NCBI GenBank assembly: GCA_035542015.1
Contig: DATKMF010000136.1
Span: 89 to 64,088, forward strand
DNA length: 64,000 bases
Reading direction: 5' to 3'
Origin: Candidatus Cybelea sp.
Lineage (GTDB): Bacteria > Pseudomonadota > Alphaproteobacteria > Dongiales > Dongiaceae
This document shows positions 1 to 64,000 of this stretch, piece after piece (positions within the stretch are counted from its first letter, which is position 1; each line of letters starts with the position of its first letter). The translations under genes and the position numbers were made by a program. The notes below the pieces were generated by a model. It ran no database searches. It had not been told where the DNA came from and worked only from the letters and a program-made list of their open reading frames with translations.

Positions 1-54
1 ATCGCCGGCATGGACTGGCTCGCCCAGGGCATCGAAGGCACGCTGCCGAAGTAA
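1..54 (+). CDS. 3' end of a gene, probably a BMP-family ABC transporter substrate-binding protein (partial)
   Basis: Frame 1 reads IAGMDWLAQGIEGTLPK-stop, resembling the C-terminal M(N/D)WL..G(I/V)EG.LP of BMP proteins; only 17 codons visible. Confidence 0.45.
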   Translation: MAGMDWLAQGIEGTLPK

Positions 55-67
55 GGCGCTGCGGCTG

Positions 68-106
68 AGCGGGGCCGGCCGGATCATCGGTCCGATTGGC
101 CCCGCT
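68..106 (+). terminator. GC-rich hairpin after the upstream gene
   Basis: AGCGGGGCC (68-76) pairs with GGCCCCGCT (98-106); no U-tract. Confidence 0.35.
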
Positions 107-220
107 GCCCGCGTGAGGCGCATTCAAGATTGGCTGAACGACAGGGGTCCCAAGAGCCAGCTCCGCTGACTTTGGTTCCCCGCGCGTGGTACGATCACAA
201 CGAGAAGAACGCGATGGAGC

Positions 221-260
221 CACTCCGCCCCAAGTTGGGGCGGTAAGGTGGGGTTGATGG
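221..260. repeat. Left inverted repeat (REP-like, internally palindromic) of the DUF559 gene
   Basis: Its reverse complement CCATCAACCCCAC-CTTAC-CGCCCCAACTTGGGGCG matches 678-714 with two 1-nt gaps. Confidence 0.85.
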
Positions 261-275
261 GCGAGCCAAACTCCG

Positions 276-650
276 ATGCGACCTGAATATCCGGTCGTCC
301 GACGCAACGTTGCACGCACGGTGAAGCTGGCAAAGAAGCTGCGGCGCGAAATGACCAATGCGGAGCGAGCTCTTTGGTATCGGATCAATCGTGAGCAGAT
401 CGAGGGCTACAAATTCCGCAGGCAGGTGCCGATCGGGCAGTATGTCGCGGATTTCGCATGCCTGTCCGAAATGCTCGCAATCGAGGTGGATGGTGGGCAG
501 CACAACGAGCGCAAGGCGCAGGATGAGGCGCGGACGCTGGCGCTCGGCATCCATGGCTATCGTGTGCTGCGGTTTTGGAACAACGAAGTGCTTCGGAATA
601 TGGATGGCGTCCTTGAGGTCATTCGGCGGACTTTGCTGAAGCAACCATGA
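276..650 (+). CDS. DUF559 / Vsr-like endonuclease domain protein
   Basis: Motifs LRREMT.AE..LW, KFRRQVPIG.Y.ADF, IEVDGGQH, VLRFWNNEV. Confidence 0.9.
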   Translation: MRPEYPVVRRNVARTVKLAKKLRREMTNAERALWYRINREQIEGYKFRRQVPIGQYVADFACLSEMLAIEVDGGQHNERKAQDEARTLALGIHGYRVLRFWNNEVLRNMDGVLEVIRRTLLKQP

Positions 651-677
651 TTTCCTTCGGGCGGCGGAGTAGCGGAA

Positions 678-730
678 CCATCAACCCCACTCTTACTCGC
701 CCCAACTTGGGGCGAGGAGAAGGGTGAGGG
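678..730. repeat. Right inverted repeat (REP-like) of the DUF559 gene
   Basis: CCATCAACCCCACTCTTACTCGCCCCAACTTGGGGCGAGGAGAAGGGTGAGGG; internal stem TCGCCCCAA/TTGGGGCGA. Confidence 0.85.
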
Positions 731-751
731 CCTGCTCTGCCGTCGCATGTT

Positions 752-1276
752 TCAATCGCCGCTCTTGGCGTAGCCGGCAAAGTGCGAGATGTCGTAGCAC
801 AGGACCTTCCGGCCTGCCGCTGTGTCGAAGACGGCGTAGAGCAGATAGGTCCCGGCCGGGCTGCGAAACAGATAACCTTTGGTATTGCGCCGATCCGGCA
901 CACGGTTTCTAAAGTCCAACATCACGGCGATCAATTCGAACTGGTAGAGGGGTTTCTTGAACACGAACGGGTCTTCGAGGCTCGATCCGCTACCGCCGTC
1001 TGGAGGAAGCGCGTCGACGGGCTTCGGTTCGACCACCTGAAAAACAAACGCGACGGCGAATTTGCGGCAGAGCTTCTGCGCGATGGTCCAGTCATCGATG
1101 GAATCCGGATATACGGCAATGTCCAAATGCTGCGTGTCTGTTTCGTCGACGCTGCAAACCATCGTGTATCCGGGCGGTGTCTTTGTGACGTCGGAGGCGG
1201 CATAGCTGTCGCGCAGCGGATGCAGGTTCATGGCCAGCAGCAGGCACAGCCCAACGCCGCGCACGATCGCGATCAT
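752..1276 (-). CDS. Hypothetical exported protein
   Basis: 174-aa ORF with signal-peptide-like N-terminus; no recognised family. Confidence 0.55.
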   Translation of the reverse strand: MIAIVRGVGLCLLLAMNLHPLRDSYAASDVTKTPPGYTMVCSVDETDTQHLDIAVYPDSIDDWTIAQKLCRKFAVAFVFQVVEPKPVDALPPDGGSGSSLEDPFVFKKPLYQFELIAVMLDFRNRVPDRRNTKGYLFRSPAGTYLLYAVFDTAAGRKVLCYDISHFAGYAKSGD

Positions 1277-1398
1277 ATCCCCACCCTGTCATAAAACTCC
1301 TGCTTGGACTGAGGAGCACGGTACCGGAAATGGGAGGCTATCGCCAGATTCCGGTCGCGCGCCGATTGCCGGGCTGCTCTCGCGAGAGCGACTAAAGA

Positions 1399-3357
1399 TC
1401 AAATCTCTTTCAGCAACTCGCCCATCGCCTGTTGTTGGCTCGGCTCCGGCTCGGCCGGCCTGAACGTCGCGCTTCTGATCCGCGCGACGTCCGGGCCGGC
1501 GGCGCGGCGGAGGGCGACGGAGAGCTCGTCGGGGGAGAAGGGTTTGGAGAGATAGTGGTTCATGCCGGCGGCGCGGTAGCTCTTCTCGTCGCCGGGCATG
1601 GCGTTGGCGGTCAGGGCGACGATCGGGATATCGCGGTACTTGCCGCCGAGGGCGCGGATGGCGCGGGTCGCCGTGGGGCCGTCCATGACCGGCATCTGAA
1701 CGTCCATCAGGACGAGATCGAAAGCCTCGCGCTGCACCGCCTCCAGCGCCTCTTGGCCGTCATGTGCGAGGACGAAGCCGTGGCCGCCGAGCTCCAGCAT
1801 GGCGCAGACCACGCGCTGGTTGACCGGGTTGTCCTCGGCCACCAGCACCTTCACCTTCCGCGTGCCGAGATCGCCGAGCAGCGCCTCGGTGTCGATCTCC
1901 TCCGTCGGCACCTCTGCCGGCTCGGCTACGCGGCATTGCACTCTCAGCCAGAAGGTGGCGCCCGCACCCGGGGCACTCTCGACCCCGACCGTGCCGTTCA
2001 TCAGCTGGATCAGCTCCTTGGAGATCGCGAGACCGAGCCCGGTGCTGCCCGGCTTCCGCGCCGCCAGCTCCGCCTGGCTGAACTTCTGAAAGAGGCGCTT
2101 CTGCGCCTCGGGCGCGATGCCGACGCCGGTGTCCTTGACCGCGATCGTGATCTCGTGAAGCTCGTCGCCGACCGGCTTCGCCTCGGCCGAGACCGTGACG
2201 CCACCCCGATCGGTGAACTTCATCGCGTTGCTGAGATAGTTGGCGACCACCTGGCCGAGGCGGTTGCCGTCGCCGAGCAGCAGCGGCGGCACGCTCGGCG
2301 CCACGGAGACCGTCAGCGCGAGATTGCGCGAGAGCGCCATCGGCTGCCACAGCGTCGCCATGTTGCCGAGCAGCTCGCGCGGCGAGAAGGGCGCGATGTG
2401 GAGATCGACGCGCCCGGCCTCGATCTTCGCCAAGTCGAGGATGTCGTTCAGCAGCGAGAGCAGGCTTTGCGCCGAGCGCTCCAATGTCCCGAGCTTGGTG
2501 CGCTGGTCGGGATCGAGCTTCGATTCCGCCAGGAGATGCAGCATGCCGAGGATGCCGTTCAAGGGCGTGCGGATCTCATGGCTCATCGCCGCCAGGAAAT
2601 CCGATTTCACCCGGTTGGCAGCCTCGGCCGCGTCGCGGGCGCGGCTCAGGTCGCGGTTGAGGCGATCCAGTTCCTCGCTGTGGCGCTTCAGCGCGAGCTC
2701 TGCGGCAAGTCGGCGGCTGGCATGCTCGCGGAACACCTCGAGGGCCCGCGCCATGGCGCCGACCTCGTCGTTGCGGTCGCGATAGGGCACGTTGTGCTCG
2801 AGATCGCCGGCGGCGAAGCTGCGCATCAGCGGCGTGATCCGCTCCAGCGGCCGGATCACCAGATGCAGCGCAATGAGGGTGAGGACCAGCAGCGCCGTTC
2901 CCATGATCGCCGCGGTGGTGATGAGGCGGGTCAGATGCGCTGCGCGCTCGGCCCGGAGGATGCCGTCCGAAAGCTCGATCGTGATGGTGCCGATCAGGTT
3001 GTCGTCGTTGCGGATCTCGGCCGATGCCGTCACCGCGGCGGGCCGGCTGTCGACGCCGAGCGCTATGAACTCGTGCCCTTCAGGCTCGACGATCCGCGCG
3101 CGCTCGAACTCGGGCAACTGGGTTTGCAGGGCCTTGAGCTGGGCCCGCGTCGCCTCCTTGTCGTATTCCCAAACCGAGCCGGAGACGGCGCCGGCATAGA
3201 GGTCGGCCAACAATCGCGCCCGCTGCTGCAATGAAGCCGTGGCCTCGGCGACGAACAGCCGGTCTTCGACCAGCACATAGATCGACTGGATGGCAAGAAA
3301 AAGGACGGCGAGCGCAATGACCGCCTTCGCCTTCAAGCCCACAGAGACTCGGGTCAC
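1399..3357 (-). CDS. Membrane hybrid sensor histidine kinase (2 TM, HAMP, HisKA, HATPase, REC)
   Basis: H-box MSHEIRTP, N-box NAMKF, DTGVGI, GLGLAIS, receiver EDN...DVQMP...K. Confidence 0.95.
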   Translation of the reverse strand: MTRVSVGLKAKAVIALAVLFLAIQSIYVLVEDRLFVAEATASLQQRARLLADLYAGAVSGSVWEYDKEATRAQLKALQTQLPEFERARIVEPEGHEFIALGVDSRPAAVTASAEIRNDDNLIGTITIELSDGILRAERAAHLTRLITTAAIMGTALLVLTLIALHLVIRPLERITPLMRSFAAGDLEHNVPYRDRNDEVGAMARALEVFREHASRRLAAELALKRHSEELDRLNRDLSRARDAAEAANRVKSDFLAAMSHEIRTPLNGILGMLHLLAESKLDPDQRTKLGTLERSAQSLLSLLNDILDLAKIEAGRVDLHIAPFSPRELLGNMATLWQPMALSRNLALTVSVAPSVPPLLLGDGNRLGQVVANYLSNAMKFTDRGGVTVSAEAKPVGDELHEITIAVKDTGVGIAPEAQKRLFQKFSQAELAARKPGSTGLGLAISKELIQLMNGTVGVESAPGAGATFWLRVQCRVAEPAEVPTEEIDTEALLGDLGTRKVKVLVAEDNPVNQRVVCAMLELGGHGFVLAHDGQEALEAVQREAFDLVLMDVQMPVMDGPTATRAIRALGGKYRDIPIVALTANAMPGDEKSYRAAGMNHYLSKPFSPDELSVALRRAAGPDVARIRSATFRPAEPEPSQQQAMGELLKEI

Positions 3358-3398
3358 GTTGCGGGCGCCTCTTGCGGCATCAGGCTAGGCGGCAACGC

Positions 3399-4169
3399 TC
3401 AGGCTTCTGAGGAGATCGCTTCCGCGATCGACGTGTCGGAGGCCGCGCGTCGGAGGAACTGTGCCACCGGGCGGGCCGCCGGTGCTTCCGGCGGCTCCGG
3501 CACGATCTCCTCGGAACTGCCGCGGCCGAGGCTGGTGAGTTCGATCAGTGCCTCGCCGATCTCCGCGGCGTCGATTTCTGGAGCGCCCGTGGTGGGCTTC
3601 GGCGCCGCGGGTGCTGCTGGCTCGGGCGTTGCGGGTTTGAGGGGCACGCGTCCTTCGATGGGCTGGCTCGGCACCAGGACGGGCCGCGTGGGCGCCGTCG
3701 GCTGGGGCATTGGTGCCGTCTCCATGGGCGCGGGCGCTGCGACGCGCGGCCGCGCGGAGGCGGTCTCGGTCAGGAGGTGGCGCACGCCGCGCTCCAGGCG
3801 GACCATCGCCTCGCGCAGCGGCGTCGTGCTGCGGCCCTCGACCAGCTCCAGGAGGGTCATCACCATGCCGCGAAGCTGCTCGTTCTGCAGCTCGAGCCGC
3901 GCGATGTCCGTGTCCTTGCCGGCGAGGTCGAGCTCATGGCGGGAGATGGTGTTGCGCGCGTCGTCGAGCTCGGTCTCCAGCGAGGCCGACTTGATGCGCG
4001 CGGCCTGCAGGTCGGCGCTCTGGCGCGAGAGGGCGCCCTCGACGATGCGCACCAGGTCGTCGAGCCGGAGCCCGTATTTGCGCTGATCCGCCTCGACGCC
4101 GCCGAGGCGGTCCTTGGCGGCTTCGACCCGCGATTGCAGTTGAGCCAGATCGTCGGCCCGATCGTTCAT
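3399..4169 (-). CDS. Hypothetical protein: N-terminal coiled coil, Pro/Ala-rich tail
   Basis: Heptad-rich first ~130 aa; GAGGA SD before ATG 4169. Confidence 0.75.
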   Translation of the reverse strand: MNDRADDLAQLQSRVEAAKDRLGGVEADQRKYGLRLDDLVRIVEGALSRQSADLQAARIKSASLETELDDARNTISRHELDLAGKDTDIARLELQNEQLRGMVMTLLELVEGRSTTPLREAMVRLERGVRHLLTETASARPRVAAPAPMETAPMPQPTAPTRPVLVPSQPIEGRVPLKPATPEPAAPAAPKPTTGAPEIDAAEIGEALIELTSLGRGSSEEIVPEPPEAPAARPVAQFLRRAASDTSIAEAISSEA

Positions 4170-4239
4170 GGCGATCCTCGTCCCAGATCCCATCCTGGCC
4201 CAGGGGGACCAATCATGCGAGACCCTAGCCCGGTCTTGG

Positions 4240-4254
4240 TTAATGGCCGGTTAA
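4240..4254 (-). promoter_or_regulatory. CtrA box upstream of the coiled-coil/kinase pair
   Basis: TTAA-TGGCCGG-TTAA, perfect TTAA-N7-TTAA in an intergenic region. Confidence 0.75.
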
Positions 4255-4290
4255 GGCTGGGGCGGGCCCACCGCCCTGTCAAGCCGCGCC

Positions 4291-5895
4291 TCAGAACCCG
4301 AGGGCGCAGCCGTCCTTGCGGGAGTCGGAGCCGGCCAGCAGCACGCCGCGCTTCCAGTCGATGGCGATTGCCTGGCCGCCGCCCATCGGCAGGTCGGGCC
4401 GCAGCACCTTGTGGCCGCGGTCGGAGAGGGCGAGGAACAGCGGCTCCGGGATGCCGGTCTCCACGCCGACGATGCCGTCCTCGTGATGCACCCTCGGGCA
4501 GTCGATCGCCGCCTGGGGGTCCATGCCGAAGTCGAGCAGGTTGGTGAGGATGTGGACCTGGCCCATGGGTTGATAATCGCCGCCCATCACGCCGAAGGAG
4601 AGCACGACCCGTCCCTCGCCGGTCACCATGGCGGGGATGATCGTATGCATCGAGCGCTTCGACGGGCCGATGCAGTTCGGATGGTTGGGCTCGACCCGGA
4701 AACAGGCGCCGCGGTTCTGCAGCAGCATGCCGGAGCGCTCGGTCGCCCGCGCGCTGCCGAACTGGTAATAGAGCGAGTTGATGAAGCTGACCGCGTTGCG
4801 ATCGCGATCGACCACGGTCAGATAGACCGTGTCGGGATGCGTCTCCAGCACCCGCGCCCGCGGCGCCCGCATCGCGCGATCGGGATCGATCTCGCGTGCC
4901 AGCGCCTTGGCGTGCTCCTGGGACAGGAGCGCCTCGACCGGGACCTTGGCGTGATCGGGATCGGCGATATGCCGATCGCGCGCCGCATAGGCAAGCTTCG
5001 CCGCTTCGATCTCGAGATGCAGCCGTTCCGGCGAGAGCGGCGCCGGCCCGACCGAGGGGAATTGCGAGAGGATGTTCAGCATCAGGAGCGCGGTCAGCCC
5101 CTGGCCGGGCGGCGGGCATTCCCAGACGTCGAGCCCGCGATAGCTGGTCTTGATCGGCAGCGCGTACTCGCCGCGATGCGCGGCGAGGTCCTCCAGCGTG
5201 ATCAGACTGCCCTCGGCCTTCAAGGTGCGGACGATGTCCTCGGCGACCCAGTCTTCGTAGAAGCCGGCCTTGCCCTTCCACAAGATCTCGCGCAGCGCCT
5301 TGGCGAGATTGGGCAGCTGCATCCGGTCGCCGACCTGCGGCGGCTTCCCGTTCTTGAGATAGAGCCGCGCGCTGGTCGGATGGCGCGCGAGGCGCGGCGC
5401 GCCGAGCTGCCAGTCGAAGGCGACCCGCGGCGTCACGCCGAATCCCTGCTCGGCGTAGTGGATCGCCGGCTGCAACAGCCGGTCGATGCCGAGCCGGCCA
5501 TGGTCCTCGGCCAGGCGGCACCAGGCCTCGACCGCCCCGGGCACCGTCACCGCATGGATGCTGTCCGGATCGATCGTCTGGATGCCGCGCTTCAGGAACC
5601 AGTTGGGATCGGCGGCGGCACCCGCGCGGCCGGCGCCGTTATAGGCCATCACCCGGTCGCTGCCGGCGACCGACATCAGGACGAAGCAGTCGCCGCCGAT
5701 GCCGGTCGATTCCGGCTCGACCACCGCGAGCACCGCGGCGGCGCAGATCGCGGCGTCGATCGCGGTGCCCCCGGCCCGGAGGGTCTCGATCGCGGCGAGG
5801 GTCGCCAGCGGATGGGAGGTGGCGGCGGCGGCCTCGCCGGCGACCACCACCGAACGGCCGCCCGCCTGGAAATCCCTGCCCCGCCAATCGCCCAT
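4291..5895 (-). CDS. ggt: Gamma-glutamyltransferase
   Basis: GIGGDCF, VTVPG, autocleavage Thr in DTVYLTVVD, SLYYQFGS, HTIIP, DSRKDG. Confidence 0.95.
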   Translation of the reverse strand: MGDWRGRDFQAGGRSVVVAGEAAAATSHPLATLAAIETLRAGGTAIDAAICAAAVLAVVEPESTGIGGDCFVLMSVAGSDRVMAYNGAGRAGAAADPNWFLKRGIQTIDPDSIHAVTVPGAVEAWCRLAEDHGRLGIDRLLQPAIHYAEQGFGVTPRVAFDWQLGAPRLARHPTSARLYLKNGKPPQVGDRMQLPNLAKALREILWKGKAGFYEDWVAEDIVRTLKAEGSLITLEDLAAHRGEYALPIKTSYRGLDVWECPPPGQGLTALLMLNILSQFPSVGPAPLSPERLHLEIEAAKLAYAARDRHIADPDHAKVPVEALLSQEHAKALAREIDPDRAMRAPRARVLETHPDTVYLTVVDRDRNAVSFINSLYYQFGSARATERSGMLLQNRGACFRVEPNHPNCIGPSKRSMHTIIPAMVTGEGRVVLSFGVMGGDYQPMGQVHILTNLLDFGMDPQAAIDCPRVHHEDGIVGVETGIPEPLFLALSDRGHKVLRPDLPMGGGQAIAIDWKRGVLLAGSDSRKDGCALGF

Positions 5896-6025
5896 GCGTC
5901 CACCCTATGGCGTCATCGATAGCCGGCCGATATCACCGCGCGCAAGCACGAAGCGCGTGATCGGGGTGCGGAAGCGAATTCGGCGGGGCAACGGTCCCAG
6001 CCGTCGCGAACAAACGTCCCGAGAA

Positions 6026-6112
6026 GTCATGCCGGGACTTGGTCCCGGCATCCACGCTTTCCATCGTGCGGCATCCAAGGCGCGAATCCCGGTGCCTGGC
6101 GCCGGGATGACG
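6026..6112. repeat. Inverted doublet of (C)GTCAT-tagged palindromic REP-like repeats
   Basis: GTCATGCCGGGACTTGGTCCCGGCATCCACG ... CGCGAATCCCGGTGCCTGGCGCCGGGATGACG. Confidence 0.8.
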
Positions 6113-6164
6113 AGTGAACGGTCAACAGAATGGGTTGAACCAGCAGGATCCGTCGCGCGACGAA

Positions 6165-6755
6165 CTACCAGTAGCGGACGCGGCCGGTATCGACGTGGAC
6201 GAAGTCCGACTGCGGATACATGCCGACGCCGCCGCGCTTCATGGCGACGGCGTTGCTGTGGAGGTCGCTGAGGTTGACATCGGCCAGGCGGATGTCGATC
6301 GCCTTGCCCTCGATATGCATGCTGTGGGTCGCGACCCCGTTGCTTTCGGCGGCGAGCGTCGCGTTGGTCTTCGGGCTGCGATATCCGGAGATCACCTGGA
6401 ACGGCTGCCGGCTGCCGGTGCGGCGATGGAGGTCGGTCAAAAGGTCCAGCAGGTTGACGTCGATCGGATGGACGTCGCCGGTGCGGAAGTCGCGCAACAC
6501 GAAGTTGATCTCGGTGAGCGCGCCGTGGTCGAACGCGCTGCCCCGCCAATAGGTGGCCTTCAGGCTCTCGTTGGTGTGGGTGTTGAAGAAGGCGAGGGTG
6601 CGGTCACCCGGCGGGAGAGCGGCAAAGGCCGATCCGGGAACGAGGCCGGCTGCCGCCGCAGCGAGGCCGGTGCGCAGCAAGGCGCGGCGGCCGATCAGCC
6701 GTTTGGAATTGGTGTTTTCGTTCGGAATTGGCCCCCACGGCCTTTTCAACGTCAT
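6165..6755 (-). CDS. Tat-exported YcbK/MepK-like (DUF882, peptidase M15) endopeptidase
   Basis: GRRALL Tat signal; NTHT.E, SGYRSP.TN, SMH..GKAID, FVHVDTGRVRYW; true gene is the last 196 aa of the 771-aa ORF. Confidence 0.9.
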   Translation of the reverse strand: MTLKRPWGPIPNENTNSKRLIGRRALLRTGLAAAAAGLVPGSAFAALPPGDRTLAFFNTHTNESLKATYWRGSAFDHGALTEINFVLRDFRTGDVHPIDVNLLDLLTDLHRRTGSRQPFQVISGYRSPKTNATLAAESNGVATHSMHIEGKAIDIRLADVNLSDLHSNAVAMKRGGVGMYPQSDFVHVDTGRVRYW

Positions 6756-6962
6756 CACGTACTTTCTTTTGATTGAGGTTCGAATCGAAAATTGCCACAG
6801 ATGTCCTTGTCTGGCAAAGCAAATTTGCCCTTGACAAGGATCAATCCAGGCTTCCCGAAGCGCGGCACCGAATGCGTCGACCCGGACCGCGCGGGCTCTT
6901 GACCATAGCGGGTCGATCCGGGCAAATCCCGCGGCAGATTCCCGCATATCCGAGGGCTCATC

Positions 6963-8990
6963 GTGCCGATCCTGCTCGGCCTGGATACCGGCGGCACCTA
7001 TACCGATGCCGTCCTTTTCGACCCGGCGCCAGGGTTGAAGGGTGGCGTGCTCGCCTCCGCGAAGGCGCTGACCACCAAGCACGATCTCTCGATCGGGCTC
7101 AAAGGCGCCATGGAGCGGGTGCTGGCCCACATGCCCGGTGGCATGGCGCCGGCCGACATCGCCCTGGTTTCGATCTCGACCACCCTCGCCACCAACGCCA
7201 TCGTCGAGAGCCATGGCGCGCCGATCTGCCTGATCCTGATCGGCTATGACGCGAAGGCGCTGGAACGCGCCAACCTCAAACAGGCGCTCGGCAGCGACCC
7301 CGTGGTCTTCATCGAGGGCGGCCACAAGCCGAGCGGCGACGAGCAGGCGGGGCTCGACCTGGCTGCGGCCAGGAAGGCCATCCTCCAATATTCGTCCAAG
7401 GTCGCGGCCTTCGCGGTCAGCGGCTATTTCTCGGTGCGCAATCCCGCCCATGAGCTGGCGCTGCGCGATCTCATCCGCGAATTGACCGATCGCCCGGTCT
7501 CCTGCGGGCACGAGCTCACCTCCAAGCTTGACGCCCCGCGCCGCGCGCTCACCTGCGCCTTGAACGCGCGGTTGATCCCGCAGCTGCAGCAGCTGATCCG
7601 CGCCGTCGCCGGGCTGATGGCGGAGCAGGGGATCGGCGCGCCGCTGATGGTGGTGAAGGGCGACGGCTCGCTGATGGACCAGTCGGTGGCGCTCGCCTGT
7701 CCGGTCGAGACCATCCTCTCCGGCCCCGCTGCCAGCCTGGTCGGCGCACGCCATCTTTCCGGCGAGGAGACGGTGATCGTCTCCGACATGGGCGGCACCA
7801 CGACCGACATCGCCATGCTGAAGAACGGCCGCCCCGTCCTCAACAAGGAGGGCGCCACCGTCGGCGGCTGGAAGACCATGGTGGAGGCGGTCGCCGTCCA
7901 CACCTACGGCATAGGCGGGGACAGCGAGGTCCGCATCGACGAGCATCACGGCTTCATGGTCGGCCCGCGCCGCGTGGTGCCGGTGAGCCTGCTGGCGATG
8001 CAATATCCGGCAGTGCTCAACATGCTGCGCGAGCAGGACGCGAGCGACGAGATGATGCCGTATCGCGGGCAGTTTGCGCTGCGCCAGCGACCGCTCGACA
8101 CCGGCGCCGGTGGCCTCAGCGCCGGGCAGCAGCAGGTCTGGGACCGTCTCGCCGATGGACCGGTAGCGCTCGCCGACATGGTCGTCGGGCCGGCGGTTGC
8201 GCGGAATCTCGCCCGGCTGGTCGATCGCGGTCTGGCGGTGATCGCGAGTCTCGCACCCAGCGACGCCGCCCATGTGCTCGGGATGCAATCCGGCTGGAAC
8301 CGCGAGGCGGCCGAGCTCGGCGCGCGTCTCTTTCTCCGCCGTCCGCCGCAAGCCGGCTGGCATCCGCCAGCCGATGCCGAAGCGCTCTGCCGCGCGGTGA
8401 TCGAACGGGTGGTCGTGCAGTCCGGCCGTGTCCTGCTCGATGCGGTGATCAACGACCAGGCGCATATCAACGACCACCACTGGGGCGTGCTCGGGCGCTA
8501 CCTGATCGAGCGCTCGCTCGCTCCCGCCGGCTCAAGTCATGAGACCGATCTCTTCGATGCGGCGCTGTCGCTGAAGCACCCCTTGCTTGCGATCGGCGCG
8601 CCGGTGGGAAGCTATTATCCGGAGATCGCGCGGCGGTTGCGCACCCGGCTGGTGATCCCGCCTTTCGCCGAGGTCTCCAATGCCGTCGGGGCCGTCGCCG
8701 GCGGCATCATGCAGCGGGTCACGGTCACCGTGACCTCACCGGCCGACGGCATCTTTCGCACCCATCTTGCCAGCGGCATCAAGGACTTCGTGGACCTGGA
8801 AGCCGCCTGCACGGCCGCCCGCCTCTGGGCGACCGAAACGGCGGAAGCCCAGGCCAAGGCGGCGGGGGCGGTCGAGATTGAACTTTTCCATGAGCGTGAC
8901 GACAAAGTCTTCGAACAGCCGGGGGGCATGCGGATCTTCATGGAATCCACCATCGCCGCCACGGCGTTCGGCCGCCCGGGCCTGGCCTAG
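6963..8990 (+). CDS. Hydantoinase/oxoprolinase family protein (A-type)
   Basis: GLDTGGTYTD, STTLATN, ETILSGPAAS, DMGGTTTD, NAVGA. Confidence 0.9.
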   Translation: MPILLGLDTGGTYTDAVLFDPAPGLKGGVLASAKALTTKHDLSIGLKGAMERVLAHMPGGMAPADIALVSISTTLATNAIVESHGAPICLILIGYDAKALERANLKQALGSDPVVFIEGGHKPSGDEQAGLDLAAARKAILQYSSKVAAFAVSGYFSVRNPAHELALRDLIRELTDRPVSCGHELTSKLDAPRRALTCALNARLIPQLQQLIRAVAGLMAEQGIGAPLMVVKGDGSLMDQSVALACPVETILSGPAASLVGARHLSGEETVIVSDMGGTTTDIAMLKNGRPVLNKEGATVGGWKTMVEAVAVHTYGIGGDSEVRIDEHHGFMVGPRRVVPVSLLAMQYPAVLNMLREQDASDEMMPYRGQFALRQRPLDTGAGGLSAGQQQVWDRLADGPVALADMVVGPAVARNLARLVDRGLAVIASLAPSDAAHVLGMQSGWNREAAELGARLFLRRPPQAGWHPPADAEALCRAVIERVVVQSGRVLLDAVINDQAHINDHHWGVLGRYLIERSLAPAGSSHETDLFDAALSLKHPLLAIGAPVGSYYPEIARRLRTRLVIPPFAEVSNAVGAVAGGIMQRVTVTVTSPADGIFRTHLASGIKDFVDLEAACTAARLWATETAEAQAKAAGAVEIELFHERDDKVFEQPGGMRIFMESTIAATAFGRPGLA

Positions 8991-9092
8991 CCTGATCTCT
9001 CCGATCTGAGACCGGGATCACACGCCCCGCTCATGACAGGGGACGGCCGCTTTGCTAAGGTCCGGCCGCAGCCCCAGACCGACTGGTGACTT

Positions 9093-10790
9093 ATGCGACG
9101 CGCACTGATTCGAACCGCCGCCGTGATTTCTGGCGCCCTCATGCTGGCGGCAACCACCCACGCCTTCGCCGATTCGGCGGACCGCATTCCGCTGGAGAAG
9201 CCGCAGCCGGCGCAGGCTCCTGCATTGCCGCAGGCCGTGCCGGCGCCGGTTCCGGGCATCGCCGCTGTGCTCGATGCGCTCGCGGCCGATCCCGCCCTGG
9301 CCGGGCTCAAGCTCGATTGGGCGGGGCTGAAGGCGTTCTATGCCGCGCACAACAATGCGGCGCTGTGGACCACGGCCAACGGCTATTCGATCCTGGGCCA
9401 GGCCTGGATCGTGCAGATCCCGCGCGCCATCCAGGCGGGCATGCCCCTGCCGCAGGAGACTGTCCTCAAGATCGCCGGCATGGCGCCGCCGACCGACGGC
9501 GATTCCCAGACCCGCAACGAGGCGCTGATGTCCGCGGTGTTCGTCGCGACCGCGGTCGAAGCCACCGGCCCGCTCGGCAGCGCGAAGCAGCGCGGCGCCG
9601 CCATGCTCGAGACCGCCGCCGGGACCAAGGATCCGGGCGCGATGATGGGTATGCAGTGGCCCTCCTATTATCGCTTCTGGAGTCTCTATAAGGCGCTCCC
9701 GACTTATGTCGCCTATTACCAGGCCGGCGGCTGGCCCAGCGTGCCGAAGATCGACAAGCTCGAGCCCGGCAAATCGGATCCCGCGGTGCCGGCGCTCCGC
9801 AAGCGCCTGCAGGCGACGGGCGAGCTCGCGGCGACCACCGCGAGCGACAACACCTACGATCCCGACTTGGTCGCGGCGGTCGAGCTGTTCCAGCGCAACC
9901 ACGGCCTCAACGACGACGGCGTCATCGGTGCGCGGACCATCGAGGAGATGAATGTCGGCGCCGATGTGCGCGTGCGGATGATCCTGCTCAACCTGCAGCG
10001 CATGCGCGAGCAGGGCGGCAAGTTCGAGGCGCGGCACCTGGTCGTCAACATCCCCGCCCAAGAGGCGAAGGTGATCGAGAATGGCAAGGTCGCGTTCTAT
10101 TCGAAGGCGATCGTCGGCAAGATCGACCGCAAGACGCCGACCCTCGACAGCGTGATCAAGCTCGCCAAGTTCAATCCGGAATGGAACGCGCCGGAGAAGA
10201 TCGCCTCCAACGACGAGGTGCGCCGGGCGCGCGCCGATCCCAACTTCCTCTCCTCCCATGGTTTCCATCTCTATGACGGCAGCGGCATGGAGGTCGATCC
10301 CAGCGCCGTCGACTGGTCTTCGGTCGGCCCGGGGAATTTCCCCTACCGCCTGGTGCAGCAGCCGGGGCCGGAGAACGCGCTGGGGCCGGTGAAGCTCGAT
10401 TTCCCGAACCCGGAATCGGTCTATCTGCACGGCACCAACCAGAAGGAGCTGTTCGCCAAGCAGGACCGCTACTTCTCCTCGGGCTGCATGCGGTTGCAGC
10501 GGCCGGTCGATCTCGCCGCCTATCTTCTTAGCAACGACCCCGACTGGCAGCGGCCGCATATCGACCAGGTGGTGGAGGACGGCAAGACCACACTGGTTCC
10601 GCTGAAGTCGCCGATACCGATCCATGTCGTCTACATGACGGCTTGGGTCGACGAGGACGGTGTGCCGCAGTTCCGCAAGGACATGTATCGCTACGATCAA
10701 TATCCGGCTATACCGGGCGACTTGCAGCCGTCGGGCGCCAACCTGATCGCCGCGGCGGCGCCGGAGAAACCGACCAAGACGAGTGACTGA
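9093..10790 (+). CDS. L,D-transpeptidase (YcbB/LdtD type) with peptidoglycan-binding domain
   Basis: FQ..HGL..DGVIG PG-binding motif; VNIP, QQPGPENALG, YLHGT...SSGCMRL. Confidence 0.92.
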   Translation: MRRALIRTAAVISGALMLAATTHAFADSADRIPLEKPQPAQAPALPQAVPAPVPGIAAVLDALAADPALAGLKLDWAGLKAFYAAHNNAALWTTANGYSILGQAWIVQIPRAIQAGMPLPQETVLKIAGMAPPTDGDSQTRNEALMSAVFVATAVEATGPLGSAKQRGAAMLETAAGTKDPGAMMGMQWPSYYRFWSLYKALPTYVAYYQAGGWPSVPKIDKLEPGKSDPAVPALRKRLQATGELAATTASDNTYDPDLVAAVELFQRNHGLNDDGVIGARTIEEMNVGADVRVRMILLNLQRMREQGGKFEARHLVVNIPAQEAKVIENGKVAFYSKAIVGKIDRKTPTLDSVIKLAKFNPEWNAPEKIASNDEVRRARADPNFLSSHGFHLYDGSGMEVDPSAVDWSSVGPGNFPYRLVQQPGPENALGPVKLDFPNPESVYLHGTNQKELFAKQDRYFSSGCMRLQRPVDLAAYLLSNDPDWQRPHIDQVVEDGKTTLVPLKSPIPIHVVYMTAWVDEDGVPQFRKDMYRYDQYPAIPGDLQPSGANLIAAAAPEKPTKTSD

Positions 10791-11412
10791 CGATATGCAT
10801 CGATCCGCCCGTTCTCTTTCGATTGCGATCGCCGCCGTTGCGGCGATCGCCGTTTCCGGTCCTGCGTGCGCCGACGGCGTCAAGGGCTTCGAGGCCTATG
10901 AGAAGGGCGACTACGCGACGGCGATGAAGGAGTTCATGCCGCTGGCCGCGGCCGGGCAAACCTCCGCCCAGGCCGCCGTCGGGCAGATGTATTTCGAGGG
11001 CAAGGGGGTGAAGCCCGATCCCGCCGAGGCGGCGAAATGGCTGGAGCCGGCGGCGAAGGCGGGGAATGCGCGCGCGCAGTTCCTCTTGGGCAAGCTCTAT
11101 CTCTCCGGCGAAGGCGTCGCCGCCGCCGATCCCGCCAAGGCGCTGGCACTCTCCAAGGCCGCCGCCGACCAGGGCATGGCCGAAGCCCAGGTCGATACCT
11201 GCGCGCTCTACTATCAGGGTGTCGGCGTGCCGAAGGACCTGACCCAAGCCTATCTCTACGCCACCTTGGCCGCGCGCCAGGGCAACGAGGACGGCAAGAA
11301 CATCCTCGAGCTTCTCACCCAGGACATGAAGCCCGAGGATGTTGCCAAGGGCGATGCCGCGGTGAAGGCCTGGAAGCAGGTCTTGCCGGACATCCAGGAC
11401 CCGAACCCCTGA
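10783..11412 (+). CDS. Exported Sel1-like repeat protein
   Basis: Repeats AQ..(V/L)G.(M/L)Y..G.GV..D; signal peptide; start may be ATG 10796. Confidence 0.9.
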   Translation: MTDDMHRSARSLSIAIAAVAAIAVSGPACADGVKGFEAYEKGDYATAMKEFMPLAAAGQTSAQAAVGQMYFEGKGVKPDPAEAAKWLEPAAKAGNARAQFLLGKLYLSGEGVAAADPAKALALSKAAADQGMAEAQVDTCALYYQGVGVPKDLTQAYLYATLAARQGNEDGKNILELLTQDMKPEDVAKGDAAVKAWKQVLPDIQDPNP

Positions 11413-11531
11413 GACTCCAAACTGCGGCGATGGCGCGCTCGACGCAGCCGATCTAGGTTGCGCCACGCCGAACGCGGTGCGCGGCAAGTGAATCGTATTC
11501 GCCTTGGCGCTGTGCCAGAGTTCTCTCACGC

Positions 11532-13769
11532 ATGATCCCGCTCCTGGTCATCGCCGGCCTGTTCTTCGTCATCGCGGTTCCGGTCCTGGCGGTCCGGGCC
11601 AATCTGAAGATTGCCGATCTCGAACGTGAGATCGGACAGCTCCGCGCCGCACTTCGGGCGCAAGGGCAGGCTGCGGGTGCGCCGGTCGCAACACCCCAGC
11701 CGCAGCCGCGTGTCGAAGCGACGGAACCGGTCCGGGCTCCGGCCGTCGAAACCACGGTGACCGCTCCGACACGGGCGCCGATCTCCCCGCCTGCCGCGAT
11801 GCGCGCCGCCCCGCCGCCGAAGCCGGCAAAGCCGCGGCTCGATTTCGAGATGAAACTCGGCGGTGGCCTCTTCATCTGGATCGGCGCGGTGATGCTGGCC
11901 TTGGCCGGCGCCTTCCTGGTCAAATACTCGATCGACATCGGCCTGTTGTCCCCGGCCGTGCGGATCCTGCTCGGCCTGCTGCTCGGTACGGCGCTACTCG
12001 GCGGCGGCCAATGGCTGCGCCGCCAGGCGCCGGCGATCGCCCAAGCATTGGCTGCCGCTGCGGTCGCCGACTGGTTCGCCAGCCTGTTCGCGGCGACGGC
12101 GCTCTATCACCTGCTCTCGCCCGGCTTCGGCTTCGTCTGCCTCGCCGTCGTGACGGCGATCGGCATTGCGCTCGCCCTGAGGGAAGGCCCGTTCGTCGGG
12201 ATCGTCGGCCTTGCCGGCGGCTTCATCACGCCGGCGATCGTCGCCAGCGGCACGCCGCAGGCAGGCGTGCTCTTCGCCTATCTCTTCTTGATCCAGCTCG
12301 GCGCCCTCATCCTGCAGCACAAGCGCGGCTGGTGGTACCTGGCCGCACTCGGCATCGGCGGCGGCCTCGCCTGGGCGCTGTTCTGGGCCTTCTGGGACAG
12401 CCCGACGCAAGGCGCGCGGCTCGCGACGCTCTGGCTGCCGCTGTTCCTGCTGGCGACCGACGTGACCCAGCTCTGGTCGCTCTACGGCAAAGGCGGCGTC
12501 GCCGTCACGCGGGAGATGACGCTGACCGCGCGCACCGCCAGCATCGGCTGCTTCCTGCTGATGGCGCTCTGGCTGATGGCGGGATCGTACCGGCTCGACG
12601 ACTGGGGCTTCCTGATCGTGCTCTCACTGGCACATCTCGCCGCGGCGCACCGGTTCACCGCCGAGGAGATCCCGGCCCTGGTCGGTGCCGCCATCGCGAT
12701 CGGCGCCTACGCCGCCTGGAGCCCGCTCGGCTACGACTGGAGCGCACACGGCACCGCCGATCGCACCGGCGATCTCATTGCGACCGGCATCCTGCTCGGC
12801 GCCGCCTTCGGCCTCGGCGGCTTCTGGTTCGAGATGAAATCCGCGCGTCCCGCACACTGGGCCGGCCTCTCGACCCTCGGCACGGCCTTCATCTTCGGCG
12901 GCGCCTATCTCAATCTGAACGCGGAGGCGCTCTGGCTTTCCTGGTCGGTTCAGGCGGCGATCCTGGGCGCGCTGCACCTCGCGGCCGCCGTGTGGCTCAA
13001 CCAACTGAGACAGCGGGAGCCGCGCTATGCCGGCGCGCTCGGCATTCATGCGCTCGCCGCCGCCGGCTTCGCCGCACTGTTCATCTGGCTGGAGATCGAC
13101 TGGCTTATCGGTCGCAGCGTCACCGACAGCGGCGGCGACTTCCTGCGTGCCGGACTCCTCTCCAGCACCTGGGCCGCTCTGGCCCTCGGCCTCCTGCGCT
13201 TCCGGGACCGCGCGATCCTGATGGCCGCGTATGCGTTCGCCGGCCTTTCCGCGGGCGCGCTCGTCATCGGCGGCTTCATCCTCGCCAACCCGATGCTGGA
13301 TTCGATCGACGTCGGCACGCCCTGGGTCTTCAACCGGCTGCTGCTGGTCTATGCCCTGCCGGCGGCGCTGCTCCTGCTGACCGCCGAGAAGCTGCCGAAG
13401 CAGGCGGCGCAGGCGGTCGGCCTCATCGCGTTGGTCGCCGGGTTCGCCTGGATCACCCTCACCATCCGGCAGATCGCCCATGGCCCCGTGCTCACCGAAG
13501 GTGAGATCACCAACGGCGAGCAAACCGGATATTCCGCGGTCTGGATGCTCTACGGGCTCTCGCTGCTCGGCCTGGGCAGCTGGAAACGCAACCAGATGCT
13601 GCGCTATGCCTCGGCGGTGGTGGTTCTCTTGACCGTCTGCAAGCTCTTCCTGATCGACGCCTCGAACGTCACCGGCCTCTTGCGCGTCGCATCGTTCCTC
13701 GGGCTGGGCTTGAGCCTGATCGGCATCGGTTATCTCTACCAGCGCCTGCTGTTCAAGCGGCGGGAGTGA
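11532..13769 (+). CDS. DUF2339-type polytopic membrane protein
   Basis: FE..LGG...WIG, FLVKYSI, many TM helices, C-terminal KLFLID...GLLRVASFLGLG...YQR. Confidence 0.85.
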   Translation: MIPLLVIAGLFFVIAVPVLAVRANLKIADLEREIGQLRAALRAQGQAAGAPVATPQPQPRVEATEPVRAPAVETTVTAPTRAPISPPAAMRAAPPPKPAKPRLDFEMKLGGGLFIWIGAVMLALAGAFLVKYSIDIGLLSPAVRILLGLLLGTALLGGGQWLRRQAPAIAQALAAAAVADWFASLFAATALYHLLSPGFGFVCLAVVTAIGIALALREGPFVGIVGLAGGFITPAIVASGTPQAGVLFAYLFLIQLGALILQHKRGWWYLAALGIGGGLAWALFWAFWDSPTQGARLATLWLPLFLLATDVTQLWSLYGKGGVAVTREMTLTARTASIGCFLLMALWLMAGSYRLDDWGFLIVLSLAHLAAAHRFTAEEIPALVGAAIAIGAYAAWSPLGYDWSAHGTADRTGDLIATGILLGAAFGLGGFWFEMKSARPAHWAGLSTLGTAFIFGGAYLNLNAEALWLSWSVQAAILGALHLAAAVWLNQLRQREPRYAGALGIHALAAAGFAALFIWLEIDWLIGRSVTDSGGDFLRAGLLSSTWAALALGLLRFRDRAILMAAYAFAGLSAGALVIGGFILANPMLDSIDVGTPWVFNRLLLVYALPAALLLLTAEKLPKQAAQAVGLIALVAGFAWITLTIRQIAHGPVLTEGEITNGEQTGYSAVWMLYGLSLLGLGSWKRNQMLRYASAVVVLLTVCKLFLIDASNVTGLLRVASFLGLGLSLIGIGYLYQRLLFKRRE

Positions 13770-13789
13770 TCCGGGCTGCCGCCGAGCGA

Positions 13790-13866
13790 CCCCTCACCCA
13801 ACTTCCGCTAAGCTCGCCTTTGGCTCGCTAAGCCTGTGTAACCCTCTCCCTCAAGGGGAGAGGGAA
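13790..13866. repeat. Solo REP-like element between convergent genes
   Basis: CCCCTCACCC leader, internal insert with two CGCTAAGC, stem CCCTCTCCC/GGGAGAGGG (13842-13864). Confidence 0.75.
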
Positions 13867-13875
13867 GAGCTGCAG

Positions 13876-15291
13876 CTACTCGATCCACGCCACGCGGAGC
13901 GTGTTGGTCGAGCCCGGCGTGCCGAAGGGGACACCGGCGGTGATCACCAGGCGCTCACCCTGCTTGGCGATCTCCTGCTTCAAGGCGATGCGCCGTGCCT
14001 TGTCCACCATCTCGGAGAAGGTGCGGATGTCGGCGGTGTGGACGCAATGCGCGCCCCAGAGCAGCGCCAGGCGCCGCGCCGTGCTCAGGTCGCCGGTGAG
14101 GCAGAGAATGGGCACCTCCGGCCGCTCGCGCGCCACCCGCAGCGTGGTCGAGCCCGAGGTCGTGTAGGTCACGATGGCTGCCGCCGAGAGCGTGTGCGCG
14201 ACCTGTGCCGCCGCGGCGCTGATCGCGTCGTTGCCGGTGGCCTCCGGGTCGGAATGCTGCGCGTCGATGATGCGGCGATAGGAGGGGTCCTTCTCCACCC
14301 GCTCGATGATGCGGTTCATCATGGTGACGGATTCGATCGGATATTTGCCCGACGCCGATTCGGCCGAGAGCATTACCGCATCGGCGCCGTCGTAGATCGC
14401 GGTCGCCACGTCGGACGCCTCGGCGCGGGTCGGCGCCGGCGAGTTCACCATGGATTCCAGCATCTGGGTCGCGACCACCACCGGCTTGCCGGCGCGGCGG
14501 CTGGCGATCACGATCCGCTTCTGCAGCCCGGGCACGTCCTCCGGCGGCAGCTCGACGCCGAGGTCGCCGCGCGCCACCATGACGGCGTCGGAGAGGTCGA
14601 TGATCTCTTCGAGATGCTCGATCGCCTGCGGCTTCTCCAGTTTGGCGATGATCCGCGCGCGGCCGGCGATCAGCTTGCGCGCCTCGGCGATGTCCTCCGG
14701 CCGCTGCACGAAGGAGAGTGCCACCCAATCGGCGCCGAGGTCGAGCCCGAAGCGCAGATCCTGGTGGTCCTTCTTGGTCAAGGGTGACAGCGGCAGCACG
14801 CAGTCGGGGATGTTGACGCCCTTGCGGTCGCTCAGGCGCCCGCCGACCACCACCTCGCAATCGACGCAGTCTTGCCGTTGCTCCTTGACCTTGAGGCGCA
14901 GCCGCCCGTCGTCGAGCAAGAGGCTCGATCCCGGATGCACCGCGGAGAGCACTTCGGGATGTGGCAGCGGCGCGCGCTTCGCATCGCCGGGCTTCGGATC
15001 GAGATCGAAGCGGTAGTCCTGGCCCACTTGCAGCTCGACCGCGCCGTCCTTGAACGTGCCGACCCGGATCTTCGGCCCCTGCAGATCGACCAGCACGCCG
15101 ACCGGCCGCTCGTAGTCGCGCTCGATATGGCGGATGATGTCGTAGCGCGCCTTGTGATCCTCGTGCGTGCCGTGAGAGAGGTTCAGGCGGAAGATGTCCG
15201 CGCCGGCCCGGAACAGCGCCTCGATGCGATGGCGGTCGGAACTGGCGGGGCCCAGGGTCGCCACGATCTTGGCCTTGCGATGGCGTCTCAT
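13876..15291 (-). CDS. pyk: Pyruvate kinase
   Basis: KIVATLGPAS, DLQGPKIR, MVARGDLGVE, ATQMLESM, PTRAE. Confidence 0.98.
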   Translation of the reverse strand: MRRHRKAKIVATLGPASSDRHRIEALFRAGADIFRLNLSHGTHEDHKARYDIIRHIERDYERPVGVLVDLQGPKIRVGTFKDGAVELQVGQDYRFDLDPKPGDAKRAPLPHPEVLSAVHPGSSLLLDDGRLRLKVKEQRQDCVDCEVVVGGRLSDRKGVNIPDCVLPLSPLTKKDHQDLRFGLDLGADWVALSFVQRPEDIAEARKLIAGRARIIAKLEKPQAIEHLEEIIDLSDAVMVARGDLGVELPPEDVPGLQKRIVIASRRAGKPVVVATQMLESMVNSPAPTRAEASDVATAIYDGADAVMLSAESASGKYPIESVTMMNRIIERVEKDPSYRRIIDAQHSDPEATGNDAISAAAAQVAHTLSAAAIVTYTTSGSTTLRVARERPEVPILCLTGDLSTARRLALLWGAHCVHTADIRTFSEMVDKARRIALKQEIAKQGERLVITAGVPFGTPGSTNTLRVAWIE

Positions 15292-16595
15292 CCCTTGCCT
15301 TTGTATGAGGATTGGACTGCGGACTCGTCGATCAGGATAGCACGGAAATCATTGACATTGGTACGGGTCGGGCCGGTGACGACGAGGTCGCCGAGCGCAG
15401 AATAGAACCCGTAACCGTCATTGTCGGCGAGACGCGCCTTGGCATCAACGCCGAGCTTCGCCGCGCGGGCGAGACTGTCAGGTTCCAGGACGGCGCCCGC
15501 GTTGTCCTCGGTGCCGTCGATGCCGTCGGTATCGCCAGCGATCGCGTAGATGCCGCGGTGCCCATCGAGCGCTACCGCGAGCGCCAGCAGGAACTCGGCA
15601 TTGCGTCCGCCGCGGCCCTTGCCGCGCACGGTGACCGTGGTCTCGCCGCCGGAGATCACTGCCGCCGGCGCCGGCGCGGGCTGGCCGTGCCGGGCCACCT
15701 GCCGCGCGATCCCGGCATGCACCAGCGCGACGTCGCGCGCCTCGCCTTCGAGATCGCCGAGCACGATGGGCCGATAGCCGGCTTCGCTTGCGACCTTGGC
15801 CGCGGCATCGAGCGCCGCCTGCGGCGTGCCGATCATCGCGGTGGTGGCGCCCGCCAAGCGCCGATCGCCGGGCTTCGGTGTCTCCGCCTCGGGGGACTGG
15901 AGATGACGACGAACCGCGTCCGGCACTGCGAGACGATACTTCTCGATCACTGCGATCGCATCGGCGGCACTGGTCGGGTCGGCGACGGTGGGCCCGGAGC
16001 CGATCACCGAGGGATCGTCGCCCGGCACGTCGGAGATCAGCAGCGTGGCAACCCGTGCCGGATGCGCCGCCGCCGCGAGCCGGCCGCCCTTGATGCCGCT
16101 GAGATGCTTCCTGACGCAATTCATCTCCGCGATATTGGCGCCTGATTTCAGCAATCCTTTGTTCACCGCCTGCTTGTCGGCGAGGGTCAACATGCCGCCC
16201 GGCACTGCCATCAACGCCGAGGCGCCGCCGGAGATCAGGCAGAGCACGAGGTCGTCCGGCGTCAAGCCGCGGGTGCGCTCCAGGATCCGGCGCGCCGCGA
16301 CTTGGCCGGCCTCGTCGGGTACCGGATGCGCCGCCTCGACGACTTCGATCGATTGCGTCGCCAACCCATGGCCGTAGCGAGTGATGACCAATCCTTCGAG
16401 CCGCCCCCCGTGAATCCTGGGCCAATGGTCCTCCACCGCCTTTGCCATCGCGGCCGCCGCCTTGCCGGCGCCGAGCACGATGGTCCGACCCTCGGGCGGT
16501 TGGGGGAGCCAAGCGGGCACGATCCGCAACGGGTCGACGGCGCCGATGGCGGCGGCGAACATGCGGCGCAGCAGCTCCTTACGGTCGATTTCCAC
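15288..16595 (-). CDS. Glycerate kinase type 2 (MOFRL/TtuD family)
   Basis: GAGKAA, HPVPD, ISGGASAL, SDVPGD, GGETTV, GGRN, TDGIDG, TNVND; overlaps pyk start. Confidence 0.93.
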   Translation of the reverse strand: MEIDRKELLRRMFAAAIGAVDPLRIVPAWLPQPPEGRTIVLGAGKAAAAMAKAVEDHWPRIHGGRLEGLVITRYGHGLATQSIEVVEAAHPVPDEAGQVAARRILERTRGLTPDDLVLCLISGGASALMAVPGGMLTLADKQAVNKGLLKSGANIAEMNCVRKHLSGIKGGRLAAAAHPARVATLLISDVPGDDPSVIGSGPTVADPTSAADAIAVIEKYRLAVPDAVRRHLQSPEAETPKPGDRRLAGATTAMIGTPQAALDAAAKVASEAGYRPIVLGDLEGEARDVALVHAGIARQVARHGQPAPAPAAVISGGETTVTVRGKGRGGRNAEFLLALAVALDGHRGIYAIAGDTDGIDGTEDNAGAVLEPDSLARAAKLGVDAKARLADNDGYGFYSALGDLVVTGPTRTNVNDFRAILIDESAVQSSYKGKG

Positions 16596-16670
16596 GGAAT
16601 CCCCTTCGGCGTTTCGGCGGCACTCTATGGACCGCCGGCTTGGAGGGTCAAGTCAGGCTGCGACCCGATC

Positions 16671-17603
16671 TCACGCCGTTGCGGCACGCGGCGCCGGCGA
16701 GCGCGCGCGGCGCGCCAGCAGGATGCCGACGATGACCCCGAGCCCCGCCAGTATCTGCAGCGGGGTCAGCGCCTCGCCCAGGATCGGCCAGGCGGCGATG
16801 GCGGCGAAGAGCGGGTTCAGGAGCAGGGTCAGCGAGGAAAAGGCGGCAGGCAGATGACCCATGGCCCAGTTGATGGCCGATTGGCCGAGCACCTGGCTCA
16901 GGAAGGAGAGGCCGAGCACGATCGCCCAGCCATGCAGACTCTGCGGCAACACGGCAGTCTCGGTTGCAAGCGCCACCGGCAGCAGCACGATGGTCGCCGA
17001 CACCGAGCCCCAGAACATCACCTGCGCGGTCGAGAGGCCGCGTCGCGCCGCCGTGCCGAAGCGGAAGTAGCCGGCATAGGCGAGGCCGGTGAAGAGGCCG
17101 AGGCCGAGCACCGCGGCGTCCTTGATCTCCACCGGCTTGGTGCCACCGGCGATCAGGCCCCAGGTGCCGAGCATGGCCAGCACCAGGCCGATCAGGAACA
17201 GCGGGCGGAAACGTTCGTGCAGGAACAGGAAGCCGCCGAACGCCACCCAAATCGGCGTGGTGTTGCCGAGCAGGGTGGCGGTCGCGACCGTCGTCATGCG
17301 CAGGCACCAATGCCAGGCGATGAGATCCGCCGCAAGCGAGAGACCGGCCAGCAACGCCAGGGCGAGCGCGCGGCGATCGCGGGGTACGAAGTCGCGATCC
17401 TGCCGGCTGCGGGCATCGCGCAGCATCCAGGCCAGAAAGAAGGGCAGGGCCAGGAACATCCGATAGAAGCCGGTTGCCGTCGGACCGACCTCGGAGAGCT
17501 TCACGAAGATGCCGGAGAACGAGATCAGGGCTGCGCCCAGGATCAGGACCGGGAGCGCCAGGCGATGGACGGCGGCCTCGAGCTGAGTGCGTGACGCAGA
17601 CAT
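16671..17603 (-). CDS. EamA/DMT family transporter
   Basis: About 10 TM helices in two repeats. Confidence 0.88.
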   Translation of the reverse strand: MSASRTQLEAAVHRLALPVLILGAALISFSGIFVKLSEVGPTATGFYRMFLALPFFLAWMLRDARSRQDRDFVPRDRRALALALLAGLSLAADLIAWHWCLRMTTVATATLLGNTTPIWVAFGGFLFLHERFRPLFLIGLVLAMLGTWGLIAGGTKPVEIKDAAVLGLGLFTGLAYAGYFRFGTAARRGLSTAQVMFWGSVSATIVLLPVALATETAVLPQSLHGWAIVLGLSFLSQVLGQSAINWAMGHLPAAFSSLTLLLNPLFAAIAAWPILGEALTPLQILAGLGVIVGILLARRARSPAPRAATA

Positions 17604-17713
17604 GCAGAAACGTGATGTGGGGAGGCGGCCGGACGGGGTGACAGGAAGGGTGGCTTCTTCTAGTCTCGGGCCCGAAACCGGTCAATCGCGCTCCACCAGA
17701 ATCACGATCGAGC

Positions 17714-18514
17714 ATGATGGGCGATACCGGCGGCGCCGCGCCGAGCCTGCTCGGCCCCGGCGATCCGCCTCCCTTCGAGATGGTCAACCCCGACGGCGCC
17801 GCGCGCCTCGTCCTGTTCAGCGACCATGCCGGCCGCGCCATTCCGCGGCGCCTGGGCACGCTCGGCCTGACGGAAGCGGAGCTCCGGCAGCATATCGGCT
17901 GGGACATCGGCATCGGCGCGCTGGCGCATCGCCTCGCCGCGGCGCTCGACGCCCCCGCCGTGCTCGGCACCTATTCCAGGCTGGTGATCGACTGCAACCG
18001 CAGGCTCAATGACCCCACCTCGATCACGCAGGAGAGCGACCGCATCGCCGTGCCGGGAAATCGCGGGCTCAGCCCAGACGAGCGCGGCGCCAGGGCGCGC
18101 GAGATCTTCGAACCCTATCATCATGCGGTCGCGGCGCTGATCGAACGGAAGCGTGCCGGCAAGCCTGCGATTCTCTCGCTGCACAGCTTCACGCCGCAGA
18201 TGAACGGCTTCGCCCGGCCCTGGCATGTCGGCATCCTCTGGAACCGCGATCCGCGGATGCCGGTGCCGCTGATGCAGCGTCTGCTGGCCGAGCCGGGTCT
18301 CGTGGTCGGCGACAACGAGCCCTATAGCGGCCGCGACGAACACGGCTACTCGATCGCGGCTCACGCCGAGACGGCCGGCTTGCCCCACGCGTTGATCGAA
18401 ATGCGCCAGGATCTGATCGCGGACGATGCGGGCGTCGCCAAATGGGCGGATTGCCTGATCCGGGTGCTGAACGATGTCCTTGCCGACCCTAAGGTCTATG
18501 CGCCGCGGGATTGA
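17714..18514 (+). CDS. N-formylglutamate amidohydrolase family protein
   Basis: SDHA, HIGWDIG, SRLVIDCNR, PYH, SLHSFTP, NEPY, IEMRQD. Confidence 0.92.
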   Translation: MMGDTGGAAPSLLGPGDPPPFEMVNPDGAARLVLFSDHAGRAIPRRLGTLGLTEAELRQHIGWDIGIGALAHRLAAALDAPAVLGTYSRLVIDCNRRLNDPTSITQESDRIAVPGNRGLSPDERGARAREIFEPYHHAVAALIERKRAGKPAILSLHSFTPQMNGFARPWHVGILWNRDPRMPVPLMQRLLAEPGLVVGDNEPYSGRDEHGYSIAAHAETAGLPHALIEMRQDLIADDAGVAKWADCLIRVLNDVLADPKVYAPRD

Positions 18515-18582
18515 GCCGACGGATTGACCGGTGCGTCCCCGCCGCCGATCATATCGACCAGAAACCGTTTCCCGAGGATTCC

Positions 18583-18876
<294 letters not shown>

Positions 18877-18878
18877 CG

Positions 18879-20333
18879 TTAAGCCGCCAGCAGCGTCTTC
18901 AAGAACTGATCGACGTCTTCCTTGAGCCGCTGCGAGAGGGCGAGGAGGCCACGTGCGGCTTCCGATACTTGCTCGGCCGACTGGCCGGTCTCCTCGGCCG
19001 AGACGCGCACGGTCTCGATCACGCCCGAGGTCTCCACCGTATCGCGCGAGACGTTCTGCGCGCTCTGCGCGATCTCACGGGTCGCCGCGTTCTGCTGATC
19101 GACCGAGGCGTTGATGGTGGCGACCACCTCGCTCACCTGGCCGATGGTTGTCGAGACCGACTGAATGGCATCGACCGATTCGCGTGTCGCACCCTGGATC
19201 GCCGACACCTGGGAGGAGATCTCCTCGGTCGCCTTGGCGGTCTGGTTGGCAAGCGACTTCACCTCGTTGGCGACCACCGCGAAGCCCTTGCCGGCATCGC
19301 CGGCGCGGGCCGCCTCGATGGTCGCGTTCAAGGCGAGCAGGTTGGTCTGGGACGCGATCTCGTTGATGAGACGCACGATGTCGCCGATCTTCTGTGCCGC
19401 CTCGGTCAGCTCGCGCACCTTGGCGCTGCTGGCGCCGGCCTCCTGCACCGCGCGCGCGGTGATCTCGGTCGAGCGCTGCACCTGGCGCTGGATCTCGGCG
19501 ACCGAGGCCGATAGCTCCTCGGCCGCGGCGGCGATCGACTGCGCATTGCCGGTCGTGGCGTTGGAGGAGTTGGCGGCGACACCGACCCGGCCCGCATTGT
19601 CGCGTGCCGCGCGCGCCATGGTTCCGGCGAGCGCCGCGGCGCGGTCGGAATCCGTGGTCACCTCCTCGATCAGCGTGCGGACAGCGCGCTCGAAATTGCC
19701 GGCGACCTCGCCCAGCATGCGCTGCCGGTCGGCGCGCGCCGAGGCTTCGTGGCGCTGGATCTCGTCGGCGAGACCCTGGGCCTTCTTGCTCGCCGCCTCG
19801 GCCGCACCGACCGCGGTCTCCGAGTTGAGCAGTGCATTCGCCATGTGGTGCGAGATCCAGATCAGCACGCCCGCCTCGATCAGCACGATCACGGCATGGA
19901 TGACGACGCGGAAGAAGTCGCCACCATTGGGGAACACCGCCCCGGGCAGCACGAAGTTGAGGGTGAGGTGGTGGACCGCGACCGTCGCGGTCGCGATCAG
20001 GATCACCGGCCAGTCGCAGAACGCCGTCAGCATGGCGAGCGAGGCGAAGAAGTACATATGCATGTCGATCTGCCAGGGATGCCCGTCGAGCACCGCCACG
20101 AGAGTCGCCACGGTCAGCATCATCGCCGCGCCCAGGAAATAGCGCAGCGCCGGCCCCTTGGCGGCGAAGGTCATGGCCCCGGTCGCAAGGGCGAGCACGG
20201 CCCCGATCCCGGTCAGCACGCCGGGGCTGCCCTGGCGTATCCATTCGAGCCCGAGGACCAGCGGGAAGTGGGCACAGATATAGATGCCAAGCCACCGCGC
20301 GGTCTTGGCGCGGAGGGATTCGACGGCGTTCAT
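18879..20333 (-). CDS. Methyl-accepting chemotaxis protein with multi-TM, His-rich N-terminal domain
   Basis: [31 protein letters not shown]; N-terminal ~160 aa is mostly TM. Confidence 0.95.
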
Positions 20334-20668
20334 GAGGTCCTCGCGAGTGTTCTTGTCAGTCCGGCGCAGCCCGTTGCGCCATCGACGCGGAGCACCAGCC
20401 TGGCGCCGGCGCGATAGAGCTTGGCGGCGAAATCGGGATCGTCGGAGACGGCGACGGCGCCGCCTAGCCAGCCGCCGGCCGAGATCAGGCGGCCGTCGGC
20501 GGCCGCGACAATACGCAGCGCATCCGCCGCGTCGCCGTTCGGCGTCAGCACCGCGAATGGCGTCCTGGGCTGCTTGATCGGGCGCAATTCGGCGTAACCG
20601 AGGGCAGCAGTCCCCAGCAGAACCAGCGCGAGCGCTGGCAGAAGGTGCAGAAGATGGTCGCGTCTCAT
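20330..20668 (-). CDS. Small membrane-anchored or exported hypothetical protein coupled to the MCP
   Basis: MRRDHLL... 112 aa, the 3' part of the 404-aa ORF; ATGA overlap with the MCP start. Confidence 0.7.
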
Positions 20669-20716
20669 CACAGCGGGGCCGTCTCTAAAACATGCCCTTA
20701 TATGCAGGAACTGGCG

Positions 20717-20731
20717 TAAATGAAGGGTTAA
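20717..20731 (-). promoter_or_regulatory. Near-consensus CtrA box upstream of the small gene-MCP pair
   Basis: Minus strand TTAA-CCCTTCA-TTTA; shares the EamA stop codon. Confidence 0.55.
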
Positions 20732-21588
20732 CTCGCGGCCGGCTGTCGGCGCTTGATCACGATGACGGCGAGCCCGAGGATGATCACGGCGCCGCCGACC
20801 AGCAGGGTCGTTGGCAGGGGTTCGTGCAGCTGATAGGCGGCGACCACGACGCCGAAGACCGGCATCAGCAGCAGGAAGGGTGTCAGTTCGTCGACCCGAT
20901 GCCGCATCAGCAGCCAGTACCAGATGGCATAGGGCAGGGCGAAGCCGAAGATCGCGATACCGAAGACGGCAGCCCAGGCGACCGGCGGGACGGCGGTGAG
21001 TGAGGCGATGCGGTCGTGCTCGAAGAGCAGCGCCGCTGCGATCATCTGCGGTGCGGCGTAACGCGCCATCGCGGTGTAGAGCGTCAGCCCCTGGTCGCGT
21101 GCGATCACCGGCGTCATCGCCTGAACCACCGACCAGGAGGTGATGCCGATGAGCATGGCGATCAGGCCGAACCAGGCATCGGTCGCCTCGGGCCTGCCGA
21201 CCACGATCGCGACGCCGGCGAGGCAGACGATGGCGCCGATGGTGTTCTTGAGATCGGGCTTGTCGCGTCCCATGAACCACGATGCGACAACGGCGACCGG
21301 CAATTGCAGCTGCATCGCCAGGACCGCGGTCGAGGCGGGGAGAAACTTCAGCGCCAGGAAGACCATGCTGGTCTGCAGCGCGCCGCCGAAGAACGCCATC
21401 AGAATCAGCGTCAAGCGCGGCGTCTTTGGTCGCGATGCGAAGGGCGTGCAGACGACGGCGACGATCGTGTAGACGATCGCCACCATGGTGAGCGGCGGAA
21501 ACCAGTCCAGCGTCGGCTTGCAGAGGGTGTAGATCGGGCCCCACAGGACCTGGATCAGCACGGCGAGGAGGATATGGTGAAGTGGCAT
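20728..21588 (-). CDS. EamA/DMT family transporter
   Basis: MPLHHILLA..WG, about 10 TM, YAIWY.LL, LLMPVFG. Confidence 0.88.
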   Translation of the reverse strand: MPLHHILLAVLIQVLWGPIYTLCKPTLDWFPPLTMVAIVYTIVAVVCTPFASRPKTPRLTLILMAFFGGALQTSMVFLALKFLPASTAVLAMQLQLPVAVVASWFMGRDKPDLKNTIGAIVCLAGVAIVVGRPEATDAWFGLIAMLIGITSWSVVQAMTPVIARDQGLTLYTAMARYAAPQMIAAALLFEHDRIASLTAVPPVAWAAVFGIAIFGFALPYAIWYWLLMRHRVDELTPFLLLMPVFGVVVAAYQLHEPLPTTLLVGGAVIILGLAVIVIKRRQPAAS

Positions 21589-21651
21589 GATCGCGGGGCG
21601 GTGAAGGCGCCGCACTCTGCCCGGAATCGCGGCGCCAGGCAACGACACCCG

Positions 21652-21669
21652 TTATCCACCTTTTCCACA
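21652..21669 (+). promoter_or_regulatory. Two tandem DnaA-box-like sites upstream of gapR
   Basis: TTATCCACC followed by TTTTCCACA, each 8/9 to TTATCCACA. Confidence 0.6.
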
Positions 21670-21755
21670 GGCCTCCCGCGATTGCTGCGTCACGATCCCG
21701 TCGCTAGATTGCCGGGATCATGCAGCGAGTCGCAGAACACCCACGGAGCAGAAAG

Positions 21756-22004
21756 ATGGCCCCCGATGCGGGCGGGATTGCCGCCGACCGGTTGAAGTCG
21801 TTCATCGAGCGCATCGAGCGCCTGGAGGAGGAGAAGGCCGCGATCGCCGGCGACATCAAGGAGGTCTATTCCGAGGCGAAATCCTCCGGCTTCGAGACCA
21901 AGATCATGCGGCAGATCGTGCGCCTGCGGAAGATGGACGCCCAGGAGCGTTCCGAGCAGGAGCAGCTGCTCGACGTCTACAAGGCCGCTGTCGGTCTCGC
22001 CTGA
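21756..22004 (+). CDS. gapR: GapR nucleoid-associated protein (DUF2312)
   Basis: [37 protein letters not shown]. Confidence 0.93.
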
Positions 22005-22015
22005 GCAGCGAGAGC

Positions 22016-22873
22016 ATGTCCCACCCCGCACTGACGCCCGGCCGCGCCGCTGTCGTGACCGGCGGCGCCAGCGGCATCGGCCTCGCGACCGCCGGCCGTC
22101 TGGCGGCGATGGGGCTGAAGCTTGTGCTCGCGGACCTGCCCGGCTCGGCGCTGGACGGCGCAGCCGAGAACGTCGCGCGCCTTGCCAGGAACGGCCGGGC
22201 CGACGTGCGCGCCGTCCCGACCGACGTCAGCAAGCACGACGACGTCCGCCGGCTGCGCGAGACCGCGCTCGAGAGCTTCGGCGACATTGCCTTCGTCATG
22301 AACAATGCCGGCGTCGGGGACGGCGGCGGGCCCTGGGAGAACTATGCCGGCTGGCAGCGCGTGCTCTCGGTCAATCTCTGGGGCGTCATCAACGGCATCC
22401 ATGAGTTTGCGCCGGCGCTGATCGCGCAGAAGAAGCCGGCGCTGATCGTCAACACCGGCTCCAAGCAGGGCATCACCACGCCGCCGGGCGATGCCGCCTA
22501 CAACGTGAGCAAGGCGGGGGTGAAGGTCGCGACCGAGGCGCTCGCCCATGCGCTGCGGAACGAGCCCGGGTGCCAAGTCACCGCCCACCTCATGATCCCC
22601 GGCTTCGTCTTCACCGGCATGACCGCGCAGGGCCGCAAGGAGAAGCCGGCCGATGCCTGGACACCGGAGCAGGCGGCTGACTTCATGCTGGAAAGCCTCG
22701 CCCGCGGCGACTTCTACATCCTCTGCCCCGACAACGCCGTCACGAGGGAGATGGACGAGCGCCGCATGGCCTGGGCGATGGGTGACATCATCGAGAACCG
22801 TCCGGCGCTCTCCCGCTGGCACCCGGACTACAAGGACGCGTTCGAAAACTTCCTGAAGGCGCCGAAGCGCTAG
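22016..22873 (+). CDS. Short-chain dehydrogenase/reductase
   Basis: TGGASGIG, NNAG, NTGS, YNVSK. Confidence 0.93.
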   Translation: MSHPALTPGRAAVVTGGASGIGLATAGRLAAMGLKLVLADLPGSALDGAAENVARLARNGRADVRAVPTDVSKHDDVRRLRETALESFGDIAFVMNNAGVGDGGGPWENYAGWQRVLSVNLWGVINGIHEFAPALIAQKKPALIVNTGSKQGITTPPGDAAYNVSKAGVKVATEALAHALRNEPGCQVTAHLMIPGFVFTGMTAQGRKEKPADAWTPEQAADFMLESLARGDFYILCPDNAVTREMDERRMAWAMGDIIENRPALSRWHPDYKDAFENFLKAPKR

Positions 22874-23040
22874 GACCGGGCGGGCGGACTATAGCGACGG
22901 CGCGCTGCGGCTGGTCTGGATTTGATGCGCGCCGTGCCGATTGGTCCCATCGGCAAGCCCTTGTCCTCTTCTGCGAGATTCCCCCAAGATGACGGCAAGG
23001 ACCGAGGCACACCGGAGCTTCGGCAGCGGGAGGGGCGGTT

Positions 23041-24939
23041 ATGTCGGGCAAGTTCGACGCGGTCTATCGACGGTCGCTGGCGGATCCGGATGGATTCTGG
23101 GCTGAGGCGGCCGAGGGCATCGGCTGGCTGAAGCGCTGGGACCGCGTGCTGGACGACCGCAATCCGCCGTTCTACCGCTGGTTCGCCGGGGCGAAGCTCA
23201 ACACCTGCTGGAACTGCCTCGATCGCCATGTCGAGCACGGTCGCGGCGATCAAGTCGCGCTGATCCATGACGCGCCCGTCACCCAGACGGTGCAACGCTT
23301 CACCTATCGCGCCCTGCGCGATGAAGTGGCGCGCTTCGCCGGCGCGTTGGCCAGCCTCGGCGTTGCGAAAGGCGATCGCGTCGTCCTTTACATGCCGATG
23401 GTGCCGGAGGCGGTCATCGCCATGCTGGCCTGCGCTCGACTGGGTGCGATCCACTCCGTCGTGTTCGGCGGTTTCGCTTCGAAGGAGCTGGCAACGCGGA
23501 TCGACGACGCGAAGCCGAAGGTGATCGTCACCGCCTCCTGCGGCATCGAAGTCTCGCGTGTCATCGCCTACAAGCCGCTGCTCGATGCGGCGATCGAGAT
23601 GGCGTCGTCGAAGCCCGAGAGATGCATCGTGCTGCAGCGACCGATGGAGCAGGCAAAGCTCATCACCGGCCGCGACCTGGACTGGGGCGAGCTCATGGCC
23701 GCGGCGAAGCCGGTCGATTGCGTGCCGGTCGAGGCGACCGATCCGCTCTACATCCTCTACACCTCCGGCACGACCGGGCGGCCGAAAGGCGTGGTGCGCG
23801 ACAACGGCGGACATGCCGTGGCGCTCCATTGGTCGATGGAGAACGTCTACGGCATGAAGACGGGCGAGACCTGGTTCACCGCTTCCGATGTCGGCTGGGT
23901 GGTGGGCCATTCCTACATCGTCTATGCGCCGCTGCTGAAGGGCTGCACCACGGTGCTCTACGAGGGCAAGCCGGTGGGCACGCCGGATGCCGGCGCCTTC
24001 TGGCGCGTGATCTCCGAGCACAATGCGCGGTCGATGTTCACGGCGCCGACCGCCTTCCGCGCGATCCGGCGCGACGATCCCGACGGCGCGCTGCTGAAGA
24101 AATACGATCTTTCCGGCTTCCGGGCGCTATTCCTCGCCGGCGAGCGGTCCGATCCACCGACCTTGGAATGGGCCGAGCATCAGTTGAAAGTGCCGGTGAT
24201 CGATCACTGGTGGCAGACCGAGACCGGCTGGGCCATCGCCGCCAACTGCCTGGGCATCGAGCTCCTCAAAGTGAAGCACGGCTCGCCGACGCGCGCGGTG
24301 CCGGGCTGGGACCTGCAGGTGCTGGACGAGAGCGGCAAGCCGACGAAGCCGGGCGAGATCGGCAACCTCTGCGGCAAGCTCCCGCTGCCGCCGGGCACCT
24401 TCCCGACGCTCTGGAACGACGACAAGCGCTTCGTCGACAGCTATCTCGCGCGCTTCCCGGGCTACTACCAGACGGCGGACGCCGGGATGATCGACGAGGA
24501 CGGCTACATCTACGTGATGGCGCGGACCGACGACATCATCAACGTCGCCGGACATCGGCTCTCGACCGGCGGCATGGAAGAGGTGCTGGCGAGCCATCCC
24601 GACGTCGCGGAATGCGCCGTCATCGGCGCGCACGACGATCTGAAAGGCCAGGTACCGGTCGGATTCCTGGTGCTGAAGGCCGGCGTCGACCGGCCGAACG
24701 ACAAGATCGTGAGCGAGGTGGTGCAACTGGTGCGCGATCGCATCGGGCCGGTCGCCGCCTTCAAGACCGCGACCGTGGTCAAGCGCCTGCCGAAGACGCG
24801 CTCCGGCAAGATCCTGCGCGGGACCATGCAGAAGATCGCCGACGGCCAGGACTACGCCATGCCCGCGACCATCGACGACCCGATCATCCTCGGCGAGATC
24901 GACGACGCCTTGAAAGGCATCGGCTACGCGAAGAAGTAG
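23041..24939 (+). CDS. prpE: Propionyl-CoA synthetase
   Basis: YTSGTTGRPKG, DHWWQTETG, LPKTRSGKILR, PATIDD. Confidence 0.88.
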   Translation: MSGKFDAVYRRSLADPDGFWAEAAEGIGWLKRWDRVLDDRNPPFYRWFAGAKLNTCWNCLDRHVEHGRGDQVALIHDAPVTQTVQRFTYRALRDEVARFAGALASLGVAKGDRVVLYMPMVPEAVIAMLACARLGAIHSVVFGGFASKELATRIDDAKPKVIVTASCGIEVSRVIAYKPLLDAAIEMASSKPERCIVLQRPMEQAKLITGRDLDWGELMAAAKPVDCVPVEATDPLYILYTSGTTGRPKGVVRDNGGHAVALHWSMENVYGMKTGETWFTASDVGWVVGHSYIVYAPLLKGCTTVLYEGKPVGTPDAGAFWRVISEHNARSMFTAPTAFRAIRRDDPDGALLKKYDLSGFRALFLAGERSDPPTLEWAEHQLKVPVIDHWWQTETGWAIAANCLGIELLKVKHGSPTRAVPGWDLQVLDESGKPTKPGEIGNLCGKLPLPPGTFPTLWNDDKRFVDSYLARFPGYYQTADAGMIDEDGYIYVMARTDDIINVAGHRLSTGGMEEVLASHPDVAECAVIGAHDDLKGQVPVGFLVLKAGVDRPNDKIVSEVVQLVRDRIGPVAAFKTATVVKRLPKTRSGKILRGTMQKIADGQDYAMPATIDDPIILGEIDDALKGIGYAKK

Positions 24940-24954
24940 AGAAGCCGCGGCAAG

Positions 24955-25025
24955 AGATCGCCGGGCCAAGCCCGGCGATGACGATCAAAAACAGGGCGTC
25001 ATGCGCGGGCTTGACCCGCGCATCT
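24955..25025. repeat. Inverted pair of CGTCAT-tagged palindromic repeats between convergent genes
   Basis: AGATCGCCGGGCCAAGCCCGGCGATGACG and CGTCATGCGCGGGCTTGACCCGCGCATCT. Confidence 0.85.
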
Positions 25026-25033
25026 TTCGCCGA

Positions 25034-26545
25034 CTAGCGCGGGTTGCCGCCTGCGCGGCTGCCACCTTGGCGGTTTCCGCCTCGATTGCGGCTCTGACCA
25101 TGACCATGGCTCTGACCATGACCCTGGCCCTGGCGATTGCCCTGATGGTGCGGGCGGCTCTCGCCGTTGCGGCTCTGGCCCTGATGGCCGTTGGCCTGGC
25201 GGCTCTCGCCGTTGCGGCTGTCGCTGGCACCCGCGCCCTGGGTCCGTCCGCCGCTGCGATGACCACCGCCGTTGGCCTTGCGCGCCGCCTGGCCGGGACG
25301 GCCCTGATGCTGGCCACGGCCGCCGCCGCGATGGCGGAGAGGAAGCCCCTCGCCCGCGGCCGCGCGTGCGGCCGCATCCTCGACCACGCCGACGAAGGGG
25401 TGGTCCTCGACCACCGGCAGCTTCGCGCGGATCACCCGCTCGATGTCCTTCAGGAGTCCGCGCTCCTCGCCGTCGCAGAAGCTGAAGGCGATTCCCGAGG
25501 CGCCGGCCCGGGCGGTCCGGCCGATGCGGTGCACGTAGGCCTCCGGCTCCATCGGCAGCTCGTAGTTCACGATGTGGCTGATGTCATCGACGTCGATGCC
25601 GCGTGCGGCGATGTCGGTCGCGACCAGCACCTTCACCTTGCCATTCTTGAAGGCGCCGAGCGCCTGCTGCCGCGCGCCCTGGCTCTTGTTGCCGTGGATC
25701 GCGGCGGTGATGAAGCCGTCCTTCTCCAGCTGCTCGGCAAGGCGGTTGGCGCCGTGCTTGGTGCGGGTGAAGACGATGGCCCGACTCATCGCGGGATCGC
25801 CCAGCAGCTTCGCCAGCAGCGCGCGCTTGTGGCCGCGGGCGACGAAGTAGACCTTCTGGTCGATCCGCTCGGCCGTGGTCGATTGCGGCACCACCTCGAC
25901 CCGGATCGGGTCCTTGAGCAAGCCCTTGGCGAGGTCGGCGACGTCGTTCGGCATGGTGGCGGAGAACAGCAGCGTCTGGCGCTGCTTCGGCAGCAGCGGC
26001 ACGATGCGGCGGATGTCGCGGATGAAGCCCATGTCGAGCATGCGGTCCGCCTCGTCGAGCACGAAGCTCTCGACGCTGTCGAGCTTCACGTGGCCCTGCT
26101 GAATGAGATCGATCAGCCGGCCCGGCGTCGCGACCACCACGTCGATGCCCTTCCGGAGCGCGTCGACCTGGGGGTTCTGGCCGACGCCGCCGAAGATCTG
26201 CGTCGAGCGGATCGGCAGGTGGCGGCCGTAGGTCCTGAGGCTCTCGACGATCTGCACCGCGAGCTCGCGGGTCGGCGTCAGGATGAGCGTGCGCATCGAT
26301 TTCGGATGGGCGCGCTTCTTGGTCTCCATCAGGCGCTGCAGGATCGGCAGCACGAAAGCCGCCGTCTTGCCGGTGCCGGTCTGGGCGAGACCCAGGAGAT
26401 CGCGGCCTTCGAGGAGATGCGGGATCGCGCGCACCTGGATCGGCGTGGGGCGCTCGTATCCGGCCTCCTTGACCGCCTGCATCAGCGGCGCGGTCAGCGG
26501 CAGTTCGGCGAAGGTGGAGATTTCGTTCGTGGTCGTGGAAGTCAA
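25034..26545 (-). CDS. DEAD-box RNA helicase (RhlE-like) with low-complexity G/R/Q/H tail
   Basis: Q-motif [34 protein letters not shown]; TTG start after AAAGGA. Confidence 0.95.
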
Positions 26546-26749
26546 AGCCGGATTCCTTTCGGCAAGTGTCATCTGCCGAAAGCACGCAGCGCGCATCCTT
26601 GCGCGCGGCGAAACGCCGGCGAGCGAGCCCGAGGCGCGCCGCTCGAGAACTTATGACGGGGGTTATGGATCTCAGGACGGGCGCCCGCTGCACTTTGGTT
26701 TGGTTGTCAGGCAGGGGCGCAAGCGCGCAGTCGCGAGAATTGCGCCGCA

Positions 26750-26778
26750 GATATGGTGGAATATTCCGGATATGTCAA
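26750..26778 (-). promoter_or_regulatory. Putative sigma70 promoter of the helicase gene
   Basis: TTGACA-N17-CATATC on the minus strand. Confidence 0.55.
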
Positions 26779-26922
26779 GTCATGTCGCGGGCGATGCCGC
26801 GGAAGCGCCGCCCGACTGGACGTTCTGCCGCAGCGAGGCGATCAGGGATTGGTCGGTCAGTAGGTGGTGCCTTCCGGCCCCGGCGGTGCGCTGCCGGCCT
26901 GCGGCTCCGGCGCCGCGCTGCT

Positions 26923-27633
26923 CTACTCCGGCTTGATCCAGTCAATGGTCTCCGTCCATTTCATCTGCTGGACGAAATCCTTGTAGCCGATCTTGTATTC
27001 GCCGTTGACGTCGAGCTTCTCGGCGCCGGCATCGGCGTAAGGATCGGCACCCACCTGGTAGACCCTCGGGTCGTTGACGATCAGCTTCAAATCGCTGTCG
27101 GCACCCTCGTAACCGATGACCAGCACGACCGCCTTCCCGCCCTTGTCGCCTTCGTTCATCTTCGGCGGCTGGACCACGGCGACGAAGGGGCGTTCGAAGC
27201 GGATCTCGTGGATCGCGTCGATCGGCGAGAGAACGCCATGCTGCTGGTAGCGCATGACGACGGGATCCTCACCGAAGAACTTGTAGGCGAATGGCGAATA
27301 GCCCTGGAGCAGCTTCAAGACGGCTTGGTCGGCACCAACGCCCTTCGGTGCCTCGCAGGCCTGCACACCGGTAAGGAAGTCGGCGAGACTGCATTGCCAG
27401 CGCTCGGCGCCGTAGAGCGGCGGCACGCTGTAGAAGTCCATGATCATCTGGCCGACCGCCGCCCAGCTCCAGCCGGGGTTCTGCTCGGCGATCGCCGGGA
27501 TGTCGAGTTCAGACTGGGTCGGCAGCACGTCGGGCACATTGTCCCCCCATGCCGACCGGAGGGTGGTGCCGCCGGCCGCGAGCGCGGTGACCGCCAAGCC
27601 GGAGCGAAGGAAGGACCGTCGAGAGGGGATCAT
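26923..27633 (-). CDS. Tat-exported papain/C39-like fold protein with degenerate active site
   Basis: SRRSFL signal; GWSWAAVGQMI, VVLVIGY, IVNDP. Confidence 0.65.
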   Translation of the reverse strand: MIPSRRSFLRSGLAVTALAAGGTTLRSAWGDNVPDVLPTQSELDIPAIAEQNPGWSWAAVGQMIMDFYSVPPLYGAERWQCSLADFLTGVQACEAPKGVGADQAVLKLLQGYSPFAYKFFGEDPVVMRYQQHGVLSPIDAIHEIRFERPFVAVVQPPKMNEGDKGGKAVVLVIGYEGADSDLKLIVNDPRVYQVGADPYADAGAEKLDVNGEYKIGYKDFVQQMKWTETIDWIKPE

Positions 27634-27797
27634 GGCTTCAGCCTCCGGGTTTGCACGATGTGACCTGCCAAACTGGCACGGAAATGTGATGATCGTTGGA
27701 GCGTCGGGAGGAGACTCTTCCCTAACTACCCTGGAACTACCCTGCGACTCGGCGAGGTGACAACCAGCGGTGAGGGGCGAAGGTTGCACAGAATCGA

Positions 27798-28451
27798 ATG
27801 GTAGAAAACGCCCAATGCACAGTGCCGGCCGTCATCCTGGCCGGCGGTCGTTCGCGCCGCCTGGGCGGCGGCGACAAGTGTCTGTTATCGCTCGCCGGCC
27901 GCCCGATTCTCGCGCATGTGATCGAACGGATTCGGCCTCAGGTGACGGAGTTCGCGCTCAATGCCAACGGCGACCCCGCTCGATTCGCCGGCTTCGGGCT
28001 CGAGATCGTCGCCGATGATGCGGCCGACTATGCCGGACCCCTGGCTGGCATTCTCGCCGGTTTTGAATGGGCCGCGCGCCGACAGCCCAATGCAACGCAT
28101 CTGCTGACGGTACCCTCCGATGCGCCGTTTCTGCCGCTCGATCTGGTCGATCGGCTCGGCGCGGCCGTTGCCGGATCGGCGGCGCCCGCGCTGGCCGCAA
28201 GCGGCGGCCGCGTTCACCCGGTGATCGGGCTCTGGCCGTGCACGCTGCGCGAAGCCTTGCACCAAGCGCTCCGCGTCCAAGGCTTGCGCAAGGTCGAGGA
28301 CTGGACCGGCGGTCTCGCGCCGCGCGTCGTCGATTTCGCCGTCGATCCGGTCGATCCGTTTCTCAACGTCAACCGGCCGGAAGATCTCGTTGCTGCCGAG
28401 CGGCTCTGCGCCAGGGCGCCGAAGGCGATTCAGCCTTCGGGCGGGGGCTGA
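27798..28451 (+). CDS. mobA: Molybdenum cofactor guanylyltransferase
   Basis: ILAGGRSRRLGGGDK, GPLAGI, DAPFLP, HPVIGLW, FLNVN.PEDL. Confidence 0.93.
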   Translation: MVENAQCTVPAVILAGGRSRRLGGGDKCLLSLAGRPILAHVIERIRPQVTEFALNANGDPARFAGFGLEIVADDAADYAGPLAGILAGFEWAARRQPNATHLLTVPSDAPFLPLDLVDRLGAAVAGSAAPALAASGGRVHPVIGLWPCTLREALHQALRVQGLRKVEDWTGGLAPRVVDFAVDPVDPFLNVNRPEDLVAAERLCARAPKAIQPSGGG

Positions 28452-28636
28452 TCCGGATCGGCGCTCTGGAGGCCGACGCGGTCGGTGAGGATCAGCACTT
28501 TTCCCGCGCCCTCGAAGTTGACCGTGACGCGCCGGCCGGTCACCGATTGAACCTGGCCAAGTCCCCAATCCGGCCGGTCGGGATGTCGGACGAAAGCGCC
28601 GGGCGCGAGGGAATCGGGTGCAGGTGAGTCGGACAT
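28430..28636 (-). CDS. DUF3553 family protein
   Basis: PGAFVRHPDRPDWGLGQVQS...RVTVNFE.AGKV. Confidence 0.88.
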   Translation of the reverse strand: MSDSPAPDSLAPGAFVRHPDRPDWGLGQVQSVTGRRVTVNFEGAGKVLILTDRVGLQSADPDQPPPEG

Positions 28637-28737
28637 AAAGGCGTACTCCATCGGCTCCGGACGGCATTAGCACTGGCCGCCTCACGCCGAACCGCTAAAC
28701 TAGCGCGAGCGGTCGGTCCTGCCCAGACCGGCGCCGA

Positions 28738-28765
28738 CAGGGGAATGCTGCCAGGGGAATGCTGC
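28738..28765 (+). repeat. 14-bp tandem duplication spanning the chpT ribosome-binding region
   Basis: CAGGGGAATGCTGC x2 directly before ATG 28766. Confidence 0.85.
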
Positions 28766-29401
28766 ATGGCACTCGATCTCCAGATCCTCGAACTCGCCTG
28801 TTCACGGCTCTGCCACGACCTGATCAGCCCGATCGGCGCGGTCGGAAACGGACTGGAGCTGATGGCAGAGGAGGGTGATGACGAACTGCTGGCCGATGCG
28901 CATCGCCTGGTCGAGAGCAGCGCCCGCCGCGCCTCGGCACTGCTCCAGCTCTACCGCTCGGCCTATGGCAATGCCGGCAACCAGGCCGCTTTCGGACTTG
29001 CCGAGGCGGCGCGCCTGGTTCGGGAATCGATTGATGGCGGGCGCATCGAGCTTCGGGCGGATCTGCCGGCGGATACCGCCTGGCCGCGCGGGTTTGGCAA
29101 GCTTGCGGTCAACGCCATGCTGACGGCGATGGAATGGCTGCCGCGCGGCGGCATTTTGTCACTCGCCGCCACCGTTTCCGGCGACCGCGGTGAGCTCAAG
29201 GTGGCGGTCGAGGGCCAGCAAGCCGCGTTTTCCGACGAAACGGCGCGCCTGATCAGGCTCGATCGTCAGGGGATCGAGCTCACCGCCCACAACATCCAAC
29301 CCTATCTGACCGGCCTGATCGCAGCCCATCACGGCTATCGGCTCGATGCGTCGCAACCCGCTGCCGGAACGGCGGTTTTGGCCGCGCGTCCGGCGGCCTG
29401 A
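28766..29401 (+). CDS. chpT: Histidine phosphotransferase ChpT
   Basis: CSRLCHDLISPIGA..NGLEL, LPRGG; near ctrA. Confidence 0.93.
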   Translation: MALDLQILELACSRLCHDLISPIGAVGNGLELMAEEGDDELLADAHRLVESSARRASALLQLYRSAYGNAGNQAAFGLAEAARLVRESIDGGRIELRADLPADTAWPRGFGKLAVNAMLTAMEWLPRGGILSLAATVSGDRGELKVAVEGQQAAFSDETARLIRLDRQGIELTAHNIQPYLTGLIAAHHGYRLDASQPAAGTAVLAARPAA

Positions 29402-29551
29402 AGGGGTCGTTTCGCCTAGAATTCTCTTAGGATTCCGGGCCGTCCGCTTCACCCTATATTAATGGTTTTCTGAAAGGCTGCGTCCCAATCCGGCCGTCTT
29501 CAGGGCCGGGCGGCAAGTCCGCGCGCATCTAAAGAAAACGGGGCGATAGCC

Positions 29552-32500
29552 ATGGACGATCTGCTTAAGGAATTCCTGACCGAGACCTCGGAGAACCTTG
29601 CCGTTCTCGACCTCGAGCTCGTCAAGCTCGAGCAGAACCCCAACGATATGGAGTTGCTGGGGAACATCTTCCGGCTGGTTCACACGGTCAAGGGCACCTG
29701 CGGGTTCCTCGGGCTGTCGCGCCTGGAATCAGTGGCGCATGCCGGCGAGAACGTGCTCGGCAAGGTGCGCGACGGCGAGATCGAGGTCGGTGCCGAAGCC
29801 GTCTCCCTCATCCTCGAATGCCTGGATCGGATCCGCACCGTGATGGCGGATCTGGAAGCGACCGGCTCCGAGCCCGCGGGTGACGACACCGACCTCATCA
29901 AGCGCCTCAACGCCTTCGCGGAGAGCGGCGGCGCCAGTGCCAGCGCTCCCAAGGCGGCGGCGCCCGTGGCCACTTCCGTGGCCGTTCAGGCTCCATCCTC
30001 TCCTGCGGCGGCCGAGCTGCCGGAGAGCACGGCCTCGATCTACGAGCAGGTCGGCGGCATGGGAACCATCGACGCCATCGTCGAGGTCCTGTTCAACCGC
30101 ATGACCGGCGATCTCCGCCTGAAGCAGGCTTTCGACGGCGCCAGTATCGATCACTTGCAGGGCCAGATGCGCGACTATCTCGCCAAGCTCTGCGGCGGTC
30201 CGGATTCGAGCGCCAAGTCGGTCTTGGGCGAGCGCGGCTTCAACGACGCGCAGTTCGATGCGGCCTGCGGTCACCTTCAGGCGGCGCTCAATCAGCTCGA
30301 GGTCTCCCCCAATCTCGCGGCCCGCGTGATGGGCATGATCTTCGCGACCCGCGACGAAGCGACCGCTGGTGCCGCCGCTGCGGCGCCGGCGGCGACCGAG
30401 GAGCCCGCGGTCGAAGCGGCGCATACGGCCGAACCGGCGCACGCCGAGGCGGCGCCGAAGCCCGCCAAGCCTGCGGCCAAGAAGGAAGGCGGCGAGGCCG
30501 AAACGAAGGAATCCGCCGTCGCCAACCAGACCATCCGGGTCAACGTCGAGTTGCTCGAGAACCTGATGACCATGGTCAGCGAGCTGGTGCTGACCCGCAA
30601 TCAGGTGCTGCAGATCCTGCGCAAGCAGAAGGACAGCGAGTTCGCGGCGCCGCTACAGCGACTGAACCACGTCACCTCCGAGCTGCAGGAAGGGGTGATG
30701 AAGACCCGCATGCAGCCGATCGGCAATGCCTGGGCCAAGCTGCCGCGCCTGGTTCGCGATCTCTCGCACGAATTGAAGAAGAAGATCGATCTCGTGATGA
30801 TCGGTCAGGAGACCGAGCTCGACCGCCAGGTCCTCGAGATGATCAAGGACCCGCTGACGCATATGGTGCGCAATTCCGGCGACCACGGGCTCGAGACGCC
30901 GGAGGAGCGGCGCCGCGCCGGCAAGCCGGAGACCGGCAAGATCACCTTGAACGCCTATCACGAGGGCGGCCACATCGTCATCGAGATCTCCGACGACGGC
31001 AAAGGCCTGCCGATGGAGAAGATCAAGACCAAGATCATCCAGAACGGGCTCGCCAGCGAGTCCGAGCTGGAGAACATGAGCGATCAGCAGATCCAGCAGT
31101 ATATCTGGAAGGCCGGCTTCTCGACCGCGACCAAGGTCACCAGCGTCTCCGGACGCGGCGTCGGCATGGACGTGGTGAAGACCAATATCGAGAAGATCGG
31201 CGGCACGGTCGAGCTGCGCTCGATCGAGGGCAAGGGCACGACCTTCTCGATCAAGATCCCGCTGACCCTCGCCATCGTCTCGGCGCTTATCGTCGAGTGT
31301 GCCGGCGAGCGCTTCGCCATCCCGCAGATCAGCGTCGTCGAGCTGGTGCGCGCCACGGCGAACGGCGAGCTGAGGGTTGAAAAGATCAAAGACACGCCGG
31401 TCCTTCGCCTCAGGAACAAGCTGCTGCCCCTGGTGTCATTGCGGGCCAAGCTGGAGCTCGACGAGGGCAAGGAGCTGAGCGACGACACGTTCATCGTCGT
31501 CACCCAGGTCGGCACCTACAATTTCGGCATCATGGTGGACCGGGTGTTCGACACCGAGGAAATCGTGGTGAAGCCGGTGGCGCCGATCCTGCGCCATATC
31601 TCAATGTTCTCCGGCAACACCATCCTCGGCGACGGTTCGGTGATCATGATCCTCGATCCCAACGGCATTGCCGAGGCTTCGGGCCAGATGGGCATCACCG
31701 ACGGCGAAGCAGCCGAGCACAGGGAGGGGAGGTTGCGCGGGAAGGGCGACGAGACGGTACCGCTGCTTCTCTTCCGCACCGGTTCCGGCGTGCCGATGGC
31801 CGTGCCGCTGGCGCTGGTAGCGCGCCTCGAGGAGCTCGAGCGCAAGACCATCGAGCGCTCCAACGAGCGCTGGGTCGTCCAGTATCGCGGCCAGCTGATG
31901 CCGCTCATCCCGATGAGCATGGAGCAGGACAGCGGTATGTCGAAGGAGGGCCGCCAGCCGGTGCTGGTGTTCTCCGACCGCGACCACACGATGGGCCTGA
32001 TGGTGGACGAGATCGTCGATATCGTCGAGGCGAAGCTCAACGTCGATCTGGCGGCCGAGCAGCCGGGCCGCATCGGCAGCGCCATCATCGCCGGCCAGGC
32101 GACCGAGATCGTCGATGCCGGCTACTACCTGAGCCAGGCCTTCAAGGATTGGTTCGGCTCGGTCCAGGAGGACGCGGTCGACACCGGCAAGAGCCGCCGC
32201 GTGCTGCTGGTGGACGACAGTGCCTTCTTCCGCAATCTGCTGGCTCCGCAGCTCACCGCCGCCGGCTTCCAGGTGATCGCGGTCGATGCCGCCGACAAGG
32301 CGCTGGCGCTGTGCGAGGCGGGCGACGAGTTCGACCTCATCATCAGCGACATCGAGATGCCGGGCATGAACGGGTTCGAGTTCTGCGAGACGGTGAAGAA
32401 GAACGCCCGCTGGCAGGCGACGCCGATCATCGCGTTGTCGTCGCGCGCCAGCCCCAAGGATATCGCGCGCGGCCGCCAGGTCGGCTTCGACGATTATGTG

Positions 32501-32572
32501 GCGAAATACGACCGTGACGGCCTGGTTCACACCATGAACGAAGCGCTTTCCGAGCTGAGAGGTGCCGCATGA
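29552..32572 (+). CDS. cheA: Hybrid chemotaxis kinase CheA (Hpt, globin-like insert, dimerisation, HATPase, 2x CheW, REC)
   Basis: FRLVHTVKG, IRVNV, HMVRNSGDHG, GFST..VSGRGVGMDVV, C-terminal DDS...DIEMP. Confidence 0.97.
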   Translation: MDDLLKEFLTETSENLAVLDLELVKLEQNPNDMELLGNIFRLVHTVKGTCGFLGLSRLESVAHAGENVLGKVRDGEIEVGAEAVSLILECLDRIRTVMADLEATGSEPAGDDTDLIKRLNAFAESGGASASAPKAAAPVATSVAVQAPSSPAAAELPESTASIYEQVGGMGTIDAIVEVLFNRMTGDLRLKQAFDGASIDHLQGQMRDYLAKLCGGPDSSAKSVLGERGFNDAQFDAACGHLQAALNQLEVSPNLAARVMGMIFATRDEATAGAAAAAPAATEEPAVEAAHTAEPAHAEAAPKPAKPAAKKEGGEAETKESAVANQTIRVNVELLENLMTMVSELVLTRNQVLQILRKQKDSEFAAPLQRLNHVTSELQEGVMKTRMQPIGNAWAKLPRLVRDLSHELKKKIDLVMIGQETELDRQVLEMIKDPLTHMVRNSGDHGLETPEERRRAGKPETGKITLNAYHEGGHIVIEISDDGKGLPMEKIKTKIIQNGLASESELENMSDQQIQQYIWKAGFSTATKVTSVSGRGVGMDVVKTNIEKIGGTVELRSIEGKGTTFSIKIPLTLAIVSALIVECAGERFAIPQISVVELVRATANGELRVEKIKDTPVLRLRNKLLPLVSLRAKLELDEGKELSDDTFIVVTQVGTYNFGIMVDRVFDTEEIVVKPVAPILRHISMFSGNTILGDGSVIMILDPNGIAEASGQMGITDGEAAEHREGRLRGKGDETVPLLLFRTGSGVPMAVPLALVARLEELERKTIERSNERWVVQYRGQLMPLIPMSMEQDSGMSKEGRQPVLVFSDRDHTMGLMVDEIVDIVEAKLNVDLAAEQPGRIGSAIIAGQATEIVDAGYYLSQAFKDWFGSVQEDAVDTGKSRRVLLVDDSAFFRNLLAPQLTAAGFQVIAVDAADKALALCEAGDEFDLIISDIEMPGMNGFEFCETVKKNARWQATPIIALSSRASPKDIARGRQVGFDDYVAKYDRDGLVHTMNEALSELRGAA

Positions 32573-33087
32573 GCAGGAGCAAGGACATGGAAACCGAGTT
32601 GACCGGCGCCCAGGCAAGCACGGGGGTCGCCAGCGCGGGGTCGGGCGAGCAGCGCGACTATGTCACCATGTCGATCGGCGGCCAGCTGTTCGGCATTCCG
32701 GTTCTCAAGGTGCAGGACGTACTGGGTCCCCAGACCATCACCCGCGTGCCGCTGGCACCGGTCGAGGTGGCTGGCTCGTTGAATCTGCGCGGCCGGATCG
32801 TCACCGCCGTCGATGTCCGTCTCCGCCTCGGTCTGCCCAAGCGCGACAGCGGCAAGCAGGCGATGTCGGTCGTGGTCGAGCACGAGGGCGAGCTTTACAG
32901 CCTGCTGGTCGATAGCGTCGGCGAGGTTCTGAGGCTGGAGAGCCGGGACTATCAGCGAAATCCACCTACCCTTAATCCGCGGTTGCGCGAGTTCTCGGAC
33001 GGGATATATCGTCTGAACGATTCCCTGCTGGTGGTTCTCAGCGTCTCTTCGCTGCTGAACTTCGGCAACCGGGCGGACGCCGCCTGA
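32569..33087 (+). CDS. cheW: Chemotaxis coupling protein CheW
   Basis: ITRVP....GSLNLRGRIV, LLVDSVGEV. Confidence 0.95.
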   Translation: MSRSKDMETELTGAQASTGVASAGSGEQRDYVTMSIGGQLFGIPVLKVQDVLGPQTITRVPLAPVEVAGSLNLRGRIVTAVDVRLRLGLPKRDSGKQAMSVVVEHEGELYSLLVDSVGEVLRLESRDYQRNPPTLNPRLREFSDGIYRLNDSLLVVLSVSSLLNFGNRADAA

Positions 33088-33183
33088 CCATAGGGGTGCT
33101 GCGGGCGCCGTGAGGCGCTTCCGCGGCAAGTGAGGGCCGCGGCGGGGATCAGCCGCGCCCGAACGGCAGACGGAGCTGCTGTC

Positions 33184-33549
33184 ATGAAGTCGTGCCTGAT
33201 CGTCGATGATTCCAAGGTCGTGCGCATGGTGGCCCGCAAGATCATCGAGGGCTTGAACTTCGCGATCGAGGAAGCCGACAACGGCCAGACCGCGATGGAC
33301 CAGTGCCTGAGGCGGATGCCGGATGCGATCCTGCTCGACTGGAACATGCCGGTGATGAGCGGGATCGACTTCCTGCGCAGTCTTCGTCAGATGCCTGGCG
33401 GGCAGACCCCGGTCGTCGTGTTCTGCACCACCGAGAACGACATCCAGCACATCCAGGAGGCGATCAGCGCGGGCGCCAACGAATACATCATGAAGCCCTT
33501 CGACAGCGAGATCATCGAGTCGAAGTTCAGCCAAGTCGGTTTGATTTAA
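33184..33549 (+). CDS. cheY: Chemotaxis response regulator CheY
   Basis: Single REC domain: DDS, LDWNMP, CTTE, YIMKPF. Confidence 0.93.
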   Translation: MKSCLIVDDSKVVRMVARKIIEGLNFAIEEADNGQTAMDQCLRRMPDAILLDWNMPVMSGIDFLRSLRQMPGGQTPVVVFCTTENDIQHIQEAISAGANEYIMKPFDSEIIESKFSQVGLI

Positions 33550-33573
33550 CGCACCAAAGAATCGGCAACAGGG

Positions 33574-34719
33574 ATGCGGCCAGAGACCAACACAGCAGTC
33601 TCCGCCGGTGGCGGACCATATCGGGTCATGGTCGTCGATGACTCGGCGGTGATTCGCGGGCTCCTTACCAAGACGCTCGAATCCGATGCCGAGATCAAGG
33701 TCTCGGCAACGGTCGCCAACGGCCAGGCGGCGATCGACACCCTGAAGCGGACCGACATCGACGTCGTCGTGCTCGATATCGAGATGCCGGTCATGGACGG
33801 GCTGACCGCGCTGCCGAAGCTGTTGGAGGCGAAGCCCGGCGTCCAGGTCATCATGGCCTCGACCCTCACCCTGAAAGGCGCCTCCGTCAGCATGAAGGCG
33901 CTCTCGTTGGGCGCCGCCGACTACCTCCCCAAGCCAACCACCACGACCGGACTCAGCAGTGCCTCCGATTTCAAGCGGGATTTGATCGAGAAGGTGAAGA
34001 GCTGGGGCGCGGTCGCGAGGAAGAAGCGCGGCCTGCCGCCGGGCAGCGCGGCGGCGGCGGGCAGCACTGCCCCCGCGGCACCGAAGAAGCTCTATCCCGG
34101 CGAGGTGAAGCTGCGCCCGGCCCCGGTCATCGCGGGCCGCATCGACTGCCTCGCGATCGGCTCCTCGACCGGTGGACCGCAGGCACTGTTCGCCGTGTTC
34201 CGCGCCTTGGGGCGGGTCGAGCGCATGCCGGTCTTCGTCACCCAGCACATGCCCGCCACCTTCACCACCATCCTCGCCGAGCATCTCGGCCAGGCCTCCG
34301 GCATGCCGGCCGCCGAGGCGAAGGATGGCGAGACCGTGGTCCCCGGCCGGATCTACGTGGCGCCAGGCGATTTCCATATGACGGTCGAGAGTCAGGGCAC
34401 CGGCATGGTGGTCCGGCTCAACAAGAATCCGCCGGAAAACTTCTGCCGGCCGGCGGTCGACCCGATGTTGCGCTCGATCGCCAAGGCCTATGGCGCGCGC
34501 ACGCTGTTTGTCATGCTGACCGGGATGGGGCAGGATGGGCTCAAAGGGGCGCGGGATATCGTCGCCGCGGGAAGCACCGTGATCGCTCAGGATGAAGCCA
34601 CCAGCGTCGTCTGGGGCATGCCGGGCGCGGTCGCTACGGCCGGGCTCTGCACCGCGGTGCTGCCGCTCCCCGAGATCGGTCCGCACGTGAAGAAGGCGCT
34701 CTTGAGGAGCGCCGCATGA
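33574..34719 (+). CDS. cheB: Chemotaxis methylesterase CheB
   Basis: REC domain plus GSSTGGP, QHMP, TGMGQDG, VVWGMP. Confidence 0.97.
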   Translation: MRPETNTAVSAGGGPYRVMVVDDSAVIRGLLTKTLESDAEIKVSATVANGQAAIDTLKRTDIDVVVLDIEMPVMDGLTALPKLLEAKPGVQVIMASTLTLKGASVSMKALSLGAADYLPKPTTTTGLSSASDFKRDLIEKVKSWGAVARKKRGLPPGSAAAAGSTAPAAPKKLYPGEVKLRPAPVIAGRIDCLAIGSSTGGPQALFAVFRALGRVERMPVFVTQHMPATFTTILAEHLGQASGMPAAEAKDGETVVPGRIYVAPGDFHMTVESQGTGMVVRLNKNPPENFCRPAVDPMLRSIAKAYGARTLFVMLTGMGQDGLKGARDIVAAGSTVIAQDEATSVVWGMPGAVATAGLCTAVLPLPEIGPHVKKALLRSAA

Positions 34720-35564
34720 CCGTCACCGATTTCGACTTCATCTGCCAGATCCTGAAGCAGCGCTCCGGCCTGGTGCTCGGCAACGATAAGGCTTATCTGC
34801 TGGAGAGCAGGCTCCTGCCGGTCGCGCGCAAGTATCGCCTCGCCTCGTTCGAGGACTTGGTGCGGCTCATCCGCAGCAAGAACGAGGAGGCGGTGATCAA
34901 AGACGTGGTCGAGGCGATGACCACGAACGAGTCCTTCTTCTTCCGCGACACCAAGCCGTTCGACCAGTTCAAGCAGATCGTGCTGCCGACCATGATGGCG
35001 GCGCGGCCCTCGAAGCAGATCCGCATCTGGAGTGCTGCCTGCTCGAGCGGACAGGAACCCTATTCGCTCGCCATGATCCTCTCCGAGATGGCGTCCCAGC
35101 TCGCCGGCTGGAAGATCGAGATCCTCGGCACCGATCTCTCGACCGAGATCCTCGACCGGGCCAAGGAGGGCGTCTATTCGCAGTTCGAGGCACAGCGCGG
35201 CCTGCCGATCACGCTGCTGGTGAAATATTTCACCCAAGTTGGCGATCGCTGGCAGATCAGCCAGAAGATCCGCAGCATGGTGCAGTACCGCGAGTTCAAT
35301 CTGCTCAACGACCCGCGCGCGCTCGGCAAGTTCGATGTCGTGTTCTGTCGCAACGTGCTCATCTATTTCGATCAGCCGATGAAGGGAAAGATCCTGAACG
35401 GCATCGCCGGCCTGATGCCGGATGACGGGTTCCTCTTCTTGGGCGGCGCCGAGACCGTGCTCGGCATCACCGACAAGTTCCAGCTGATGTCCGGCCAGCG
35501 CGGCGTCTACTGCCTGGCCCATGCCGCGGCAAAGCCCGCCGCATCCGTCCGCGCCAAGGCGTAA
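34716..35564 (+). CDS. cheR: Chemotaxis methyltransferase CheR
   Basis: TTNESFFFRD, WSAACSSGQEPYS, CRNVLIYF. Confidence 0.97.
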   Translation: MTVTDFDFICQILKQRSGLVLGNDKAYLLESRLLPVARKYRLASFEDLVRLIRSKNEEAVIKDVVEAMTTNESFFFRDTKPFDQFKQIVLPTMMAARPSKQIRIWSAACSSGQEPYSLAMILSEMASQLAGWKIEILGTDLSTEILDRAKEGVYSQFEAQRGLPITLLVKYFTQVGDRWQISQKIRSMVQYREFNLLNDPRALGKFDVVFCRNVLIYFDQPMKGKILNGIAGLMPDDGFLFLGGAETVLGITDKFQLMSGQRGVYCLAHAAAKPAASVRAKA

Positions 35565-35577
35565 GTCGCCCCATGAA

Positions 35578-35605
35578 CGCTATGCCCGGGCTTGACCCGG
35601 GCATA
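35578..35605. repeat. Solo palindromic REP-like repeat between cheR and ctrA
   Basis: TATGCCCGGG-CTTGA-CCCGGGCATA, same family as 24997-25025. Confidence 0.75.
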
Positions 35606-35650
35606 ACCAAACGTTCTCGGCGAAAGCTGTGCAGGCCTGATCTATCTCTA

Positions 35651-36364
35651 TCAGGCGCTCTCGGCGGCCTTGGCGGGCTGGCCGGCGGCTTCGGGATCGC
35701 GCAGCACGTAGCCGCGGCCCCAGACGGTCTCGATGTAGTTCTCGCCGCCGGTCGACTGCGAAAGCTTCTTGCGGAGCTTGCAGACGAAGACGTCGATTAT
35801 CTTCAGCTCCGGTTCGTCCATCCCGCCGTAGAGGTGGTTGAGGAACATCTCCTTGGTGAGTGTCGTGCCCTTGCGCAAGCTCAACAGTTCGAGGATCCCG
35901 TATTCCTTGCCGGTGAGGTGCAGCGGCTGGCCGTTAACCTCGACCGTCCGCGTATCGAGGTTGACCAGCAGCTTGCCGGTCTTGATGACCGAATCCGAAT
36001 GCCCCTTTGAGCGGCGCACGATGGCCTGGATGCGGGCGATCAGCTCGCGCCGGTCGAACGGCTTCGTCAGATAATCGTCGGCGCCGAAGCCGAGACCTTT
36101 GATCTTGCTGTCGAGCTCGGAGAGACCGGAGAGAATCAGGATCGGAGTGTTAACGCGCGAGCTTCTTAACCGGCGTAACACTTCGTAACCATCGATATCC
36201 GGCAACATCAAGTCGAGGAGGATGATGTCGTAATCGTAGAGCTTGCCGATCTCGAGACCGTCTTCCCCGAGATTGGTTGCGTCGACAATATAACCCTCCG
36301 CCTTCAGCATCAGTTCGATGCTCTTGGCGGTATTGGTATCGTCCTCAACCAAAAGCACGCGCAT
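35651..36364 (-). CDS. ctrA: Cell-cycle master regulator CtrA
   Basis: [57 protein letters not shown]. Confidence 0.98.
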
Positions 36365-36414
36365 GGCAGTTCCCTTTCGTCGAGCTATCCGCCACCGGTG
36401 GCACCCTGTGAATA

Positions 36415-36555
36415 TTAACCATTTGGGCGGCCAATTGTAAAGAAATTCGCTGGCCCGCACCCGGCGCCGTTCCGGTGGTCAGACTGCGTTCCTAATCCGC
36501 TGATCCGTAAACCTTAACGAGGACTGTCCCAGGCCTGAATTAACCGAGGGTTAAC
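36415..36555. promoter_or_regulatory. Divergent ctrA/fliI control region with CtrA sites
   Basis: TTAA-CCGAGGG-TTAAC at 36540-36555; half-site TTAACCAT at 36415-36422. Confidence 0.8.
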
Positions 36556-36610
36556 GGCGTTTGATTAGAGTGTGCGCGACGCAAAGTAGGGCGGGCGCCG
36601 CGAAACCCAC

Positions 36611-38029
36611 GTGATCAAGAGCTTGGAACCATTGCTGCGGGACCTAACCCGCGTGCCGGACGTGACGGTGTACGGCAAGGTCGTCGCCATCCTCGGCATG
36701 CTGGTCGAGATCGCCGGCCTCGATGACGTTCTCTCGATCGGCTCCCGCTGCGACCTCATGGACCGGAACGGCAACCGCGTCCCGAGCGAAATCGTCGGTT
36801 TCCGTGACGGCCGGGCCCTCGCCATGTCCTTCGGGTCGTTGGACGGGGTCGGGCTCGGCAGCCGCGCGATGCTGACCCATGATGAACCGGTGGTGCGGCC
36901 CAGCGCCGCCTGGCTCGGCCGGGTCGTGAACGCCTTGGGGCAGCCGATCGACGGCAAGGGACCGCTGCCCAATGGTTCCGTCGCCTGCCGGATCCGCAAT
37001 TCGCCGCCTCCGGCGCATCTCCGCAGCCGGGTCGGCGGCAAGATCGATCTCGGCGTGCGCTCGATCAACACCTTCACGACAGTTTGCCGCGGCCAGCGGC
37101 TCGGCATCTTCGCCGCCTCCGGCATCGGCAAGTCGGTGCTGCTCTCGATGATGGCGCGCTACACCTCGCTCGACGTCAACGTGATCGGCCTGGTCGGCGA
37201 GCGCGGGCGCGAGGTGCAAGAATTCATCGAGGACGAGCTCGGTCCCGAGGGCCTCGCGCGCAGCGTGGTGGTGATCGCGACCTCGGATGAATCGCCGTTG
37301 CTCCGGCGCCAGGCGGCGCAGCTGACCCTCGCCGTCGCCGAATACTTCCGCGACGAAGGCAGGCACGTCCTCTGCCTCATGGATTCGGTCACCCGCTTCG
37401 CCATGGCGCTGCGCGAGATCGGGCTCTCCGCCGGAGAGCCGCCCGCCAGCAAAGGCTACACGCCCTCGGTCTTCGCCGGCCTGCCGCGGCTCTTGGAGCG
37501 CGCCGGCCCGGGCGTCACCGGATCGGGCAGCATCACCGGTCTCTTCACCGTGCTCGTCGAGGGTGACGACCACGACGAGCCGATCGCCGATGCCTGCCGC
37601 GGCATCCTCGACGGCCATATCGTGCTCGAGCGCTCGATCGCCGAGCGCGGTCGCTATCCGGCGGTCAACGTGCTGCGTTCGCTCTCGCGCACCATGCCGA
37701 ACTGCAACACCGAGCCGCAGAACGACATGATCCGCATCGCGCGGCAGAACATGTCGGTCTACGACGACATGGCGGAGTTGATCCGGCTCGGCGCCTATCG
37801 CCGAGGCACCGATGCCGCGGTCGACCGCGCGGTCGAGCTCCGCGCCGATCTCGAGCGCTTCCTCTCGCAGCAGAAGAACGAGCGCTCCGATCTCGAGACC
37901 GGCTATCGCGAGCTGGCGGCGATCCTCGGCCTCACCTATGAGCCGGCGGACGGGAAGGCCCAGGGGACGACCCAGGGGACGACCCGGGGGACGACCCAGG
38001 GGACGACCCAAGGGAAGGTTGGGGCATGA
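36611..38029 (+). CDS. fliI: Flagellar export ATPase FliI
   Basis: GIFAASGIGKS, GERGREV, MDSVTRFA, LLERAG, GILDGHI. Confidence 0.97.
   Translation: MIKSLEPLLRDLTRVPDVTVYGKVVAILGMLVEIAGLDDVLSIGSRCDLMDRNGNRVPSEIVGFRDGRALAMSFGSLDGVGLGSRAMLTHDEPVVRPSAAWLGRVVNALGQPIDGKGPLPNGSVACRIRNSPPPAHLRSRVGGKIDLGVRSINTFTTVCRGQRLGIFAASGIGKSVLLSMMARYTSLDVNVIGLVGERGREVQEFIEDELGPEGLARSVVVIATSDESPLLRRQAAQLTLAVAEYFRDEGRHVLCLMDSVTRFAMALREIGLSAGEPPASKGYTPSVFAGLPRLLERAGPGVTGSGSITGLFTVLVEGDDHDEPIADACRGILDGHIVLERSIAERGRYPAVNVLRSLSRTMPNCNTEPQNDMIRIARQNMSVYDDMAELIRLGAYRRGTDAAVDRAVELRADLERFLSQQKNERSDLETGYRELAAILGLTYEPADGKAQGTTQGTTRGTTQGTTQGKVGA
37959..38013 (+). repeat. 12-bp tandem repeat (about 4.5 units) in the 3' end of fliI
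   Basis: CCCAGGGGACGA units encoding GTTQ/GTTR. Confidence 0.9.
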
Positions 38030-38451
38030 GTGGGCTCGACCAGATGCTGCGCCTGCAGCGTTGGGCGCTCGACGAGAAGCGCCGCCAGGCGACCGACCTC
38101 GAGGCGCTGATCGAGCGGCTGCACGGCGACGTGAAGCGGCTCGCGGACGAGGTGGTGCGCGAGGTCGAGGTCGCGCGCAACGACGTCGAGCTTGCGCGTG
38201 CGCTACCCGATTACAAGCGCATGATGGCGGAGCGACGGCAGCGGATCGAGAAGTCGATCGCCGATCTCTCGGTCGAGCTCGACAAGCTGCGCGAGCAGAT
38301 CATGGAAGCGTTCGGGGAATTGAAGAAGACCGAGCAGACCATCCAGAACCGGCTGCAGCGCCAGCGCGTCGCACAGCGTCGGCGCGAGCAGATCCGGGCC
38401 GACGAGGTCGGGCTCAACAGCCACCGCCGCAAGAAGGACCAGCAGCTCTAG
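38026..38451 (+). CDS. fliJ: Flagellar export chaperone FliJ
   Basis: 141-aa coiled coil, W.LDEKRR, EAF.ELKK, DEVGL; ATGA overlap with fliI. Confidence 0.85.
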   Translation: MSGLDQMLRLQRWALDEKRRQATDLEALIERLHGDVKRLADEVVREVEVARNDVELARALPDYKRMMAERRQRIEKSIADLSVELDKLREQIMEAFGELKKTEQTIQNRLQRQRVAQRRREQIRADEVGLNSHRRKKDQQL

Positions 38452-38540
38452 CGGGTGTCGCTCCTTCGCCGCCTCGGATCGACGGATCGTTCCGATTGGT
38501 CGTTCCGATTAGCACGGCCAAATTCGCCCCATCCTGCCGT

Positions 38541-38565
38541 GGAACCCACCCGGGCAGCAGGCCTT
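38541..38565 (+). promoter_or_regulatory. Possible general-stress (EcfG/SigT-type) promoter
   Basis: GGAAC-N16-CCTT, one mismatch to GGAAC-N16-CGTT. Confidence 0.4.
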
Positions 38566-38601
38566 ATCCGATTGACGAGAACAGTCATCGGAGGATGCAA
38601 C

Positions 38602-38997
38602 ATGGCGCAAGCGATTCCGCGCAGCCAGGAGACGTTGAAGAAGGACGAGACGGTCGACCTCATTGCCGCCGACAAGGTGCAAGGCACCGACGTCTATACC
38701 CGCCGCCGCGATCGCGCGGGCGAGATCGAGGACATCATGATCGACAAGATCTCCGGCCGTGTCGCCTATGCGATCGTCGCATTCGGCGGCTTCCTCGGCA
38801 TGGGTGAAACGCGCCGGGCGATCCCGTGGAGCGTGCTGCATTACGATACCGAGCTCGGCGGCTATATCGCCGAAGTCGACGATGCGGTGCTCAAGGACGC
38901 GCCGAACGAGGTTTCCTCGGACGACCGCTACTATCGGGACATGGACTGGAATACCCGAGTCTATACCCATTTCGGCGTCCCGCCGTATTGGATTTGA
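38602..38997 (+). CDS. PRC-barrel domain protein
   Basis: LIAADKV.GT.VY, IMIDK.SGRVAYA..AFGGFLG.G, IPW; GGAGG SD. Confidence 0.9.
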   Translation: MAQAIPRSQETLKKDETVDLIAADKVQGTDVYTRRRDRAGEIEDIMIDKISGRVAYAIVAFGGFLGMGETRRAIPWSVLHYDTELGGYIAEVDDAVLKDAPNEVSSDDRYYRDMDWNTRVYTHFGVPPYWI

Positions 38998-39034
38998 GTC
39001 CGGTCGTCACACCGGTTTTTCAAGGAGTGAAGCT

Positions 39035-39505
39035 ATGAACAGGATCAATCGCAGCCTTCTGCTGGCCGGCCTGCTGGCTTTCGGCGCGGCGCCGGCGCTG
39101 GCGCAGAGCGCCACGACCCCGGCCCCGTCGACCACGCCTCCGCCGGCGACCACCCGCAACCCCAGTGACACGAGCACCACGACGACGAGCACGCAGAGCA
39201 ATGGCAGCGCCCTGACGACGCCGGCCCAGAACGCGGACGGCACGTTCAATGCCAGCGAGGTCATCGGTATGACCGTCGTGAACAACAGCAACGACAGCAT
39301 CGGCCGCATCGGCGAGCTGCTGGTCGACAAGAACGGCCAGGTCAGCGGTGTCATCGTCGATGTCGGCGGCTTCCTCGGCATCGGCTCGCATCGGGTGATG
39401 CTGCCCTGGAACCAGGTCCAGCTGACCAACCACAACGGCAGCATCCAGGCCCAGGTCAACGCCGACAAGGATACGCTGAAGCAGATGCCGGAGTATAAGT
39501 CGTAA
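39035..39505 (+). CDS. Exported PRC-barrel domain protein
   Basis: Signal peptide, T/P-rich linker, ASEVIG..V.N, VDVGGFLGIG, LKQMPEY. Confidence 0.9.
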   Translation: MNRINRSLLLAGLLAFGAAPALAQSATTPAPSTTPPPATTRNPSDTSTTTTSTQSNGSALTTPAQNADGTFNASEVIGMTVVNNSNDSIGRIGELLVDKNGQVSGVIVDVGGFLGIGSHRVMLPWNQVQLTNHNGSIQAQVNADKDTLKQMPEYKS

Positions 39506-39527
39506 CCGCACGGCAGGCGTAGAGGAG

Positions 39528-39551
39528 CGGGCCGGCCGTCGCGCCGGCCCG
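39528..39551. terminator. Hairpin between convergent genes
   Basis: CGGGCCGGC / GCCGGCCCG stem. Confidence 0.5.
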
Positions 39552-39557
39552 TCTCGT

Positions 39558-41486
39558 TTATGCCGTCAGCGGCCCGTGCGACTTGCGCAGCTCGTCGAGC
39601 GGGGAGACCGGGAAGGCATCCACGGCGCGGAACTCCAGGCCCCCGGTGCAGCCGCCGATGGCCAGCGCCTCCTCGAAGATGCCGATGATGTCGCGGCGCT
39701 GCCCTTGCGAGAGCCGGCGTCGGCTGCGGATCATCAGGTCGAAGCGTTTGTCGCGGATCAGTCCATCGAGCTGGAAGGCGCCGAGCACAGCGAAGTCCAC
39801 ATCGACCAGGAAGCGCGTTCCGCGCTTCTTCTCGGCGTCTTCCCCAGCACCGCCCCCGGCGTAGCGGTAGTAGAGATTGATCTGCGTCAGGCCCATCCGC
39901 GCGTCGTAGACCGGAAGGAAAAGCGCACGCCAATCGACCCCCGGTCGGTCCTTGGCGAGCTCCGAGAGCTGCGCGAACTCGTCCTTCAGCTTCCTGATTG
40001 CCTCTTCCTTGTCGACCGGCATCTTGCGGCCGGCGAGCAGGGGACCCAGCAGCCGCTCGACCTCGCCGTTGCGGAGAGCGGAGATGGCATTGGCGATCCC
40101 CGCCGCGAGCTTGGTCCCGGTCTGCGGCAGGCCGGAGGATGCCAGGGTCGGAGTATCGGCCTGGGCGCCGCCGGGCCCGCGCAGCACGGCGACGAGATCG
40201 TCGAGGCTGGGCCAGCCGCGCGAGAGATAGAGCAGCGCATCGTCCGGCGAGGTCACCGGCGGCACGACCGTGGCGGGCGGCATCGCCGGCTCCAGCACCA
40301 GCGCCACCTGGGCGCCGATCGGCAATCGCGTCCGCTGCTGCAGCATCAGCGCGCCCGCCGGCGTGTCGATCACCGGAAAGCCGGCCCGCGTGTAGCCGAG
40401 CACATGGCCGATCAGCGGCGGCGTCGCGCCGGCAAGCCGCGCGGCGTCGGGAGCGATCTCGATCTCGGCGCCCGGCACCGGCAAGACGGCGATCACATGC
40501 AGACTGAGCTCGCTGCCGGGCTCCAGAAACTGCGGCGCAGCGACCGGAGCGGCGGCGTTGGCAACCTTGGCGAGGAGTGTCGCCGGCAACGTCGCGATGG
40601 CGCCGGGCTTCGCCTCGGCCGCCGCCGCGAAGAGCGATGTGATCTGCTGCGCCACCTCGGGCAGCAGCGTCGTGCCGATCGCCGGCGGAACGACGGTCGG
40701 CGTCGCAACCGCGGTACCGGGGAGAGGCGCGGGCGCCGCGCCGGCCTCCGGGGTCAGTCCCGCTGCCGGGATCACGACCGGCGCGTTCGGCGCGGGGATG
40801 CTCGTTGCTGGGTCGAAGGGTTGTCCGGGCGCCACGACGGTCGCCTCGGTCTCGATCAGCAGCGCGGTCTGGGCCAGGATCTGCGCCTTCTGGGCCGCGT
40901 CGGCCGGCACGGTGACCGGCTGGGTCGGTGGCGCGAAGACCTCGATCTCCGGCGTCGGCAGCAGCGTGTTGGGGGCGGGCGCCTGCACCGCGATCGCTTG
41001 CAGGGTGGTGCCGACGACCTCGATTGTGGGCGGCGGAGGCCGCACATTCCCTTGTGCATCGGTCTCGCCGCTCGGCGCCCCTGCGGACCCGCTGGGTGCC
41101 GTCCCGCCGGCGCTCGTACCTGAGCCGGCACCGCCGACGCCGCTGGTTGCGGTCTGTCCGGACTGACCCTGCGGCGCTTGCGTCCGGGCCGTGCTCGCAT
41201 CGATCGAGAGGATCAGCACCTGCAGCCGGTCACCGGCATTGCGCACTTCGAGCATGACGGTGCTTCCGGCCGGCAATTGCGCCGCGGTCGCGACCTGGAC
41301 CGTGCCCTTGTCGGTCACGATCGTGGTCAACCCATCCGGCCCGCGGCCGAGCACCGTGCCCTTGAGAATGGTTCCCGCGACGGCGCCGAGCAGCGCGCGG
41401 GGCGGGTCCGAGATCACGCCGGTCACCACCGCCGGCCCGGTGAAGCCGGGCAGGCTGCGGCCGATCGGATTGAAGATGTCGCTCAC
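39558..41486 (-). CDS. Hypothetical flagellar-operon protein, Pro/Ala-rich, possibly with a FliK-like C-terminus
   Basis: Last gene of the fliF...flhG run; C-terminal W...LP...RF.VDV....LG..QLDG. Confidence 0.75.
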   Translation of the reverse strand: MSDIFNPIGRSLPGFTGPAVVTGVISDPPRALLGAVAGTILKGTVLGRGPDGLTTIVTDKGTVQVATAAQLPAGSTVMLEVRNAGDRLQVLILSIDASTARTQAPQGQSGQTATSGVGGAGSGTSAGGTAPSGSAGAPSGETDAQGNVRPPPPTIEVVGTTLQAIAVQAPAPNTLLPTPEIEVFAPPTQPVTVPADAAQKAQILAQTALLIETEATVVAPGQPFDPATSIPAPNAPVVIPAAGLTPEAGAAPAPLPGTAVATPTVVPPAIGTTLLPEVAQQITSLFAAAAEAKPGAIATLPATLLAKVANAAAPVAAPQFLEPGSELSLHVIAVLPVPGAEIEIAPDAARLAGATPPLIGHVLGYTRAGFPVIDTPAGALMLQQRTRLPIGAQVALVLEPAMPPATVVPPVTSPDDALLYLSRGWPSLDDLVAVLRGPGGAQADTPTLASSGLPQTGTKLAAGIANAISALRNGEVERLLGPLLAGRKMPVDKEEAIRKLKDEFAQLSELAKDRPGVDWRALFLPVYDARMGLTQINLYYRYAGGGAGEDAEKKRGTRFLVDVDFAVLGAFQLDGLIRDKRFDLMIRSRRRLSQGQRRDIIGIFEEALAIGGCTGGLEFRAVDAFPVSPLDELRKSHGPLTA

Positions 41487-41496
41487 GGCCGCCCGA

Positions 41497-42336
41497 TCAG
41501 TTTCCCTGGCGCGCCTGCGGCGCTGCCTCGCCGCCGGTCACTTCGAGGAGTCGGCGCGCCAGCGCTTCGACATCCTGCGCCGCCGGGCTGTTCGGGTGCC
41601 GCACCAGGAGCGGCGTCTGGGTGGAGATGCTGTCGCGCACCTTGGGATCGCGGCGGATCACGCCGACCAGAGGGATACGCCGCTTCAGGAAGCGGTCGCA
41701 GGCCTTGGCCAGCGTCTCATAGGTCCGTTGCCCGATCTCGCGGCTCGCCGCCATGTTGACCGTGACGCCGAGCGGCGTCTCGCGGCTCTGCTCGCTGGCG
41801 TCGAGCGTGAGCATTTTGATCAGGGCGTAAGCATCGGTCAGCGCGGTCGGTTCGTCTGTCGTGACCACGAGGCAATAGGCGGCGCGGCCGGCGAGATAGC
41901 GCACCGGGCGCTCGATGCCGGCGCCGAGATCGACCACCACGCGTCCGTAGGAGCCGCTGACCGCGCGCAGGCCCGCGGCAAGCCCTTGCAACCGGTTGAT
42001 CGGCATCGCGGCGAGGCTTCCCGATCCTGAACGCCCCGCGATCAAGTCGAAGCCGCCGCTCGGATAGGAGATGACCGCGCGGCTGAGCGGCATATGGCGT
42101 TCCAGCGCGGTTCCGAGATCCATCGAGGGCTGGATGCCGAGTTGCACATCGATATTGGCAAGGCCGAGATCGCCGTCGAACAGCAGCACCCGCTCGCCCA
42201 GCTTGGCCAGGGCCTGGGCCAGCGAGATGCTGAGCCAGGTCTTGCCGACGCCACCCTTGCCGGAGGCGACCGCGATCACATTGGGGATAGGGTCATCCGT
42301 CGGCGCCGCGGCCGCGCGGATGCTGGTCTCACTCAT
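41497..42336 (-). CDS. flhG: FlhG/FleN MinD-type ATPase
   Basis: SGKGGVGKT, DGDLGLAN, DLGAG, EPTALTDAYA; follows flhF. Confidence 0.9.
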   Translation of the reverse strand: MSETSIRAAAAPTDDPIPNVIAVASGKGGVGKTWLSISLAQALAKLGERVLLFDGDLGLANIDVQLGIQPSMDLGTALERHMPLSRAVISYPSGGFDLIAGRSGSGSLAAMPINRLQGLAAGLRAVSGSYGRVVVDLGAGIERPVRYLAGRAAYCLVVTTDEPTALTDAYALIKMLTLDASEQSRETPLGVTVNMAASREIGQRTYETLAKACDRFLKRRIPLVGVIRRDPKVRDSISTQTPLLVRHPNSPAAQDVEALARRLLEVTGGEAAPQARQGN

Positions 42337-43442
42337 GTTCTTGATCCTACCGGTCGCTTGCGGGTCCCGCCGGTGTTGCGGCCGGGATCCGGCCTTCGTC
42401 TTGCGCCCCCGTCGACTGGGCTCTTGTCGGCAGATCCCCTGTCGACGGACGCCCGGTCGACGGCCTCTCTGTCGACTCGTGCGGTCTCGTCATTCTGCCC
42501 GGGTTTTGGCGCGGCCGCCATCTCCTGGGGCATCAGCAGCCGGGCGAGGGCGTCGGCGCCGAACGCCATCAGCCCGCTGCCGATCTCCGGCGAGATGCCA
42601 AACTCGGCGAAGCCGAGCTTGCCGGCTTCGGCCGCCGCGAGCACCCCGCCATAGCGCCGCGCCGCGTCGATTCGGGTCGCGATCAGACGCTGACAGCCGA
42701 GCTCGGCGAAGAGTTGGCCCTGCTCGGCGGATTCGGAGACATCGCCGCCTGCGGCCAGGGTGAGGATCGGCTCGGCCTTGCTGGCGGCGGCGAACTCGCC
42801 CAGGGCGGCGAGGTCTTCCTGCTTCAAGGGATTGCTGCCGGCGGTGTCGATCAGTACGACCGCACCTTCCGGCGCCGCGGCGATGGCGCGCCTAAGGGTG
42901 GCCGCGTTACGCGCCTGGTAGGCGGTGATCCCCATGGCCTTGGCATAGGTCGCGAGCTGGTCGATGCCGCCCGCCTTGGCGAGGTCGCAGGTGACGGCGA
43001 CCACCGGCCATTTCGCCGCCTTGGCGCCGGCCGCGAGCTTGGCGAGGGTCGCGGTCTTCCCGGCGCCGGGCAGCCCCACCAACATCACCGGCCGCTCCGG
43101 CCTCCGCGCGAGGATCGGGCTGTAGGCGAAACGCGCGCGCAAGGCGGCGCCCAGCGCTTGGCGCGGATTCTCCAGCAGGAAGTTCTCTGCGAGGTGCATC
43201 AGCCGTTCCATCAAGAGCTCCGGCACGCGGTGGAAATCCAGCGCACCGGCGATCGAATCCATCGGCTCCGGCGCCAGCAGGGGCGCCGGTTCCAGCATCG
43301 CCGCGCGGTCGAGCGCCGCGGTGATCTTCACCGTCTTGCCCGCGGTCTCGGTGTTGAGGATCACCGCGTCGGGTCCAAGCTCGTCGCGCACGAGGCGGAT
43401 CGCCTCGCTCATATTGGCCGCGCTGAAGGTCCTAAGACGCAT
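42333..43442 (-). CDS. flhF: SRP-family GTPase FlhF
   Basis: MRLRTF.A..M.EA...VR.ELG.DAVIL, GAGKT, DTAG, TRID. Confidence 0.9.
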   Translation of the reverse strand: MRLRTFSAANMSEAIRLVRDELGPDAVILNTETAGKTVKITAALDRAAMLEPAPLLAPEPMDSIAGALDFHRVPELLMERLMHLAENFLLENPRQALGAALRARFAYSPILARRPERPVMLVGLPGAGKTATLAKLAAGAKAAKWPVVAVTCDLAKAGGIDQLATYAKAMGITAYQARNAATLRRAIAAAPEGAVVLIDTAGSNPLKQEDLAALGEFAAASKAEPILTLAAGGDVSESAEQGQLFAELGCQRLIATRIDAARRYGGVLAAAEAGKLGFAEFGISPEIGSGLMAFGADALARLLMPQEMAAAPKPGQNDETARVDREAVDRASVDRGSADKSPVDGGARRRPDPGRNTGGTRKRPVGSRT

Positions 43443-43462
43443 AGAGCTTCAAAGCCGCGTGA

Positions 43463-45598
43463 TCAGATCTGCCCCAGCGTGCGGATCTTCGCCTTCGCGT
43501 GGATCTCGTTCTGCGACATCACCATGGTGGTCGAGCGGAACCGCTCCACGATCGAACGTACGAAGGGCCGGATGCCGGGGCTGGTCAGCAGCACAGGCGT
43601 CTCGCCCATGATGGCGAAGCGCTCGAAGGTCTGGCGCACCGACTGAATGAACTGCTGCAGCTGCGTGGGCGCCATCACCAGATGACGCTCCTCGCCCTCG
43701 CCCTGGATCGCGTCCTGGAAGGCCTGCTCCCATTCCGGCGAAAGGGTGAGGAGAGGGATGACGCCGCCGCTGTCGGCCGCGGAATCCGAAAGCTGGCGCG
43801 CCAATCTGGCACGCACGTGCTCGACGATCGAGGTGATGTTGCGGGAATAGCCGCAGGCCTCGGAGACGCCTTCGAGCACGTTCGGCAGGTCGCGGATCGA
43901 GACCCGCTCGCCGAGCAGGTGCTGCAGCACGCGCTGCACGCCGCCGACCGAGATCTGGCTGGGGATCAAGTCCGCCACCAGCTTCTGGTGCTCCTTCGGG
44001 AGTTCGTCGAGCAGCTTCTGGGTCTCCGCATGCGACAGCAGCTCGGACATGTTGTCCTTGACGATCTCCGTCAAGTGCGTGGTGATCACGGTCGAGGGAT
44101 CGACCACGGTATAGCCGCGGAACAGCGCTTCCTCCCGAGCGCTGGGATCGACCCACATGGCGGGGAGGCCGAAGGCGGGCTCGGTCGTCTCCTCGCCGGG
44201 CATGCCGATCTTGTCGCCCCGCGGGTCCATCACCATGATCATGTTCGGCCGCAAGTCGCCGCGGCCGGCCTCGATCTCCTTCACCCGCACGATGTAGGAA
44301 TTGGCGTTGATCTGCAGGTTGTCCTGGATGCGGACCGCCGGGAGGATGAAGCCCATCTCGCCGGCGAGCTGGCGCCGAAGCGCCTTGATCTGGTCGGTGA
44401 GGCGATGGCCGCGCTCGGTGTTGATGAGGCCCAAGAGGCCATAACCGAGCTCCAGCCGGATCGCGTCGATGGTCAGTGCGGTCGAGATCGGCTCGTCCAG
44501 CACCGGCGCCGCCGCCTCTTTCTTCTTCGCCTGCTGGGTAGCCACCTGCACCGCCTTCTTCTGCTGCCGCGTGATCAGGAAGGCCGCGGTGCCGGCGAGC
44601 GCCGACAGGGAGAGGAAGGGGACGGCCGGGATGCCGGGCAGGACCGCGATCACCGCCATCAGGAAGGCGGCGAGGCCGAGCGCCGTCGGATAGCCGGAGA
44701 GCTGCCGGAACAGCATCTTGTCGGTCGAGCCGATCATGCCGGCCTTGGTGACCAGCATGCCGGCGGCGGTCGAGACGATGAGCGCCGGGATCTGCGTCAC
44801 CAGGCCGTCGCCGACCGTCAGCAAGGTGTAGGACTTGGCGGCATCGCTGATCGAGAGGCCCTGCTGCACGACGCCGATGATGATGCCGCCGATGATGTTG
44901 ATGAACACGATGACGAGGCCGGCGATCGCGTCGCCGCGCACGAACTTGGCGGCGCCGTCCATGGCGCCGAAGAAGTTGCTCTCGTCCTCCAGCTGCTTGC
45001 GCCTGGCGCGCGCCTCGGCTTCGTCGATCAGCCCGGCGGAGAGATCGGCATCGACCGCCATCTGCTTGCCGGGCATCGCGTCCAGGCTGAACCTGGCGCT
45101 GACCTCGGCGATGCGGCCCGAGCCCTTGGTGATGACTACGAAGTTGACCAAGGCCAGGATCGCGAACACGATCAGGCCGATCACGTAATTGCCGCCCATG
45201 ATGAAGCCGCCGAAGGCCTGGATCACATGGCCGGCGGCGTCGGTCCCCTCATGGCCGTGGGTCAAGATCAGCCGCGTCGAGGCGAGGTTCAGCGACAGAC
45301 GCAGCATGGTCACGATCAGGAGGACCGTGGGGAAGGTGGAGAAATCGAGCGGTCGCTCGATCAGCAGCACCACCATCAGGATGAGGACGGCGAAGGTCAG
45401 CGAGCAGGCGAGCGAGATGTCGAGCAGCCAGGGCGGCAGCGGCAGGATGAGGACGGTCAGCACCGCCATCAGGCCCAGCGCCAGCAGGATCTCGCCGCGG
45501 CGCAGCAGCCCGGTCACGCGGCTGAGGTTGAAGCCGGCCGCTGCGGCGCCGGCCTGTTGTTGCGCCGGTGCCGCGGCCGCCGCGTTGGTGTCGGTCAT
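43463..45598 (-). CDS. flhA: Flagellar export gate protein FlhA
   Basis: RIAEVSARFSLDAMPGKQM, GAMDGAAKFVRGDA, GDGLVTQIP. Confidence 0.98.
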   Translation of the reverse strand: MTDTNAAAAAPAQQQAGAAAAGFNLSRVTGLLRRGEILLALGLMAVLTVLILPLPPWLLDISLACSLTFAVLILMVVLLIERPLDFSTFPTVLLIVTMLRLSLNLASTRLILTHGHEGTDAAGHVIQAFGGFIMGGNYVIGLIVFAILALVNFVVITKGSGRIAEVSARFSLDAMPGKQMAVDADLSAGLIDEAEARARRKQLEDESNFFGAMDGAAKFVRGDAIAGLVIVFINIIGGIIIGVVQQGLSISDAAKSYTLLTVGDGLVTQIPALIVSTAAGMLVTKAGMIGSTDKMLFRQLSGYPTALGLAAFLMAVIAVLPGIPAVPFLSLSALAGTAAFLITRQQKKAVQVATQQAKKKEAAAPVLDEPISTALTIDAIRLELGYGLLGLINTERGHRLTDQIKALRRQLAGEMGFILPAVRIQDNLQINANSYIVRVKEIEAGRGDLRPNMIMVMDPRGDKIGMPGEETTEPAFGLPAMWVDPSAREEALFRGYTVVDPSTVITTHLTEIVKDNMSELLSHAETQKLLDELPKEHQKLVADLIPSQISVGGVQRVLQHLLGERVSIRDLPNVLEGVSEACGYSRNITSIVEHVRARLARQLSDSAADSGGVIPLLTLSPEWEQAFQDAIQGEGEERHLVMAPTQLQQFIQSVRQTFERFAIMGETPVLLTSPGIRPFVRSIVERFRSTTMVMSQNEIHAKAKIRTLGQI

Positions 45599-45627
45599 CG
45601 AGCGCTACCCCCGCTCAGGTGTTCCAG

Positions 45628-47004
45628 TCAGGCCGAGGCCTGGTCCACATCGCCGTGAGAGGGCGGCACCATCACGCCTTCCTCGCTGTACTGCTTCAGC
45701 TTGTTCCGCAGCGTGCGGATGGAGATGCCGAGGATGTTGGCGGCATGGGTCCGGTTGCCGAGGCAGTGCTGCAGCGTGTCGATGATGAGGTCGCGCTCGA
45801 CCGCGGCGACGGTGCGCCCGACCAGCACGGCGGTGCCAGCGGCGTCCGCTTCCTTCGCGGCGTCCGAGCCGGCAACTTCCGCCGCATGCGTCACCGGAAG
45901 GCCGCGCCCGCCGGTCAGCATGATCGCTTCCGGCCCGATCACAGGACCGTGGGCGAGCAGGACGGCGCGATGCATCGTGTTCTCGAGCTCGCGGACATTG
46001 CCGCGCCACTCATGGGCGCCGAGGATCTTCTGCACTTCCGGCGCGATCCCGGTGATCGTGATTCCGTTGGCCTCGCCGTATTTCCTGGCGAAGTGCTCGG
46101 CCAGGACCGGAATGTCGCCGGGCCGCTCGCGCAAGGGCGGCAGCTCCAGCGACATCACGTTGAGGCGGAAGAACAGGTCCTCGCGGAAATTGCCCTTCTT
46201 GACCTCGTCCTGCATGTCGCGGTTGGAGGTGGCGATCAGGCGGATGTCGACCTTGACCGGCTGCGAGCCGCCGACCCGGTCGATCTCGCGCTCCTGCACC
46301 GCGCGCAGCAGCTTGGCCTGGAGCCGCGGGTGCATCTCGCTGATCTCGTCCAACAGCAGCGTGCCGCCGTTCGCCTCCTCGAACTTGCCGATGCGGCGCG
46401 CGAGGGCGCCGGTGAAGGAACCCTTCTCATGGCCGAACAGCTCGGATTCCAGCAGGTTCTCCGGGATGGCCGCGCAGTTGACCGAGATGAACGGCTTGCC
46501 AGCGCGCCTGGAATGCGCATGGATGTAACGCGCCATCACCTCCTTGCCGGTCCCGGATTCGCCGGTGATGAGGATCGAGGCGTCGCTCGGCGCCACCTGG
46601 TCGGCGAGCTTCAGCACGGCCTTGAACTTAGGGTCGCTGAAGATGAAGGCCGAGCTCTCCTCGGCCACGGCGGCCAGCACCGCGGCGATCAGCTCGGCAT
46701 CGGGCGGCAGCGGGATGTACTCCTTGGCGCCGGCGCGGATGGCGCGGACCGCGATCTCGGCCGAGGAGCCGATGCCGCAGGCGACGACGGGGAGATTGAT
46801 GCGCTCGCGCTTCAGGCTCTCGATCATGCGCTGAACATCGAGATTGACGTCGAACATCACGAGATCGGCGCCCTGGCCGTTCCTGAGCGCGTGCAGCGCC
46901 GCGTCGATGTCGTCGACATGCGCGACCTTGGCCCCGCGCGAGAGCGCGATCTTGCCCGCCGCGCTGATATGGCCGTCCAATGAACCGACGATGAGCAACC
47001 GCAT
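45628..47004 (-). CDS. flbD: Sigma54-dependent flagellar activator FlbD
   Basis: Atypical REC, GESGTGKE, ELFGHEKGSFTGA, LLDEI, HTH LGISIRTLRNKL. Confidence 0.9.
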   Translation of the reverse strand: MRLLIVGSLDGHISAAGKIALSRGAKVAHVDDIDAALHALRNGQGADLVMFDVNLDVQRMIESLKRERINLPVVACGIGSSAEIAVRAIRAGAKEYIPLPPDAELIAAVLAAVAEESSAFIFSDPKFKAVLKLADQVAPSDASILITGESGTGKEVMARYIHAHSRRAGKPFISVNCAAIPENLLESELFGHEKGSFTGALARRIGKFEEANGGTLLLDEISEMHPRLQAKLLRAVQEREIDRVGGSQPVKVDIRLIATSNRDMQDEVKKGNFREDLFFRLNVMSLELPPLRERPGDIPVLAEHFARKYGEANGITITGIAPEVQKILGAHEWRGNVRELENTMHRAVLLAHGPVIGPEAIMLTGGRGLPVTHAAEVAGSDAAKEADAAGTAVLVGRTVAAVERDLIIDTLQHCLGNRTHAANILGISIRTLRNKLKQYSEEGVMVPPSHGDVDQASA

Positions 47005-47041
47005 GTCCTAAGTCTCCCGAGGAGTCCGTTAATCCGAGAAT

Positions 47042-47968
47042 TCAGTCGAAATACTTCACCCGCTGGCTGGCGGGCAGGATGGTGTTGAGGACGAGCTCGA
47101 GGCGGCGGGGATTCTCCTGCCGGCCGACCGAGAGTGCGCCCAGGATGTAGATCTGGTTGATGAGGAGCTCGGTCGCCGAGTTGCGCTCGAGCTTCGACGC
47201 GAGCGGCAGGAACACGACGTTCGCCAGCACCGCGCCGTAGAACGTGGTCAGCAGCGCCACCGCCATCGCCGGACCGATGCGTTGCGGGTCGTTCAGTGCG
47301 CCCAGCATCTGCACCAGGCCCACCAGCGTGCCGATCAAGCCCATGGCCGGCGAGACCTCGGCGGCGCGCCGGAGGATTCCGGTCGAGCGCACATGGCGCT
47401 GCATCATCGCATGGGTCTCAAAGGTGAGGTTGCGCTCGATCTCATCGATCGCGATGCCGTCCACCAGCATGGTCATGGCGCGATGCAGGAAGGGCTCGGC
47501 TCTGAGGCCATAAAGCTCCGACTGCAGCTGCAGGATGCCGCGCCGCCGCGCACGCTCGGCCAATTGCAACATGCGCATCGCGGCATCGTTCGGATGATGA
47601 CCCGCGTGGAAGAGGGTGCGGAGCATGACCGGCTGCGCCTGAATCACCTCCGGCACCGAATAGCTGACGGAGGTCACGGCGAAGGTGCCGAGCACCACCA
47701 GCATGATGGCGCGGACGTCAATGAACGGATTCAAATGGAGATTGACGAGATCAGGCGGGACGAAGATGGCGCCGACGATCAAGCCGATCGCGCCGAACAG
47801 GCCCAGCAGCGTCGCAAAGTCGATGCCGCCCTGATTGGCAGCGAGCCGCACCGGCAGCTCGCCGCGGCGCGTGAAGCTTTCCATCTCGATCGTGGGGCGA
47901 CCCTCGCCCCGTTCGCCCGCTGCTTCAGCCATGGTTCCGGCTCCCGATCCCGCCCCCGGTTGCGCCAA
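47042..47968 (-). CDS. motA: Flagellar stator A subunit (MotA/PomA family)
   Basis: PAMGLIGTL.GLVQML, IGP.MAVALLTTFYG; start uncertain. Confidence 0.88.
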   Translation of the reverse strand: MAQPGAGSGAGTMAEAAGERGEGRPTIEMESFTRRGELPVRLAANQGGIDFATLLGLFGAIGLIVGAIFVPPDLVNLHLNPFIDVRAIMLVVLGTFAVTSVSYSVPEVIQAQPVMLRTLFHAGHHPNDAAMRMLQLAERARRRGILQLQSELYGLRAEPFLHRAMTMLVDGIAIDEIERNLTFETHAMMQRHVRSTGILRRAAEVSPAMGLIGTLVGLVQMLGALNDPQRIGPAMAVALLTTFYGAVLANVVFLPLASKLERNSATELLINQIYILGALSVGRQENPRRLELVLNTILPASQRVKYFD

Positions 47969-47974
47969 CCCGCA

Positions 47975-48325
47975 TCACGCACTGCGATCCGTCTTGATGA
48001 TCTCGGTCATGGTGACGCCCAGCCGGTCTTCAACCACGACGACCTCGCCGCGTGCGACCAGCCGGTTGTTGACATAGATATCGACCGCCTCGCCCACCTT
48101 GCGGTCGAGCTCGACCACGGCGCCGCGGCCGAGTTTCAGCAGCTGGCTCACCTGCATCTGGGCGCGCCCCAGCACGGCCGATACCTGGACCGGAACGTCG
48201 TAGACCGCGTCGAGCTCCTTCGAGCTCCCGGCGGCGCGTCCATTGGCGTCGCCGCCACCGCCGCCGTCCTGGACGTCGCCGGCCCCCTCGAACTCCGTCA
48301 GCTGCAGATTTTCTTCGTCGCCCAT
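47975..48325 (-). CDS. fliN: Flagellar switch protein FliN
   Basis: DVPV.VSAVLG, ELDRKVGE.VDIYVN..LVARGEVV. Confidence 0.95.
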   Translation of the reverse strand: MGDEENLQLTEFEGAGDVQDGGGGGDANGRAAGSSKELDAVYDVPVQVSAVLGRAQMQVSQLLKLGRGAVVELDRKVGEAVDIYVNNRLVARGEVVVVEDRLGVTMTEIIKTDRSA

Positions 48326-48370
48326 CTCTTAGCTCCTCGCTCGATTCCGTTCAGCGCCTCATGCCTACGC

Positions 48371-49057
48371 TTATCCCAACTGGCTCGGCGCCGGTTCAAT
48401 TCCCGCTAAGGCCTGTTCGATCGCAGTCTCGATCGCCGCCCAGATCTCGGAGCCCTTGCGGATCAGCCCGCCTTGGCTCCATTCGATCCGGCAATCGCCC
48501 GGTTTCATCGCCTCGTCGCCATCGACCGCGATCCGGCCCTCATAACCGTGCGCCGCCAGCGCCTGGTTGACCATGTCGCGCACCGCTTCAACCTGGTCGT
48601 TCGCCACCTTCACCAGGAAGTGCGGTTCGGTCCGCAGACGGTCGAGGCTGCGGCCGAGCAGCCCTTCGATCTCGCCAAGTCCGTGCCGGCGTGCGAGCTC
48701 GGGGAAGAGCCGCCGCACCATGGCCAGGCTCAGCTGCAACGAAGTCTCGCTCAGTCCGTCGGCGATCGCCTTGGCCTCGCGCTCGGTGCCCGCGAGATGA
48801 TTGGCGATCGCAGAGAGCGCCGTCGCGGTCTGGCGCTCCGTCTGCGCGGTCGCCTCGGCGCGGCCCTTGGCGATGCCCTCCGCCAGCGCCGCTTTGCGCG
48901 CCTCCGCGACGGCCGCGGCCAGTTCCTCCTCGGAGAAGCTTGGCGGCGGCGGCGGCGGCGGAGGCAGCTCCTCGGCGACCGCAGGCTCCGCCGGCTTCGG
49001 CGCCGGTTTCGGCCGGTCGAAGTCGTTGTCGAAGGTGAATTTGCGTACCACGGCCAC
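48371..49057 (-). CDS. fliH: Flagellar assembly protein FliH
   Basis: KFTFD.DF, AxxxG repeats, GDCRIEW..GG; between fliG and fliN. Confidence 0.88.
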   Translation of the reverse strand: MAVVRKFTFDNDFDRPKPAPKPAEPAVAEELPPPPPPPPSFSEEELAAAVAEARKAALAEGIAKGRAEATAQTERQTATALSAIANHLAGTEREAKAIADGLSETSLQLSLAMVRRLFPELARRHGLGEIEGLLGRSLDRLRTEPHFLVKVANDQVEAVRDMVNQALAAHGYEGRIAVDGDEAMKPGDCRIEWSQGGLIRKGSEIWAAIETAIEQALAGIEPAPSQLG

Positions 49058-49076
49058 TGCGTTCGCCCACTTCGTC

Positions 49077-50093
49077 CTAATAGATCAGCTCGTCTTCGCC
49101 CTTCTTGTCGGTAAGGACGATCTCGCCCTTGGCGGCCAACTCCTTGGCCATCGTCACCATGGCCATCTGCGCCTCCTCGACGTCGCGCAGCCGGACCGGC
49201 CCCATCGCCGCCATGTCCTCCCTCAGCATCTTCGAGGCGCGCTCCGACATGTTGTTGAGGAAGAGGTCGCGCAGCGTCTCCGATGCACCCTTCAGGGCGA
49301 TCGGCAGCTTCGCCTTGTCCACGCTCCGCAGCAGCGTCTGCACGCCGCCCGGGTCGAGCTTGCCGAGGTCCTCGAAAGTGAACATCAGGGACTTCACCTT
49401 CTCGGCGGAGTCGCGGTTGCGTTCTTCGAGCGCCGTCATGAAGCGCTGCTCGGTGGAGCGGTCGAGATTGTTGAAGATCTCGGCGATCATCTCGTGTGCG
49501 TCGCGGCGGCTGGAGCGCGCCAGGTTGGAGAGGAACTCGTTGCGCAGCGTCCGCTCCACGTCCTCGAGCACGTCCTTCTGGATCGCCTCCATGCGGAGCA
49601 TGCGCATCACGACCTCCATGGCGAAGGCCTCAGGCAGCAGGGCCAGCACGCGGGAAGCGTGATCGGAGCGCACCTTCGAGAGCACGACGGCGACGGTCTG
49701 CGGGTATTCGTTCTTGAGATAGTTGGCGAGCACCGATTCGTTGACGTTGCTGAGCTTGTCCCACATGGTGCGGCCGGCGGGACCGCGGATCTCCTCCATG
49801 ATGGCATCGACCTTGCTCCTCTCGAGCACCTTCGACAGCAGCCGTTCGGTGGTCTCGAAAGTGCCGGTGAGCGCCCCGGTCGAAGAGATCTGGTCGGCGA
49901 ACTCGACGAACAGCCGCTCCAGCACCGTTGAGCTCACGGTGCCGAGGTTGGCCATGGTCTGCGAGATCTCCTTGATCTCGTCGTCGTGCATCAGCGCGAA
50001 GAGCTTGGCGGCGCTCTCCTCGCCGACCGACATCAAAAGCAGCGCCGCCTTCTGGGCCCCACTGATGGAACGAAAGTCGTCCTTGGCTCGCAT
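49077..50093 (-). CDS. fliG: Flagellar switch protein FliG
   Basis: QKAA.LL, EYPQT, MFTFED, NMSERA, GPVRL.DVE. Confidence 0.97.
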
Positions 50094-50119
50094 ATGCCGC
50101 TATTCCCGTTTCCCGCCGC

Positions 50120-51805
50120 TCACTGATCCGCGTGCATCCAGACGCGCATGATGTTCACGGCCTGCTCCGGATGCTGGTCGACGAGGTCGCTGATCCGCTT
50201 CAGCGACGAGGCCCTCACTCTGCCCTCGACCTGGTTGATGTCGATCATCTGATCGATCTCCTGGGCCATGTTCTCCGCCTCGGCGATACCCTCGGCGGTG
50301 CCCGGCAGTGCCTGCGTGGAGCCCGGCGGGCCAGGAATCGCGAGCGCCGCTGCGGCGCCGGGCGGCAGCGCGGCAGCGGCGGGTCCGGCGATCGCCAGGC
50401 CCGGCTGCGCGACGCCCGGCAGCGCCAGCAGGCGATTGAGCAGCGGGCGCACCACCAGCAGCAGCACGAGCACCGCGATCGCCGAGAGCACCAGCAGCTC
50501 GGCGATCCGCATCAGGTCTTCCTTCTCGAGCCCGAGCAGCTGGAAGGGCGCCGGCCCAGTTTCCTCGGCCGGCGCGAATTGCATGTTGACGACCTGCACC
50601 ACGTCGCCGCGCTTCTCGTCAAAGCCGATCGCGGATTTGACCAAGGTCGCGATCTGGTCGAGCTCCTGCTGCGAGCGCGGTTGATAAACCGGCTTGCCGT
50701 TCGGGTCCGGCTGATAGGTGCCGTCGACCAGCACGGCGGCCGAGATCCGCTTCACCGTGCCGGTGTGCTTCACCTCGACCTGCGTCGTCTTGGAGATCTC
50801 GTAGTTGACGGTCTCCTCGTTGCGCTGCGTCTGCGACTGGCTGTTGGAGCCGCTGCCGCCCTGCTGGGCCGGAGGGTTCGGGATGTTGTTGGCGACCGAG
50901 ACCGAATTGTCCTGCTGCTTCTCGTTCGAATTGTCGTTTTCCTCGACCGTCTGGGTCGAGCGCACCACCTGTCCGTCGGGATTGAAGTTCTCGGTGTTGG
51001 TGGTCACCTGGTTGAAATCGAGATCGGCGTTGACCTCGGCGCGGATCTTGTCGCTGCCGATGGTCTGGGAGAGCAGATCCTCGATCGAGCGCGTCAGGCG
51101 GATCTCGTAGGAGCGCCGCATGTCTTCGACCGTGGCGTTGTCGTCGGCGCCGTCGCCCTCGGCGCCGCGCGCCAGGAGGTTGCCCTTGTTGTCGATGACC
51201 GAGACGTTGTTCGCCTTCATGCCCGGCACGGCCGAGGCGATGAGGTGCTGGATCGCGCTCACCTGCTCCTTGTCGAGCGGGCCGCCCTGCAGCACCAGCA
51301 CGACCGAGGCGGTGGGCTCGGCCTGGTCGCGCGAGAACAGCTCGCGTTTGGGCATCACCAGATGCACCCGCGCGGATTTCACCTGCTTCAGCGAGCGGAT
51401 GGTGCGCGCGAGCTCGCCTTCGAGCGCGCGGATCTGGTTGATCTGCTGCACGAAGTTGGTGGTGCCGAGCGCGTCGGCACGGTCGAAGATCTCGTAGCCG
51501 ATCGATCCGCCGGAGGGGATGCCCTCGCTGGCCAGCGAGAGCCGGAGCTTGGTCACCTGATCCTGCGGTACCAGGATCTCCGAACCGTCGCCCTTCAGCT
51601 GATAGGGAATGTTCTGGGTGTCGAGCCGCTGCACGATCGAGGCGGAGTCGGCCGGATCGAGTCCGCTGTAGAGCAGCCCATAGCCGGGCGAGGTGAGGCG
51701 GGCCACCACGAAGACGAAGAAGGCGATCAGCGCGAAGCCGACCGCCCCGATGCTCGCGAGGCGCAGGGGCCCCAGATTGCGCAAAGTCTGCAGCAGCGAG
51801 TTCAC
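50120..51805 (-). CDS. fliF: Flagellar MS-ring protein FliF
   Basis: GYEIFD, RALEGELARTI, ARVHLV.P, NYEIS, SAIGFD..RGD. Confidence 0.97.
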   Translation of the reverse strand: MNSLLQTLRNLGPLRLASIGAVGFALIAFFVFVVARLTSPGYGLLYSGLDPADSASIVQRLDTQNIPYQLKGDGSEILVPQDQVTKLRLSLASEGIPSGGSIGYEIFDRADALGTTNFVQQINQIRALEGELARTIRSLKQVKSARVHLVMPKRELFSRDQAEPTASVVLVLQGGPLDKEQVSAIQHLIASAVPGMKANNVSVIDNKGNLLARGAEGDGADDNATVEDMRRSYEIRLTRSIEDLLSQTIGSDKIRAEVNADLDFNQVTTNTENFNPDGQVVRSTQTVEENDNSNEKQQDNSVSVANNIPNPPAQQGGSGSNSQSQTQRNEETVNYEISKTTQVEVKHTGTVKRISAAVLVDGTYQPDPNGKPVYQPRSQQELDQIATLVKSAIGFDEKRGDVVQVVNMQFAPAEETGPAPFQLLGLEKEDLMRIAELLVLSAIAVLVLLLVVRPLLNRLLALPGVAQPGLAIAGPAAAALPPGAAAALAIPGPPGSTQALPGTAEGIAEAENMAQEIDQMIDINQVEGRVRASSLKRISDLVDQHPEQAVNIMRVWMHADQ

Positions 51806-51968
51806 GTTTACCCCATCCCTCGTTGCACGGCCGCGGGCGATGGACGCTCCCGTTCGGGCCGCTCAAATCCGTCGCAAATGCGCCGAAAACACCGATAAAA
51901 TTTTAGACGAATCTCGGTCTTCCAAACGCAGAGGCGCCGTTCACGAGGGCCAAACTAGACCCCACCCC

Positions 51969-52004
51969 CTAACAAAGCCTTAACACCGGGAAATTCTTGC
52001 CTAG
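51969..52004. promoter_or_regulatory. CtrA box with adjacent ftr-like (FlbD) site upstream of fliF
   Basis: CTAA-CAAAGCC-TTAAC (51969-51984); CCGGGAAATTCTTGCCTAG (GG.-N7-GCC pattern). Confidence 0.6.
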
Positions 52005-52035
52005 CGCCGAGTCGAGACGCTGAAGTGCGCGCCGA

Positions 52036-52377
52036 TCAGCCGGCCGCGGACTCGTCCGCGGGCGTGGGAGGAACGCCGCCCTGCTCCGAGGCGCGGTAGT
52101 CCTGGAGGCGCGTGGTGCGCAACCCGCGCAAGCCATGGCGGTCGATCGAGCGCTGCCAGGAGAGAAACTCTTCGACCGAGAGCGTGTAGCGCTGGCAGGC
52201 CTCGTCGAGGCTGAGGATGCCGTCGCGCACCGCCGCCACCACCTCCGCCTTGCGACGGATCACCCAGCGCTTGATGCCGGGCGGCGGCAGCTCGTCGATG
52301 CGGGCCAGATGCCGCTCGCCGACCCGGTTCTGGGCCGGATTGGGCGGCAACGGCGCTGGTGTCGAATTCGGCCTCAT
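52036..52377 (-). CDS. sciP: CtrA inhibitor SciP (DUF1153)
   Basis: LPPP..KRWVIRRKAEVVAAV..G.LSL.EAC.RY.LS.EEF.SW, HGL.GLR.TR.Q.YR; start uncertain. Confidence 0.93.
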   Translation of the reverse strand: MRPNSTPAPLPPNPAQNRVGERHLARIDELPPPGIKRWVIRRKAEVVAAVRDGILSLDEACQRYTLSVEEFLSWQRSIDRHGLRGLRTTRLQDYRASEQGGVPPTPADESAAG

Positions 52378-52428
52378 GCTCGATCCATGAAGGCGGTCCA
52401 CGCGGTGATTCAGCGGACAGGCTACGGT

Positions 52429-52457
52429 CCGCCGCTTAACAAAGTGCTAAGCGGCGG
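52429..52457. promoter_or_regulatory. CtrA box nested in a perfect 10-bp inverted repeat upstream of sciP
   Basis: CCGCCGCTTA-ACAAAGTGC-TAAGCGGCGG contains TTAA-N7-CTAA (52436-52450). Confidence 0.65.
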
Positions 52458-52502
52458 CCATCGGTATTTATCTAAAATTGTCGATATTCGGAGCCACGGA
52501 TT

Positions 52503-53330
52503 CTAGGCGGCGGGCGTCTGGCTGGAGCTGTCCGAGGCAGACGAGGAAGATGAAGATGAAAATGAAGATGAAGAGCTGGACGAGCTGCTGCTGGGCCGCG
52601 TGATACCGGTGACCTGGTCCAGCGGAATGGTGATATCGCCGATCTTGAGCGAGACCGTGCCGTCGCTGATCACGGCGGAATCGACCGTACCGTAGGTCGT
52701 GATCGGCGCGTCATAGGAGGTGCCGGCCGAATCCTGGTAGTTGACCGAGACCGTATAGGCTCCGTCCGGCAGCTGATTGCCGAAGTAATCGGTGCCGTCC
52801 CACTGCACCGGGTGGGTTCCGACCGTGGCGTCCACCTGCTTCAGCATCACCACATTGCCCGAGGCATCCATGATCTTCAACGTGGCGGCGCTGGAGGTGT
52901 GCTCGATCTTGTAGTCGAACTTGGCGCTCTTGTTCTGCAGGGCCAGCTGGTCGCTGTCGGCGGAGACCTGGGTTCCGACAAAGCCGACCGCGCCGTAGGC
53001 GTTGGCCGTCGATTGCAGGCCGATCAGCTGGTCCAGCTTCTTGTTGCCGTTGATCTGCTGCTCGACGCTGGAGAACTCCACCAGCTGCTGGGTGAACTGG
53101 GTCGTGTCCATGGGGGACAGCGGATCCTGGTTCTTCAGCTGTGTGGTCAGCAGGGTGAGGAAGTTGCTGTAGTCGCCGCTGAGGCTCGCCAGCGCATCCT
53201 GGCTCGAGCTCGAGGAGGAGCTCGACGAGCTGCTGCTGGAGCTGGAGCTCGCGCTGCTCGACTGCTGCTGCTGTTGCAGGATGTCGAAGACCGAGGTTCC
53301 GGTCCCGCTGGTGGCGCTGGTCGTGGTCAT
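52503..53330 (-). CDS. flgD: Hook capping protein FlgD with poly-Ser tracts
   Basis: FLTLLTTQLKNQDPLSPMD, FSSVEQ, WDG....G..LPDG.Y. Confidence 0.95.
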   Translation of the reverse strand: MTTTSATSGTGTSVFDILQQQQQSSSASSSSSSSSSSSSSSSSQDALASLSGDYSNFLTLLTTQLKNQDPLSPMDTTQFTQQLVEFSSVEQQINGNKKLDQLIGLQSTANAYGAVGFVGTQVSADSDQLALQNKSAKFDYKIEHTSSAATLKIMDASGNVVMLKQVDATVGTHPVQWDGTDYFGNQLPDGAYTVSVNYQDSAGTSYDAPITTYGTVDSAVISDGTVSLKIGDITIPLDQVTGITRPSSSSSSSSSSFSSSSSSSASDSSSQTPAA

Positions 53331-53348
53331 GGTTCGGCTCTCCGGAGC

Positions 53349-54998
53349 TCAGGTCTTCACATCGACATAGCCGTCGGCAGTGGCGATCACGTCCGGCCGC
53401 GCGGGCTGGCTCGCCGTCTCGGACCCGGCCGTGCCCGTGCCCCCCATGCCCGCCGATCCGCCGCCGCGCTCGGCCTGGCCATAGCCGCCGCCTTGACCTC
53501 CGGTGTCCCGGAGGCTGAAGGAGAGGCTGCCCTGGCCGGTCTGCAATCCGGCGTCTTGCAAGGCGCGTTCCAACGCCTTGGCGTCGCGCTGCAGGAGGTC
53601 GAGCGTCGCCGGCCGGTCGACCACGACCTGGGCGGAGACGTTCTTGTCCTTGTCGACCTCGAGCTTGATCTCGACCCGGCCGAGCTCGGCCGGTTGCAGG
53701 TCCACGGTGAGGCGGCTTGATCCGTTCTTCATGGCATTCTGGATCTGGACGGCGATCTGCTCATGCGCGGGCACGATCTGCAGGTTCTGCTTCAGCTGGG
53801 CGATGAAGGCGGCCTGGCGCGGGTTTGCGGCGGCCGCCAATCCGTCGGCCGAGCCCGATCCGAGATACTGCGACCAGGAGGAAAGCTCGTTGTTCCCGCC
53901 GCTCTCGGCCTGGTCGCCCAGCGTCAGGGCATCGACCACCGGAGTCCCGCTCCCGGCGCCGGGCCAAGCCGCGCCGCTGCCGGCATTGGCCGGCTGGACC
54001 GCGGTGGCGGCCAGCGTCTTGCCGACCTGGACGGAGGCGACGGCGGTCGGCGCCGTCGTCTGAGCCGAGGCACCGCGCGGCTTGGCGGCGCCCGGCGTTT
54101 GCGGCGCTTGCAACTGCGCCTCGCCCGCGGCCGGCCCGCCGGCTTGCATCGGATCGGGATCGGCTTCGGCCTGCGCATCGTCGCCGGCGCCGAGGCCGGC
54201 CGCATCCGGCAGCGAAGCGGCACGCTGGCCCTGCGCATTGCGACCGTCCGCCAGCACGGCGCCGAACTTGAGACCGCCGGCGGTATCGGGCGTCTGCTGC
54301 GCTTGTCCTGTTGCCGCGCCGGTCAGCGGCAAAGCGGTGGCGGCGAGTGCCGCCTGGGCGGCGATCAGCTTGGCATTCGCCGCCGCGGTGGCCGGGTCGG
54401 TGGCGGACGTTGCGGCATCGTCCGTCGGCAGCGCGACCGGCGTCAGCATCGGCGCCGCGACCGGCGTCGCGTCGCTGGTCTTGCCGTCGCAGGTCGCCTC
54501 GGTCTGTGCGGCGCCCTGCTGCTGCGCTTCCGAACCGTCGCCGGAGCCTGTCTGCGTCTGGGCCTCCTTCGAAGCGGCGGTGTCGCTGCCGCTGGACGCG
54601 GTCGTCGAACCAGCCGGCGCTGCGACTGCATTGTCCTTCGCCTTGTCGGACTCCTTAGCTGCGTTCCTGGCTTCAGCCGCGGCCGGCGGATTCGTCGCCG
54701 CCTTCGTCCGCGCCGGATCCGAGCGCGTGGCGACTGCTTGCGTGCCGGAGCTCGCGTCGCGCCGCTTCACCGTGCGCGGGGGTCGCGGCGCGGAGGAGTC
54801 ATTCTGCACTCGATCCTGGCTGGTCGAACGGCCGCTCTGGGGCGGCGGTGCGCCATCGGCTTCGTCCTTCCGCTTGGCAATCTGCTGATCCAGCATCTGC
54901 GCGAAGGCATCGCCGGCGTCGTTCTGGGCGGCGCCGGTGTTGCGGCCGTACGAACTGGCGGGTTGGGCGCTCAGGATGTCGAAGCGGATCTGATCCAT
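53349..54998 (-). CDS. fliK: Hook-length control protein FliK
   Basis: Low-complexity body plus LQPAELGRVEI...TLDLLQRD...LERALQDAGL. Confidence 0.92.
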   Translation of the reverse strand: MDQIRFDILSAQPASSYGRNTGAAQNDAGDAFAQMLDQQIAKRKDEADGAPPPQSGRSTSQDRVQNDSSAPRPPRTVKRRDASSGTQAVATRSDPARTKAATNPPAAAEARNAAKESDKAKDNAVAAPAGSTTASSGSDTAASKEAQTQTGSGDGSEAQQQGAAQTEATCDGKTSDATPVAAPMLTPVALPTDDAATSATDPATAAANAKLIAAQAALAATALPLTGAATGQAQQTPDTAGGLKFGAVLADGRNAQGQRAASLPDAAGLGAGDDAQAEADPDPMQAGGPAAGEAQLQAPQTPGAAKPRGASAQTTAPTAVASVQVGKTLAATAVQPANAGSGAAWPGAGSGTPVVDALTLGDQAESGGNNELSSWSQYLGSGSADGLAAAANPRQAAFIAQLKQNLQIVPAHEQIAVQIQNAMKNGSSRLTVDLQPAELGRVEIKLEVDKDKNVSAQVVVDRPATLDLLQRDAKALERALQDAGLQTGQGSLSFSLRDTGGQGGGYGQAERGGGSAGMGGTGTAGSETASQPARPDVIATADGYVDVKT

Positions 54999-55008
54999 GT
55001 GTTCTTGC

Positions 55009-57555
55009 TCAGGTGAGGAAATTCACCAGCGACAGCCGGCCCGTCGTGCCGACCACGCTGAACACGGCCTGCAGCTGAGTCTGGGCGCTCTCGATCTTGG
55101 CCGCGACCTCGTTCTGGTCGATGCCCTCGATCTTGCTGGTGCCGTCGGTGTTGACGTTGATCTGGGTCTGATGCGCGACCGTGGTCGCCGACATCAGCGT
55201 GTCGTTGACCGTGTTGTTGGCATGCAATGCGCGCAAGCCGTTGAGCGCCTCCGACATCAGCCCCTGCGCCTGCGTGATCTTGGCCTGATATTGGTCGGGA
55301 TCGGTCACCGCCGACTGCGCGATCCGCAGCGCCATGATCATCTTCTGCATCGCCGGCGCATTGGCCGAGAAGGTGTATTGGATGGTCAGCTGGTCGGCGA
55401 TGGTGATCGAAGACTGGTCCCAGGAAAGATCGGAATCGCCCGGCGCCTGGTGGACGTTGTAGGGGGTCGGCGTGGGGTCGGCCACCACCTGGGGCCGCGT
55501 CACACTCGCCTGCGTGTCGAGCGCCACGCCGCCGGTCGTGCCGGTGATGATGAGCTGGCCGCTGCCGACCGGGCCCGGCGTCGCAGTGACGCCCATCGGC
55601 GGGTTGGCGGCGTTGATCTGGGCCGCAAGCTGGATGACGACTGCATCCATGTCGGCTTCACTGCCGTTCGTGGTGTACCGCACGGTGCGGCCGTTGACCG
55701 AAACCTGGTAGACGTCGCCGACCCGGCCCGACGGGCCGGAGAGCTGCACCACGTCGGTCTGCGGCACGGCGCTGGCCGGGATGGCGGCGACCAGCGTGGT
55801 CATGGTCGGCTGCAGGCTCGGCTGGCCGACGTCGGTCGTCAGCTGTGCCGTGTAGTTCAGCACTTGCCCGGGCGTGTTCGAAGTGATCAGCAGCTTGCCG
55901 TCCTTGACCGCGGCGGTGACGCCGATCGCGGCGGCGTTGATCTGGCTGACGAACTTCGCGGCGATGTCGGCTTCCTTGTCGAAACTCGAGGTCGTCACGG
56001 TGAAGGGCCCGCCGGCCGGAGTGGTGAAGTTCAGGGTGTAGACGTCGCCGTTGTCGCCGTTGAGGCTGGGGAAGCCCACCTCGTCCTGCTGGGCGACCGC
56101 CACCACGGTGCGCTGCGTCGTCGTCACCGTCGCGGTGTTCTCGACGGCGGAATTCGAGGTGAAGGCGGTCGGGTTCGAAAGGCGCAGCTGGCCGTTGCCG
56201 ATATTGGCGGCAGCCACGGAGAAGGGCGGCTGGTAGGCGTTGATCTTGGCGATCAAGCCGTTCACCACGTCGTCCATGCTGGTTTCCTGGCCGGTGGTGC
56301 GATAGGTCAGCGTGACCGGCGAGGTATGCGCGGGCGGATCGGTGATGGTGATGCTGAACTCCTCGCCGATGGTGCCGATCGGCCCGGAGAAACTCGCGAC
56401 ATCGACCTGGTTGGCGCCGATCGGCACGTTGGCCTGCACCGTCGCGATGGTGGAGGGCGTGGGATCGGTGCCGGTGAGACTCGCGGTGAAGGCGGTGCCG
56501 GGCGTCGCCGACGTGAGGGTGAACCCGGTCGCGTCGATGTCGCTGACATTGACCACGCCGGCGAGAGCCGGAAGCGTCGCATAGTTGTTGGCGACCGCGT
56601 TCGCCACCTGCTGTGCGGTCATCGGCCCGGTCACGGTGAAGTTGTTGCCGTTGACGGTGAAGGTCTCGGTCTGCAGCGCGCCCAGGTCGTCCGCGGTCAC
56701 CCGCATCTGCTGCACGATGGTGCCGGCGGCCAGCTGCTGGGTGGTCGCCGTCGAGGCCGAATCCTTGCTGCCGGTCGGATCCGGCAGCTTGGTGAGGTCC
56801 ACGACCGGTGCGAGCGCGCTCGATGAGGTGCCGCCGAAGAGATAGCGGCCGTTGATCTGCTGGTTGAGCAGCGTCTGCACCGAAGTCAATGCACCGGTCA
56901 CCTCGCTGACGATCGGCGAGATCTTGCCGCCGCGGGTCAGCGTCGAGGTCATGGTGTTGGTCTTGCCACCGCTCACATCGACCACCGACGTCGTCACCTG
57001 GAAGTTCGGCCCCGGCTGGGTGCCGGTCAGCACCAGCTGGTCGCCGCCGGCTGAAGCCGTCACGTCGAGCGGCGGATTGTGGCTGTTGATCTGGTTGGCG
57101 AGATTGCCGGCGATCTCGTCGAAGCTGCCTTCGGTCCCGTTGGTCACGTAGGTGAAGAGCACGCCGTCGACCGAGAGCTTGTAGATGTCGCCGACATCGC
57201 CGAGGTCGCCGGTGAAGGCCACCGTGTTCTGCTGCTTGGTCGGCGGATCGGAATCCGGCGCGGTGAAGGCCTGCAGCATGTTGGAGGCGGTGGTCTCGAG
57301 CTGGCCGAAGATCTGGTCGTAGCTTTTGACGTCGGTCTCCGCCGCATTGATCGTGTCGATATAGCTCTGCCGTTTGGTCGCGTCGGCGCGAAGGTTCAGG
57401 AGATTCTGCCCGTCGGATCCGTAGGTGACGAGGTTGCTCGACTTCTTGCCGCTGGCGAGCTGCTGGGTCAGCGCGTCCAGCGAGGACTGCAGGTTCTTGA
57501 ACCCGTTCAGGTTCGAGAGATAGACCGCGTAGGTGGAGAAGGAATTGACGGCCAT
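55009..57555 (-). CDS. flgL: Hook-filament junction protein FlgL, enlarged (848 aa)
   Basis: QQLASGKK, LLNQQINGRYLFGG, C-terminal LSLVNFL; follows flgK. Confidence 0.85.
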   Translation of the reverse strand: MAVNSFSTYAVYLSNLNGFKNLQSSLDALTQQLASGKKSSNLVTYGSDGQNLLNLRADATKRQSYIDTINAAETDVKSYDQIFGQLETTASNMLQAFTAPDSDPPTKQQNTVAFTGDLGDVGDIYKLSVDGVLFTYVTNGTEGSFDEIAGNLANQINSHNPPLDVTASAGGDQLVLTGTQPGPNFQVTTSVVDVSGGKTNTMTSTLTRGGKISPIVSEVTGALTSVQTLLNQQINGRYLFGGTSSSALAPVVDLTKLPDPTGSKDSASTATTQQLAAGTIVQQMRVTADDLGALQTETFTVNGNNFTVTGPMTAQQVANAVANNYATLPALAGVVNVSDIDATGFTLTSATPGTAFTASLTGTDPTPSTIATVQANVPIGANQVDVASFSGPIGTIGEEFSITITDPPAHTSPVTLTYRTTGQETSMDDVVNGLIAKINAYQPPFSVAAANIGNGQLRLSNPTAFTSNSAVENTATVTTTQRTVVAVAQQDEVGFPSLNGDNGDVYTLNFTTPAGGPFTVTTSSFDKEADIAAKFVSQINAAAIGVTAAVKDGKLLITSNTPGQVLNYTAQLTTDVGQPSLQPTMTTLVAAIPASAVPQTDVVQLSGPSGRVGDVYQVSVNGRTVRYTTNGSEADMDAVVIQLAAQINAANPPMGVTATPGPVGSGQLIITGTTGGVALDTQASVTRPQVVADPTPTPYNVHQAPGDSDLSWDQSSITIADQLTIQYTFSANAPAMQKMIMALRIAQSAVTDPDQYQAKITQAQGLMSEALNGLRALHANNTVNDTLMSATTVAHQTQINVNTDGTSKIEGIDQNEVAAKIESAQTQLQAVFSVVGTTGRLSLVNFLT

Positions 57556-57560
57556 GATCG

Positions 57561-59276
57561 TTACCTCGCGACCGCGCTCTCGAGCGTGTCGAACATGTTC
57601 TGCACCACGGTCAGCAGTCGCGCCGAGGCGGCGTAGGCGTTCTGCACGATCTGCAGGTTGGCGATCTCCTCGTCGAGATTGACGCCGGTGTCCGCCTGGT
57701 AACGCTGCGTCGACATGTTGAGCGTATCGGTGTTGAACTGCGCCTGGTCGCTCACCTGCTTCGCTCCGGAGATCGAGTTGCCGACCACCCCGGTCATCAG
57801 GCCGGAATAGGAGACGCCGGTGAGCGCGATGCCCGAAGCCATGAGGTTGCGATCGGTCGAGGTCAGCGCGTTGACCACGTCGGAGGCGGCGTTCTTCTTC
57901 AGCTGCAGCGAGCCATCGAGCAGCGACTGATTGATCTGGAAGTCGTAGCGGTTGGTCCCCGCGAAGAGGTCGCTGGCAAGCTCCGGCACCTGGTTGTTGA
58001 CCGAGGTCTGCACCGTGAACGGCTGATTGACGGTGCCGCCGACCAGCTGCAGCGAAGCAGTCCCGGCGATCGCGGTGACGCCGACGGTCGTGTCGGCATT
58101 GATCTGGTTGGCGAGCTGGGCCGCGATCTGGTCGAGGCTCTTGTCGTTGTCGGTCGCGGTGTAGCTGTAGTTCTTGCCGTTGACCGTCACCGCGAAAACG
58201 TCGCCGGTCTGCAGCGATCCGGTCAGGCTCACGGTGGTGAATTGCGACGAGGAAGCGCTGGACTTCACCGTGGTCAGATAGGAGGCGGAGACGCGCTGGC
58301 TGCCGGAAGACGCGTTGTACGCGGCGGCGAGGGTCGGGGGCGTGCCCGTCGTCCCGGTCAGGGCCGAGACGATCATGTCGAGCTGCGAGCGCAGCTTCTG
58401 AATGACGCTGGTCGCCGGATCGGTGCTGACCGGCTTGCCGCTGCTCGTCGTGTCGAGCCGGAAATCCAGCAGCGCGTGGATCCGCCCGCCGGAGAGCTGG
58501 CTGTTGATGACCGTCCCGTCATCCACCTTGGTGACGTTGGTGCCGTCATAGGTGAAGAGGCTGGGCGGGCCGTCCAGCAGCTGCAGGCCGGAGGCGGTGA
58601 AGAGCGAGACCGAGCCGTCGTCCTTCTCGATTGTGCGCACATCGACGAACTGCGCGATCTGCTTCACCAGGTTGTCGCGTTGATCGGCGAGATCGGCAGC
58701 GCCGGCACTGTTGGCGGTCGTGGTCTTCAGCTGCAGATTGACCTGGAACAGCTGCTTCAGGAGGTCATTCAGCTTGACCACCGACTGCGTGACGTCGGTC
58801 CTGACGTCGTTGTCGATCTGATCGACGCCGGCGGCGACCCGCTGCACCTCCTGGCCGACCTCCTGGCCGGCCCCGATCACCGACTGCTGGGCGGCCGATG
58901 AATCCGGCTCGGACTGGAAGTCCTGCCAGGCGCTGACGAAGTTGTTCATCAGCGTGGTCAGCGCCGACTTGTCGGCGCTGGTGCCGAGCAAATCCTGGAC
59001 CCGCGACAGGTACTCGTTGGAGGCATCGGTGGCGCCCGCATCTGCGGTCTGCGCCACGACCTGCTTCTGCAGCGAGACCGAGACGGCGTTCTGATAACCC
59101 GAGATCATCACGCCGCCGACCTGGCCTTCGCCGAAGGTGATCGACTCGGTGGTCAGGGTCTTGCGCGTGTAGTTGGGGTCGTTGGCGTGCGCGATATTGG
59201 CCGAGACCAGCTGCACCTGCGCCTGGTTGACGCGGAGCGCCGAGACGGCCGAGTTGAGCGCGGCGGTGAGCGACAT
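57561..59276 (-). CDS. flgK: Hook-associated protein FlgK
   Basis: SANIA.AN.P.YTRK, DQRD, GVNLDEE.ANL...QNAY.ASAR. Confidence 0.93.
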   Translation of the reverse strand: MSLTAALNSAVSALRVNQAQVQLVSANIAHANDPNYTRKTLTTESITFGEGQVGGVMISGYQNAVSVSLQKQVVAQTADAGATDASNEYLSRVQDLLGTSADKSALTTLMNNFVSAWQDFQSEPDSSAAQQSVIGAGQEVGQEVQRVAAGVDQIDNDVRTDVTQSVVKLNDLLKQLFQVNLQLKTTTANSAGAADLADQRDNLVKQIAQFVDVRTIEKDDGSVSLFTASGLQLLDGPPSLFTYDGTNVTKVDDGTVINSQLSGGRIHALLDFRLDTTSSGKPVSTDPATSVIQKLRSQLDMIVSALTGTTGTPPTLAAAYNASSGSQRVSASYLTTVKSSASSSQFTTVSLTGSLQTGDVFAVTVNGKNYSYTATDNDKSLDQIAAQLANQINADTTVGVTAIAGTASLQLVGGTVNQPFTVQTSVNNQVPELASDLFAGTNRYDFQINQSLLDGSLQLKKNAASDVVNALTSTDRNLMASGIALTGVSYSGLMTGVVGNSISGAKQVSDQAQFNTDTLNMSTQRYQADTGVNLDEEIANLQIVQNAYAASARLLTVVQNMFDTLESAVAR

Positions 59277-59299
59277 GGCGGGCGCTCCTTAAGCCTCCG

Positions 59300-61555
59300 T
59301 TACCGCTTCATGTTGATGACGTCCTGCAGCATGTCGTCCGCCGTGGTGACGACCCGCGTGTTCGCCGAATAGGCGCGCTGCGTGACGATCATCTTCGAGA
59401 ACTCCTCGGCGATATCCACGTTGGAGCCTTCGACCGCGCTGCTGCGGATCGTGCCGGCGCCGCTCGCGCCTGCATTGGTGATGCGCGCGGTGCCGCTGTC
59501 GAAGGTCTCGGTGAAGGCCTGGCCGTTCTCGCGCTTCAAGGCCGTCGGGTCGTAGAACTGCGCCACCGGCACGCGGTCTACGATCGAGTTCTTGCCGTTG
59601 TCGTAGTTGAGCTCGACGTCGCCGTTCTGCAGGATCTGGATTCCGGTGAACAGGCCTTGCGGCAGTCCGTCCTGGCTCAGGCGCTGGATGTCGACCGCGG
59701 TGCCGGAGAACTGGGTCAAGCCGTCTGTCGTGTCGAAGTTGCCAAGATCGAGCACGACGGTCTGCGCGCCGGTTCCGTAGTCGACCTGGAAGGTGATCTG
59801 CGCCGGATCGCCGGCGTTCTGCGAGGTGGGCACGGTCGCGTCGCCCGAAGGGTTGTAGAGGTTGCTGATCGACGTGATCTCGCCGGCGGTCGCCGGTGTC
59901 GTGCCGAAGCGCAGGTCGATGAAGCCCGGCACGTTGCCGTTGGTCGCGGTGGTGGTTGCGGCGAACGGGGTGCCCGGCGTGCTCGCCGTCAGGATGATCT
60001 GGCTGCCGGCGACGCTCGCGGTCACGCCAAGCCCCGAAGCGGCGTTGATCTTGGCGGCGAAGCCGGTCGCGACATCGGCGAGGGTGGCCTCCGTGCCGTC
60101 ATTGACATAGCTGACGGTCGTGGTGCCGATGGTGAGGGTCCAGGTGTCACCGATCTCGCCCGGCCCGACCGTGCCGCCGAGCGTGAGCGTGTCCTGTTGC
60201 GCGACCGGCGCCACGTTGGCGGTGGTGGTCAGTTCGGAGGACGCGTTGCCGACGGTCACACCCGCCGTCACCGTGCCGCCGTTGTCGGCGGTCGTCAGCG
60301 TGCCGAGCGGCGTGTCGGTCTGGATGAGGATGTTGCTGGCATTGCTGGGATCGGCAACGGCGGTCACGCCGATCGCCGCGGTGTTGATCTGGTTGATGAG
60401 CGAGGTCCGGGCGGCCGCGATGGTCGAGGGGCCGGCCACGGTGAACGGATTGCCGTTGACGGTGATGCTGAGCGTGTCGGCGGCGAGCAGGGCCGAGGGG
60501 ATGTTCACGGTATCGACTTCGCCCGAGCCGCTGCCGCCGATCGTGCCGGCGAAGGGCGTGCCCGCCACGTCCGCGGTCACCGTCAAGGTGTTGGCGGCGA
60601 CGTTGCCCGCGGTAACGGCCGCCGACATGCCGGCATTGGCGTTGATCGCCGCGGCGAGTGCCGTCGCCAGCTGGTTGCCGGTATAGCCGCCGACCGGCGC
60701 CGTCACCGAGACCGTGTTGGAGCCGACCGTGTAGGTGAGAGTGCGTCCAGGCGGCAGGCCGGCTGCGGGCAGGGTCAGCGTGTCCTGCTGGGCGACGCCC
60801 GGCACGTTGGCCGTGGTCGTCGCGTCGGTGATGGTCTGGTCGTTGGTGCCGCTGATGTTGCCTGCGACCGGGGCGAGCGTGCTGTCGGCGGCGACGATGT
60901 TGAGGTTCCAGGTGTTGTCGGCGCGCTTGGTCCAGTTGAGCGTCACCGTGTGCGGGTTGCCGAGCGAATCGTAGATCTTGACGTTGGTCGGCGCGAGCGG
61001 AGGCGTCGGATTGACCACCGAGCTCGCCGGCAGGTTGCCGACGACCTCGATCTTCGAGGTCGCGGTCGGCGGCGTCGTCAATTGGGTGATCTTGATCGGC
61101 GCGAGGGATGCGGTGTCGGGCACGCCGGTCGTCTGGTCGACGGTCCAGCCGTTCAGGTAATAACCGCCGCCGTTCACGATGTAGCCGTCGCGGTTGACTT
61201 CGAAGTCGCCGGCGCGGGTGTAATAGGGGAGGGCGCTGAAGGTGGTCTGCGTCGCGGTCTGGTCGGTCGGCCGGCTCACCACGAAGAAGCCGTTGCCGCT
61301 GAGCGCGAGATTGGTGGCGCTCTGGGTCTGGTTGATGTTGCCCTGGAGCGCGTTGGCGTAGTAGGGCGAGGCGACCACGCCGCCGGGCAGGTTCAGGTTC
61401 TTGTTGGAGATGGTGATGAGGTCCGAGAACCTCGTATCCACCTTCTTGTAGCCGACGGTCTGCGAGTTGGCGATGTTGTCGGAGATGTTGCCGAGCGACT
61501 GCGATTGCGCGTTCAGCCCGCTCACGGCGGTGAACATGGCGCCGAGAATGCTCAT
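59300..61555 (-). CDS. flgE: Flagellar hook protein FlgE, enlarged (751 aa)
   Basis: AVSGL, ISDNIANSQTVGYK, YTRAGDF, IYDSLG, EGSNVDIAEEF..MIVTQRAYSAN. Confidence 0.95.
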   Translation of the reverse strand: MSILGAMFTAVSGLNAQSQSLGNISDNIANSQTVGYKKVDTRFSDLITISNKNLNLPGGVVASPYYANALQGNINQTQSATNLALSGNGFFVVSRPTDQTATQTTFSALPYYTRAGDFEVNRDGYIVNGGGYYLNGWTVDQTTGVPDTASLAPIKITQLTTPPTATSKIEVVGNLPASSVVNPTPPLAPTNVKIYDSLGNPHTVTLNWTKRADNTWNLNIVAADSTLAPVAGNISGTNDQTITDATTTANVPGVAQQDTLTLPAAGLPPGRTLTYTVGSNTVSVTAPVGGYTGNQLATALAAAINANAGMSAAVTAGNVAANTLTVTADVAGTPFAGTIGGSGSGEVDTVNIPSALLAADTLSITVNGNPFTVAGPSTIAAARTSLINQINTAAIGVTAVADPSNASNILIQTDTPLGTLTTADNGGTVTAGVTVGNASSELTTTANVAPVAQQDTLTLGGTVGPGEIGDTWTLTIGTTTVSYVNDGTEATLADVATGFAAKINAASGLGVTASVAGSQIILTASTPGTPFAATTTATNGNVPGFIDLRFGTTPATAGEITSISNLYNPSGDATVPTSQNAGDPAQITFQVDYGTGAQTVVLDLGNFDTTDGLTQFSGTAVDIQRLSQDGLPQGLFTGIQILQNGDVELNYDNGKNSIVDRVPVAQFYDPTALKRENGQAFTETFDSGTARITNAGASGAGTIRSSAVEGSNVDIAEEFSKMIVTQRAYSANTRVVTTADDMLQDVINMKR

Positions 61556-61601
61556 GGAGTGCCTCGCCTTGGTCAAAAACTCACGCGGTTGCGCGAGATA
61601 A

Positions 61602-61717
61602 TGCAAGCAACAGGCCAACCGCTTCCGGCCTCAATCGCGCTCTATTTCAAGGGCTTAGCGAGGCGCGCCGTGGGCGTACCTACCTTGCCGCGGGAACCCG
61701 CGGTAAGGATTGCCTAA
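61602..61717 (-). promoter_or_regulatory. Sigma54 promoter of flgE with IHF-like and ftr-like sites
   Basis: Minus strand TGGCCTGTTGCTTGCA (GG-N10-GC, 61602-61617); TTTCAAGGGCTTA (61645-61657) vs WATCAANNNNTTR; GGT-AAGGATT-GCC (61702-61714). Confidence 0.7.
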
Positions 61718-61764
61718 CCATTTTTGCAGTGTGGGAAGTGCCGGAAACGTGCGCCGCGACGGGC

Positions 61765-62736
61765 CTACGCCGCCGGCGTCGCGATCTCCGCGCGCACGGC
61801 GGCCGGAGATTTCAGCCGGCTCAGCTGATACTTCGCGATCGTTTCGAGGAACTGCTTTCGCGGTCCCTTGAGATGCAGCACGTATTTTCCGTCGAGCTGA
61901 TCGGCCGTGTATTTCTGCCCCGCTTCCATGGAGAAATTGAATCCATGGCACGGGAGATAGCGCAGGTCGGCCCCGAAGACCGCGCCCGCATCGATCTCGG
62001 AAGGAACGCCGAGCGGGCAGGTGAGCGCGTTCAGCGAGAGCTGCCCGCCCCGCCAGCGCCGCACGTCGCCGTAATGCGCGACGATCGGCGGATGGGAGAT
62101 CAGCCGGTCATAGGTGCCCAGATAGGCATCGAAGAAGCCGGCAACTTTCTCCCGCCGCGCGGAAGCGGCGAACATCACGCCCTCGTTGATCGGCATGAGG
62201 CCCGGATCGCCGCGATAAGTGACGGCAACGTCGAATGGGCATTGGAAGACCGGCTTCAAGCTCCGGTTGGCAAAGGCATCGCCATCGAGGAAGACGGTGT
62301 CGGCGTCGAAGGCGGAGGAGCGCGCATAGGCCGCCATCGCCCGCACGCGCTCGTACATCGGCGCCACCGGATCGACGTCCAGCGCCACCACGGCCAGCCG
62401 CGGATGGCGGAACTGGCGGCCGAACTCGGCCGAGGTTACCAGATAGACGTGTTCCTCGGTGCCGCGGCTCAAGGCTGCGATCAGGAAATGCTCGATAATG
62501 CGGTCATAGTCGAAGGCGCCTTGGTCCATGCGGATGTCGGCATAGGAGATGCGCGACGCCTCGGGAGGCACTGGGAAATGGTAGACGAAGATGTTGACCG
62601 GCGCTGCGCGGTTGCCGGCGATCCGCACCCGATCGAAGACGGCGCAATGCCGTTCGACGGCCGCCAGCGTCTGCGTACCGAGCTCTTGCGTCTGCTGGCC
62701 GCGCGCCTCGTCGATGATGGCCGAGATATCCGCCAA
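61765..62736 (-). CDS. Putative GT-A fold glycosyltransferase
   Basis: VFLDGD (DxD), INEGVMF, GGQLSLN, FN, VLHLKG..K; TTG start after GAGGAG. Confidence 0.65.
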   Translation of the reverse strand: MADISAIIDEARGQQTQELGTQTLAAVERHCAVFDRVRIAGNRAAPVNIFVYHFPVPPEASRISYADIRMDQGAFDYDRIIEHFLIAALSRGTEEHVYLVTSAEFGRQFRHPRLAVVALDVDPVAPMYERVRAMAAYARSSAFDADTVFLDGDAFANRSLKPVFQCPFDVAVTYRGDPGLMPINEGVMFAASARREKVAGFFDAYLGTYDRLISHPPIVAHYGDVRRWRGGQLSLNALTCPLGVPSEIDAGAVFGADLRYLPCHGFNFSMEAGQKYTADQLDGKYVLHLKGPRKQFLETIAKYQLSRLKSPAAVRAEIATPAA

Positions 62737-62761
62737 GTCTTTCTCCTCGCTCCGCGCGCGG

Positions 62762-64000
62762 TCAGATGCGGACCGTGCGCGCCGTGCTCCATTGGCCGAG
62801 CACGATGAAGGCCCAGGCCGCGTTGATGTTGGCGCCGGCGACCCGCGCCAGCTGGTCCAGTGCCCCGGGTCGCTCGCCGAAGAAGCGCGTGGCCGCCAGG
62901 CGCTCGCGCGCGAAGCCGAGCTCGCGGCCGATCGCCTCCGCATTGTTGATGAAGACCGAAGGCGGCATGCCGAAGCCGCGCTTCGGCAGCCTGGTCAGCT
63001 CCTCCGGCACATAGCGCTTCAGGATCGCGCGCAGCACGAGCTTCCCCGTTTCCTGCTGCCGGCAGAGCTTGGTCGCCAGGTGCCGGCTGGTGTCGAGTAG
63101 CCGCGGCTCGAAGAAGGGCGACCGCGTCTCCAGGCTGTGCCGCATGCTCATGCGGTCGACCTTCTGCAGGACGGCGCCGGGGAGATACGTGAAGAAATCG
63201 AACTGCCGGAGGGCCTGCACCGCCGAGCGGCCGGGATATTGGAACAGTGGGATGAAGCGCTCCAGCATGCGTTTGAAGGCGGCGAAGCCCTGGGGCAGCG
63301 CCTGCTGGACCGCGGCGCCGTCATAGACCGGCAGGAAATGTTTGAAGTAGAGATCGATCGCCTGGGCCGGCGCCTGGTGCAGCTCGCCCTTGATCTTGTC
63401 CGCATAGCCGAAATAGCGGGAGTAGCCGCAGAACAGCTCGTCGCCGCCGTCGCCGGAGATCGCGACCGTCACCGATTCCCGGGTGAACTGCGAGAGCAGA
63501 TAGGTCGGCACGCAGGAGCGGTCGCCATTGGGCTCGTCCTGCCAGGTTCCCACCTTGCGGCCGATCGCCTCGAAATCCGAGGCCGCGAACACGTATTCCC
63601 GATGCTCGGTGCCGAGCACCTGGGCGAACTTGCGCGCGTCCAGGTGCTCGCTCTTGTCGTCGCCCTCGAAGCCGATGGTGAAGCTCTTCACCGGCACTTT
63701 CAGCCGCTTGGTCAGCAGCGCCGCCGAGAGCGTCGAATCGATCCCGGCCGAGAGGAACACGCCGAGCGGCACGTCGCTGTTGAGCCGCCCCTTCAGCGCC
63801 AGCATCAGCTGCTGCTCGACCTCGTCGCAGAGCGAAGCGAAGCGCGCGTCGTCGGCGCCGGCATCCGGATCGAGCTCGTAGGTGAAGAAGCGCTTCAGGC
63901 TGGTGGAACCGTCCGCCTCTACCAGCATCAGCATGCCGGGCTCGAGCTTCTCGACGCCGGCATAGATGGTGGCCGGGGCGGGGACGTAGCGCAGCATGAG
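62762..64000 (-). CDS. asnB: AsnB-family glutamine-hydrolysing amidotransferase (5' part outside the window)
   Basis: SDVPLGVFLSAGIDS, DEP..D.S..PTY, SGDGGDELFCGY, KVDRMSM.HSLE.RSPF, PKRGF. Confidence 0.9.
   Translation of the reverse strand, partial: LMLRYVPAPATIYAGVEKLEPGMLMLVEADGSTSLKRFFTYELDPDAGADDARFASLCDEVEQQLMLALKGRLNSDVPLGVFLSAGIDSTLSAALLTKRLKVPVKSFTIGFEGDDKSEHLDARKFAQVLGTEHREYVFAASDFEAIGRKVGTWQDEPNGDRSCVPTYLLSQFTRESVTVAISGDGGDELFCGYSRYFGYADKIKGELHQAPAQAIDLYFKHFLPVYDGAAVQQALPQGFAAFKRMLERFIPLFQYPGRSAVQALRQFDFFTYLPGAVLQKVDRMSMRHSLETRSPFFEPRLLDTSRHLATKLCRQQETGKLVLRAILKRYVPEELTRLPKRGFGMPPSVFINNAEAIGRELGFARERLAATRFFGERPGALDQLARVAGANINAAWAFIVLGQWSTARTVRI

Follow-up and report, generated by a model that had tools for sequence, protein, structure and literature searches.

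A group-I truncated-haemoglobin-like domain without the proximal histidine in a chemotaxis kinase CheA of the Dongiaceae

According to the abstract of a 2023 survey, the chemotaxis kinase CheA lacks an own sensor domain and depends on chemoreceptors, and the auxiliary domains listed in this survey are P2, REC and CheC/CheX only (PMC10782961). Globins wired into chemotaxis or two-component signalling proteins are represented by the globin-coupled sensors HemAT, AfGcHK and DosC, for which the presumed ancestral logic is that the haem ligand controls the kinase output. The globins of these sensors belong to the 3/3 S-family and are located N-terminally. HemAT, as well as a predicted PAS-Bac_globin MCP of Corallococcus (PMC6194562), is a receptor acting upstream of CheA. 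According to a 2020 review, bacterial chimeric globins of the 2/2 T-family are reported for groups II and III only (PMC7475203).

Here, a CheA carrying a globin as an internal domain was analyzed, which is encoded in a stretch of 64,000 nucleotides (the window) from Candidatus Cybelea sp., a Dongia-like wetland bacterium of the Dongiaceae. As in the globin-coupled sensors, a globin is built into a signalling protein and the same ancestral logic can be presumed, but it is of the 2/2 T-family, is located behind P1 and sits in CheA itself instead of in a receptor. No description of a globin-in-CheA family was found in the papers searched, and a globin in CheA is mentioned neither in the CheA architecture survey (PMC10782961) nor in a 2026 aerotaxis review. 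The statement of the initial annotation that no globin-CheA fusion is known therefore held in the literature searched. Such a domain contradicts the standard statement that CheA has no sensor domain and extends the reported T-family chimeras to group I. The exception is a common one, being found in ~50 Dongiaceae genomes and at least 14 further alphaproteobacterial families.

The gene cheA (29552..32572; all features are located on the + strand) codes for a protein of 1006 amino acids, according to the ORF list and its translation, with the order P1, linker, globin, linker, P3, P4, P5, a second CheW-like domain and REC. The Pfam matches are Hpt, Bac_globin, H-kinase_dim, HATPase_c, CheW in two stretches, and Response_reg, with Hpt, H-kinase_dim, HATPase_c and the CheW-like domain all scoring above the Pfam cut-offs. 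The P1/Hpt domain comprises amino acids 1-125 (29552..29926), with a Pfam Hpt match at amino acids 3-95 (E 1.7e-15), the phospho-acceptor His44 in an HTVKG motif and helices at residues 2-124 of the full-length AF2 model. It is followed by linker 1 (amino acids 126-161, 29927..30034), which is rich in alanine, proline and serine, the globin domain (amino acids 162-270, 30035..30361), and linker 2 (amino acids 271-322, 30362..30517), which is rich in alanine, proline, glutamate and lysine. Downstream of these, the P3 dimerisation domain (amino acids 325-385, 30524..30706; H-kinase_dim, E 3.1e-16), the ATP-binding kinase domain P4 (amino acids 433-572, 30848..31267; HATPase_c, E 8.5e-18) and P5 (amino acids 578-708, 31283..31675), which is CheW-like and the best CheW stretch (E 6.6e-35), were identified. 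The second CheW stretch corresponds to the second CheW-like domain at about amino acids 730-860 (31739..32131, limits approximate), for which the full-length model has beta strands at residues 736-854. The C-terminus is formed by a receiver domain (amino acids 884-992, 32201..32527; Response_reg, E 5.5e-21).

The gene cheA is part of an operon with cheW (32569-33087; Pfam CheW), cheY (33130-33549; Response_reg), cheB (33574-34719; CheB_methylest and Response_reg) and cheR (34716-35564; CheR and CheR_N), and flagellar genes adjoin this operon. The kinase is a flagellar-type CheA-REC hybrid. Directly upstream of cheA lies a gene for a ChpT-like histidine phosphotransferase (28745..29401; HPTransfase PF10090, E 7.5e-21). 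A homologue of it is found directly upstream of orthologous cheA genes in the Dongiaceae as well as in other alphaproteobacterial families, regardless of whether the CheA carries a globin or not.

The full-length AF2 model has a mean pLDDT of 54.5 and a pTM of 0.26, is too poor for contacts between domains and was used for linker disorder only. In this model the globin reaches a pLDDT of 69-85, and values below 50 were obtained for both linkers, i.e., for amino acids 128-159 of linker 1 and for amino acids 273-335 in the zone of linker 2. Both linkers are predicted to be disordered. Among relatives, linker 1 differs in length and sequence and linker 2 is highly variable. The globin is thus predicted by the model to form a bead on a string between two disordered linkers.

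Residues ~162-269 had been read as a group-I (trHbN, 2/2) globin in the initial annotation, and this assignment was borne out by profile, sequence and structure comparisons. Its start at residue 162, position 30035, agrees with the translated ORF. PF01152 (Bac_globin, curated cut-off 21 bits) matches amino acids 162-270 with 35.8 bits (E 1e-8) in the whole protein and with 42.1 bits (E 1e-10) in the isolated segment, whereas no NCBIfam model matches the globin segment. A phmmer search against the PDB sequences yielded HbN of Mycobacterium tuberculosis (E 1.7e-12), and stand-alone trHbNs from the same bacterial family align over the whole length of the domain. Structure prediction, which had been named as a means of refuting the assignment, gives a 2/2 globin: the AF2 model of the segment has a pLDDT of 92 and a pTM of 0.85, and in the Foldseek comparison it superimposes on HbN with a TM of 0.87 and an rmsd of 1.9 A, with the reservation that AF2 models contain no cofactor and are indistinguishable for holo and apo protein. 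The VIA Z of the model is highest for group I (17.2-17.6), followed by group II (~14), group III (12.5) and 3/3 globins (~8). Against the sensor globins of HemAT, GsGCS, AfGcHK, BpeGReg and DosC, values of 6.8-7.5 (1or4, 2w31, 5ohe) and 8.1-8.6 (4uiq and DosC 4zva) were obtained, and the Protoglobin profile PF11563 gives 15.8 bits, below its cut-off of 25. Taken together, profile matches and predicted structure show amino acids 162-270 as a folded 2-on-2 domain descended from a group-I truncated haemoglobin.

The domain was compared with the group-I truncated haemoglobins of M. tuberculosis (HbN, 1idr), Paramecium (1dlw/1uvy), Tetrahymena (3aq5) and Chlamydomonas (1dly). It has the 2-on-2 fold, both GG hinges, the phenylalanine at CD1 and the GHL motif of the G-helix in common with them, all of which except the G-helix glycine had already been pointed out. 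The GG motifs of the AB and EF hinges correspond to G168-G169 and G215-G216-P217, respectively, and are invariant or nearly so among relatives. CD1 is Phe194, which is nearly invariant as well, and the G-helix motif is G240-H241-L242. In 21 aligned relatives G240 and H241 are invariant, and L242 is replaced by isoleucine, methionine or alanine in some. Unlike trHbN, the CheA globin lacks His F8, has phenylalanine (Phe181, as already noted) in place of Tyr B10 and methionine (Met206) in place of Gln E11, so that the distal hydrogen-bond donors are gone, and it has a deletion of seven residues in the pre-F loop. Furthermore, it sits inside a kinase of 1006 amino acids, in contrast to trHbN, which is a free protein of ~120-130 amino acids.

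The absence of the proximal histidine, which the initial annotation had noted, is evident by either of two alignments, as no histidine is present between G216 and H241. The exact position of F8 depends on the alignment. In the HMMER alignment with HbN ('ksvLgergf' against 'kqvHqgrgi', with a gap of four residues ahead), Leu225 (TTG, 30224..30226) is aligned to His81 (F8), and it is located in a one-turn helix of the model (model residues 69-71, amino acids 225-227). Against HbN, the previous placement of F8 at Leu225 and the shortening of the EF loop by ~4 residues both stand. In the family alignment they do not. Among the closest relatives, which include His-bearing CheA globins of 55-65% identity, the distance from F8 to the invariant Phe235 at G5 is 13 residues, compared with 10 in HbN. 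Based on this spacing, Lys222 (AAG, 30215..30217) is the positional homologue of His F8, and the missing stretch is therefore a deletion of seven residues in the pre-F loop, i.e., 7 of the 11 residues normally found between the GGP hinge and F8.

In the family alignment, stand-alone trHbN and the genera g8, g9, g16 and g17 have histidine in the F8 column. The residue is lysine, threonine or proline in the genus of the window's organism, glutamine in g6 and g13, lysine in g10 and valine in g4. One subclade of the window's genus has a histidine or asparagine adjacent to the F8 column. The F8 codons fit a path from CAY via CAG to AAG. Lysine is found at F8 in two independent lineages, the clade of the window's protein and g10, which may reflect selection for another ligand. 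As judged from these alignments, canonical haem ligation was removed in the window's genus by the shortening of the pre-F loop and the exchange of His F8. The hydrophobic residues lining the pocket (Phe181, Phe194, Phe235, Leu202, Met206, Leu242) are kept, no bulky cavity-filling substitution was seen in the pocket, and position G8 is occupied by a small residue (Ala238). The pocket may therefore still accommodate a ligand, possibly haem.

A survey of CheA orthologues for the insert and the F8 residue, as previously suggested, detected a globin in CheA in ~50 of 83 Dongiaceae genomes. The count for g10 includes the unpublished genome G067, on which no other claim depends. Among those checked, Dongiaceae genomes without the globin either lack CheA or have a CheA that is truncated at the end of a contig. 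Within the window's genus, 19 of 23 genomes carry the domain; of the other four, one lacks CheA, in another one CheA is truncated at the end of a contig, and two are 81-82% complete. Close orthologues are present in cultured Dongia species, which makes the system experimentally tractable; the CheA of Dongia sp. agr-C8 shows 89% identity across the full protein. His F8 was kept in four Dongiaceae genera, and at least five independent replacements (by K, Q, V and T/P) can be placed on the core-CheA tree.

Outside the Dongiaceae, 401 alphaproteobacterial genomes were searched with a profile, and the P1-globin-P3 layout was found in at least 14 additional families of the Alphaproteobacteria, by which an insertion specific to the ancestor of the Dongiaceae is rejected. 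The CheA globins of these families have mostly kept His F8, Tyr B10 and Gln E11. Judging by these residues, CheA globins with a canonical pocket probably bind haem; canonical pockets are also found in CheW-fused and MCP-fused trHbNs. The canonical CheAs have the same arrangement as the window's one (P1, linker, globin, linker, P3, P4, P5, in some cases a second P5, and REC), their orthologous cores are 64-71% identical to it, and several share the upstream ChpT-like gene. A few of them, unlike the window's CheA, hold a second globin between two CheW-like domains. The window's protein is a degenerate and informative member of this widespread alphaproteobacterial globin-in-CheA family. If the canonical forms bind haem, aerotaxis or NO/redox taxis would gain a kinase-level input.

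On the core-CheA tree, kinases with and without the globin interleave. In a tree of the globin domain (124 columns), which is weakly resolved, the divergent CheA globins group together and the canonical ones are found among stand-alone, CheW-fused and MCP-fused trHbNs. Due to its weak resolution this tree gives no choice between a single and a multiple origin.

The domain had been described as occupying the P2 position. This is correct topologically, since the classical P2 or CheY-binding domain is likewise located between P1 and P3 with flexible linkers on both sides. However, orthologous CheAs without the globin contain a disordered Ala/Pro linker alone in that place, which indicates an insertion of the globin into a linker that had no P2, and not a replacement of P2. 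The CheA globin is predicted to be all-alpha, unlike P2, which has an alpha/beta fold. At E <= 1, neither the P2 nor the CheY-binding profile of Pfam matched the whole CheA or the globin segment. The globin-less orthologues of the window's CheA lack P2 as well, as do more than half of all CheAs (PMC10782961). A docking role like that of P2 is conceivable for the globin.

Decay without conservation had been named among the findings that would refute the initial reading, and the opposite was observed. The globin domain is under purifying selection and shows no decay: its dN/dS is 0.20-0.26 in the His-less genus of the window's organism, in the same range as in the His-bearing genera g8 and g9, and compares with 0.05-0.09 for P1 and 0.10-0.13 for P3-P4. 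The pre-F/F stretch has a dN/dS of ~0.7. In the alignment of 21 relatives, for which identity of the globin region goes down to 48%, 27 globin columns are invariant, many of them charged (D174, E178, R183, D187, R189, K191, D200, R207 and R267).

The three options of the initial annotation, a haem-less pseudo-globin, a globin with alternative ligation and a thiol sensor, all still stand as hypotheses. According to the preferred reading, to which we give slightly better than even chances, the domain is ancestrally a haem-sensing input domain and in the window's CheA a haem-independent regulatory or docking module in the tether between P1 and P3. In the canonical members, the haem-bound O2, NO or redox state would alter the conformation or the contacts of the tethered globin, and the altered globin would bias the access of P1 to P4 or to response regulators. 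In this way, the kinase would receive an input that is not routed through the chemoreceptors. In the window's CheA the haem input would have been lost, and the domain would stay as a bead with a regulatory or docking role that needs no haem. Within one family, His F8 disappeared on at least five occasions and the domain is still selected, which points to a role for the kinase without need for canonical haem ligation. The conserved charged surface of all Dongiaceae forms suggests a contact with another CheA domain, CheY, CheB or the ChpT-like neighbour, partners that we purely infer. The favoured functional analogy is the stressosome sensor RsbR (2bnl, 7b0u), in which a globin-fold signalling domain works without haem. 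RsbR differs in belonging to the 3/3 sensor-globin lineage and to another pathway, and it is a distant structural match (Z 6.7-6.9).

A more far-reaching version is possible but doubtful. In this version the CheAs with a built-in truncated haemoglobin would be chemotaxis kinases of a large class that has gone unrecognised, with a direct sensory input bypassing the chemoreceptors, and the Dongia form would have been re-tooled to sense a thiol oxidant by Cys214 and Cys239, a hydrophobic ligand in the former haem pocket, or haem via Lys222. If such re-tooling had taken place, the genera of the Dongiaceae would represent a natural series from a haem sensor to a new sensor.

The domain might still bind haem or another tetrapyrrole, either through a ligand other than histidine (Lys222 or a cysteine) or through none, and act as a gas or redox sensor feeding CheA, which we consider unlikely. 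The conserved hydrophobic pocket without a cavity-filling substitution and a predicted fold almost unchanged from that of haem-bound trHbN agree with it, as does the presence of lysine at F8 at seven loci of the window's clade, including the chimeric contig L005, and independently in g10. Lysine can ligate haem iron in a truncated haemoglobin, as in THB1 of Chlamydomonas, where it does so from the distal side, and the THB1 structures 4xdi and 6cii are among the Foldseek matches. However, F8 varies between lysine, threonine and proline within one genus and the pre-F/F stretch evolves at a dN/dS of ~0.7, which is unlike a conserved axial ligand. In addition, the stretch from hinge to F8 has lost 7 of its 11 residues, and neither of the distal hydrogen-bond donors, Tyr B10 and Gln E11, is retained.

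The two cysteines of the domain, which had been recognised before, are Cys214 (30191..30193), topologically E19 and immediately ahead of the GGP hinge, and Cys239 (30266..30268), topologically G9. A thiol switch, in which a reversible disulfide between them, or their modification by an oxidant or NO, would reshape the domain and hence the activity of CheA, is quite improbable. The cysteines would have been acquired or fixed in the His-less genus. Practically all members of the window's genus have both of them, and Cys239 is associated with the short loop and the missing histidine, the column being alanine in nearly all His-bearing Dongiaceae. Cys214, present in all aligned members of the genus and absent from g9, g10, g16 and g17, is nevertheless also found in most of the His-bearing g8, one member of the genus (L010) has a serine at position 239, and buried helix cysteines are often mere packing residues.

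It is very unlikely that the domain is a functionless relic of a former haem sensor, an inert linker spacer heading for deletion: many close CheAs do with a plain linker, the interleaving on the core tree fits an easy loss and the haem ligand was lost repeatedly, but the dN/dS of ~0.2 equals that of the His-bearing genera, the 27 columns stay invariant, the fold is predicted with confidence, and the domain is kept by 19 of the 23 genomes of the genus.

Finally, sequencing runs were compared with the locus. RNA runs contain small shares of its sequence words only, and the matching stretches came from the conserved kinase parts of relatives. A contig of run X2 that skips 29931-30371 was considered as a globin-less allele and rejected, since only 24 letters match beyond the gap and the contig is ~90% alike; it is read as the linker of another organism. 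In two wetland metagenome runs, which may be the source sample, contigs covering 29755-30585 and 29755-30424 were found with zero differences to the window, and the globin in CheA is therefore no assembly artefact.

The cheA gene of the window is a single long ORF (29552-32572, forward strand) encoding a flagellar-type CheA-REC hybrid kinase of 1006 residues. Pfam domains were assigned to Hpt (P1; residues 3-95), Bac_globin (162-270), H-kinase_dim (325-385), HATPase_c (433-572), the first of two CheW-like stretches (578-708) and Response_reg (884-992). Downstream of cheA lie cheW, cheY, cheB and cheR, followed by the flagellar export genes fliI, flhF-like, flhG-like and flhA. The che operon is therefore part of a flagellar cluster, as genes for an MCP, FliI, FlhA, an FlhF-like SRP GTPase and a MinD/FlhG-like ATPase surround it (18879-20333, reverse strand; 36611-38029, forward strand; 41497-45598, reverse strand). 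Directly upstream of cheA, a gene for a ChpT-like histidine phosphotransferase was identified (28745-29401, forward strand; Pfam HPTransfase). Orthologous CheA-REC genes in Dongiaceae and in several further families of Alphaproteobacteria are likewise preceded by a homologue, whether the kinase contains a globin or not, and this suggests a phosphorelay from the REC domain of CheA.

The source assembly is a MAG with 87% completeness, and the window sequence is present in wetland metagenomes. The nearest named relatives belong to Dongia (Dongiaceae, Rhodospirillales). A second CheA was found in the same assembly on a 2.3-kb contig (G000:C247; L054:3-1880, reverse strand). This CheA shares 68% identity in P3-P4, and its linker, about 165 residues long, contains neither globin nor P2. 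It could be a paralogue or contamination (estimated at 3.5%).

The globin segment scores 35.8 bits within the whole protein and 42.1 bits alone (Pfam cut-off 21), and no further Bac_globin match occurs in the assembly. A phmmer search against PDB sequences ranked HbN, the group-I truncated haemoglobin (trHbN) of M. tuberculosis (E 1.7e-12), ahead of other truncated haemoglobins of group I. The features listed in the initial annotation, namely both GG motifs, Phe194 at CD1, Phe181 at B10, the GHL motif, Cys214 and Cys239, are all present. The stretch from P1 through the globin to the second linker is spanned by two metagenome contigs with zero differences. The junctions are thus no accident of assembly, although the source sample may itself be among these runs.

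Based on an alignment of 72 rows from genomes of the family and stand-alone relatives, AlphaFold2 modeled the segment as a 2-on-2 globin (pLDDT 92, pTM 0.85). The model contains a one-turn helix at its residues 69-71, which correspond to residues 225-227 of the protein. The best Foldseek matches are HbN structures (TM 0.87, rmsd 1.9 Å over 115 columns). An independent comparison using VIA-align ranked group-I truncated haemoglobins highest (Z 17.2-17.6, rmsd 1.5-2.4 Å, 110-114 residues aligned), followed by group II (Z about 14), group III (Z 12.5), 3/3 globins (Z about 8) and the non-haem RsbR globin (Z 6.7-6.9). The full-length model was poor; among its first 330 residues, only P1 and the globin are ordered, with pLDDT below 50 at residues 128-159 and 273-335. 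In the models, the globin domain forms a folded bead within a flexible tether.

The proximal histidine, located at position F8 in globins, is missing as initially annotated, and the F region contains no histidine under either alignment. The assignment of Leu225 (TTG, 30224-30226) to F8 holds only for the HMMER alignment to HbN, where it lies opposite His81. The spacing between His F8 and the invariant Phe at G5 is 10 residues in HbN but 13 in stand-alone trHbNs from this bacterial family, as well as in His-bearing CheA globins which are 55-65% identical to that of the window. Counting 13 residues back from Phe235 leads to Lys222 (AAG, 30215-30217), and the difference then becomes a clean deletion of seven residues between the GGP hinge and F8.

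A search through all 83 genomes of the order, which consists of one family, located the domain inside frames of about 1000 amino acids in about 50 of them, covering nine genera (the count includes the unpublished genome G067, which enters no other result). Five genomes without a match were checked: four lack any CheA (E ≤ 1e-30), and in the fifth, CheA is cut by the contig end. From 577 columns of the CheA core, with globin and linkers left out, a tree was built and rooted with ten globin-less orthologues. According to this tree, His F8 is retained in the genera g8, g9, g16 and g17 and was lost independently at least five times, being replaced in g10 (K), g4 (V), g13 (Q), g6 (Q) and the genus of the window, g1 (K, T or P). 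The codons at F8 are compatible with a path from CAY (His) via CAG (Gln) to AAG (Lys). Tyr B10 is kept only in g6, g13, g16 and g17, and Gln E11 only in g4, g13, g16 and g17. Since all three residues survive together in g16 and g17, these appear to have ordinary haem pockets, and those of the remaining genera seem degraded to varying degrees. Inside g1, the F region reads SAKSVL, GSTSPL, TAPHPL or NTPNPL; not even within this one genus is a potential ligand conserved.

The CheA of locus L005 (G030:C140) is a chimera. From P1 through globin and P3 to the middle of P4 it resembles g1 (83-100% identical to the window's protein), whereas its identity to a g10 kinase is 100% from about residue 480 through P5 (480-699) and drops to 89% at residues 700-780. 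Probably, two sequences were joined during assembly within the conserved P4 region. In one g1 genome (L015, G023:C54), a TAA ends the frame just past the globin domain, so that the gene is either broken or affected by a sequencing error.

The domain is not in decay. Pairwise dN/dS values (Nei-Gojobori) for the globin are 0.20 in the clade of the window, 0.26 in the whole His-less genus and 0.26 in the His-bearing genera g8/g9, compared to 0.05-0.09 for P1 and 0.10-0.13 for P3-P4. The pre-F/F stretch (amino acids 218-231) reaches about 0.7 in both groups. In 21 relatives with a globin-region identity to the window as low as 48%, 27 columns of the domain are invariant, and many of these hold charged residues located on helices B, C and E. 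The globin domain is constrained, though more loosely than the catalytic parts, and the presence or absence of the histidine makes no difference to this.

In ten other alphaproteobacterial families, orthologous CheA-REC kinases share 64-71% identity from P3 to REC and are nearly identical in P1, but between P1 and P3 they contain only a linker of 85-125 residues rich in Ala, Pro and Glu, in which neither a globin (phmmer, E ≤ 10) nor P2 was found. A profile search over 401 genomes of the class with subsequent domain mapping revealed the layout P1-globin-P3-P4-P5(-P5)-REC in at least 25 further genomes from at least 14 families. Most of these globins retain His F8, Tyr B10 and Gln E11, some are hardly separable from free trHbNs, and F8 was lost in five more lineages (F, F, L, I and L). 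Globin-bearing and globin-less kinases interleave in the core tree and the domain tree has no resolution, which fits a single ancient insertion followed by frequent deletion as well as repeated insertion.

The P1-P3 tether of the window's CheA thus carries a bead of trHbN fold, which lacks the canonical ligand, is under purifying selection and has relatives with intact pockets. The initial observation is confirmed, and its reading as an input or docking domain is supported with refinements. In the intact forms, the haem state could alter the shape or contacts of the bead, and this would change the access of P1 to P4 or to response regulators, so that such a CheA would receive an O2, NO or redox input independently of receptors. 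For the protein of the window, we somewhat favor a loss of the haem input, with the bead serving a haem-independent regulatory or docking role. Haem binding through non-His ligation seems unlikely, even though hydrophobic pocket residues are kept and Lys at F8 arose twice. A thiol switch formed by Cys214 and Cys239 is doubtful to a greater extent; both are fixed in g1, and Cys239 goes together with the short loop. That the domain is an inert relic is very improbable, although a plain linker suffices in related CheAs.

Truncated haemoglobins and CheA kinases are each known. Their joining, of which the initial annotation knew no case, was not found in the open-access papers and preprints searched. 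A survey of CheA architectures names P2, REC and CheC/CheX as auxiliary domains and states that CheA has no sensor domain; the terms "globin," "PF01152" and "Dongia" are absent from its text and supplements (PMC10782961). A 2026 review on aerotaxis describes globins only as N-terminal globin-coupled receptors and a predicted PAS-globin MCP of Corallococcus, and a 2020 globin review lists bacterial chimeric T-family globins in groups II and III only (PMC7475203). In databases, CheA-globin proteins are annotated as "chemotaxis protein CheW" or "CheA".

Further fusions indicate that the trHbN fold was recruited into chemotaxis proteins repeatedly. It is fused to the C-terminus of CheW (protein representatives P0120, P0122 and P0170) and found at either end of cytoplasmic chemoreceptors (P0098, P0123 and P0112), in both cases with His F8 and Tyr B10 intact. 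Three CheAs from other alphaproteobacterial families, L078 (G445:C32), L080 (G302:C12) and L097 (G141:C1), contain two globins: besides the one between P1 and P3, another is inserted between their two CheW-like (P5) domains. At the top of the representative search, P0047 (1882 amino acids), P0050 (1386 amino acids), P0052 (1120 amino acids) and others contain up to 13 tandem trHbN-like stretches.
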